A stretch of 37,751 nt of DNA from an uncultured Ruminococcus sp. (GCA_902796205.1 CADBOE010000124.1:1-37751), one strand, 5' to 3'; shown: positions 1-37,751, numbered from the stretch's first letter. Program-made: numbers and translations. The notes: generated by a model not told the origin, from the sequence alone.

Positions 1-230
1 TGAAACCGCCACAGAATTTTCAGCCGCAAACGCGGTTTTTTTCCCAAATGCGGCTGAAACCGCCACAGAATTTTCAGCCGCAAACGCTGTTTTTCCCAAA
101 ATGCGGCTGAAACCGTCACAAAATTTTCAGCCGCAAACGCGGTTTTTTCCCAAATGCGGCTGAAACCGCCACAGAATTTTCAGCCGCAAATGCTGTTTTT
201 TTTCCAAATGCGGCTGAAACCGCCGTGAAA
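1..230 (+). repeat. Tandem array of a 53-54 bp unit, truncated by the window edge: 4 full copies plus 1 partial. Each unit carries the hairpin TGCGGCTGA-N17-TCAGCCGCA.
   Basis: Unit boundaries read directly: 1-54, 55-107, 108-160, 161-214, and a partial copy from 215. The 9-bp inverted repeat is conserved in every copy. The flanking AACCGC/GCGGTT pairing is intact only in copies 1 and 3. A T-run (T5-T8) follows about 7 nt after each stem. Confidence 0.85.
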
Positions 231-231
231 T

Positions 232-305
232 GCAACCCGGGTCTGTCCCCCGTTGCATCCTCCCGGGGACAAGGCTGCCGCAACCCGGGTCTGTCCCCCG
301 TTGCA
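232..305 (+). repeat. Two copies of the dispersed ~26-bp repeat GCAACCCGGGTCTGTCCCCCGTTGCA (family 'REP-like A', forward orientation)
   Basis: Identical 26-mers at 232-257 and 280-305. An inverted partial core (GGGGACA, 265-271) lies between them. The same core recurs at four other intergenic loci in this window. Confidence 0.9.
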
Positions 306-421
306 CCCCCGTCGCATTGCCGGCATACCGCGATTTCTGAACGGCGCCGCCCGCTGATCGACGCATATTTGGCTCCGTCCGGTCACTGAGGTTTGACAAA
401 ATATTCTTTTTAAAGTCTCAG

Positions 422-446
422 AATTGTCACAATTGAATTATATAAT
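422..446 (+). promoter_or_regulatory. Perfect palindrome AATTGT-C-ACAATT (422-434) immediately upstream of a consensus -10 TATAAT (441-446); possible operator plus promoter of the htrA-like gene
   Basis: The palindrome and TATAAT were read directly. No good -35 lies at 16-18 bp spacing; TTGACA at 393-398 is too far. A 7-bp-stem hairpin (455-461/467-473) sits in the putative leader. Confidence 0.3.
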
Positions 447-514
447 CCGATCGAGCCCGTGAGGAACACGGGCGCAGAAAACCGATACGCACCATCCAGG
501 AAAGAGGGATACAA

Positions 515-1942
515 ATGAACGAATCAGACGGTTTCAACGACGTTAACAATTACGGTAATTATAATCATTTCAGCGGTTCGGACAATTTCATAAGACACGA
601 AGAAGTAACGGGAGCGGCTGAATACGTCGCGGCGGAAGCGAGACGTGAACAGACTCCTCCGGCTGCTCCGGACAACAGGTCGCCGAAGAACGGTTCCGCG
701 CAGCAGAAATCTTCGGTAAAAATACATCCCGCGGCACTTGTCGCCATCTGCCTCGTATGCGCCGTCCTCGGCGCGTCGCTCTGCCTCGGCGGATACAAGC
801 TGATACGCGGAGACGACACCAGAGCGATAATTGTTTCCGGAAAAGAAACGGGCTCAGGAACCGCAATGTCGGTCACGGGCCAGACCTCGGACCAGTCCGC
901 CGGAAAAACGGCTGAGCAGACTTCACAAACGTCTTCGCAGGTAACGATAAAAGTTGACGGCGTAACGTCGCCGGCAACGGCTGTCGCGGCAAAGGTACTG
1001 CCGTCCGTCGTCGGGATACAGGTAAAAGTCACGTCGACGTCGTGGTACGGCACTTCCGTCTCCGGCGGTCAGGGCTCCGGCGTAATACTTTCCGAAGACG
1101 GATACATCATTACCAACTATCACGTAATAAGCTCGGCCGTTACGAGCACAGGCGAACCGAATCCGAACGCGGATCTGACGGTTTATCTGTACGCCGACCC
1201 GGAAACGCCTGTCCCCGCCTCGGTCATAGGATACGATCAGAGCTCCGACCTCGCGGTCCTGAAAATAGAAAAAAGCGGCCTGACCGCTATTGAAATCGGC
1301 GATTCCGACAGCATCAGCGTCGGCGATACGGCAATAGCCATAGGCAATCCCGGCGGACTCAATTTCATGGGCTCGGTGAGCCAGGGAATAATCAGCGGCC
1401 TGAACCGCTCCATTCAGATCGACTCTTCGTATAAATCCATCAAACTGATCCAGACCGACGCCGCCATCAATCCCGGCAATTCCGGAGGCGCTCTGACGGA
1501 TATCGAAGGAAAGCTGATCGGCATAAACAGCGCGAAGATCGCTCTCGAAAACTATGAAGGAATGGGCTTCGCGATCCCCGTAAAGGACGTTGTCAGCATA
1601 TGCACGGACATCATCAAAAACGGCAGCACGTCCTCGCCGTACCTCGGGCTCGAGATAAGCAGCGATTATTCGGCTTCTTATCTTGAAAGGCTCGGTTATC
1701 CGGGAGGCCTGCTCGTAAGCTCGGTCATCGCCGACAGCCCTGCGGCCAGAGCGGGAATCGAAGAAGAGGACATCATCGTCTCGTTTAACGGAACGGAAAC
1801 GAAATCGACGGAGGACCTCGTGGCAGCGAAAAACAAATGCAGCCCGGGAGACACCGTAAAGGTAAGGATCTACAGATTGACGAGCTCCAGATTCGGACGC
1901 TGGACGGGCTCGTATTACGACGTGGAAGTCACCCTCGGCTGA
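515..1942 (+). CDS. htrA: HtrA/DegP-family trypsin-like serine protease with N-terminal membrane anchor and C-terminal PDZ domain
   Basis: 475-aa ORF with RBS GAGGGA 6 nt upstream. Catalytic-triad contexts are TNYHVI, SDLAVLK and GNSGGAL. A TM stretch (AALVAICLVCAVLGASLCLGG) is present. The C-terminal PDZ-like region is YLGLE...GGLLVSSVIADSPAARAGIEEEDIIVSFNG. Confidence 0.92.
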   Translation: MNESDGFNDVNNYGNYNHFSGSDNFIRHEEVTGAAEYVAAEARREQTPPAAPDNRSPKNGSAQQKSSVKIHPAALVAICLVCAVLGASLCLGGYKLIRGDDTRAIIVSGKETGSGTAMSVTGQTSDQSAGKTAEQTSQTSSQVTIKVDGVTSPATAVAAKVLPSVVGIQVKVTSTSWYGTSVSGGQGSGVILSEDGYIITNYHVISSAVTSTGEPNPNADLTVYLYADPETPVPASVIGYDQSSDLAVLKIEKSGLTAIEIGDSDSISVGDTAIAIGNPGGLNFMGSVSQGIISGLNRSIQIDSSYKSIKLIQTDAAINPGNSGGALTDIEGKLIGINSAKIALENYEGMGFAIPVKDVVSICTDIIKNGSTSSPYLGLEISSDYSASYLERLGYPGGLLVSSVIADSPAARAGIEEEDIIVSFNGTETKSTEDLVAAKNKCSPGDTVKVRIYRLTSSRFGRWTGSYYDVEVTLG

Positions 1943-2885
1943 GCTTAGCCGCGGCGGTAATGGCTGAGAGGATGCCGTCCGCATCCTCCCATTCGACCCA
2001 TCCGGGGCGTCGGAACCACGTAAGCTGGCGCTTCGCATAATTTCGCGTATTCTTTTTGATCTCGCATATGACGGCGTCAAGTCCGGCTTCTCCGTTAAAA
2101 TACGGCAGAAACTCCTTGTATCCGATAGCCTGGGAAGCGGTCCTGCCCGGATTCCGCGAAAAAAGAGCTTCCGCCTCACGTTCGAGGCCGCTCTCCATCA
2201 TGACGTCAACACGCCGGTCGATCCTGTCATACAGGACCGGCCGGTCCGTTTTTATCCCGAACACTCTGTAAGCCGCGAAAACAGGCTTTGAACGCGACGC
2301 GGCATTACGCTCGGCGAGAGTAAGACCTGTGAGTCTTTTCATCTCCAGCGCCCTTATAACGCGCTTCACGTTGTTCTCGTGAATGCCTTCCGCCGCGGCC
2401 GGATCCTCGGCCCGGAGCATGAGATGCAAGGCGTGCGCGCCGTTTTTCCCGGCATATTCCGTAAGCTCCGCCTGAAGCGCGGGGTCGGCTTCCGTCTGAT
2501 CGAAAGAGAGGTTGTCAACGAGCGCGCTTATGTATTGTCCCGTTCCGCCTGCGACGACAGGCACCTTCCCTTCCGCGTGTACCCGGGCAATGATTTTTTT
2601 CGCGTCCTCTACGTATTGCGCGACGCTGTACTCCTCCGAGGGGTCAAGAAAATCAAGCATATGGTGTGGCACTCCGCGCTTCTCTTCATCCGTCGGCTTC
2701 GCGGTGCCTATATCCATAAAACGGTAGATCTGCATCGAATCAGCCGAAATGACCTCCCCGCCGAGCATGAGCGCGGCCTCGACGGCGAGAGCCGTTTTCC
2801 CGGACGCGGTAGGTCCGGCGATGCAGATAACCTCCGGGATCCCGGCGTCCTTCGTCATACCGTCGCGGCCCGGCGTCACAGACAT
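1929..2885 (-). CDS. miaA: tRNA dimethylallyltransferase (MiaA)
   Basis: P-loop IAGPTASGKT and the motif DSMQIYRFMDIGTAKP. The start is taken at ATG 2885, which has RBS AAAGAGG 8 nt upstream and overlaps the mutL stop codon. The longer ORF start (2951) would lie inside mutL. An alternative ATG is at 2858. Confidence 0.9.
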   Translation of the reverse strand: MSVTPGRDGMTKDAGIPEVICIAGPTASGKTALAVEAALMLGGEVISADSMQIYRFMDIGTAKPTDEEKRGVPHHMLDFLDPSEEYSVAQYVEDAKKIIARVHAEGKVPVVAGGTGQYISALVDNLSFDQTEADPALQAELTEYAGKNGAHALHLMLRAEDPAAAEGIHENNVKRVIRALEMKRLTGLTLAERNAASRSKPVFAAYRVFGIKTDRPVLYDRIDRRVDVMMESGLEREAEALFSRNPGRTASQAIGYKEFLPYFNGEAGLDAVICEIKKNTRNYAKRQLTWFRRPGWVEWEDADGILSAITAAAKLSRG

Positions 2886-5017
2886 CTGCGGAACCTCTTT
2901 TCGAGCTCGTGCTGCGTTATTCTGACGACGATCGGTCTCCCGTGGGGGCACGTCGCCGAATTTTCAAGAGCGGCAAGGGAAGCAAGAAGCCCTTTTATCT
3001 CATCCGTTGACAACGCGTGATTCGCTTTCACGGCGGCTTTGCACGCCATGGTATCGACGGCCTCGACGCGGAAAACGTCCTTCGCGCTTCCCTTGGCCGA
3101 CATCGCGGCTCTCACTCCGCTGAGCAGCAGATCCTCCGGATCCGCTTCGGTAAGCGCCGAAGGCAGCGCCCGTATAAGTACGGTATCGGGGCCGAAATCG
3201 TCTATTTCAAATCCGATTTTTGAAAATTCACCGATATTGTCGTCAAGCCATATTTTCTCGGCGGGACTCATTCTGACGGTAACCGGAACGAGCATGGGAC
3301 TCACCGGCATATCCGCGTCAGCGCGGTCGAGGGCGTTCAATATCGATTCATATTTGATCCGCTCGTGGGCGGCGTGCTGATCGATAACGGCCAGTTCGCC
3401 GTCAATCTCGATCAATATATACGTTTTCAGATATTGCCCGATTATCCTTCCGCGGGTATATACGTCCGTCTCGTTATACGTTCCTGTCCCGGCGTCCGCC
3501 GGCACGCCGGCGGCTGAGTCGGAAGAGACGTTGCCGATCGGGAAAAAGGATGCGGCGGTCGGCTGCTCCGCGCCGGGCGGAACCGTCCCGCGCGCCGTGC
3601 CCGGGTCAAACGCGTTCCCGGCCGTTCCGGGTTTATTCGCGTCACTGTCCGCGTCACTGTCCGCGTCGCTGTCCGGGTACGCGTCGGTATATGCGTCCCC
3701 GCCGGCGTCCCTGCGGGCTTTCGCGTCGGCCCCGGCGCCGCCGCCCCTGTCAGCATCCGCGCCGGCATACGTATCGTATTTGCCCGCGTCCGCGGCAGGC
3801 GCGTTTCCGGCTTCCGCTGCGTACGGGGCAAAATTAATCTCATTTTTATTTTCTGAAAGCGTCAATTGCTCATTTTTACCCCCGAAATCGTATGATTTCC
3901 ACACGCCGGAGGAGTTTTCCACAGACTTTTCCACATCAGAAACGCCGGGATAAGCATTTATTTGCGGTATTCCGTCCGCCGCCGAAGCACGGCTCTCCGC
4001 TCCGGGCAACTCAGTTTGCCCGTGAACGCGGTTTTCCGAAAGGAGGGCGTTTTTTATGCCGTTATATACCGTACTGAACACGCTCCTGTCGGACGCGAAT
4101 CTGACCTCGGTCTTCGCGGGATGGACGTTAACGTCGATTTTAGACGGCGGCACCGTGACGTCGAGTATGCACATCGGAAACTGATGCTTCATCGCGACCG
4201 TCCTGTACGCCTCGTCCACGGCGGAAGAGAGAGCCGCGCTTTTCACGGAGCGGCCGTTAACGAAGAAATACTGCCTCCCGCGCGTGCCGAAAATATTGCT
4301 CCTGACACCGGCAAAACCTTTTACCGTATTCTCTCCGTCGGTATATGCAACAGGCAAGAGATCGGACACGGCTTCTTTCCCGAAGATGCTGTACACTGCC
4401 GATTCAAGGCCTCCGCCCGGGGTCCTCAATATTTCCTGTCCGTTTGAAATGAGCCTGAACGAAACGTCCGGATTTGAAAGCGCCGCTTTTTCGATGACGT
4501 CGGCAACGTATCCGGCCTCGGTGGAATCCTTTTTCAGAAATTTATATCTCGCCGGCACGTTGTAGAACAGATCCTTCACGGTGAGAACCGTCCCCTTCGG
4601 GCTTCCGCGCCGCGAACAGTCGAGCAGCTCCCCGCCCCTGATGCGCACGTAAACGCCCTGCTCGTCATTCTCCGTCCTGCTAAGCAATTCGACGTCGGCA
4701 ACGGACGCGATCGACGCGAGAGCCTCTCCTCTGAATCCGAGCGTGCCCACTTCAGCGAGGTCCGCTCCCGTCTTTATCTTGCTCGTGGCATGCTTGTCAA
4801 ACGCGATAACGGCGTCGTCGGCATCGAAACCGCAGCCGTTGTCGGTAATGCGAATGTATTTGATGCCGCCCGACCTGATCTCGACGGTGACGGACGTCGC
4901 TCCGGCGTCAATTGAATTTTCTACAGTCTCCTTTACGACGGACGCCGGTCTTTCTATAACTTCGCCGGCTGCGATCTGGGACGCGGTAAGTTCGTCGAGT
5001 ACTATGATTTTTCCCAA
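2876..5017 (-). CDS. mutL: DNA mismatch repair protein MutL with an unusually long low-complexity inter-domain linker
   Basis: The N-terminal GHKL ATPase signature is IAAGEVIERPASVVKETVENSIDAGA...GFRGEALASI. The C-terminal dimerisation region is QYLKTYILIE...AVIDQHAAHERIKYE. The start is TTG with RBS GGGAGG 8 nt upstream. The linker includes DSDADSDADSDA. Confidence 0.93.
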   Translation of the reverse strand: MGKIIVLDELTASQIAAGEVIERPASVVKETVENSIDAGATSVTVEIRSGGIKYIRITDNGCGFDADDAVIAFDKHATSKIKTGADLAEVGTLGFRGEALASIASVADVELLSRTENDEQGVYVRIRGGELLDCSRRGSPKGTVLTVKDLFYNVPARYKFLKKDSTEAGYVADVIEKAALSNPDVSFRLISNGQEILRTPGGGLESAVYSIFGKEAVSDLLPVAYTDGENTVKGFAGVRSNIFGTRGRQYFFVNGRSVKSAALSSAVDEAYRTVAMKHQFPMCILDVTVPPSKIDVNVHPAKTEVRFASDRSVFSTVYNGIKNALLSENRVHGQTELPGAESRASAADGIPQINAYPGVSDVEKSVENSSGVWKSYDFGGKNEQLTLSENKNEINFAPYAAEAGNAPAADAGKYDTYAGADADRGGGAGADAKARRDAGGDAYTDAYPDSDADSDADSDANKPGTAGNAFDPGTARGTVPPGAEQPTAASFFPIGNVSSDSAAGVPADAGTGTYNETDVYTRGRIIGQYLKTYILIEIDGELAVIDQHAAHERIKYESILNALDRADADMPVSPMLVPVTVRMSPAEKIWLDDNIGEFSKIGFEIDDFGPDTVLIRALPSALTEADPEDLLLSGVRAAMSAKGSAKDVFRVEAVDTMACKAAVKANHALSTDEIKGLLASLAALENSATCPHGRPIVVRITQHELEKRFRRCL

Positions 5018-5051
5018 TGTTAACGCCTCCCGTTAAATGACGCGGGCAATC

Positions 5052-8012
5052 CTACCTGCCGCGCTTTTTCCTGATAATTATCACCGCAGCGACTGTGGCG
5101 GCAGCCGCTATCGCGAGCCCGGCCGCGACCGTTCCGGCGATAACGCTTCCCCTGTTCTTTCCGGCTCCGTTTCCGGCCGGCGGCTCCGACGGAGCTCCCG
5201 GTGTCGGCACTTCGGTATCGTCGATTTCCGACATCGGATTTTCAACTGTTTCAATATCGTATTTTACAGTTTCACCCGTTCCTGCGCCGTTCTCCGGAAG
5301 CTCCTTCCCGACCTCCGAAAGCATTGCCTTCATCGCGCGGTCGAGCTGCGACTGAGTGGCGTCGGGATCGGCCAGAAGCCGTCCGGCCTCTTTGTAACCG
5401 GCGCTCTCGGGATCTCCTCCCGAGGAAATGAACAGCGCCATCAGCTCCTCCGCCTCGCCGGAGTCTTTTACCGGACTTCCGTAAACGGCGATATCGCCGA
5501 GCTGGAGCATATAGCCGTCGGCGGACGTGTTTCTGAGCTTCGTCGCCTTGAACATCAAGTATCTGCCGGCGGGCTTTCCGGACGGCTCCGCGACGTATTT
5601 TCCGTCCGGCTCGCTGCTATTCGTTTCGGAGGCGACGGCAGTCCATTCGATCTGGTCGCGCGAGACCAGGATCTCGAACGCCCGCGGCCAGCAGCCGAGC
5701 GGCGTCACTTCAATGCGAGAAACGGCAAAAACGTCGCCGAGGTCGATAACGGCAAATTCGGTGCAATCCCCGGAATCCATGTGGATCTTCACGTTGGAAG
5801 TCCATCCCTTCGCCGGATCGCCGTCGACAAGGAATTCGGGCCACCATCCCCATACCCGGTAGCTCGTATCTGTCGGATATGACGAGACGGTAACTTTTCT
5901 GCCGCGCGCAATATTTTTCCCGGCGCTGTATTTCACGACGTCCTTCCCCCTCGGAGACGCCTCGCTTTCAACAATGGTCTCTGGGCCCGGGAGCGTCCCG
6001 TCGTCGTTGTAGATTTCTATCTCGCAAAGCTCGGCGGCGCCGTCCTTCATACCGCTGATAACGATCCTTACGTATCTTGCGCTGATCACAGAGGTCTTTA
6101 CGGACGGGACGGCCGTCCCTTTTACAGCAAAATCTTTTGCATACGCAAGCTTGTACCATTGCTCGCCGTCTCTGGAAACGGATATCGTAAATTCGGAGGG
6201 GAAAGCAGTCCCGTAGCTGAATCTGTTTCCGGCCGGATACAGGTCGATCCGGTTGAATTCGACTTCCCTGCCGAAATCCGCGACGATAACGCCGGTCCCC
6301 GTTCCTTCAGCCGTTCTCCAGCCGTTGACGTCGCCCGTCGAAAAACGTTCTCCGTCGTTGAGCGCGCTCATATACCAGCCGCCGCTACCGATGGAGGAAT
6401 CGCACGATATTTCGGCGCGCAGAGCGAGATTCTCGCCCGCGGCGGGCTTCCATTCGCGGCGCTCCGAAAAATCGAAGCCTTCAGGCAGCACGAATATGCG
6501 GGCGGCGCCGGCCTCGAGCTCGACCGAAACGGAATTGTCCCCGCCGTCCATCTCCTGAGAATAGATTTTGCCGTCCTTTTCGGAAAGATATTCGAGAGAT
6601 CTGATCCCGCTTTCGAATATAAGAGTGAAGGATTTTTTCTTCGTGAAATTGTTGTTCACGACCATCAGATAGTTGCGGCCGTTTTCGCGGTTGCGGAGAT
6701 AAGCCGCCGTGACGTCAGCCTTCCCCTTCGTGTGTACGAAAAAGTCGTCGGGGATCAGTTCCATCGCTCCGTATTTGTTGCTGCCCTGGTAGACCTCGAG
6801 GCTGTCGCATTTAGCGAGCACGGGGCCGACGTTCTTCACTTCTCCGTTAAGGCGGCAGATGAATTCGTATTTGGGATTCGGGACGCCCTCGTAGCTGATG
6901 ATGCCGTCATCGAACGGTTCGCTCCTGTTATACGGGGTGAACCACGTGAAATATGAAAGCTGCTTTACGCCGAATGCGAGAGCCATATTGATCTCGTAAC
7001 GCGTCTCGGCCTCGTTCGGCGACCTGAAGGCGACGCTCTGCTCCACGGACTGGATGTACGTTCCCGTCTTCACGCCGTTTTTGAGACCGATCTCGCGCAC
7101 GGCGTTCAGGTTCAGCAGGAAGCCCGTTCTGTTCATTGAATTCTTCTCAAGTCCGAAAGGATAGAGGTCGTACATGAGATAATCCTGCTTATAGCCCGTT
7201 CCGGCGCAGAGCTTCAGCCAGTCGTTCATCTGCGCTTTATACGTTTCTATCGAGCTGTAAGCCCCGTACGGCAGGAAATTGAGGTGCATGTACGAGGCGG
7301 GGTCGGCTTCCTTCAGCGCCCTGTAGGCATTCAGAAACACGTTCGGGTTCAACGGCTCGTCGAGCATGTAGTAGCCGTTCGCGCCGGGAATGTTTCTGTA
7401 TTCGTTCACTATCTTTTTTATGGCGTCCGGTTTGAGATTGAGAAGATTGGCTCCGAGCCGGTCGTCGGCCACCGTCATGTGTATGCCGTATTTGTAGCAC
7501 AGGTCGAGCATTTTGAGCTGGATGCTTTTCGCCCCGAGGTTGTCGCCCGAGCTCATCACCCAGGTGATCCCGGCGTCCGCCATATATTTGTATTGCTCGT
7601 CCGTGATATATTTCCGCGTCGGAGGCCAGAAGATCGAAATCATTATGTCGTCGTCGAAGCTGTATTCCTTTTCGACAACGTAGATCCTGCATTTGTATTC
7701 GTTGCCGCCGCAGGACGCGGTCACGTCGGCGATGCCCTTCGAGACGCCTTTAACGTTTCCTTCCCCGTCCACTTCAACTATGCCGCTGTCCGACGAGGTC
7801 CAGCCGACGGTTCCGGAGGCGTTTTTCAATTCGAGCCTGTCAGTTTCGCCGATGACAAGCTCAAGCGCGAAACGGTCAAATTCGGGCGTTTTCGCGGAGG
7901 CTTCGGCTCTGTTTCCGGCTATGAGTGCAACGAGCGAGGCGGCGATCGCCACGGCGAACAAGATGCACGTCATCATAAGGATCATCCTTCCGTTCTTACA
8001 GTGTCTGTACAT
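5052..8012 (-). CDS. Secreted multidomain carbohydrate-active protein. Order of parts: signal peptide, Big_2-like Ig domain, TIM-barrel glycosidase-like domain, two F5/8 type C (CBM32-like) domains, FIVAR-like helical segment, C-terminal TM anchor.
   Basis: RBS AAGGAG lies 5 nt before the ATG. The N-terminal hydrophobic signal ends AEA-SAK. The Big_2-like stretch is GETDRLELKNASGTVGWTSSDSGIVEVDGEGNVKGVSKGIADVTA. A YYMLDEP motif is typical of clan GH-A acid/base regions. Two discoidin-like blocks end ...AELCEIEIY and ...LQLGDIAVYG. The C-terminus is GSVIAGTVAAGLAIAAAATVAAVIIIRKKRGR with no LPXTG. Confidence 0.75.
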   Translation of the reverse strand: MYRHCKNGRMILMMTCILFAVAIAASLVALIAGNRAEASAKTPEFDRFALELVIGETDRLELKNASGTVGWTSSDSGIVEVDGEGNVKGVSKGIADVTASCGGNEYKCRIYVVEKEYSFDDDIMISIFWPPTRKYITDEQYKYMADAGITWVMSSGDNLGAKSIQLKMLDLCYKYGIHMTVADDRLGANLLNLKPDAIKKIVNEYRNIPGANGYYMLDEPLNPNVFLNAYRALKEADPASYMHLNFLPYGAYSSIETYKAQMNDWLKLCAGTGYKQDYLMYDLYPFGLEKNSMNRTGFLLNLNAVREIGLKNGVKTGTYIQSVEQSVAFRSPNEAETRYEINMALAFGVKQLSYFTWFTPYNRSEPFDDGIISYEGVPNPKYEFICRLNGEVKNVGPVLAKCDSLEVYQGSNKYGAMELIPDDFFVHTKGKADVTAAYLRNRENGRNYLMVVNNNFTKKKSFTLIFESGIRSLEYLSEKDGKIYSQEMDGGDNSVSVELEAGAARIFVLPEGFDFSERREWKPAAGENLALRAEISCDSSIGSGGWYMSALNDGERFSTGDVNGWRTAEGTGTGVIVADFGREVEFNRIDLYPAGNRFSYGTAFPSEFTISVSRDGEQWYKLAYAKDFAVKGTAVPSVKTSVISARYVRIVISGMKDGAAELCEIEIYNDDGTLPGPETIVESEASPRGKDVVKYSAGKNIARGRKVTVSSYPTDTSYRVWGWWPEFLVDGDPAKGWTSNVKIHMDSGDCTEFAVIDLGDVFAVSRIEVTPLGCWPRAFEILVSRDQIEWTAVASETNSSEPDGKYVAEPSGKPAGRYLMFKATKLRNTSADGYMLQLGDIAVYGSPVKDSGEAEELMALFISSGGDPESAGYKEAGRLLADPDATQSQLDRAMKAMLSEVGKELPENGAGTGETVKYDIETVENPMSEIDDTEVPTPGAPSEPPAGNGAGKNRGSVIAGTVAAGLAIAAAATVAAVIIIRKKRGR

Positions 8013-8050
8013 AACTACTCCTTTTTTCTGTCGCCGTGAACGGCGTTGTC

Positions 8051-10051
8051 TCAGCTGATCGCGGCGCCGGTCGGAATATCTCCGTCTACTGTAAGAAGAG
8101 ACAGCTTTTTCCCTTTTGAGGCCGCAAGTATCATTCCCTGCGATTCGATTCCCATGAGGACCGCCGGTTTAAGATTCGTTATAAGAATGACCTTCTTTCC
8201 GGTCATTTCTTCCGGCGAATAATATTTCGCTATTCCGGATACTACCTGCCGCTCCTCGCTTCCGGTTGAAAGAATGAGCTTAAGCAGGCGATCCGACCCT
8301 TCGACCTTTTCCGCGCTTTTCACTTCAGCGACTTTCATCCTGACGCGCGAAAAATCTTCTATCGCGATCAGATTGGCCCCGTCGTTTTTGTCGTCCGCCT
8401 GAGCCTGCTCCTGTCCGCCGGCAGCCGGCGACGTCTGTCCGGCCGCTTTTGCCGCCTGTTCACGTATCCTGTCAAGTTCCTCGAGTTCCTTTTCGGTATC
8501 GATCCTCGGGAACAGGACCTCGCCCTTTTCGACCTTCGTTCCGTCCGGATAGACGCCCCACGACGCCGCGGTCTCCCAGAGCGTGAGTTCGGGTCTGCCG
8601 GCTATGCCGAGCTGCCTCCTGATCTTCGCCGGCGTATCTGGCATGAAGGGCTCGATGAGTATCGAGATGATCCTGATTCCCTCGAGAAGCACGTACATGA
8701 CTCCCGCGAGCCTCGCTCCGGCTTCCGGATCCGTGCCGGCGGTCTTCGCCAGTATCCACGGCGCCGTTTCGTCAATATATTTGTTCAGCCTCGACACGCC
8801 GCGCCAGATCTCGGCAAGCGCGGACGGGAACTGGAGCGCATCCATCTGCGTCTGTACGTTGCCGTAAATATCGGCGAAAAGGTCCCGGATCGTGCCGTCG
8901 ACGTCTTCGAAGCGTTTTCCGGCCGGCTGCACGCCGTCAAAATATTTCAGCTGCATTGACACGGTGCGGGAAACGAGGTTGCCGAGATCGTTGGCAAGAT
9001 CCGCGTTGATCCTTCCGATAAGCGCCTCGTTGGTGAAAATGCCGTCTGCGCCGAAAGGTACCTCGCGGAGAAGAAAATATCTTATGGCGTCGCTTCCGTA
9101 TTTCGCGCAGAGAATCCGCGGGTCGACGACGTTGCCCTTCGATTTTGACATCTTTCCGCCGTCGATCAGCAGCCAGCCGTGACCGTATACCTGTTCGGGC
9201 AGCGGCAGATCGAGCGCCATCAGCAGCGCCGGCCAGATGATCGTGTGGAAGCGGACGATCTCCTTGCCCACCAGATGTACCTGCGCCGGCCAGTATTTTC
9301 TGAATTTGCTGTCGTCCTCTCCGCCGTATCCGAGCGCGGTGATGTAGTTTGACAGCGCGTCGACCCAGACGTAAACGACGTGTTTTTCGTCAAACGTGAC
9401 GGGAATTCCCCAGTCGAACGACGTTCTTGAAACGCAAAGGTCTTCGAGACCGGGCCTGAGGAAGTTGTTGAGCATCTCGTTTTTGCGCGATACGGGCTGA
9501 ATGAAGTCCGGGTGGCTCTCTATGTAGTCAATTAGTCTCTGCTGATATTTTGAGAGTCTGAAGAAATAGCTCTCCTCCCGCGTGCGCTCAACAGGCCTGC
9601 CGCAGTCCGGGCATTTCCCGTCGGCGAGCTGCGTCTCGGTCCAGAACGATTCGCACGGCGTGCAGTACCAGCCTTCGTATTCGCTTTTGTAAATGTCGCC
9701 CTGATCGTACAGGCGCTTGAATATTTTCTGTACGGCTTTTACGTGAAAATCGTCCGTGGTGCGTATGAACTGGTCGTTCGTAACGTTCATGAGCTTCCAC
9801 AGCTCTTTTGTGTCGGCAACGATCCTGTCAACGTATTCCTTCGGCGTCACGCCTTTTTCGGCCGCTTTGCGCTGTATTTTCTGGCCGTGTTCGTCAGTGC
9901 CGGTGAGGAACATGACGTCGTACCCTTTAAGCCTTCTGTATCTCGCTTCCGCATCCGCGGCAACCGTCGTATATGAATGCCCGATATGCATGTTTCCGCT
10001 CGGGTAATAAATCGGTGTAGTGATGTAATAAGTTTTTCTCTCTTCTGCCAT
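8051..10051 (-). CDS. metG: Methionine--tRNA ligase with C-terminal tRNA-binding (Trbp111/EMAP-like) domain
   Basis: HIGH motif (GNMHIGHSYT), KMSKS motif (GGKMSKSKGN) and a zinc knuckle CTPCESFW...CPDCGRP. The C-terminus is ...VSGIAKYYSPEEMTGKKVILITNLKPAVLMGIESQGMILAA. RBS GGGGAGG precedes the start. Confidence 0.96.
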   Translation of the reverse strand: MAEERKTYYITTPIYYPSGNMHIGHSYTTVAADAEARYRRLKGYDVMFLTGTDEHGQKIQRKAAEKGVTPKEYVDRIVADTKELWKLMNVTNDQFIRTTDDFHVKAVQKIFKRLYDQGDIYKSEYEGWYCTPCESFWTETQLADGKCPDCGRPVERTREESYFFRLSKYQQRLIDYIESHPDFIQPVSRKNEMLNNFLRPGLEDLCVSRTSFDWGIPVTFDEKHVVYVWVDALSNYITALGYGGEDDSKFRKYWPAQVHLVGKEIVRFHTIIWPALLMALDLPLPEQVYGHGWLLIDGGKMSKSKGNVVDPRILCAKYGSDAIRYFLLREVPFGADGIFTNEALIGRINADLANDLGNLVSRTVSMQLKYFDGVQPAGKRFEDVDGTIRDLFADIYGNVQTQMDALQFPSALAEIWRGVSRLNKYIDETAPWILAKTAGTDPEAGARLAGVMYVLLEGIRIISILIEPFMPDTPAKIRRQLGIAGRPELTLWETAASWGVYPDGTKVEKGEVLFPRIDTEKELEELDRIREQAAKAAGQTSPAAGGQEQAQADDKNDGANLIAIEDFSRVRMKVAEVKSAEKVEGSDRLLKLILSTGSEERQVVSGIAKYYSPEEMTGKKVILITNLKPAVLMGIESQGMILAASKGKKLSLLTVDGDIPTGAAIS

Positions 10052-10102
10052 GTCAGATTACCTCCCCGCCGGCAACGTCAATTATCGGCCGCCGTTGTAC
10101 GG

Positions 10103-10131
10103 ATTCTATCATTTATCGAGCTTTTTTTCAA
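10103..10131 (-). promoter_or_regulatory. SigA-type promoter of metG: TTGAAA-17 nt-TAGAAT with extended -10 TG
   Basis: The minus strand reads TTGAAAaaaagctcgataaaTGaTAGAAT. The -35 is at 10131-10126 and the -10 at 10108-10103. The leader to the ATG is about 45 nt and ends in GGGGAGG. Confidence 0.6.
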
Positions 10132-10158
10132 TGGGCGGGCGGCGGCGGAATCGAGCGG

Positions 10159-10396
10159 CGGCAACGGGGGACAGACCCGTGTTTCAAGGGAGCGGCAACC
10201 GGGGACAGACCAGTGTTTCAAGGGAGCGGCAACCGGGGACAGACCTGGGTTTCAGGGTGGCGGCAACCGGGGACAGACCAGTGTTTCAAGGGAGCGGCAA
10301 CCGGAGACAGACCTGGGTTTCAAGAGAGCGGCAACCGGGGACAGACTTAGGTTTTGGGGTGGCGGCAACGGGGGACAGACCCGTGTTTCGGCTTGG
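10159..10396 (-). repeat. Perfectly phased tandem array, 7 x 34 bp, unit CGGCAACCGGGGACAGACC(A/T)G(T/G)GTTTCAAGGGAG. It contains the REP-like A core in reverse orientation on the + strand.
   Basis: Units read directly: 10159-10192, 10193-10226, 10227-10260, 10261-10294, 10295-10328, 10329-10362 and 10363-10396. There is no unique spacer sequence between units. The array lies between the 3' end of the polyferredoxin gene and the metG promoter. Confidence 0.95.
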
Positions 10397-11222
10397 ATTC
10401 CGGAGATGAAATGCCGATCTTCAAGGCGCCGCGAGGACAATTGATCACGCACTTTCCACATCGGATACATTCGGGATCCGCCGGAGAAGAAACCGGATCG
10501 ACGCACATGTCGCAGACGCGAGAACATTGGCCGCAGCCGATACATTTTCCGGAATCAACGTTCATACGGATGAGGGATATCTTATTGAAGGGAGCGTACA
10601 GTGCGCCGAGCGGGCAAAGATATTTGCAAAACGGTCTGGCGATCAGGATTGAAAGCAGGACGACGGACGTCAGTATTGCCGCCTTGAACATAAACTGACC
10701 GCCGAATAGTTTTCCGATCGACGAATCGGCAACGCCGAGCAAAATACCGGAAAGGGTCCCGGACGGGCAGAGATATTTGCAGAATACCGGTATCAATTTA
10801 AAAAATACAGGCAGTACTATTACCGTCAGAATCAGCACCGCGTATTTTACCTTTCTGAGAAGCCGGTCTCCTTTAAACGACTTTATCTTTTTTACAAACG
10901 GGATCTTGTAAAGCAGGTCCTGCAAAAGGCCGAACGGGCAAAGAAAGCCGCAGACCGTACGGCCAAGCAGGACGCCGAAAAAAATCAGAAGTCCGAGCAC
11001 GTAGTATGGAAACTTGAACGTCCTGCTTCCGAGAAACGTCTGTAACGATCCGATCGGGCAGGCGCCGATCGCGCCGGGACACGAATAGCAATTAAGCCCG
11101 GGAACGCAGATTCCTTTTGACGCTCCGTCAAAGGGTTTTCCTGTGAAAAAGCCTTTCAGATTAGCGTTCTGCAAAACAGCCGCTATTCCCTGAAAGGCCA
11201 GTCTGTATCTGAAAAAAAACAT
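10347..11222 (-). CDS. NapH/MauN/CcoG-type integral-membrane polyferredoxin (4Fe-4S binding protein)
   Basis: N-terminal CYSCPGAIGAC. Three CxxxCP motifs flank TM segments (CGFLCPFG, CKYLCPSG, CKYLCPLG). Two C-terminal ferredoxin motifs are CIGCGQCSRVC and CIRCGKCVINCP. The start is uncertain: ATG 11222 has no clear SD, an in-frame TTG lies at 11354, and the longest ORF start (11471) overlaps the upstream micro-ORF. The last ~15 codons lie in the 34-bp array. Confidence 0.8.
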   Translation of the reverse strand: MFFFRYRLAFQGIAAVLQNANLKGFFTGKPFDGASKGICVPGLNCYSCPGAIGACPIGSLQTFLGSRTFKFPYYVLGLLIFFGVLLGRTVCGFLCPFGLLQDLLYKIPFVKKIKSFKGDRLLRKVKYAVLILTVIVLPVFFKLIPVFCKYLCPSGTLSGILLGVADSSIGKLFGGQFMFKAAILTSVVLLSILIARPFCKYLCPLGALYAPFNKISLIRMNVDSGKCIGCGQCSRVCDMCVDPVSSPADPECIRCGKCVINCPRGALKIGISSPESKPKHGSVPRCRHPKT

Positions 11223-11255
11223 GCGCTGGTAAGACGGGCGCTTTTTGAAGACTGA

Positions 11256-11339
11256 TTCGACGTTATCCGACTCTGCTTCGACGTTTTCCGACCCGGCTTC
11301 GACGTTTTTCGACCCGGCTTCGACGTTTTTCGACCCGGA
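11256..11339 (-). repeat. 4 x 21 bp tandem repeat (TTCGACGTTTTTCGACCCGGC on the + strand), in frame with the polyferredoxin ORF, where it reads (GSKNVEA)n
   Basis: Units at 11256-11276, 11277-11297, 11298-11318 and 11319-11339. The two central units differ at one position. Confidence 0.9.
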
Positions 11340-11370
11340 GCGGTCACTTTCCAATGTAATTCTGCCGCGT

Positions 11371-11511
11371 CTACCCAATTCCGATACACTCCAGACAGAT
11401 CCGCGAAGCCTTTTCAAAAACAGAAACGAATTGGCCGCTGAAAATGCCGGCGGCGACCAATATCGTTGCAAGCGTCAATGCAGCGGCAATTACTGCGATT
11501 CTTTTTTTCAT
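11371..11511 (-). CDS. 46-aa membrane-anchored CXXC micro-protein, not in the supplied ORF track: MKKRIAVIAAALTLATILVAAGIFSGQFVSVFEKASRICLECIGIG
   Basis: I translated it by hand from the minus strand. Its ATG (11511-11509) overlaps the TGA of the upstream thioredoxin gene as ATGA, which suggests translational coupling. It has a KKR N-terminus, a ~20-aa hydrophobic helix and a C-terminal CLEC motif 4 residues from the stop (TAG 11373-11371). From memory it resembles small 'CXXC motif-containing' proteins annotated next to such genes in Clostridia. Confidence 0.6.
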   Translation of the reverse strand: MKKRIAVIAAALTLATILVAAGIFSGQFVSVFEKASRICLECIGIG

Positions 11512-12149
11512 TTCAGAAACAATTTAACGATTGCTTCCCATCCGGAATAGTTTTTCAAGCCGACTACAGGATCCGGAGAAAGAAGATTTCCGTTGGCATC
11601 AATAAAATACGTCGTCGGCACGGCGTAAGGCGAGTATTTTTCAAGCCCGCCACCGCACCGCACGATCGGATATGTGATTTCCGCCGAATCAATGATATCC
11701 CTGACGTCGGCATCAGAACCGCGCGTCGAAAAAACGCCGATAATGACCAGCCCGTCTTTCGAATAATCCTTGTACAGCCTTGCGAGATCGGGCATTTCCC
11801 TGATGCACGGACCGCACCACGGTTCCCAGTAATTGACCATAACGATTTTCGCGTCCGAAAAATCAGACAGGCTGACCTCGTTTCCATCGACGTCCTCCGA
11901 TACGAACCAGAACGGCCCGCGGCCCTCCTGGCCGCCGCCGTCTGCCGGGGAAGACGCGGAAGGATCCGCCGTCCCGGAAGAATTGTCAGCCTGAATCTGA
12001 TCAATAAGGCCTTCAAATTCCTCGTTCCACCCTGCAAGCCAGCCGTTAAGTTTTCCGCAGCCGGAAAAACAAATCAGGCAACAAGCGGACAGAACGGCAG
12101 CCGCGACGGGAATCAGTATCATTTTCCGCAAATTCCCCGAATATTTCAT
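11508..12149 (-). CDS. TlpA/ResA-like thiol-disulfide oxidoreductase lipoprotein (thioredoxin fold)
   Basis: Signal peptide with lipobox (LICFSGC). Classical active site WEPWCGPC. Downstream thioredoxin-fold context is GLVIIGVF...YPIV....VPTTYFIDANGNL. An alternative start is the ATG at 12122. Confidence 0.85.
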   Translation of the reverse strand: MKYSGNLRKMILIPVAAAVLSACCLICFSGCGKLNGWLAGWNEEFEGLIDQIQADNSSGTADPSASSPADGGGQEGRGPFWFVSEDVDGNEVSLSDFSDAKIVMVNYWEPWCGPCIREMPDLARLYKDYSKDGLVIIGVFSTRGSDADVRDIIDSAEITYPIVRCGGGLEKYSPYAVPTTYFIDANGNLLSPDPVVGLKNYSGWEAIVKLFLK

Positions 12150-12227
12150 ATCTGAAATCTCATCTGAAACCTCATCCGAATCGTTCCGGCCTGCGGCCGT
12201 AACTGCAAAGCGGATTCTTCAACGTTG

Positions 12228-13223
12228 TCACGAGGCGCCGCCGCCGATGAGAGCGCCGAACGACTCCTCAAGAATTTTGACAAGACTATCGACAAATTCA
12301 TCAAGCGTGATCGATTTTTCTTCCTTAACTCCGTCGGTGGAAGCCTTCTCGGTAGAAATCGTAAGACTGCCGCTTTCGTCGGTAATGGTGATTTTTACTA
12401 CTCCGTCAATTTCAGAGAAAACGACGGTCCCCGCCCTTTCCTTGATGTCGGCGTCGTCAACCGTTAAATTCTTGAATGAATCGATAATAGAATTTTTCAA
12501 TTCGCCGATATCGTTCAGATTCATGTTCTTTTCGATCTCCGCGCCGAAATCCATGCCGGTGGCCTCTGACATCGTTTTAATAATCTCCGAATCTTTCAGC
12601 TCGTCTTTAAGCTTCGTGAGCATGTAATTCACGAGTCCTACCGTTCCGTCGGCAACTTTACCGGCATTGTCCTCTACGTATTTTTTAAGCTTTTCAAACG
12701 CGGCTTTGGAGTCTTCCACGGAAAACTTGTATTCGTAAGTATAAGTTTTCGTTTCTTCGTCATACTTTCCGGCTTCCATTTTTTCTTCGTAGCTTTCAAG
12801 AATCAACGAATACAAGCCGTTCATAAACTCGGTAAGAGCGGCAAATCCATCGCTTTTGACGAACGCATCGGGAAGTTCAAGAAACTCGCTGCCGTTCAGA
12901 TCAATGAGCGGATTCCCGTTTTGCGGGTTATCAATCGCGCCTGCGGGAACAAAAACTTTGTCGCCGATCCTGATGAAATCATACTCGGCAATATCTTTTA
13001 CGCTTTCAGAAACGAGCTTGACCTCCGAGAGAGCTTTTTTCTCAGCCTCTTCGCCGGCCTTTGCCAGGCTTGAAAATTTATCGTTAACAATGGTTTTGGC
13101 TTTGCTCATAACTTCTGACTTGCCCGGAACTTTAAGAGCCTTGCTGCATCCGGTGAAAGCAACCGACATCATCATAACGACGGCAACGGCGACAGCAATG
13201 ATTTTAAAACTGTTCTTTTTCAT
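12228..13223 (-). CDS. Orphan lipoprotein, Lys/Glu/Asp-rich, no family recognised
   Basis: Strong RBS AAAGGAGGAAAAGACC before the ATG. Signal peptide plus lipobox MKKNSFKIIAVAVAVVMMMSVAFTGC. It lies 78 nt upstream of, and on the same strand as, the TlpA-like gene. It is visibly more AT-rich than neighbouring genes. Confidence 0.8.
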   Translation of the reverse strand: MKKNSFKIIAVAVAVVMMMSVAFTGCSKALKVPGKSEVMSKAKTIVNDKFSSLAKAGEEAEKKALSEVKLVSESVKDIAEYDFIRIGDKVFVPAGAIDNPQNGNPLIDLNGSEFLELPDAFVKSDGFAALTEFMNGLYSLILESYEEKMEAGKYDEETKTYTYEYKFSVEDSKAAFEKLKKYVEDNAGKVADGTVGLVNYMLTKLKDELKDSEIIKTMSEATGMDFGAEIEKNMNLNDIGELKNSIIDSFKNLTVDDADIKERAGTVVFSEIDGVVKITITDESGSLTISTEKASTDGVKEEKSITLDEFVDSLVKILEESFGALIGGGAS

Positions 13224-13362
13224 GGTCTTTTCCTCCTTTGCAGGAACCGATCCTCACCCGTCCGGCCGATTCCGTAAATAAATCTGACAATAAAACTTGT
13301 TTTCAACGGTCCGGAACGTCCTGCGCCCGTAATGATACCACTTAGGCTTCGCAAAATCAAGT

Positions 13363-13401
13363 GAAAGTGTTCGCGGAAAGTGTTCGCGTGAAAGTGTTCG
13401 A
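13363..13401. repeat. 3 x 13 bp tandem repeat GAAAGTGTTCGCG, followed by 2 x CCCGTTTGGT, about 140-180 bp upstream of the orphan lipoprotein gene
   Basis: Copies at 13363-13375, 13376-13388 and 13390-13401 (the third has a 1-nt offset and ends in GA). CCCGTTTGGT is duplicated at about 13408-13430. Confidence 0.8.
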
Positions 13402-13548
13402 AGCTCACCCGTTTGGTCGCCCGTTTGGTTTCCAGAGAGAACGCAAAACAAGCGCGCAAAAGCCGAAACGAATCATGTCGATAAACGTCGATTTTTGTCG
13501 AAAACAATACGTAACCTCTCTTCTGCCGCATGAACCCTCAACGGGCGG

Positions 13549-13729
13549 GCAACGGGGGACAGACCCCGGTTTCAGCACAGTTCTCAATCAGGGTAACGTA
13601 CCGGCCTTCACCCCGGGAAGCACGCAGCGCCAACGCTTTTTACGAATTATTTCCCGTTATTTCCCGAAACCTGCAGAACCTGCAACCGGGGACAGACCCG
13701 CATTGCAACGGGGGACAGACCCGCATTTC
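13549..13729 (-). repeat. Three copies of REP-like A (reverse orientation on the + strand) in the 649-bp divergent intergenic region
   Basis: Copies at 13549-13573 (GCAACGGGGGACAGACCCCGGTTTC), 13681-13703 and 13704-13729 (TGCAACCGGGGACAGACCCGCAT / TGCAACGGGGGACAGACCCGCATTTC, directly abutting). Confidence 0.9.
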
Positions 13730-13872
13730 AAGCATTTCAAGCCTGCGTTTCGCACCTTGCAAAGGAGGCGCCCCGGTGGTATTATTCACCCGTTGACCTC
13801 CCCGCCGGCCGGACAGGCAAAAGCGACGGTTGGCGGCGATGCAGCAATAACGAAGAACGGAAGACCGGCATT

Positions 13873-14772
13873 ATGAAATTGACATTCCTCGGCACCGGGG
13901 CGGCTGACTGGGACATAAACGCGTTTGCACCGGGCGTCGAATTCAGAAGATTCTCCTCGGCGCTCGTTAACGACGACCTGCTCATCGACCCGGGCCCGCA
14001 TATTTTTCACTTTGCGCAATACAACGGCACTCCGGAAATGTTCCGGAACGTCAGAAATATCATCGTCACCCACACCCATTCCGACCATTTCTGCATTGAC
14101 ACGGTCGAAAAGCTCTGCGTCGGCACGGACGTGACGCTCTGGGGCGATCCGGCCTGTCTCCGGAAGCTGCTGAAGCATTCCGGACCTGAAAAAACCGGAA
14201 AAATGCATATAAAGGAATTCGGAAGCCCGTCGGGCGACCCGTACTCGATCGGCGGATACGAGATCTGGCCGCTTCGAAGCAATCACGAAACCGAAGATCT
14301 CGAGGAGATTACGCGACTCTATCTTATCGGGCAGACTCCGGAGCACGCGGGCGGCGGCGAAAACAGCAAAAACGGCGAAAGCGGCAACAACAGCGAAAGC
14401 AGCAACAGCGGCGAAAACGGAGAAACACGCAAAAACGGCGAAGCGCTCCTTCTTTATTACGGCTGCGACAGCTCATGGATCCCCACCGCCTCGTGGAACG
14501 TCATCAAAAACAAGCCGGTCAACGCGATGGTTCTGGAACTCACGTGCGGAACGGCCGCGCCGAACGACTGGCGGATTTTCGAGCACAACACGCTCGAAAT
14601 GCTCGAATTGATGCTCAAAACGTTCCGGAAATACAACTACTTCGCTCCGGACGTGAGATATTACGTATCTCACATGGCGCGCACGCTTCACGCGGGCCAT
14701 TCCGAGCTGAAGAAAGAGCTTGAGCCGCTTGGCGTGACCCCCGCCTACGACGGACTAACCGTCACGATCTGA
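13873..14772 (+). CDS. MBL-fold metallo-hydrolase with a ~30-aa low-complexity insertion
   Basis: HxHxDH motif (VTHTHSDHF). The N-terminus MKLTFLGTGAA is typical of the fold. The insert is GGGENSKNGESGNNSESSNSGENGETRKNGE. Confidence 0.8.
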   Translation: MKLTFLGTGAADWDINAFAPGVEFRRFSSALVNDDLLIDPGPHIFHFAQYNGTPEMFRNVRNIIVTHTHSDHFCIDTVEKLCVGTDVTLWGDPACLRKLLKHSGPEKTGKMHIKEFGSPSGDPYSIGGYEIWPLRSNHETEDLEEITRLYLIGQTPEHAGGGENSKNGESGNNSESSNSGENGETRKNGEALLLYYGCDSSWIPTASWNVIKNKPVNAMVLELTCGTAAPNDWRIFEHNTLEMLELMLKTFRKYNYFAPDVRYYVSHMARTLHAGHSELKKELEPLGVTPAYDGLTVTI

Positions 14773-14791
14773 CCAGGGAGAGACGAGGACA

Positions 14792-15598
14792 ATGAAAGAA
14801 AAAACCGGAATCATAAACATGCATACGCACATTTTCCCCGCGAAGATCGAGGAAAAGGCCGTCGACACCATCGGAAAATTTTACGATATACCGATGCAGA
14901 ACAAGGGCACCTCTGAATACCTCATAGAAGACGGTGCGACGATCGGAGTCGAAAAATTCCTCGTGTGTTCCACGGCGACAACGGCGCATCAGGTCGAGTC
15001 GATCGACAATTTCGTTGCCCGCGAATGCGCCGCGCACCCGGAATTCATCGGATTCGGCTCCATCCACCCGGATTACGAAAATATCGCGGGAGAGATCGAC
15101 CGGATGATCGGACTCGGGCTGAAAGGCATCAAGCTTCACCCGGACTTCCAGAAATTCAACATTGACGACGAAAGCGCGTTCCCGATATACGAAGCGGCCG
15201 AGGGAAGGCTTCCGGTTCTTTTCCACACCGGCGACGACCGGTATGATTTTTCGGATCCAAGGCGACTTCGCAAGATCATGGACCGCTTTCCGAAGCTGAT
15301 CGCGATCGCGGCGCACCTCGGCGGCTACCGGGACTGGGACGCTGCGAAGGTCAATTACGGCGACCCGAGAATATATATCGACACGTCAAGCTCGCTCATG
15401 TTCGTCGACCCCGACGAGGCTGTCGGCATCATCCGCGCGCACGGCGTTGGCAACGTGTTTTTCGGCACCGACTCCCCAATGTGGAACCACCGCGGCGAAT
15501 TCGAAAGGTTCACGTCCCTTCCGCTCACCGGCGAAGAAAGAAAGGCGATACTGAGAGACAACGCGCTCGCGTTTTTGAAAAATCACACGCCGGCTTGA
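14792..15598 (+). CDS. Amidohydrolase-2 / TIM-barrel metal-dependent hydrolase family protein
   Basis: Motifs NMHTHIFP, KGIKLHP, VLFHTGD, AAHLGG and FFGTDSPMW match the metal-ligand pattern of COG2159-type hydrolases. It starts 19 nt after the MBL gene, so the two are likely co-transcribed. Confidence 0.8.
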   Translation: MKEKTGIINMHTHIFPAKIEEKAVDTIGKFYDIPMQNKGTSEYLIEDGATIGVEKFLVCSTATTAHQVESIDNFVARECAAHPEFIGFGSIHPDYENIAGEIDRMIGLGLKGIKLHPDFQKFNIDDESAFPIYEAAEGRLPVLFHTGDDRYDFSDPRRLRKIMDRFPKLIAIAAHLGGYRDWDAAKVNYGDPRIYIDTSSSLMFVDPDEAVGIIRAHGVGNVFFGTDSPMWNHRGEFERFTSLPLTGEERKAILRDNALAFLKNHTPA

Positions 15599-15673
15599 CG
15601 ACGCGTCCCTGCTGCCGCGGTCACATCAAGCGATCCCCGATCCCGACCGGCAGAGACAGCCGACAGCTGCCAA

Positions 15674-15859
15674 CCGACCGCCGGCAACTGATCGCTGAAA
15701 ACTGACCGCCGACAACCGACAGTTGACGACCGACCGCCGGCAACTGATCGCTGAAAATTGACCGCCGCCCGCGTCCGCAAAAACGCCGGTTCAGCCGACT
15801 TCGCCAATTCAGCCAACTTCGCCAATTCGGCCAATTCAGCCGGTTCAGCCGACTTCGCC
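15674..15859. repeat. Two pairs of direct repeats filling the convergent intergenic region. One is a 38-mer CCGACCGCCGGCAACTGATCGCTGAAAA(C/T)TGACCGCCG x2 (period 56). The other is a 20-mer CCGGTTCAGCCGACTTCGCC x2 flanking AATTCAGCC-type degenerate repeats.
   Basis: The 38-mers are at 15674-15711 and 15730-15767. The 20-mers are at 15786-15805 and 15840-15859. The second 20-mer ends 4 nt from the SEDS gene stop codon. Confidence 0.85.
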
Positions 15860-15862
15860 GGT

Positions 15863-17047
15863 TTATTCGAAAAAGTCTTTTTTCCGCCTGAGCGAAACGC
15901 TCAGAAGAAGTCCGATACAGACGTAATTGGTAATCATCGCGCTGCCGCCCTTGCTGACGAACGGAAGCGGAAGGCCCGTGATCGGCATTATCCCCATATT
16001 CATCCCGATATTCTCAAAAAGATTGAACAGAAACATGGCGAGAATGCCCGCGGCGACGCATTTGCCGAACATATCCCTCGCTCTCGCGGATATATATACC
16101 ATCCGCATAAGCAAAAGGCCGAAAAGAACAATCAGCAGCAGCGAAACGATAAATCCGCCCTCTTCTCCGATCACCGCGAAAATTGAATCGGACATTTTAA
16201 CGAGAATCTTTTTGCCGGAATTCATCGCGCCCTGCCCAATCCCCTGTCCGGTGAGTCCGCCGGAACCGATGGCGGTCTCCGAACGTATCAGCTGAAGCGA
16301 ATAATCCGGATATTTTTCAGGATCGAGAAACGCGAACAGCCGCGCGCGCCTCGTTCCGTTGAGAAAGAATTTCCACATGAACGGCACCGCGGCGCCTCCG
16401 GCGGCAACGACCGAAAGTATATACCACCACTTCGCTCTTCCCACAAAAAGGACCATCAGAAACGCAAAAACGAGCACCATCGCCTGCCCCATATCCTTCT
16501 GAAGGATAATGAGGCCGAGCGGCAGCACGAACGCTCCGGTGACGATCAGCACGCGTCTGAGGCCGAAGCCCTCTTCCTGCGCCTTCTCGAGCTGTATCGC
16601 GACCGCCAGGACCATTGCGAGCTTCATAAGCTCGGACGGCTGGTACGTAAAGCTGCCTATGCCTATCCACGCGCGGCTGCCGTAGTCCTCGATCCCGAGG
16701 GGCGTGAAGACGCTCAGCATCAGCAGCACGTTCAGGGCGTAGAACGGCCATATGATTTTTTTAAGAAGATTGTAATCGAAAAAAGCCAGAATCAGCGCGA
16801 AAATCACGCCAACAACAAGTCCGGCGATCTGCGAACGCATTGCCGACGACCCCCCGTCGGCGTACATGTTTCCCATCGCGCTTCCGAGAAAAATCAGGCC
16901 GATCACCGTTATTGCCAGCACGATAAGCATAAGGAAATAATCAAATTCGCTGAGATAATCCGTCGCTTTATTTATCGATATCTGGCGGAAAAGCCGGTGC
17001 TCGTCGCGTTTTATTATATTGCGGTCGCTTTTCCCCGTTCTAAACAT
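15863..17047 (-). CDS. FtsW/RodA/SpoVE-family (SEDS) peptidoglycan glycosyltransferase
   Basis: Multi-pass membrane protein with family motifs WIGIGSFTYQPSELMKLAMVL, TAIGSGGLTGQG, DSIFAVIGEEGG and PLPFVSKGGSAMI. Confidence 0.9.
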   Translation of the reverse strand: MFRTGKSDRNIIKRDEHRLFRQISINKATDYLSEFDYFLMLIVLAITVIGLIFLGSAMGNMYADGGSSAMRSQIAGLVVGVIFALILAFFDYNLLKKIIWPFYALNVLLMLSVFTPLGIEDYGSRAWIGIGSFTYQPSELMKLAMVLAVAIQLEKAQEEGFGLRRVLIVTGAFVLPLGLIILQKDMGQAMVLVFAFLMVLFVGRAKWWYILSVVAAGGAAVPFMWKFFLNGTRRARLFAFLDPEKYPDYSLQLIRSETAIGSGGLTGQGIGQGAMNSGKKILVKMSDSIFAVIGEEGGFIVSLLLIVLFGLLLMRMVYISARARDMFGKCVAAGILAMFLFNLFENIGMNMGIMPITGLPLPFVSKGGSAMITNYVCIGLLLSVSLRRKKDFFE

Positions 17048-17116
17048 TTTTCGATGTTTCCGTTAATTTTCCGCTGAAGTATTCGACTGAACGTCAGCGT
17101 CCTGCGCGGCTTCATT

Positions 17117-17230
17117 TATCGCGTCACCGGCGATTTCCGCCGCGGACTTTTCAGCTCCGTTCACCGCGTCACCGGCGTTTCCGCCGCTGACTTTTCAGCT
17201 TCGTTCACCGCGTCACCGGCGTTTCCGGCG
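17117..17230 (-). repeat. About 2.6 copies of a 44-45 nt tandem repeat spanning the lgt stop codon
   Basis: + strand units at 17117-17160, 17161-17204 and 17205-17230 (partial). The lgt TGA (17163-17161) sits exactly at a unit junction. The unit length is not a multiple of 3, so consecutive copies are read in different frames. Confidence 0.85.
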
Positions 17231-18273
17231 ATTCCCGCTGCTGCATCCTCAGCAACGCCCGCTGTCTCGGCGGCGTTTCCGGCAACCTCAGCTGCCGCAT
17301 TATCGGCAACGCCGGTCTCTTCAGCCTCTTTAAGTCTTTCAAGCGTGCCGGCGAACCCGCTCGACTCGCCGTTTCCGTCGTCGGCAGCGCCCTCGTAGAC
17401 CGCTTTGCGCCAGCGGACTTTCAGATCGATGAAAAGCGCGATTCCGACCACGACAAGGATCCCGGAAAGGAGCTGCGAGACGCGGATCCCCGTATTTCCT
17501 ATATACAGGCTGTCCGTTCTCAGCCCCTCGACGAGCATACGCTCGGTCCCGTAAAGGACCATATAGATCGCGAGCAGTTCGCCGCTGTTTTTATAGAACC
17601 TGCTCCGCCTGTAGAGCATGATCACCGCAAATACAATAAGGCACCACATCGACTCGTAGAAAAACGTGGGATGTACGAGCGTTCCGGCCTTCCAGCCGGC
17701 CTTCGCCACGTCGGCCTGGATCCTGCTTCCGGTCATGCCCCACGGAAGAGTCGTCGGCCCTCCATAAGCCTCCTGATTGAAGAAATTGCCCCAGCGCCCG
17801 ATTGCCTGCCCGAGCGCAACGTAGCCCATGAAAAAGTCAACCACCCTCAGGAATTTCTGCTTTTTCACCCTCGACACGACAAAGACGGCGATTACCGCGG
17901 CAATAATTCCTCCGTAGATCGCCAGCCCGCCTTCCCAGAAAGCAAAAACCTTCCAGAAATTGTCCCTGTATTGCGAAAAATTGAAAGCAACGTAATACAC
18001 GCGCAGCCCGATTATCGCCGCCGGAAGTGCGAAAATAAGATAATCCAGAAGATCGTTCTGCTCGATCCCGTATTTTTTGCACGATCTCATCCCGAGGATG
18101 ATGCACAGCAGCACGGCGCCGCTGATCAGCAGGCCGTACCAGCGTATTTCAAAGCTTCCGATGGTAAACGCCACGTCGCTGACGTTGAGCTTCAAGCCGT
18201 GATTCCTGAAGAGGTTCGGAAATTCAACGTAGCTTTCAGCCAGCAACGATATTGCTCCCGATAAAAATCCCAT
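17161..18273 (-). CDS. lgt: Phosphatidylglycerol--prolipoprotein diacylglyceryl transferase (Lgt) with an ~85-aa Ala/Glu/Gly-rich C-terminal tail
   Basis: RBS GGGAGGA. Lgt signature GRWGNFFNQEAYG, plus HPTFFYES and multiple TM helices. The tail ...AAAEVAGNAAETAGVAEDAAAGIAGNAGDAVNEAEKSAAETPVTR is repeat-derived. Confidence 0.93.
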   Translation of the reverse strand: MGFLSGAISLLAESYVEFPNLFRNHGLKLNVSDVAFTIGSFEIRWYGLLISGAVLLCIILGMRSCKKYGIEQNDLLDYLIFALPAAIIGLRVYYVAFNFSQYRDNFWKVFAFWEGGLAIYGGIIAAVIAVFVVSRVKKQKFLRVVDFFMGYVALGQAIGRWGNFFNQEAYGGPTTLPWGMTGSRIQADVAKAGWKAGTLVHPTFFYESMWCLIVFAVIMLYRRSRFYKNSGELLAIYMVLYGTERMLVEGLRTDSLYIGNTGIRVSQLLSGILVVVGIALFIDLKVRWRKAVYEGAADDGNGESSGFAGTLERLKEAEETGVADNAAAEVAGNAAETAGVAEDAAAGIAGNAGDAVNEAEKSAAETPVTR

Positions 18274-18294
18274 AGTAATTCCTCCCTGCCCGCT

Positions 18295-19245
18295 TCACAC
18301 AGGCATTGCGGCTCTGGCGGCGGCATCTTCCCCGATCTGGCGGGACAGACCGGAAGGATCGCTGAAAACGATCTCGTCTCTCATTTTCCTTATAAATCCG
18401 ACGCGGAGCTCTTTTCCGTAAACATCCCCTGCGAATCCGAGCAGATGCGTCTCGACGCTGACAGATCCGTCCGTATCATGAAAGGTCGGATTGTTCCCCA
18501 CGTTCGTGATCCCGCGGTACACCGCGTCTTCCCCGCTTATACGGCACACGGTCGCGTAAACGCCGCGCGGGGGCAGCGCGCAGGCGGAGCACGGCCGAAG
18601 GTTTGCGGTCGGAAAGCCGAGCTTTCGCCCAACGCGTCTTCCTTCGGCAACGGTACCTTCCAGCATATAATCAGCTTTCGCGAGCCTCGAATAAGTCCCG
18701 AAATCGCCCTCGCCGACGCATTTACGGAGCAGCGAGCTCGATACCGTCTGTTCCGCGCCTCCGGCGTCCATCCTGCACGGCGGCATGATATACGTGGCGA
18801 AGCCGTATTTTCGTCCGAGTTTTTCGAGCGTTTCGGCGCCGCCTTTTCCACCCCGTCCGAACGAATAATTTTCACCGGCCGCGGCCAGTTTTACGTTCAG
18901 CCTTCCGACAAGAATATTTTTTACGAAATCCTCCGGTTCCGTTTCGCAGACCGCGCGGTCAAACCAGTCGAAGCAGAGCTTACGCGCTCCCGCGGCGGAA
19001 ATGTATTCCGCCTTCGTCCTGTTCGTCGTAAGGAGCTTAGGCGCTCTGTCCGGAGAGATCACCCGCGCGGGGTGGTTTATGAAAGTATAGACGCAGGGAA
19101 CGAGTCCGTCCGCGTTCGCCCTCTCCGCCGTCCCGGCGATCAGCTTTCTGTGTCCGGCGTGCACTCCGTCGAAGCAGCCGAGCGCCACGGCGGTATGCAC
19201 GTTTTCGGGTGACGAATATTGTCCCGGGCCGTATAAAATGTCCAT
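18295..19245 (-). CDS. ribF: Bifunctional riboflavin kinase / FMN adenylyltransferase (RibF)
   Basis: Motifs GCFDGVHAGH, GFPTANL, NVGNNPTF and ETHLLGF...YGKELRVGFIRKMRDE. The start is taken at ATG 19245, which overlaps the upstream gene's TGA (TGATG). The longer GTG start at 19260 has its only SD directly abutting the codon. Confidence 0.9.
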   Translation of the reverse strand: MDILYGPGQYSSPENVHTAVALGCFDGVHAGHRKLIAGTAERANADGLVPCVYTFINHPARVISPDRAPKLLTTNRTKAEYISAAGARKLCFDWFDRAVCETEPEDFVKNILVGRLNVKLAAAGENYSFGRGGKGGAETLEKLGRKYGFATYIMPPCRMDAGGAEQTVSSSLLRKCVGEGDFGTYSRLAKADYMLEGTVAEGRRVGRKLGFPTANLRPCSACALPPRGVYATVCRISGEDAVYRGITNVGNNPTFHDTDGSVSVETHLLGFAGDVYGKELRVGFIRKMRDEIVFSDPSGLSRQIGEDAAARAAMPV

Positions 19246-20621
19246 CAGAACGGACGCCACTCCTTGTACGCCGCCACCGCGTCGTCGTAGGAGATATTGC
19301 GGGCTTCGTCGTAAAATTCACTGAAGTTTATGCTCGGGAACCTGGGCGTGCCGGTCCCATCGTACGTGCTGAAAATGCTCTGGAATTTGACGAACGCAGT
19401 TCCGTCAAGATTCGCGCGGTCCTGAAGGATCACGTTTCCGAGATCGGCTCTCGTGTTCGCGTACCAGTTCGCTCCGACGCTGCAGAAATATTCGAAGCCG
19501 AAGTCGTTCAGGACCTGCTGGGCGGGAGGACACGTCTTGCCGTCGGAGGAACGCTTCCAGCTGCCGTAGGGATAGACGTATATCTTCGTCTCGCCTATGA
19601 GCGGTATGACCTCGCTGTTGAATTTGCTGGCGCAGTCGTACATATTGTCTCTCGAGTATCTTTCCATGGCGCCGTGCTTGTACGAGTGGCTAGCGAAATA
19701 CCATCCGGTGGCCTTCAGCGCGGCGATTACCGGCTTCACGGCCTCGATCTCGCGCTGTCTGTCGGCTTCGGTACGTCCGTCGCCGTCGGCGACGCGCTGA
19801 GTCCTGTAGCCGAGGATGCCGTCAAATCCGGTAAGGCAGATCATTCCCTTCGCACCTTCGAACGAAAAATCGGGATGCTCCTCGACGAAGCTGTCGATGA
19901 TCGGTACGAATTCCTCGTCAAATCCCTGGACAACGGTCCCGTCCTTGTGCTTCGTGTACGTACCGACTTTTCCGTCGATCAGTATGAGCTTGTCTATCAT
20001 GCCTCTGCCCATTTTGTTGCTGTAATAGCAGGTGTCGTCGAACGAGAACACGAGCGGCTTCTTCCCTTCGGGGAATTTGAACGTCTTTTTGAGTCTCGGC
20101 ACGCCGCTGCCGTCTTTTTCGTAAACGTAATTTATATTTACGAGCATATATCCGTCCTTATACAGGGCGTCGAGTATTTTTTTGAATTCCTTAACGGTTA
20201 TGCAGTCAACGAAATAAGTCGACTGTACTTTTTCAACGTTGGTGGCGTTGTTCAGCGCTTCCGTCGCGAAGGCGAGCTCGGGAAACGCGATGAGCGAGTG
20301 TGTGAAAACGTGCTCCACTTTTCCGCTGTAGTCAACGAGCTTGAGCTCCGCAGGCGCCGTCGGTACCGCAGTGGGAACTTCCGTGGGAGGTATCGGCGTA
20401 ACGTTGTCCGCCGTCTGCGACGACTCGGTGGAACCGGGCGCGTCGGTAGCTCCCGCGTCTGACGAAGGCGTATTGTCCGTAATGATCCTTCCGGGATCAG
20501 GCGTGTTGTTGCTCCTGCTCATAAACGCGATGACAGCGATCAGCGCCACTATTACAGCAAGCATAACCACGATCATTATTTTCAGTCCGTTACCGTTCTT
20601 TGCGATTCTTTGATCTGCCAT
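19245..20621 (-). CDS. Membrane-anchored polysaccharide deacetylase (NodB-homology) family protein
   Basis: RBS GGGAGGA. N-terminal TM segment LKIMIVVMLAVIVALIAVIAF, a Thr/Pro linker, and motifs VFSFDDTCYY and FASHSYKHG consistent with the NodB-type metal/catalytic pattern. The family call comes from motifs only. Confidence 0.65.
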   Translation of the reverse strand: MADQRIAKNGNGLKIMIVVMLAVIVALIAVIAFMSRSNNTPDPGRIITDNTPSSDAGATDAPGSTESSQTADNVTPIPPTEVPTAVPTAPAELKLVDYSGKVEHVFTHSLIAFPELAFATEALNNATNVEKVQSTYFVDCITVKEFKKILDALYKDGYMLVNINYVYEKDGSGVPRLKKTFKFPEGKKPLVFSFDDTCYYSNKMGRGMIDKLILIDGKVGTYTKHKDGTVVQGFDEEFVPIIDSFVEEHPDFSFEGAKGMICLTGFDGILGYRTQRVADGDGRTEADRQREIEAVKPVIAALKATGWYFASHSYKHGAMERYSRDNMYDCASKFNSEVIPLIGETKIYVYPYGSWKRSSDGKTCPPAQQVLNDFGFEYFCSVGANWYANTRADLGNVILQDRANLDGTAFVKFQSIFSTYDGTGTPRFPSINFSEFYDEARNISYDDAVAAYKEWRPF

Positions 20622-20716
20622 TTAATATTCCTCCCATCGGCATTCTGACGCTCCCGGAGGTCCTCCGGCTTCCGCTCTCAAAAGAGGCGTGCCGGCCCCG
20701 CGCGGGAGATCCGACG

Positions 20717-21475
20717 TCATTCTTCTTCCGTTACTGTCAGCGAGGCGGTGAGCCTCGTTCTGTTTCCTCCTCTGTCTTCAAGCAGAATATCTATTACCTG
20801 CACTCCGACCTTCCCGAAGTCCGGCTCGGTAAGCAGAGATACGGCAACGTCTGTTTCGTCCGATACCGATTGTATGAAATCCGTAACGGTAAGCGCCGTT
20901 CCTTTTTTCACCACTCTGTCGCGGGCAACTCCGACCGGAGGCACCGTGTCCCTGACTTCAATGGCCGTTTCGTATCTGGTTTCCTCTCCGCCGGCCTGCC
21001 TGTATATTAGATAAACTCTGTACGTTCCGGGTATTCTGAAATTTATCTGCGTTATATCGGTCTCGTAATAGATCTGTGCTCCGGCGGCAATTTCCTTTTT
21101 CCCCGTCTCGGTAAGGAGCTGTTCGGCGGCCGGCCCGCTGCTGCCCGCTTCGAAAACGACCGAGCTCATAACGGGAACAACGTTCTTTTCTCTCCGTCCG
21201 AATATCGCTTTGGCAAGCTTTACTATCCCGAATATCACAAGCGCCAGAATCGCGAGGGCAATAACGATCGCCGCCGCCCGCCTGATCATGTATTTTCTTT
21301 TCAGCTTTTTCCGCTTTTCGGCAGCCGCTCTCGCCGCCGCTTTTTTCTGCAGCACGGCCGCGGCTCCGGAACGTTCCTCAACCGGTCCGGCGTAGGTTCT
21401 CGCGGAGGCGCTTTCATTCTCAAGCACCGCTCTGTGACTGTTTCTTCTGTAATTATATTCGTTGCCGTCCGCCAT
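20717..21475 (-). CDS. Single-pass membrane protein with extracellular Ig-like (DUF5011-like) domain; function unknown
   Basis: Basic cytoplasmic N-terminus (KRKKLKRKYMIRR) and TM helix AAAIVIALAILALVIFGIV. The C-terminal pattern DTVPPV...KGTALTVTDF...VSDETD...DRGGNRTRLTASLTV resembles Ig-like adhesin-type domains. The SD is weak (AAGAGA). Confidence 0.6.
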   Translation of the reverse strand: MADGNEYNYRRNSHRAVLENESASARTYAGPVEERSGAAAVLQKKAAARAAAEKRKKLKRKYMIRRAAAIVIALAILALVIFGIVKLAKAIFGRREKNVVPVMSSVVFEAGSSGPAAEQLLTETGKKEIAAGAQIYYETDITQINFRIPGTYRVYLIYRQAGGEETRYETAIEVRDTVPPVGVARDRVVKKGTALTVTDFIQSVSDETDVAVSLLTEPDFGKVGVQVIDILLEDRGGNRTRLTASLTVTEEE

Positions 21476-21649
21476 AATCAGTCTCTTTTGTCAATGTAGT
21501 CAATTCATTAAAGTTAATTAAATTTTAAGCCGTGCCGGGAAGCCTCCGGCACACATCGTTATTGTATTATATTTCCTTTTCAAAATCAATAGGCAGCTTG
21601 CGCCCGGATGCTGCCTGAACGCGCCCGAACGGGTCCCGTCACGGAGCCG

Positions 21650-21955
21650 GCAACCCGGGTCTGTCCCCCGTTGCACCCTTCCGGGGACAGGGTCGAAACC
21701 GGGGTCTGTCCCTCGTTGCACCCTGCCTTGGGGACAGATCGAAAAACCGCGAAACCCGGGTCTGTCCCCCGTTGCATCTTTGACCTCAGCCTGATTTCGG
21801 GGCAGCCGCAACGTACCGGAAAATAACGGAAAATTTAATCCAGACAGCGGAAAATATCCGGAAATAAACAAGCAGAGGCCTTACGGGAAAACGATTTCCG
21901 CAATTGTCAGCATCGGTATATTAAAATGTGAAACCCGGGTCTGTCCCCCGTTGCA
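21650..21955 (+). repeat. Four copies of REP-like A (forward orientation) interleaved with inverted partial cores (GGGGACAG) in the 599-bp divergent intergenic region
   Basis: Copies at 21650-21675, 21695-21720, 21751-21776 and 21930-21955. Inverted GGGGACAG at 21683-21690 and 21731-21738 gives CTGTCCCC...GGGGACAG hairpin potential. Confidence 0.9.
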
Positions 21956-21992
21956 CCACAGTTGCAAATTCCGCCGGCCGACGCCTGAATCC

Positions 21993-22021
21993 TTGACCGA
22001 AACAGCAAAACGGAGTACAGT
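21993..22021 (+). promoter_or_regulatory. Candidate promoter TTGACC-17 nt-TACAGT for the sugar-phosphate isomerase-fold gene
   Basis: Hexamers at 21993-21998 and 22016-22021, about 50 nt upstream of RBS GGAAGGAG. The -10 matches 4 of 6 positions. Confidence 0.3.
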
Positions 22022-22074
22022 AAGGAACGGTTTCCGCACACAAAACAGATTTTTCAAAACGGAAGGAGATATGC

Positions 22075-22995
22075 GTGATGAAGATCGCGGTACAAACGGG
22101 CGGCCCGGAAGAAAGATTAGGAACGGACACGACCTACAGGATCATAAAAGAAGCAGGATTTGACGGAGTTGACGTTAATCTCGACCACCTGTACTCCGGA
22201 GGCGACATCCGCGCGCGGAAAAGATCGGCAGTATTCGACGCCGGCGAAAAAGAAATGCTCGCCGCCTGCCGGCCGTGGAAGGATGCGGCCGAAAAATACG
22301 GACTCGAAAACTATCAGGCGCACGCGCCGTTCCCGTCGCTTCTGCCGCCTGCCGGCTCGGACCCGGATTTCAACGACTACATTCTGACGTGCCTTGAAAA
22401 AACGATACGGTGCTCTGCATATATCGGCGCAAAAAGACTCGTTATCCACCCGTTCTTCCTCGGGCTGCCGGACCCGCTCACACGCGAAGAAGAGCGCGAG
22501 CTCAACGTCCGGAGCTACTCAAGGCTCATTGACGCCGCCCGGAAAAACGACGTCATCATCTGTCTTGAAAACATGTTTTCCGTTTTCCGCGGGAAGATCT
22601 ACGGCGCTTGCTGCTCGGACGTCGCCGACGCGTGCTACTACGTTGATACCCTGAACGCGATCGCGGGCGAAAAAAGATTCGGCTTCTGCCTCGACACCGG
22701 ACACATACTGCTTGCGGGCAAAGACGTTTACGACGTGATGGTGCAGCTCGGCAGCCGCATCGAAGCGTTCCACGTTCACGACAACAACGGCGTTTCCGAC
22801 CAGCATCTCGCCCCTTATATGGGCATTCTCGACTGGAACCGGTTCGTGAAAGGACTGGCCGCGACCGGATTCGACAAAACGATGAGCTTCGAAACGTTCA
22901 ACGTCTGGAATACAGTCGACAACGAGCTCTGCCCGGATCTGATGAAATTCATTGCAAAAGCAGGCAGGACGTTTGCAAAACGCGCCGGAGTCTGA
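22075..22995 (+). CDS. Sugar phosphate isomerase/epimerase (xylose isomerase-like TIM barrel, AP_endonuc_2 fold)
   Basis: Family pattern ...LVIHP..., ICLEN, FCLDTGH and FHVHDNNGVSDQHLAPYMG. RBS GGAAGGAG. The start is GTG 22075 or the adjacent ATG 22078. Confidence 0.8.
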   Translation: MMKIAVQTGGPEERLGTDTTYRIIKEAGFDGVDVNLDHLYSGGDIRARKRSAVFDAGEKEMLAACRPWKDAAEKYGLENYQAHAPFPSLLPPAGSDPDFNDYILTCLEKTIRCSAYIGAKRLVIHPFFLGLPDPLTREEERELNVRSYSRLIDAARKNDVIICLENMFSVFRGKIYGACCSDVADACYYVDTLNAIAGEKRFGFCLDTGHILLAGKDVYDVMVQLGSRIEAFHVHDNNGVSDQHLAPYMGILDWNRFVKGLAATGFDKTMSFETFNVWNTVDNELCPDLMKFIAKAGRTFAKRAGV

Positions 22996-23125
22996 CAAAT
23001 CTGACACGCGCGGCGCCGAAAAGCCGGAAGAAGCAAATCGGACGTCGGCAAAATCGGACATCGGCGGAGCCGTGGAGCCGGGAAACCCGACGCCGCGAAA
23101 AACCGGAACGGATTCAGTCCGGCGG

Positions 23126-25321
23126 TCAATACAGCACCGTCACCGCGTCGAGCGCCGGAACCGTCACGGTCACGGGCTCACGCCCGGTCTCCACGCCGTT
23201 ATCCGCCGCGCAGGCTGGTTTCTCCGGATTGCCGTCATCCGCCGCGCCGTCCGCACCTTCACTCCCGCCACCGACCGCGACCGTCTGCGGAAAAGGAAAA
23301 GGATTGACGATAACGTGAGCCGTGCGCCCGTCCCCGGCCTCCCACGCGCTCACGAGAACGGAAGGCAATTCACACTGCCCGAGCGGGATCCCGAACGAGA
23401 CCGTGCCGCATTCAACAGCCGCCGGGCGCGTCATCCGGCCGCGTTCGAGATAGATCCGCCCTTCTCTTCTGTAATAGGCGGTCAGATTCCTTATCAGCTC
23501 AAAAACGGTTCTCTCATCCGGCTGCCTCGCGCCCGGCCTCTCCCCCCACGCGTTAAGCAGCCCGCCGTCCGGAGACAGCACCACCGTCATGCAATCCCCG
23601 GCGCAGAAGGAATACGCGAGCCTGTACGTAAACGTCTCCTCGTCCGCCGAAAAAGGATTCGAAACCTGATTTCCCATAAAATTATGCAGATACTCGTGGT
23701 AAATAAAAGCATAAACCGGCACGGCGCGCCCGAAATGAAAATTCAGCTCGAAGCGGTTGTCGCTGAAGCGCAGATAACCGGCGAACGGCTCCGCGGCGGC
23801 CGATTCGCATCCCAGAAGCATGCCCGGCGCCTTTTCATTCCAGCCCGAAAGCAGACGCTGCATATCCGAAGTCATCCATTCTCCGGGAACGGGAGGATGG
23901 CCGTGGGCGCGTGAATAACAAAAATACTGGCCGCCGCCGTGATTCTGATCGAGTATCTGGGAATAATCTATCCCGCTCCCGAGCAGCGGCCCGTAAGCCT
24001 CGTTCAGAAGCATCGTCCCCGCGGGCGACGCGGCGCATATATCGTACCCGTCGCGCTGAGCGGTGCATATCCTGCTGGCGGCGACCTTTCCGTCCGGGCC
24101 GGCGCACATCGCCGACTCGAGCCCGCGCGAAGCATACTCCTCAGCCCCGGAATAATCCGTAAGACGGCTTTTCATCGTATAGCCGAAGCCGGAGCAATAA
24201 ACGCCGAGCAGGTCGCCCGATTCGTGGAGCCTGTCGCGGAACGCGTTGAAGCCGCCGGTCCCTCCGAACGGAGGCCAGACGCGCGGCGGAGCCCACGGAG
24301 CCGTACCCTCCCAGTGCATCAGGAGAGCCATGATGCGCGAGCCGGTCGCCTTTCCGATCCTCCGGAGCTCCGGAAGAGCTTTCGTATAGGGGAAAAACCG
24401 GTTCGGCGTCATTTCGTCCGTATCAAACCGTCCGCGCACGGGATAGGACACGATCAGCGGCATATCGCCGTACCAATCGGGAAGCGCATCGTTGTCGGCG
24501 ATCTTCACGACCCCCGGCGGCAATTCGCTTTCAAACCACGATCTGTATATTCCGGCGCACGATTCCCACGCGCCGTCGGTCTCCCTCCAGACGATCTTCC
24601 ATTCCGGGGAAAAGGTTTCGCCGAACCCTCGCCCGCCGAACACGCGCATTCTGAGGGCCGTTCCGCCGCCTGCTCCGCCTGCGCCGCTCACGCCGTCAAC
24701 GCTGAAAAAATCCACGGCTTTTACCCCGCGTCCGGGATCGTGCGCGCCGAGATAGAACCCGCTTCCGTACCAGAGGCAGGCAATGAATTGCGAGCATATC
24801 ATATTCGGGAAAACAGGCATGCATCCGTGAGAAGGATACGCGGGAGAAACCGACCTGAACGCCGTCTGATCGCGCTTTGCCGCGTCGTCAACGAGCACCC
24901 CCTCGTTGTACGGCCATAGCACCGTTCCGCCGTTTTCCGGATCCTGCGCTTTGAGCGGCGGCAATATCACGTTCGCCCATTCGACCCACTCAACGGCCGC
25001 GTCCGGGGCGGGAACGACTTCGATCCCCCATTCGGCGGAATCCGTTCCCTGAGAGCAGGATATTATCACGCTGACGAGACCGTCCCCGAACCTGTATCCG
25101 GCACGTGAATAACCGCCGCGCGGTTCCGCGTCAGGCCGGCGGGCTGTGTCAAGCTCCTCAGCGGCGCAATATTCTCCGGAGCGTGAGTCGATCACACGCT
25201 CGCCCCCGTTTTCGTCCCTTACGCAAACCGTAAACAACGGCGACGGTCCGGAGAGTCTTTCGCGTCCGCCGATCCGGAGCGAATTCAAAACTCCGTTCTT
25301 ATAATCGATTCCGATCTTCAC
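23126..25321 (-). CDS. Uncharacterised 731-aa cytoplasmic protein, probably a glycoside-hydrolase-like enzyme (N-terminal beta-sandwich plus barrel). I could not read a defined family from motifs.
   Basis: Long intact ORF with a GTG start 10 nt after AAGGAG and no signal peptide. It is Trp/Gly/Pro-rich (LLMHWEGTAPWAPPRVWPPFGG), typical of carbohydrate-active barrels. It is same-strand with the FGGY kinase and EEP genes. From memory the N-terminus resembles 'DUF6259'-type proteins; this is unverified. Confidence 0.55.
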   Translation of the reverse strand: MKIGIDYKNGVLNSLRIGGRERLSGPSPLFTVCVRDENGGERVIDSRSGEYCAAEELDTARRPDAEPRGGYSRAGYRFGDGLVSVIISCSQGTDSAEWGIEVVPAPDAAVEWVEWANVILPPLKAQDPENGGTVLWPYNEGVLVDDAAKRDQTAFRSVSPAYPSHGCMPVFPNMICSQFIACLWYGSGFYLGAHDPGRGVKAVDFFSVDGVSGAGGAGGGTALRMRVFGGRGFGETFSPEWKIVWRETDGAWESCAGIYRSWFESELPPGVVKIADNDALPDWYGDMPLIVSYPVRGRFDTDEMTPNRFFPYTKALPELRRIGKATGSRIMALLMHWEGTAPWAPPRVWPPFGGTGGFNAFRDRLHESGDLLGVYCSGFGYTMKSRLTDYSGAEEYASRGLESAMCAGPDGKVAASRICTAQRDGYDICAASPAGTMLLNEAYGPLLGSGIDYSQILDQNHGGGQYFCYSRAHGHPPVPGEWMTSDMQRLLSGWNEKAPGMLLGCESAAAEPFAGYLRFSDNRFELNFHFGRAVPVYAFIYHEYLHNFMGNQVSNPFSADEETFTYRLAYSFCAGDCMTVVLSPDGGLLNAWGERPGARQPDERTVFELIRNLTAYYRREGRIYLERGRMTRPAAVECGTVSFGIPLGQCELPSVLVSAWEAGDGRTAHVIVNPFPFPQTVAVGGGSEGADGAADDGNPEKPACAADNGVETGREPVTVTVPALDAVTVLY

Positions 25322-25423
25322 TGTGCCCTGACTCCTTTTCTAAAACCTGTCGGCGCCGCTTCACGCTACGGAAACGCCGCTCATCTGACGCTTCGCGCTC
25401 CTGCAGCGCCGCTCGCCGGCGGT

Positions 25424-26932
25424 TCATCTGCCGTTCATCCTGGCAAAAATATCGCGCAGCGCCGGATAAAGCTGCCGGTAGATCCCGTAACCCCGGTCGT
25501 ATTTTTCCCGGAGCGCCGGCTCGCACGCCGTCACAAGCTTTTTCTTCACTATCCTGCCGGCCGCCTCCGCAACGCTTGCGTATTCGCCCATGCCGGTCAT
25601 CGCGAGTATCGCCGCGCCGAAAGAAGGCCCCTGCGCGGTCTCGCTCATATACAGATCCGCGCCGAGCACACCGGCAAGGATCCTTCTCCACATTTCGCTG
25701 CCCGCTCCGCCGCCGGACAAAACGGCCTTTCTGACCGACACGCCGCCGGCTTCGATGCAGTCGCGCAAAGCGTAAGCGACGCCTTCAAAAACGGCGAGGC
25801 TCATGTCGTCCTTCGTCGTATCGGCGCTGAGGCCGATAAACGCCCCGCGCGCGTTGACGTCGTTGTGAGGGCAGCGCTCGCCCGTCAGATAAGGCAGGAA
25901 CCAGACGCGGTTTTCTCCGGCCTTCTCGTCGGAGAACAGATCGTAGCCGGTTTCGAGTATTTCTTTCGTCCACCATTTGTTGCAGCTCGCCGCCGACAGT
26001 ATGCATCCCATCAGATGGAGCCCGCCGGATGCGTGAGCAAAAAGGTGAAGCACTCCGCCGGAATTGCCGGCCGTGCTGACGGAAGCGGTTTCTCCGCCGG
26101 AAGCGGTTTCTCCGCCGGAAGAATTATCCCCGCCGGGAAGATTTTCCGCGCCGGAAACGGGAAGAAAAACGGTCCCGCTCGTGCCGAGAGATATGCTGCA
26201 GTCGCCCTCGCTGATAGTACCGGTGCCGACGGCGGCAGCGGCGTTGTCCCCCGCGCCGGCGCACATAAACGCGTTCGGAAATCCGAGCGACGGATCGAGG
26301 CGTCCGGTCACCTCCCAGCTTTCGTATATCTCCGGAAGCATGGCGGAGGTAATGCCGCAGAGCGCGCACATCCTTTCGGACCAGCAGCGCTTCTTCACGT
26401 CCATCAGAAGCATTCCGGCCGCGTCGGACGGTTCGGTCGAGAACACGCCTGTCAGCTTGTACGCAACGTAATCCTTGGGCAGGCAGATTTTTCTCGCGCG
26501 GGCGAAATTCCCGGGCTCGTTCTTTTTTACCCAGAGTATCTTCGGGGCGGTAAATCCGGCGAAAGCGATATTTCCGGTCATTTCAGTAAGATCCGGAAGA
26601 GAATTCAGATACGCGGTTTCCGCGTCGCTTCTGCCGTCGTTCCAGAGAATGGCGGGCCGTATGACGTTATCGTCCCCGTCCAGCATCACGAGCCCGTGCA
26701 TCTGCCCCGCGATCGCGACGCCCCTGACGTCGTTCTCCAGACCGCTTCCGAGCTTTTTCAGGATCGTTTTCGCCGCCTTCAGCCAGTCGGCGGGGTCCTG
26801 TTCGCTCCACCCCGGCACGGGATAACTCACGTTGTAATCTTCGCTGTACTCCCTGATTATCGCACCCGACGGATCCGTCAGTATCCCCTTGCAGGAGCTG
26901 GTGCCGAGGTCGATTCCGATGTAATAGTTCAT
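25424..26932 (-). CDS. xylB: FGGY-family carbohydrate kinase, xylulokinase-like, with a ~24-aa low-complexity loop insertion
   Basis: N-terminus MNYYIGIDLGTSSCKG. The segments LGTSGTVF...HLFAHA...LHLMGCILSAASCNKW align with my recollection of E. coli XylB (LGTSGVYF...HSFCHA...WHLMSVMLSAASCLDW). GGGAGS is also present. Substrate specificity is not certain. Confidence 0.75.
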   Translation of the reverse strand: MNYYIGIDLGTSSCKGILTDPSGAIIREYSEDYNVSYPVPGWSEQDPADWLKAAKTILKKLGSGLENDVRGVAIAGQMHGLVMLDGDDNVIRPAILWNDGRSDAETAYLNSLPDLTEMTGNIAFAGFTAPKILWVKKNEPGNFARARKICLPKDYVAYKLTGVFSTEPSDAAGMLLMDVKKRCWSERMCALCGITSAMLPEIYESWEVTGRLDPSLGFPNAFMCAGAGDNAAAAVGTGTISEGDCSISLGTSGTVFLPVSGAENLPGGDNSSGGETASGGETASVSTAGNSGGVLHLFAHASGGLHLMGCILSAASCNKWWTKEILETGYDLFSDEKAGENRVWFLPYLTGERCPHNDVNARGAFIGLSADTTKDDMSLAVFEGVAYALRDCIEAGGVSVRKAVLSGGGAGSEMWRRILAGVLGADLYMSETAQGPSFGAAILAMTGMGEYASVAEAAGRIVKKKLVTACEPALREKYDRGYGIYRQLYPALRDIFARMNGR

Positions 26933-26983
26933 AACGATTCCCCTTTTCAGAAATGCAGACGCTCATCCGTCGCTTCAGGCGCT

Positions 26984-28975
26984 TCACTTCCGGATGGTAA
27001 ACGTGGCAAATACCGGGAGATGATCCGATATCTCATACGCCCCCTTCGATATCAGGAACGTTTCGTAGGTATGCGGATCCGTGCTCTCGGGATCGAAGAA
27101 AATGTAATCTATCGGCTCTTTGCCGGGGTTGTACGAGGCGCTCGATTCGTCATACTGCACGGTCATCGTCGCGAGATGGTTCTCGTCCACTGTCACCGGC
27201 GATTCGAGCCTCGAATCGGCCAGCTTCAGCTTGTAGCTTTCGCCGTTCTCGAGCTCGACGGCCGTTTTTCCGACGATCATCTTGTACAGAGCGTACAGAT
27301 TGCCGCCGCTCGTCGTCCGTCTGTTGTTGAGATCGCCCGTCAGGAACGTCGGCATCCCCTTGAACCTTTCGGCGAATCTGATGATGACCCGTATCTGATC
27401 CTTCCGGAGATTGTTGCCGTCGGTCGAATTGTTTTTGCCGTTGTGGTCGAGATGCGTGTTCAGGTGGACAAACTCCCTGCCGGTCGACCGCTCGCGGAGC
27501 ACGGCCCACGTGCAGATGCGGGGATAATTGCCGTTCGGGAAAGACGAGCCCTGAACGTCTGGCGTATCCGAGAGCCAGAAGGTGCCGCCGTCAACGAGAT
27601 CGAACTTATCCTTCCTGTAGTAGATCGGATTGGCCTCTCCTCCCGGCGTGCGCGGTTCGCCGATCCTCGCGTACGAGTCGTTGAACACGCGGCTGTCGAG
27701 CCAGCGGAACCACGAAACGGTGACCTCCTGCATTCCGACGATATCGGGCTGAAGCTCGTCGATCAGTTCGCGGTACATCTCCGCCCTCAGTCTGAAAGGA
27801 GTCGAGCTTCCGTTTTCCGTCTGTATATTGAACTGAAGCACGCGCATATCCGTACCGCCGCCGCCCGGCTGTCCGGTCCCGTACGTATCCGATTTCAGAT
27901 AGGGCTTCGCCTCCTCAGCGGTGAGGAAGGCGATCCTGCTTATGAGAAGCGATTCCCCGGCCGCGTCCGCGTACTGCCCGGCGACGATCCTGAGCATCGA
28001 CGGATCGATATTCTTCACTCCCTCGCCGAGGTCGAAGCATACGTATTTCCAGCCGTCTCCGCCGTCAATCGTCGCGAAGACCTCCGGCCGGTTCGCTTCG
28101 GAGTCGTTCAGCGAGGAGGCGGCGATAACGCCGACGGTCCGGTTCGCCATTCCGCCCGATTTCACTTTCAGAAGCAGATAAGGTCTGTCTTTCATGCTGA
28201 CCGGCTTCTCTCCGGCGGCGGCGCAGAACGACGCGTATTTGAAATAAACCGTCGCGGCGGCCGAGCCGGGCGAGGAAATATTCGCGCTCGTGACCGCGAT
28301 CACGTCGCCCTCGTCGGGATCGGAAACAACGGACACCGTGCAGTTTCTCATATTTGAAAACTGTGTTTTGATTCCGTGAGGGACGGCCGATTTTATTTCG
28401 ATGTCCGCCGGATCCACTTCGGGAAGCGTCTGTGTGGGGGCGGGTGTGGGCGTGGATCTTTCAGTGGGTTTTTCGGTGGGTTTTTGAGTGGGACGTTCCG
28501 TCGGGTTTTCCGTGGGGCGCTCCGTCGGGTTTTCGGCAGGCTTTCCGGTCGGCTGCTCCGTGGGCTGCTCCGTCGGTTTTTCGGCGGGCGTGCCGGTCGG
28601 ATCCCCGGCCGGCTGTCCCGAAGCCTTCTCCGTCGCATGTTCAGCGGGCGTCCCGGAAGGCGCTTCAGAAGCCGGCTCCGTCGGCTTTTCCGCCGCCCGC
28701 TCTGTCGGATCCGGAGACGGAATATCAGTCGCACCTGCAGGCGTCGCGTCCGGCACGTCCGTAATATCCGTGACGTCAGTCGGAAGAACAACCGTGACGT
28801 CCGTAGTCACGGCGGTCTCTCCGGCCGGCGTGCCGCCGCTTTCACGTTTGCCGTCACGCGAAGCGCACCCGTACGCAAACAGGCACGCCGCGGCCAGTAT
28901 GCCAAGCAGCAGCGCGGCCGTGCGCGTCTTCCGGGCCCGGCGCCGCTCAATATGATCGAAGAAAGCATTTTTCAT
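26984..28975 (-). CDS. Endonuclease/exonuclease/phosphatase (EEP) family lipoprotein with a Pro/Thr/Glu repeat linker and a central beta-sandwich (CBM-like) domain
   Basis: Lipobox LFAYGC. The linker is PTEKPTEQPTEQPTGKPAENPTERPTENPTERPTQKPTEKPTERSTP. The EEP motifs are MRVLQFNIQTENG, MQEV, FLTGDLNN and SDHLPVFATF. Confidence 0.8.
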   Translation of the reverse strand: MKNAFFDHIERRRARKTRTAALLLGILAAACLFAYGCASRDGKRESGGTPAGETAVTTDVTVVLPTDVTDITDVPDATPAGATDIPSPDPTERAAEKPTEPASEAPSGTPAEHATEKASGQPAGDPTGTPAEKPTEQPTEQPTGKPAENPTERPTENPTERPTQKPTEKPTERSTPTPAPTQTLPEVDPADIEIKSAVPHGIKTQFSNMRNCTVSVVSDPDEGDVIAVTSANISSPGSAAATVYFKYASFCAAAGEKPVSMKDRPYLLLKVKSGGMANRTVGVIAASSLNDSEANRPEVFATIDGGDGWKYVCFDLGEGVKNIDPSMLRIVAGQYADAAGESLLISRIAFLTAEEAKPYLKSDTYGTGQPGGGGTDMRVLQFNIQTENGSSTPFRLRAEMYRELIDELQPDIVGMQEVTVSWFRWLDSRVFNDSYARIGEPRTPGGEANPIYYRKDKFDLVDGGTFWLSDTPDVQGSSFPNGNYPRICTWAVLRERSTGREFVHLNTHLDHNGKNNSTDGNNLRKDQIRVIIRFAERFKGMPTFLTGDLNNRRTTSGGNLYALYKMIVGKTAVELENGESYKLKLADSRLESPVTVDENHLATMTVQYDESSASYNPGKEPIDYIFFDPESTDPHTYETFLISKGAYEISDHLPVFATFTIRK

Positions 28976-29010
28976 TATCCATCCGCTCCAGCTCGTGAAT
29001 TACCACCGCA

Positions 29011-29040
29011 ATTATACTGTACGGACCCGGCTTTCGTCAA
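29011..29040 (-). promoter_or_regulatory. SigA-type promoter TTGACG-18 nt-TATAAT for the EEP lipoprotein gene
   Basis: The minus strand reads TTGACGaaagccgggtccgtacagTATAAT. The -35 is at 29040-29035 and the -10 at 29016-29011, about 36 nt upstream of the ATG at 28975. Confidence 0.55.
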
Positions 29041-29163
29041 TCTGCCGCGCGGAGGCCGCGCGGAGGTTCCGCCGGTGATTTTTGCCGGTCCCAAGCGCTT
29101 TTTGTTATCATGAATAATCGCGGTTTACGCCGCTTTTTTTCGTCTTTTGCCCAAATTGCGCAC

Positions 29164-29192
29164 TTGAAAAAGCGGCTCTTTTATGATAAATT
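29164..29192 (+). promoter_or_regulatory. SigA-type promoter TTGAAA-17 nt-TAAATT with extended -10 TG for the acyltransferase gene
   Basis: The + strand reads TTGAAAaagcggctcttttaTGaTAAATT, about 70 nt upstream of ATG 29263. Confidence 0.5.
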
Positions 29193-29262
29193 CTCCGCAT
29201 TGGCTCCGGAATCCAGCCGCGGGCCTGTTTCATGAAATCTGAAAGGAAACGGATCTGCTTTC

Positions 29263-30450
29263 ATGCATACGGACACAAGATATATAAAGCAGTCGCACAG
29301 ATTCGTTTTTTCGCTTATACGGCCGCTTTCTTTTTTATACTCGCGCCTTTTCATGGGCTTCAGGTGCCGGGACAAATACAGGATCGAGGAAGGAAAGCCC
29401 GTGTTCGTGCTGTGCAATCATCAGACGGACGAGGATCCGTTCTGCGTACTTCCCGCCTTCGACAGACCTGTTTATCCCGTTGCCACGGACAATATTTTCG
29501 CCGGCAGATTTCTCGGAAAATTCTTTTCCTATCTTTCGCTGATCCCCAAAAAGAAGGGCGCTTCCGACGTCGGCACGATCCTGAAGATCAATGAATATCT
29601 CAAAAAGGGCGCGTCGGTTCTTCTTTTCCCCGAGGGCAACAGATTCTACGCCGAATTCCGTTACTATATCGCCCCCGGGATCGTGAAGCTGCTCAGAAAC
29701 GCGAAGGCGACGCTCGTTCTTTTCAATCTTCACGGCGGCTCCGGCGTCAGTCCGCGCTTCAAAAACAAAAAGCGCCGCGGGCCCTTCCGCGGTTCGATCG
29801 ACAAAATACTGACGTACGGGGATTATTCGTCCATGAGCGACGACGAGCTGTTCAGGCTCATATGCGACAGCATATACGTATTTGACAGCGACAGCGGCGA
29901 GAGATACAAAAGCCGCAAAAGAGCGGAATATCTCGAAAGGATGCTGTTCTGCTGCCCCGGATGCGGAAGCTTCGAGACGCTTTCATCCAAAGGAAAATAT
30001 CTGACCTGCTCCCGGTGCGGCCTGACCGCGGAATACGGAGAGGATCTCAGAATGCACGGCGTTGAAGGTTACGAAAGGCTGGCCGACTGGTGGGAATTCC
30101 AGAAGAAGGCGGTCAGAGATATGCCGGTCGAACCCGGAAAACGGATATTCGGAGACCGGGGAGTAAAGCTGTTCCGGTCGCTCCCGTTTACCCGCCGAAA
30201 GAAGCTCGGAAAAGGAGATCTCGTTCTCACGGACAAGACCATGAGCTGCGCCGGAACGGAATTCGACGTTTCCGGGATCACCTCGGCCTCCGTCATTTCC
30301 GGCCGGAAGCTCACTTTCGTTTACGACAGGAACGATTATACACTGCGCGGCGGCAAGCGTTTCGATCCGGTCAAATATATTTTCGCGCTCAACCGCCTCG
30401 ATACGGCGATGCGCAGAAACAAAACGGATAAATATTTCAATCTCGGCTGA
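29263..30450 (+). CDS. PlsC-type lysophospholipid/1-acylglycerol-3-phosphate acyltransferase fused to a C-terminal domain containing a Cys4 zinc-ribbon motif
   Basis: HX4D motif NHQTDEDP and motif III FPEGNR. The C-terminal half contains CPGCGSFETLSSKGKYLTCSRCG. Confidence 0.75.
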   Translation: MHTDTRYIKQSHRFVFSLIRPLSFLYSRLFMGFRCRDKYRIEEGKPVFVLCNHQTDEDPFCVLPAFDRPVYPVATDNIFAGRFLGKFFSYLSLIPKKKGASDVGTILKINEYLKKGASVLLFPEGNRFYAEFRYYIAPGIVKLLRNAKATLVLFNLHGGSGVSPRFKNKKRRGPFRGSIDKILTYGDYSSMSDDELFRLICDSIYVFDSDSGERYKSRKRAEYLERMLFCCPGCGSFETLSSKGKYLTCSRCGLTAEYGEDLRMHGVEGYERLADWWEFQKKAVRDMPVEPGKRIFGDRGVKLFRSLPFTRRKKLGKGDLVLTDKTMSCAGTEFDVSGITSASVISGRKLTFVYDRNDYTLRGGKRFDPVKYIFALNRLDTAMRRNKTDKYFNLG

Positions 30451-30491
30451 ACCGGGCGGACAATATCAGGCATCGAAAAGGAGTGCGTCAC

Positions 30492-31913
30492 ATGACCTGG
30501 AAATTTGATCTTACACAATATGAATCCGTGTGGAGCGTCGTTGTCAACGTTCTGCTGCTGCTGATAGCGCTGCTTGCCGGCAACGCCCTGAGGCGCAGCG
30601 TTCCGTTTCTCCGCAAGGCGTTCATACCGAGCGCGCTCATCGGAGGCATCATATTGTTCGCGGCAAATCTGATCTTCCGGAACGCGGCCGGTTTTTCGCT
30701 GATCGACGCGAGGGTCATGCAGATAATCACGTATCACGCGCTCGGAATAGGCTTCATCGCAATGACGCTGAAATCGGCGGAAAAGGTAAAGAATCAGAAG
30801 CTCGGACTTCTTTCCGTCCAGAACGGATTCCTCACCGGCGGCACGTACATGCTGCAGGCCGTCGTCGGAATGGGGATTTCGCTTCTGTTTTTCGCCGCCG
30901 GCTCCGGTCTGTTTTACGACGCCGGAGTGATACTGCCGCTCGGATACGGGCAGGGTCCGGGCAACGCTCTCACGTGGGACGTGAATTTCAGCGAGTACGG
31001 TTTTGACGGAAACGGCAGCTTCGGTCTCACGATTGCATCGATGGGCTTCATCGTCGCGTCGGTGGTCGGAGTAGCCTATATAAATATTTTCAAGAAAAAA
31101 GGCGGGATCAAGGTAAAAACCGCCGATGAAGTGAAGGAAATAGAGTATTATGAAAGAAAAAACGAGATAGAGGATTGCGATTCCGTCGACAAGACGTCGA
31201 TCCAGATCGCGATAGTCGCGCTCGCGTACGCCGCGTCGTTCGGGATAATGGTGCTGTTCGCGAAGCTCACGGACCTGACGGGCGTAAAGCTTTTCAACGA
31301 TATCGCGTGGAGCTTCAATTTCATCTGGGGCGTCATAACAGCCACGCTGATCAAATCGCTCATGAAGCTGTTTGAAAAGCGGCGCCTCGTGAAGCGCCGC
31401 TACGTGAGCAATTACCAGATGGACCGCATTTCGGGATTCTCTTTTGACATGATGATAATCGCGGGCGTCGCGGCCATCGACATAAACGTCGTCGCAAAAT
31501 ACGCGTGGATGATCGCCGCCTTATGCGTCGCCGGCGCCGTCGTTACGCTCGTTTACGTCCGGCTTATATGCAAAAGGTGCTTCAAGGGTTTTGAGCACGA
31601 GGCGTTTCTGCTCAATTTCGGCACGCTGACGGGCACCGCGTCGAACGGAATGATTCTGCTCCGCGAGACGGATCCCAATTTCGAGACGCCCGCGAGCAAC
31701 GTCTATATCATCTCCCAGTTTCCGGCGATGCTGGCCGTCGCCCCTCTTCTGCTTCTGCTCAACATGAGCGCGAAGAGCCTCGCGGGATGTCTGACGGCCC
31801 TCGGGATCTTCGCGGCTCTTTTTGTCATATATACCGTTTTCCTGATCGTCTCGGCCTCACGCGGAAATAACGTCAAGCAGGGAGCCTCCGCTGATACGCC
31901 AGCGATCGAATGA
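30492..31913 (+). CDS. gltS: Sodium/glutamate symporter (GltS/ESS family)-like transporter
   Basis: About 12 predicted hydrophobic segments. The N-terminal pattern LLLLIALLAGNALRRSVPFLRKAFIPSALIGGIILF parallels my recollection of the GltS N-terminus. The start is placed at ATG 30492, 9 nt after AAAGGAG. The GTG at 30483 abuts the SD. Confidence 0.7.
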   Translation: MTWKFDLTQYESVWSVVVNVLLLLIALLAGNALRRSVPFLRKAFIPSALIGGIILFAANLIFRNAAGFSLIDARVMQIITYHALGIGFIAMTLKSAEKVKNQKLGLLSVQNGFLTGGTYMLQAVVGMGISLLFFAAGSGLFYDAGVILPLGYGQGPGNALTWDVNFSEYGFDGNGSFGLTIASMGFIVASVVGVAYINIFKKKGGIKVKTADEVKEIEYYERKNEIEDCDSVDKTSIQIAIVALAYAASFGIMVLFAKLTDLTGVKLFNDIAWSFNFIWGVITATLIKSLMKLFEKRRLVKRRYVSNYQMDRISGFSFDMMIIAGVAAIDINVVAKYAWMIAALCVAGAVVTLVYVRLICKRCFKGFEHEAFLLNFGTLTGTASNGMILLRETDPNFETPASNVYIISQFPAMLAVAPLLLLLNMSAKSLAGCLTALGIFAALFVIYTVFLIVSASRGNNVKQGASADTPAIE

Positions 31914-33353
31914 CCTGGCAAAGTCGACCGTGAAGACCTTCTCCCCGTTTCCGTCGCGCGTGCGTGCCGTGACCTCGGCGTGCGCCGTTTCGTTGTCCGT
32001 AAACGTGATCTTTATGTGATCGGCGAGAGCGTACGCGTCGTCAAACGGCATTATCTCCCCCTGATAATATACGGGATCGAGCGAAACCACCATGGAGAAA
32101 TGCGGATAGTAACGATCCGCGCAATCCACGATCTGCCCTGTCAGCATCCCGTCGTAACGGCCGACAAGATCAAAATCGAGAGCCGCAAACTGCGCGCGGG
32201 CAATATATCCGGCGTCCTTCAAAATACATTTGTCATCGAAGAACTTTTCGCCGCCTGCCTTCTCGCTGTTTTTAAGATTTTCGCCCGCGATATCATCCGG
32301 AGAATATCTCAGATTCCTGTACAGATCCATAAACGTACCGATCAGCTCTTCCGCCGCTTCAGCGGTCAGCTTTCCGGCGTCTCTTTCGCGGATCCGTTCG
32401 TATTCCTTCCATGAATCTTCCAATTTTTTCCGCCGAGTCTGAAGCTCTTCCGCGGAGAACGCGCCTTCGGGGCGATACTCAAAGCAGTCCGGGGCTCCGA
32501 TATACGCCCGGAACGATTCAGGGGTGAACATCCTTCCGATATCGAACGGGTCGACGAAATAACGGAGCTCGTCCGCGGTAAACAGCAGACCGTCATGCGG
32601 ATAAGCATATCTGTCGTCGGCTTTGAAATGCGAGCGGATCCTGTTTTCGTCACCCGAATACAGCACCTCGATGTCCTCGTACGAAAGAGCGGTAAATCTG
32701 AAATAATCGGATCTCCGCTGCCAGTCCGTAAATTCTGTCAGCTCTTCTCTGGGCAGCCCTGTTTTTTCTATTTCATAGCTGATACGCGGGAGACTCGCGG
32801 GATTGCTGACGTACTCTCTTTTCAAAGCCGAATCGAAGCCGTATAAAGCGTAAGGAAAACCGTGAGGCAGACCGCCGACGATATAACGGTCTTTTCTGCC
32901 TGTGAACGCGTCCACGGGGGCGTCGCCGGACGTCCGGTCAAACGACGTGAAAGATTCTTTTTGAGGCAGGCCGGAGGATTTCCATTTCTCATATTCCTCC
33001 GGATGAGCCGAGCGCCACTCTATCCACGCGCCGTAATCTATCAGATACAACGGCAACGGAGTCTGATCGGGTGCAGGTTCCGTCGGCTGAGCGACTGATT
33101 CGGTCGGAACGGCTGAAGGCTCCGCAGTTTCTGCCGGTTCAGCAGGCTCAGCCGTCGCCTCCGGCGAATAAGGCGAAGCGGCCGGCGGTGTCGCTGAAGC
33201 GGCCGCCGTATTCTCCGCCGCGGTCGGGGTGCTGTTTTCGCTCCCCGTCCGGGACGACGTCCGCCCGCAGGAGCAGAGACAGCACAGCAAAATTGAAAGC
33301 AATAAAGATAATAGCGTGAACGCCCGAAAAGAAAAATGCCTGTTTGCTTTCAT
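31857..33353 (-). CDS. Orphan lipoprotein (498 aa) with Ala/Pro/Glu/Thr-rich linker; function unknown
   Basis: Signal plus lipobox LLSILLCCLCSCG. The low-complexity linker is followed by a ~380-aa globular region with no motif I recognise. The 3' end overlaps the convergent gltS-like gene by 57 nt. Confidence 0.7.
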   Translation of the reverse strand: MKANRHFSFRAFTLLSLLLSILLCCLCSCGRTSSRTGSENSTPTAAENTAAASATPPAASPYSPEATAEPAEPAETAEPSAVPTESVAQPTEPAPDQTPLPLYLIDYGAWIEWRSAHPEEYEKWKSSGLPQKESFTSFDRTSGDAPVDAFTGRKDRYIVGGLPHGFPYALYGFDSALKREYVSNPASLPRISYEIEKTGLPREELTEFTDWQRRSDYFRFTALSYEDIEVLYSGDENRIRSHFKADDRYAYPHDGLLFTADELRYFVDPFDIGRMFTPESFRAYIGAPDCFEYRPEGAFSAEELQTRRKKLEDSWKEYERIRERDAGKLTAEAAEELIGTFMDLYRNLRYSPDDIAGENLKNSEKAGGEKFFDDKCILKDAGYIARAQFAALDFDLVGRYDGMLTGQIVDCADRYYPHFSMVVSLDPVYYQGEIMPFDDAYALADHIKITFTDNETAHAEVTARTRDGNGEKVFTVDFARSFDRWRISGGSLLDVISA

Positions 33354-33427
33354 GTTGAAGCCCCCCGTTTTCCGATTTCCGTTTTTTCAAAGCAGCGGTC
33401 ACGTCTGCGCCCGCTTTTGTGTTTATA

Positions 33428-33455
33428 ATTGTAAATTTTTTTTTGCGTTTGTCAA
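33428..33455 (-). promoter_or_regulatory. SigA-type promoter TTGACA-16 nt-TACAAT for the 498-aa lipoprotein gene
   Basis: The minus strand reads TTGACAaacgcaaaaaaaaattTACAAT. The -35 is at 33455-33450 and the -10 at 33433-33428, about 75 nt upstream of ATG 33353. Confidence 0.6.
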
Positions 33456-33469
33456 CGTTTTTTGTTATT

Positions 33470-33502
33470 TGTCGATTATCTGTCGATTATCTGTCGATTT
33501 TC
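33470..33502 (-). promoter_or_regulatory. Three helically phased 11-bp direct repeats (minus strand GATAATCGACA / + strand TGTCGATTATC) just upstream of the -35; candidate response-regulator/activator binding sites
   Basis: + strand copies at 33470-33480, 33481-33491 and 33492-33502 (the third reads TGTCGATTTTC). The nearest copy is 14 bp from the -35 hexamer. Confidence 0.45.
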
Positions 33503-33536
33503 CGCCGAAAGGAGCGCGTCGAAAGGAACCGCTATG

Positions 33537-33578
33537 TAAAAAAAGAGCGGAAACCGGTCTTTCATGCGTCAGACCGGG
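33537..33578 (-). terminator. Candidate intrinsic terminator downstream of the GH127 gene
   Basis: The minus strand reads CCGGTCTgacgcatgaaAGACCGG followed by TTTCCGCTCTTTTTTT. The stems are at 33577-33571 and 33560-33554. The U-tract is interrupted. Confidence 0.45.
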
Positions 33579-33595
33579 CCTCCGCTCACGCTTCA

Positions 33596-33639
33596 GCTTA
33601 TGCTTATGCTTATGCTTATGCTTATGCTTATGCTTATGC
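33596..33639. repeat. Hexanucleotide microsatellite (GCTTAT)7 on the + strand, (ATAAGC)7 on the minus strand
   Basis: Seven perfect copies at 33596-33637 plus a partial GC. It lies between the GH127 stop (33679) and the candidate terminator, that is, in the putative 3' UTR. Confidence 0.95.
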
Positions 33640-33678
33640 GCGGTCTCAGGTATCAGCCTGTGCGCAGGGTCATTAGAA

Positions 33679-35511
33679 TCATCCCGAAAGTCCGGAGAAC
33701 CACACGAGCATATCGTCCTCTCCCCTGTTCGCAAAAGCATAATACGGGATCATATGCAGCGTAATATCCTCATACCGCGCCCCTGAAACAGGAAAATACA
33801 GACGGCCGGAAGTGTCAGGCAGCTCCGCCGTTGCCTTCAGTTCGAGCTCGGGAAGCCCGAAACGCTCGGACGGGATCACAGCCGCGTCTTTTCCGCAGCC
33901 GGAAGGGAGAAGGACGGACCGTAGGTCCCTGCCGCCGTTGTCCGCGCTCTCGGCGCAATACACCACCGGGCCGCGCGTCACGGCAAATTTTCCGGAATCA
34001 TCCCAGACCCTGACGTCGGAACGTATGACGGTAACGGGCATATCGAACTCGACCGTGACGTCGCTGTCTTCGAAAACGGCATACCCGTTCAGCATGACGT
34101 ACCGCCCGCTTGCCCTGAAGCTTTCGCACCAGCCCGGGATCCTCACGTGAACTTTTCCGGCCCCCTCAGTCCGCACCCGGACTTTCCCGGATAGCGGATA
34201 ATCCGTTTCGACCGCGGCCCGCAGACCGCCGCTTGCGAAACCGCCGGGAGCAAACTGATTCACGTAAATTTCGTCGCCGTCAACGGCATAAATATAATCT
34301 CCGAGAGACGCGAGCAGCCGGTTCATATTCGGAGGACAGCAGGAGCATTCGAACACCTTCACACGCTGAGTGATCGGCAGTCTCAGCCTGTCGCGCGTCG
34401 CCTTGATCTTGTAATGATTCCGGAGATTGATCTCGAGCGGATTTTCATAGAAGAAGCAGTCGCCGGAGAGCGAAAGGCCGGAAATGATGCCGTTGTACAG
34501 AAGCCTCTCTACAACGTCGGCGTATCCGGCATTCTTTTCAAGCAGCAGCATGCGCTGGCTGAAAAACGCGAGCGCTATTCCGGCGCACGTCTCGGTGTAC
34601 GCGCTTTCGGAAGGCAGATCGTACGGGACCGTGAAAGCCTCGCCGAAACACGTTGACCCTATACCTCCCGTGACGTACATTTTCCGCGCGGCGATATCGT
34701 GCCAGATCGCCCTGCACGAATCCGCGATCCCGGCGTCGCCCGTCTCCAGCGCGTAATCGGCCATTGCCGCGTAGAAATAGCACGCTCTCACGCTGTGGCC
34801 CACCGCCTCCCGCGCCTCACGCGCCGGAACGTCCTGCTGATACAGGCGGTTAAAGCTTTCGTGCGACGGAACGTCGGCGTCCGCCTGCCCCCGCCGGTCA
34901 ACGAAATATTTTGCGAGCGTCAGATATTTCGCGAGCCCCGTCGCGCGGTAAAGTCTGAACAGCGCCATCTCGATCTCCTCGTGCCCGGGCGTATCAAAAG
35001 CGGCGGAATGCTCCACGCGGAATATCCTGTCGACGAGATCGGCATATCTCATCATTATTTTCAGGAAGCGGTCTCTCCCGGTCGCCTCGTAGTAGGCAAC
35101 GGCCGCCTCGATGAGATGCCCGCAGCAGTAAAGCTCGTGATTTCCTCTGACGGTGAAGCGGTTCTGCGGCTCTATGACCGTATAATAGCTGTTTACGTAA
35201 CCGTCCTCCCACTGATTGGCCTCGATATCGTCGATCACCGATTCGATTTTCGCCGTAAGCTCCGCGTCCGGCCGTTTCGCGAGAATATACGACGCTCCCT
35301 CGATCCACTTCGCCACGTCCGAATCCCAGAAGATATGCGGCCTTCCGGGCTCACCCTCCTTCCAGGAACACGAAAACGCCCGCACCCTTCCCGTTTCATA
35401 AAAGCGGTCGTACACGGCTTTGACCGTGACGTCCTCGTTGAGTTTCCCGGCTCTGTATAAAAAGCCGCCGTCGATCCGCGTATCGGCAAATCCTATCTGT
35501 TTTAAATTCAT
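33679..35511 (-). CDS. GH127-family beta-L-arabinofuranosidase-like protein (DUF1680/HypBA1-type)
   Basis: Motifs YTETCAGIA and ECSCCPPNMNR match the Glu/Cys zinc-site and catalytic-Cys motifs known for GH127 HypBA1. The N-terminus is ...FWDSDVAKWIEGASY. The start is placed at ATG 35511 (RBS AAAGGAAG, MNLKQIGFADT...). The 108-codon upstream extension of the ORF is Arg/Pro-rich and spans the promoter region. Confidence 0.85.
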   Translation of the reverse strand: MNLKQIGFADTRIDGGFLYRAGKLNEDVTVKAVYDRFYETGRVRAFSCSWKEGEPGRPHIFWDSDVAKWIEGASYILAKRPDAELTAKIESVIDDIEANQWEDGYVNSYYTVIEPQNRFTVRGNHELYCCGHLIEAAVAYYEATGRDRFLKIMMRYADLVDRIFRVEHSAAFDTPGHEEIEMALFRLYRATGLAKYLTLAKYFVDRRGQADADVPSHESFNRLYQQDVPAREAREAVGHSVRACYFYAAMADYALETGDAGIADSCRAIWHDIAARKMYVTGGIGSTCFGEAFTVPYDLPSESAYTETCAGIALAFFSQRMLLLEKNAGYADVVERLLYNGIISGLSLSGDCFFYENPLEINLRNHYKIKATRDRLRLPITQRVKVFECSCCPPNMNRLLASLGDYIYAVDGDEIYVNQFAPGGFASGGLRAAVETDYPLSGKVRVRTEGAGKVHVRIPGWCESFRASGRYVMLNGYAVFEDSDVTVEFDMPVTVIRSDVRVWDDSGKFAVTRGPVVYCAESADNGGRDLRSVLLPSGCGKDAAVIPSERFGLPELELKATAELPDTSGRLYFPVSGARYEDITLHMIPYYAFANRGEDDMLVWFSGLSG

Positions 35512-35584
35512 ACCGTTCTTCCTTTCTGAAGCCGTCCGCGCCGTGCGAGGCGACAATGACGGAAAAGCTGAAATGACCGCAATG

Positions 35585-35613
35585 ATTCTAACATCTGCAC
35601 GCCTCAAAAACAA
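35585..35613 (-). promoter_or_regulatory. Promoter TTGTTT-17 nt-TAGAAT with extended -10 TG for the GH127 gene
   Basis: The minus strand reads TTGTTTttgaggcgtgcagaTGtTAGAAT. The -35 is at 35613-35608 and the -10 at 35590-35585. Confidence 0.5.
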
Positions 35614-35614
35614 G

Positions 35615-35643
35615 TTGAATAACGCCGCGCTTAAATGTACAAT
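35615..35643 (+). promoter_or_regulatory. Promoter TTGAAT-17 nt-TACAAT for the GH15-like gene, back-to-back with the GH127 promoter
   Basis: The + strand reads TTGAATaacgccgcgcttaaatgTACAAT. Its -35 (35615-35620) is separated by 1 bp from the -35 of the divergent promoter. Confidence 0.5.
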
Positions 35644-35735
35644 TTGCTTGCGGTTCAAGTGCATTTTCGCGCGTCCGGCGCGGGAGGCGTCCGGCGGAGG
35701 GCGCGTTATCAACAACGAAACGGCGGAGAAACGAC

Positions 35736-37511
35736 ATGACAGTACATTGCATCGGAAACGGCAGGGTCTGCGTTTACGGAAAAGGAACGGAAATATTCCA
35801 GGCATTCGGGCCCGATTATTCGTCTCCGGAGGCATTCAGGCTCAGGGAAGAAGCGGCTCCCTGCACTCTGGCCGCGGCGGAAACGAAAACGGAAAAGATC
35901 TCACGCATCGCCTTCAGGCACGTCGGACCCGGACGCGAGATTTTCGACTACATCCCGCCCGGCCCGGCCGCGTTCACGAGACGGATAAACGGAAGCGCCC
36001 GCTTCATCGTCTCTTTTGAGAACGGCCGCATCAGTCCGTCCCCGTTTGACGATACCGTGATCGCGATAACACGCCCCGGAGCCCCGTCGTATATCTACGA
36101 ATTCGAAAACAGTATCCCTCACGCCTATACGTCGTCGCGGTTCAGATACACGGCTTTCAGATACGAAGGCGCGGTCAGGTGCGTCGCGCTGTCGGACAGC
36201 GAGATGAGAATAGAAACGGAAGGAGAAGCGCTTCTCCTTTTCGCGTTCGCCCCGACTCCCGAATCGCTGTCCGGTCAGCTTGAAGACGCCCGCGAGGCAG
36301 TTCGCAGCATCCGGAATTACGGCGATCCGCGCCTGTTCCCCGAAACGGATATCGGCGTTGCCGGAGACCACCCTTACAGGAAGGCGATCGCCGACGGTTA
36401 TGACGTGATCGCGGCCCAGCAGTCCGACGCCGGTTCGGTACTCGCCGGCTACAATTATCACCTCAGCTACGTGAGGGACAATTACGGCGTGTTCCGTTTC
36501 CTGCTCGCGGCCGGAGCATATCCGCGGGCAAGGCGCATGCTGGATTATTACGTAAAGGTTTTCCGGGAATACGGCAGGATCCAGAACGCCCAGGGAATGA
36601 CCGAGTACGCGTTTCACGTCCACGAGAACGACAACGTCGAGATCACCGGATATCTCGTGCTGATGTTCACGTCGTATTACGCAGCGACCGGAGACAACGC
36701 AATGCTTGCCGAAGGCAGGGCGCTGATAGAATACTGCCTTCGCGCGCAGCACGGAAGCATGACGCGCGGAATGCTCACATTTAACGGAGACGAGACGTAT
36801 ATCGCCGGCGGCTTTCTTCCGCGCAGCGCCTTAAACGACGGCTCGGCGGAGGCAACGGCGCTTTATCACAAGGCGATATCCGGTATTCTGTTATGCGCGT
36901 CGCAGGGCGCGGCAGCACTGTCACGCGCGACTGAAGACTGTATAAAAGCCGATCTGGCGGAAATTGAACGGTGCTTCGGGAAGCGCTTCTTCGGAGCTGA
37001 CGGCACGTTTTACTGCAACTGCCCCGACAGCGGCTTCGCCCCGCTGATAAGGCCCGGCGGCCCACTTCAGTGCGGGCACGGCTTCGGAATGAGCTACAGG
37101 AACGGAAACGGAGACTACGTATGTCCGGATTGCTTCCGCAGGGAGCTCCCCCCGCTCTTCCCCGGTCTTTACGGAAGGCGTTTCACGACGGAGGCTGCGA
37201 TATTGTCCCCGGCGTTCGCGGAAGCAGGCTTGATTCCGGACGATAAGGCGAAATCAACGGCGCTGAAGGTCCTTTCGGAGCTTCCCTCGCGGGAGCGGTT
37301 CGTCGGATATGAATACGGAATGGCAATGTTCGCCGCCGGTTTCGACGCCGGCACGGCCGCGAAGATGCTGTCGCTCAGAGACGAATTCGGCGCGTGGAGC
37401 GAGTATTACGAACGCGGCGCCCTGAGCGGGACTCTCTGCCGCCCGTGGGAAACGGCCGTCAATCTCGCCGCGCTGATAGAAACGTTCCGGAGAGCCGGCT
37501 GCGGTGTATAA
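35736..37511 (+). CDS. GH15-like six-hairpin (alpha/alpha)6 glycoside hydrolase family protein with an inserted Cys-rich segment
   Basis: RBS GGAG lies 7 nt before the ATG. The N-terminal pattern CIGNGRVCVYGKGTEIFQAFGPDYSSPEAF resembles the bacterial GH15 N-domain signature. YNYHLSYVRDNYGVFRFLLAAGAYPRARRMLDYY resembles the start of the GH15 catalytic domain. The Cys cluster is CNCPDSGF...CGHGF...CPDCF. The family call comes from pattern memory only. Confidence 0.6.
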   Translation: MTVHCIGNGRVCVYGKGTEIFQAFGPDYSSPEAFRLREEAAPCTLAAAETKTEKISRIAFRHVGPGREIFDYIPPGPAAFTRRINGSARFIVSFENGRISPSPFDDTVIAITRPGAPSYIYEFENSIPHAYTSSRFRYTAFRYEGAVRCVALSDSEMRIETEGEALLLFAFAPTPESLSGQLEDAREAVRSIRNYGDPRLFPETDIGVAGDHPYRKAIADGYDVIAAQQSDAGSVLAGYNYHLSYVRDNYGVFRFLLAAGAYPRARRMLDYYVKVFREYGRIQNAQGMTEYAFHVHENDNVEITGYLVLMFTSYYAATGDNAMLAEGRALIEYCLRAQHGSMTRGMLTFNGDETYIAGGFLPRSALNDGSAEATALYHKAISGILLCASQGAAALSRATEDCIKADLAEIERCFGKRFFGADGTFYCNCPDSGFAPLIRPGGPLQCGHGFGMSYRNGNGDYVCPDCFRRELPPLFPGLYGRRFTTEAAILSPAFAEAGLIPDDKAKSTALKVLSELPSRERFVGYEYGMAMFAAGFDAGTAAKMLSLRDEFGAWSEYYERGALSGTLCRPWETAVNLAALIETFRRAGCGV

Positions 37512-37637
37512 CGCCGGAGCGGGAAAAGGCGTCAGAGGGCCCGGCGGTGATGAATAGCGACGCGTCCGGAAAAGGCAGCGGAGAGTCGGCTGCGGATATA
37601 ATCAGAATTATTTCAGTCGCAAATGATGATTTTGGCG

Positions 37638-37680
37638 AAATGCGGCTGAAACAGTCACGAAACGTTCAGCCGCATTTTTT
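37638..37680 (+). terminator. Strong intrinsic terminator hairpin between convergent genes; a single copy of the hairpin-repeat family seen at 1-230
   Basis: AAATGCGGCTGAA (37638-37650), a 14-nt loop, then TTCAGCCGCATTT (37665-37677) running into TTTTTT. The stem and loop are clearly homologous to the 54-bp tandem units (TGCGGCTGAAAC...TTCAGCCGCA). Confidence 0.75.
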
Positions 37681-37701
37681 CCGGGCCTCGGCGGGAGACG
37701 G

Positions 37702-37751
37702 TCAGTTTTCCTCCTGCTGACCGCTGCCGAACTTTTCCGGATTCAGGAGAA
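37702..37751 (-). CDS. Possible 3' end of a minus-strand gene running off the window (...LLNPEKFGSGQQEEN-stop)
   Basis: An open frame runs from the window edge to TGA at 37704-37702, about 20 nt before the hairpin at 37638-37680. Only 16 codons are visible, so this is weak. Confidence 0.3.
   Translation of the reverse strand, partial: LLNPEKFGSGQQEEN

Follow-up and report, generated by a model that had tools for sequence, protein, structure and literature searches.

Extracytoplasmic thioredoxins are thought to depend upon CcdA/DsbD. What, then, might serve a surface-anchored thioredoxin whose gene adjoins those of a tiny CXXC protein and a membrane polyferredoxin? This arrangement occurs in the window examined here (the whole 37,751-nt stretch of uncultured Ruminococcus sp. 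DNA that was analyzed), where the genes of interest are as follows.

12228..13223, minus strand: upstream lipoprotein gene (331 aa, lipobox FTGC)
11508..12149, minus strand: TlpA/ResA-like thioredoxin-fold lipoprotein gene (213 aa)
11371..11511, minus strand: CD1871A-family micro-protein gene (46 aa, NF040920 match)
10347..11378, minus strand: membrane polyferredoxin ('4Fe-4S binding protein') gene (Fer4_5, Fer4, Fer4_7)

A conserved 46-residue CXXC protein

The initial annotation had proposed a hidden 46-aa ORF at 11511..11371, the ATG of which overlaps the stop codon of the tlpA-like gene as ATGA, and this was borne out. Its product (MKKRIAVIAAALTLATILVAAGIFSGQFVSVFEKASRICLECIGIG) has a basic N-terminus, a single TM helix, and a C-terminal tail ending in CLECIGIG, with the CLEC motif (codons 11397..11386) positioned four residues before the C-terminus. 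The protein matches the NCBIfam model NF040920, "CD1871A family CXXC motif-containing protein," with 43.4 bits against a curated cut-off of 32 bits (E = 2.3e-11), residues 11-46 aligning to positions 3-38 of the 38 in the model. A PGAP family of 'CXXC motif-containing' proteins had been mentioned in the annotation, correctly, as RefSeq uses this name; it conveys no function, and our literature search found no publication on the family. The window also has the NF040920-type arrangement, i.e. a small single-TM protein with a C-terminal CXXC encoded beside a 4Fe-4S membrane protein gene. To place the ORF among its relatives, we compared 80 species-level genome loci related by their polyferredoxins, each with ±6 kb of flanking sequence, from Lachnospiraceae, Oscillospiraceae, Christensenellaceae, an Eggerthellaceae, a Treponema, and an actinomycete MAG. 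Intact homologues were present in 79/80 loci, in each case directly 5' of the polyferredoxin gene, and yielded 78 distinct sequences, in which ten positions are invariant or nearly so. Counted from the C-terminus, C-8, E-6, C-5, G-3, and G-1 are invariant, so the persistence of the ORF and of both Cys agrees with the earlier reading. The homologues end in C-[LM]-E-C-[IV]-G-x-G-stop, a motif that is always at the extreme C-terminus. Family members are always stand-alone proteins of about 45-60 aa and form at least 7,979 clusters at 90% identity and at least 3,409 clusters (representatives) at 50% identity. Because of the NF040920 match and the intact homologues in 79 of the 80 loci, we can conclude that, as judged from sequence, the 46-aa ORF is a real gene and well beyond a chance ORF. 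Given its charge bias (N-terminal head net +1.9, tail +0.2), the protein is predicted to adopt an N-in, C-out topology, which would place its CXXC outside the cell.

Conserved synteny of the thioredoxin, micro-protein, and polyferredoxin genes

A CxxC thioredoxin-fold gene lies directly beside the micro-protein/polyferredoxin pair in 73/80 loci, upstream of it in 57 (56 with an intact micro-ORF plus locus L050) and downstream in 16, while 5/80 loci have the pair with no thioredoxin gene within the fetched flanks. All thioredoxin partners examined contain a CxxC, mostly CGPC, CSPC, CPPC, or CKPC, and in most of them a lipobox, signal peptide, or N-terminal membrane anchor is evident. When loci were found from the micro-protein side, 4/4 were ordered Redoxin, micro-protein, Fer4_5, with overlaps of 1-4 nt and 8 nt; such start/stop codon overlaps indicate translational coupling. 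In Peptoclostridium acidaminophilum, RefSeq lists a 'TlpA disulfide reductase family protein', a CD1871A family protein, and a '4Fe-4S binding protein' in one short stretch, the latter two genes being adjacent. Synteny of the trio, on which the initial annotation depended, is strong in Clostridia and beyond. Micro-protein position -20 covaries with polyferredoxin residue 18, but clade structure confounds this signal. Our literature search found no paper on the trio, which is thus far unstudied and which, in gut-type anaerobes, is a widespread and tightly conserved module.

The thioredoxin-fold protein itself carries the FSGC lipobox (Cys31) and the WCGPC active site (residues 111-115, nt 11819..11805) previously described for this 213-aa lipoprotein. 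It belongs to the AhpC-TSA/Redoxin thioredoxin-fold superfamily, passing the Pfam gathering cut-offs for AhpC-TSA (60.7 bits) and Redoxin (46.3 bits) and having the CxxC. Its scores fell far below the NCBIfam cut-offs for ResA (73.8 bits versus 170), StoA (48.8 versus 210), and the TlpA equivalog (42.4 versus 230); on these scores, it is a TlpA-like fold protein rather than an orthologue of any of the three.

The 331-aa lipoprotein gene, which had been assigned to the cluster as an orphan lipoprotein, is indeed present 78 nt upstream of the tlpA-like gene. No homologue of it was found in any of the 80 loci, which places it outside the conserved unit. No ccdA/dsbD proved to be linked locally in the material covered: DsbD-family genes (PF02683 or PF13386) were found neither among the 20 window genes scanned, nor among 20 polytopic ORFs within ±6 kb of the 80 loci, nor among the recurrent neighbor genes of these loci. 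Similarly, no FMN-binding or ApbE partner, Msr gene, copper ATPase, oxidase, CopZ, or other metal gene recurs beside the module in the 80 loci, nor was a quinone-linked partner seen. In many loci, an OmpR-type response regulator and histidine kinase pair adjoins the module.

A membrane polyferredoxin with invariant Cys motifs

The polyferredoxin contains CVPGLNCYSCPGAIGACP, and its motifs, as well as a repeat between the micro-ORF and the polyferredoxin core, are located as follows.

11256..11338, no strand assigned: 21-nt tandem repeat, four copies
11108..11058, minus strand: N-terminal Cys loop C39-C55, C-x5-C-x2-C-x6-CP
10952..10935, minus strand: CX3CP-1, C91/C95
10781..10764, minus strand: CX3CP-2, C148/C152
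10628..10611, minus strand: CX3CP-3, C199/C203
10544..10434, minus strand: 2x[4Fe-4S] domain, two CxxCxxCxxxC motifs (C227-C237 and C252-C262)

The CYSCPGAIGAC-type loop, three CxxxCP motifs, and two CxxCxxCxxxC motifs are thus present as claimed, and 17/17 motif Cys are invariant over 108 homologues. The protein has >8,000 homologues (clusters at 90% identity), the top 120 of which share 61-74% identity. Its start position is uncertain: the core beginning at ATG 11222 and ending at 10347 encodes 291 aa, while a TTG at 11378 would overlap the micro-ORF end by 8 nt, an identical overlap being used by gene callers in five other loci. The TTG start would add a 52-aa N-terminus in which the tandem repeat encodes GSKNVEA-type repeats; no homologue N-terminus aligned to this repeat in the polyferredoxin alignment.

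Fer4_5 (PF12801) matches in three stretches with 74.6 bits (gathering score 22 bits), and Fer4 and Fer4_7 also match. The description of this protein as NapH-like stands at the level of the PF12801 superfamily and fails below it, as the NapH, CcoG, and NosR models are missed widely: TIGR02163 (NapH/MauN) gave 65.2 bits versus a cut-off of 213, PRK09477 (NapH) 60.5 versus 234, and TIGR02745 (CcoG cupric reductase) 20.2 versus 316.7. The layout also differs from that of NapH/MauN, with three CX3CP motifs and an extra 4-Cys loop compared with the two CX3CP expected, and no nap/mau genes (NapG/NapA, MauM link) occur in the window or the 80 loci. Neither a CCG domain (PF02754) nor an FTR catalytic signature is among the Pfam and NCBIfam matches. 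On these matches, the polyferredoxin is related to NapH at the superfamily level only.

Three strong TM segments and a strongly basic loop (residues 101-124) together predict that the ferredoxin domain, CX3CP-1, and CX3CP-3 are inside and CX3CP-2 is outside. The side of the N-terminal Cys loop is ambiguous in this model, as residues 8-27, the putative first TM helix, show only weak hydrophobicity (mean KD 0.67) and the Cys-rich loop (residues 28-71) has a net charge of +3.8, such that the loop could be cytoplasmic. An AF2 model has a mean pLDDT of 77.7, with its lowest values (50-66) in the N-terminal Cys-rich loop region. The PDB relatives cover the ferredoxin domain only, and a PDB search found no structural relative of the membrane domain.

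A candidate electron path to the cell surface

The trio probably serves to move cytoplasmic reducing power out to the cell surface. We give about even credence to the more specific proposal that it is one conserved, translationally coupled module forming a transmembrane electron path that keeps the surface-anchored thioredoxin reduced. In the polyferredoxin, the C-terminal 2x[4Fe-4S] domain, on the cytoplasmic side, would take up low-potential electrons, the donor most likely being reduced ferredoxin or flavodoxin in these fermentative Clostridia. Electrons would then cross the membrane through the NapH-type helical core of the polyferredoxin, in which the three strong TM helices end in Pro-kinked CX3CP Cys pairs. 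At the outer face, they would pass to extra polyferredoxin Cys (CX3CP-2 and probably also the N-terminal C-x5-C-x2-C-x6-CP loop) and to the CxEC of the single-pass micro-protein, which would be an obligatory small subunit in complex with the polyferredoxin and would act as the last thiol relay. Thiol-disulfide exchange would finally reduce the CxPC lipoprotein thioredoxin, which may in turn repair oxidized Cys or feed reductases on exported proteins. On this reading, the polyferredoxin and micro-subunit would reduce the extracytoplasmic thioredoxin in place of CcdA, a route that may be independent of CcdA at the genome level as well.

Several known systems share parts of this organization. Like the CcdA/DsbD systems that accompany ResA, StoA, TlpA, and Etrx, the module has a membrane component gene beside that of a secreted or lipid-anchored CxxC thioredoxin and a presumed role in supplying the envelope with reducing power from the cytoplasm. 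Both often have a two-component system next to them, and the adjacent pair here parallels the ModRS control of Fusobacterium nucleatum trx-ccdA-msrAB (PMC9239216), although the module lacks the linked Msr gene of the latter. The module differs from CcdA/DsbD in that its membrane component, an Fe-S protein bearing three CX3CP motifs, lies outside the DsbD family, a separate 46-aa CXXC subunit is included, and the electrons presumably come from a one-electron Fe-S carrier instead of cytoplasmic thioredoxin. TM helices ending in CX3CP are likewise found in NapH, NosR (NosH), RdhC (PceC), and CcoG (PMC5928378, PMC8238504), and NapH and NosR share the C-terminal 2x[4Fe-4S] domain. In comparison with these proteins, the window polyferredoxin has three CX3CP motifs rather than two, adds the invariant N-terminal loop, misses all of the equivalog models, and has an obligate micro-protein partner in place of an FMN-binding domain, ApbE, NapG/NapA, NosZ, or a reductive dehalogenase; its hosts also mostly lack the respiratory systems that those proteins serve. 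NapH-like PF12801 proteins already count as modular units for electron transfer across the membrane and thioredoxin-like proteins as interchangeable extracytosolic mediators (PMC8238504), while the CX3CP motifs of NapH, NosR, and RdhC have been assigned no function (PMC5928378), which counts against our proposal. The micro-protein also has a parallel in DUF4266, a secreted protein of small size with a C-terminal CXC that is proposed to cycle redox states in DsbD/ApbE/DUF3570/thioredoxin-like clusters (PMC8238504). Both are tiny proteins with a conserved C-terminal Cys pair encoded within extracytosolic electron-transfer gene clusters, but they belong to different families: the micro-protein has CxEC-x-G-x-G rather than CXC, is TM-anchored rather than secreted, and is tied to a NapH-like Fe-S protein rather than to DsbD and flavinylation. 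The proposed pathway would need the same chemistry as ferredoxin:thioredoxin reductase and HdrB/DsrK, in which one-electron Fe-S carriers support two-electron disulfide reduction; in contrast to the polyferredoxin, these have an FTR or CCG-domain signature and are soluble or cytoplasm-facing, not outward transmembrane relays.

Alternative explanations

It is possible, if unlikely, that the micro-protein is a structural or cofactor-binding subunit with no thiol relay, its CxEC and the polyferredoxin Cys ligating an extra Fe-S cluster or metal ion, such that cluster hopping moves the electrons and FTR/Hdr-like cluster-disulfide chemistry reduces the thioredoxin. There are twelve non-ferredoxin Cys in all and hence room for three 4-Cys sites, several motifs end in 'CP' like those of ferredoxin clusters, and PF12801 bears the Pfam name of a 4Fe-4S binding domain. 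The Glu between the micro-protein Cys and the G-x-G end, both invariant, further suggest a precisely packed site, and the low AF2 confidence of the Cys loop modeled alone fits a composite site awaiting its partner or cofactor. Nonetheless, we know of no route by which Fe-S clusters could be built at the outer face of a protein inserted by Sec/YidC, and the Pfam search revealed no CCG/Hdr or FTR domain in the polyferredoxin. NosR, which shares the CX3CP membrane module, is reported to have only ~8 Fe, enough for its two ferredoxin clusters (PMC5928378, citing Wunsch and Zumft 2005).

We are more doubtful still that the same complex runs in reverse, with the lipoprotein as a DsbA-like oxidase and the polyferredoxin and micro-protein as a quinone-independent DsbB/VKOR analogue that, in quinone-poor anaerobes, takes electrons from thiols at the surface and delivers them to the cytoplasm. 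The architecture is symmetric as to direction, the 80 loci showed no quinone-linked partner, and disulfide-forming enzymes of Clostridia are reportedly poorly characterized (PMC12453122). Yet the active sites are W-C-[GSPT]-P-C on an AhpC-TSA/Redoxin fold, typical of reductants, and not DsbA-type CPHC with a helical insert, and the best NCBIfam matches of the lipoprotein are the reductases ResA, StoA, and TlpA. Low-potential [4Fe-4S] ferredoxin domains are also poor sinks for thiol oxidation.

There is only a slight chance that the module is a CcoG-like metal or metalloid reductase, extracytoplasmic or cytoplasmic (e.g. Cu(II) to Cu(I)), working with a thiol protein of the Sco/TlpA-like kind and a micro-protein whose CXXC binds metal. 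Binding of soft metals is common among CXXC motifs, and weak matches exist to CcoG (20.2 bits) and, in one partner thioredoxin, to SCO1/SenC (24.2 bits), but the CcoG cut-off is far from reached, the metal genes listed above do not recur nearby, and cbb3-type oxidases would not be expected in fermentative Clostridia. Lastly, despite being a small ORF beside a Cys-rich Fe-S protein gene, the micro-ORF is most improbable as an untranslated ORF or as a ribosomally synthesized precursor peptide modified by its neighbors (the annotation, too, had rated the latter less likely), given its invariant C-terminus and variable N-terminal TM helix (the reverse of a leader/core pattern), the lack of a radical-SAM or other maturase domain in the polyferredoxin, the thousands of intact homologues of the same length and end, and the overlaps indicative of translational coupling.

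Implications for envelope redox biology

Returning to the outward electron path, we tentatively suggest, with less confidence than in the path itself, that the polyferredoxin and its 46-aa CXXC subunit represent an unrecognized class of transmembrane disulfide reductase, one driven by low-potential Fe-S carriers (e.g. ferredoxin) rather than by thioredoxin via CcdA/DsbD, with the Pro-kinked CX3CP pairs as its membrane-crossing thiol relay. Such a class might be the main export route of reducing equivalents to surface thioredoxins in thousands of gut and rumen Clostridia and in some spirochaetes and actinobacteria; by the cluster counts of both proteins, the module is very common. With three genes, the module is compact enough for direct tests by deletion, redox-state trapping, and reconstitution. 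If true, a protein of under 50 aa, of a kind that gene callers often overlook, can have an essential role as a redox subunit, and the membrane-relay reading would give a first function to the CX3CP motifs, long without explanation, in the membrane module of NapH/NosR/RdhC. A second, Fe-S-based route would likewise revise our view of envelope redox homeostasis and oxidative-stress repair in the strict anaerobes that dominate the gut and rumen.

Gene content and family assignments

The cluster consists of four consecutive genes on the reverse strand of the window, and inspection of the sequence recovered each of the motifs listed for it in the initial annotation:

13223..12228, reverse strand: 331-aa lipoprotein (lipobox FTGC), first of the four genes
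12149..11508, reverse strand: TlpA-like lipoprotein of 213 aa (lipobox FSGC, active site WCGPC), after a 78-nt gap
11511..11371, reverse strand: micro-ORF of 46 aa, whose ATG overlaps the stop of the TlpA-like gene as ATGA
ending at 10347, reverse strand: polyferredoxin, a polytopic Fe-S protein, last of the four genes

The window is otherwise ordinary chromosomal context (HtrA-like protease, MiaA, MutL, FtsW/RodA, Lgt, RibF, and sugar-utilisation genes) and also holds a 666-aa ORF (8051..10051) that we take to be methionyl-tRNA synthetase. An Rfam search around the operon returned no riboswitch or leader, and the promoter and terminator scan gave a result no better than that of shuffled sequence.

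The micro-protein belongs to the NCBIfam family NF040920, "CD1871A family CXXC motif-containing protein" (43.4 bits against a cut-off of 32), in agreement with the PGAP naming given in the initial annotation, and it matched no Pfam family. The TlpA-like protein has an AhpC-TSA/Redoxin fold according to Pfam, and its best named relatives in NCBIfam are ResA, StoA, and TlpA, all of which scored far under their equivalog cut-offs. The polyferredoxin contains three PF12801 (Fer4_5) units plus a 2x[4Fe-4S] ferredoxin domain, and gave only weak hits to the NCBIfam models of NapH (65 bits, cut-off 213), NosR (29 bits, cut-off 1000), and CcoG (20 bits, cut-off 317). Its family is large, numbering >8,000 clusters at 90% identity; the top 120 share 61-74% identity with the polyferredoxin of the window. 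As a single-sequence query, the 46-aa peptide retrieved only 2 proteins, and retrieval of its family required a profile built from 44 translated micro-proteins of related loci. This profile matched at least 7,979 clusters at 90% identity, which are named "CD1871A family...", "hypothetical protein" or, wrongly, "thioredoxin", and in an exhaustive scan it hit 3,409 representatives at 50% identity, of which 652 fell below 1e-10. Almost all matches extend to the last residue of a protein of ~45-60 aa. The best 120 and best 150 hits all measure 41-165 aa, and none of them is a natural "Rosetta stone" fusion of the micro-domain to a polyferredoxin or thioredoxin. A few database entries, such as P0125 (72 aa) and P0332 (165 aa), carry two profile matches per protein, which suggests either tandem duplication or mis-called ORFs.

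Conservation of the three-gene module

Using a profile of polyferredoxin homologues, we retrieved 80 loci, one per species, from a genome collection. These represent Lachnospiraceae, Oscillospiraceae, Christensenellaceae, and other Clostridia, along with an Eggerthellaceae genome and one MAG each of a Treponema and an actinomycete. All but one of the 80 (79 loci) carry an intact small ORF just 5' of the polyferredoxin gene and on its strand; the encoded peptide starts with a basic segment, continues with a single TM helix, and ends in K-[AS]-x-x-x-C-[LM]-E-C-[IV]-G-[ILV]-G-stop. Counting back from the C-terminal residue, G-25, C-8, E-6, C-5, G-3, and G-1 are invariant among the 78 distinct sequences and [E/Q]-20, V-16, K-13, and A-12 nearly so, while the N-terminal half varies freely. 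A thioredoxin-fold gene is found immediately upstream in 57 loci (L050 and 56 whose micro-ORF is intact) and directly after the polyferredoxin gene in 16; it is absent from the fetched flanks in five, and the remaining two loci are cut by contig ends. The trio is thus kept in 73/80 loci. Loss of the micro-ORF among relatives, non-conserved cysteines, or missing synteny would each have weighed against the module proposed in the initial annotation, and the loci, 79 of 80 with an intact micro-ORF, bear out none of these. The order Redoxin, micro-protein, Fer4_5 was also present in four loci reached independently from micro-proteins.

The sole locus lacking an intact micro-ORF (L050:5600-6100) retains a truncated remnant, MKKSIINNARILLIAASVVLITI-stop, in which the TM helix is kept and the CXXC tail is gone, and its thioredoxin and polyferredoxin genes persist. 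Either a pseudogene or an error in the MAG assembly could explain the remnant.

Every thioredoxin partner examined has a CxxC, mostly of the form C-[GSPTK]-P-C, and most have a lipobox, signal peptide, or N-terminal anchor. Longer partners have additional N-terminal domains that matched no Pfam family, save one chagasin-like domain. Two loci (L033:5252-5872 and L070:5243-5857) encode an additional upstream lipoprotein that is weakly thioredoxin-like and without CxxC; in both, a normal CxxC thioredoxin is also present downstream of the polyferredoxin. The 331-aa lipoprotein of the window (12228-13223) was counted in the cluster by the initial annotation, and here we part from it. This protein matched neither Pfam nor NCBIfam families, and none of the 80 loci encodes a homologue, so we rejected it as a module member; it is an orphan that probably has no connection with the redox genes.

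A pair encoding an OmpR-type response regulator and a histidine kinase (cluster 2) often adjoins the module, in 27 loci (e.g., L072:3898-5852, L033:3316-5228, and L084:2009-3804). The pair is usually divergent and is especially common where the order is micro-protein, polyferredoxin, thioredoxin; no such pair lies near the module in the window. No other neighbour recurs in the loci, including linked Msr, CcdA/DsbD, ApbE/FMN-binding, or metal genes. CcdA/DsbD was likewise absent from the window genes scanned, such that the window and locus flanks hold no canonical ccdA linked to the module, in keeping with the candidate CcdA/DsbD independence first proposed for it.

RefSeq/PGAP annotates the module on an 809-kb replicon of Peptoclostridium acidaminophilum as "TlpA disulfide reductase family protein", "CD1871A family CXXC motif-containing protein", and "4Fe-4S binding protein", with an opposite-strand MFS transporter gene between the TlpA gene and the other two. 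This extrachromosomal replicon (plasmid EAL2_808p; locus L086) carries the module in the neighbourhood of a type I restriction gene and an IS256 transposase. The namesake locus of the CD1871A family, CD18710, is listed under "conjugative transposon" in a C. difficile paper (PMC12772354). Some module copies sit in accessory DNA.

Boundaries of the polyferredoxin gene and associated repeats

In the invariant CLEC, the L-E codons read GGAG, and a TTG formed by the I-G codons of the micro-ORF follows 10 nt downstream (window 11392-11376); gene callers place the polyferredoxin start at the same 8-nt overlap in five other loci (L001, L083, L084, L085, and L086). Translational coupling may therefore account for some of the nucleotide conservation at the end of the micro-ORF. 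Four tandem copies of a 21-nt repeat (11256-11338) separate the micro-ORF from the conserved core of the polyferredoxin. If TTG 11378 is the true start, this repeat would encode GSKNVEA-type heptad repeats within a 52-aa N-terminal extension; none of the aligned homologues has such an extension.

A dispersed repeat with the core GCAACCGGGGACAGACC has 16 copies in the window, versus 0.01 expected by chance, at four places (10158-10389, 240-304, 13549-13721, and 21658-21954). Among these copies is a 34-nt x6.8 tandem array on one side of the four-gene cluster; the other side has more of them. The array has no spacers and is therefore not CRISPR-like. The polyferredoxin ORF has its final ~14 codons and its stop inside it, indicating that the C-terminal tail (…KHGSVPRCRHPKT) is repeat-derived.

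Predicted topology of the membrane components

The polyferredoxin has 17 motif cysteines, each invariant in 108 homologues, arranged as follows:

C39, C45, C48, and C55: N-terminal cysteines, in CVPGLNCYSCPGAxGACP
91/95, 148/152, and 199/203: three CX3CP pairs
two ferredoxin motifs

Hydropathy indicates strong TM segments at ~72-100, 125-147, and 178-197 and a weak N-terminal helix at 8-27, and the loop at 101-124 is very basic. We assumed a cytoplasmic Fe-S domain, as expected for a Sec/YidC-inserted protein. Together with the TM segments, this places the first and third CX3CP pairs at the inner face and the second at the outer face, the arrangement expected under the reported four-helix topology of NapH. 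The four-Cys loop (C39-C55) would also lie outside if helix 8-27 crosses the membrane as NapH TM1 does; given the net charge of the loop (+3.8) and the weak hydrophobicity of the helix, it could equally be cytoplasmic. The AF2 model is fair (mean pLDDT 77.7), being high in the TM helices and ferredoxin domain and lowest in the Cys loop (50-66). Sequence and fold searches of the PDB matched only the ferredoxin domain and nothing resembling the membrane core, which is therefore without a template.

The micro-protein has a head of net charge +1.9 and a near-neutral 22-aa tail, and is thus predicted to be N-in, C-out, which would put its CxEC on the side of the lipoprotein thioredoxin. With conserved cysteine pairs predicted on both faces, an incompatible topology lacking a cysteine relay, which would also have counted against the original proposal, is not indicated. 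Mutual information between the paired alignments (L003-L082) revealed a near-perfect pairing of micro-protein position -20 with polyferredoxin residue 18, namely E with T/S18 in 51 loci and Q with Q18 in 24, including the window, with 2-3 exceptions. The pairing coincides with two clades, and we rejected it as independent evidence of contact; it could reflect shared ancestry alone or a contact at the outer boundary of the membrane.

A putative transmembrane thiol reductase

The module is most likely a transmembrane reductase for the extracytoplasmic thioredoxin. The ferredoxin-like domain of the polyferredoxin would pick up electrons in the cytoplasm, its CX3CP-bearing helices would pass them across the membrane, and its outer cysteines and the micro-protein CxEC would deliver them to the CxPC lipoprotein, which would then reduce envelope targets. 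The membrane crossing is the weakest link of this proposal, since the role of the CX3CP motifs in NapH, NosR, and RdhC is still unknown (PMC5928378). Two alternatives are less likely, namely that the micro-protein ligates an additional cluster or metal site and that electron flow is reversed, making the module oxidative. Three features support the reductive direction: the thioredoxin-type active sites, the nearest named relatives (ResA, StoA, and TlpA), and the adjacent two-component system, which parallels the F. nucleatum oxidative-stress locus trx-ccdA-msrAB-modRS (PMC9239216). A CcoG-like metal reductase system and a precursor peptide encoded by the micro-ORF both find little support.

The proposed mechanism fits the view of PF12801 proteins as modular membrane electron conduits, as well as that of thioredoxin-like, cytochrome, and flavinylated proteins as interchangeable extracytosolic mediators, both taken from a published survey (PMC8238504). 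That survey dealt with NapH-like proteins solely where they occur in flavinylation (ApbE/FMN-binding) gene clusters, and the passages considered here describe no pairing of a NapH-like with a thioredoxin-like protein. Our literature searches found no paper on the trio as a unit and none on the CD1871A family, a database name without function. The module is widespread and backed by very strong genomic evidence, while its mechanism is one that we infer. Overall, it is a new combination of components whose kinds are already known, a NapH-like conduit and a TlpA-like thioredoxin, supplemented by an obligatory micro-subunit as the third member.
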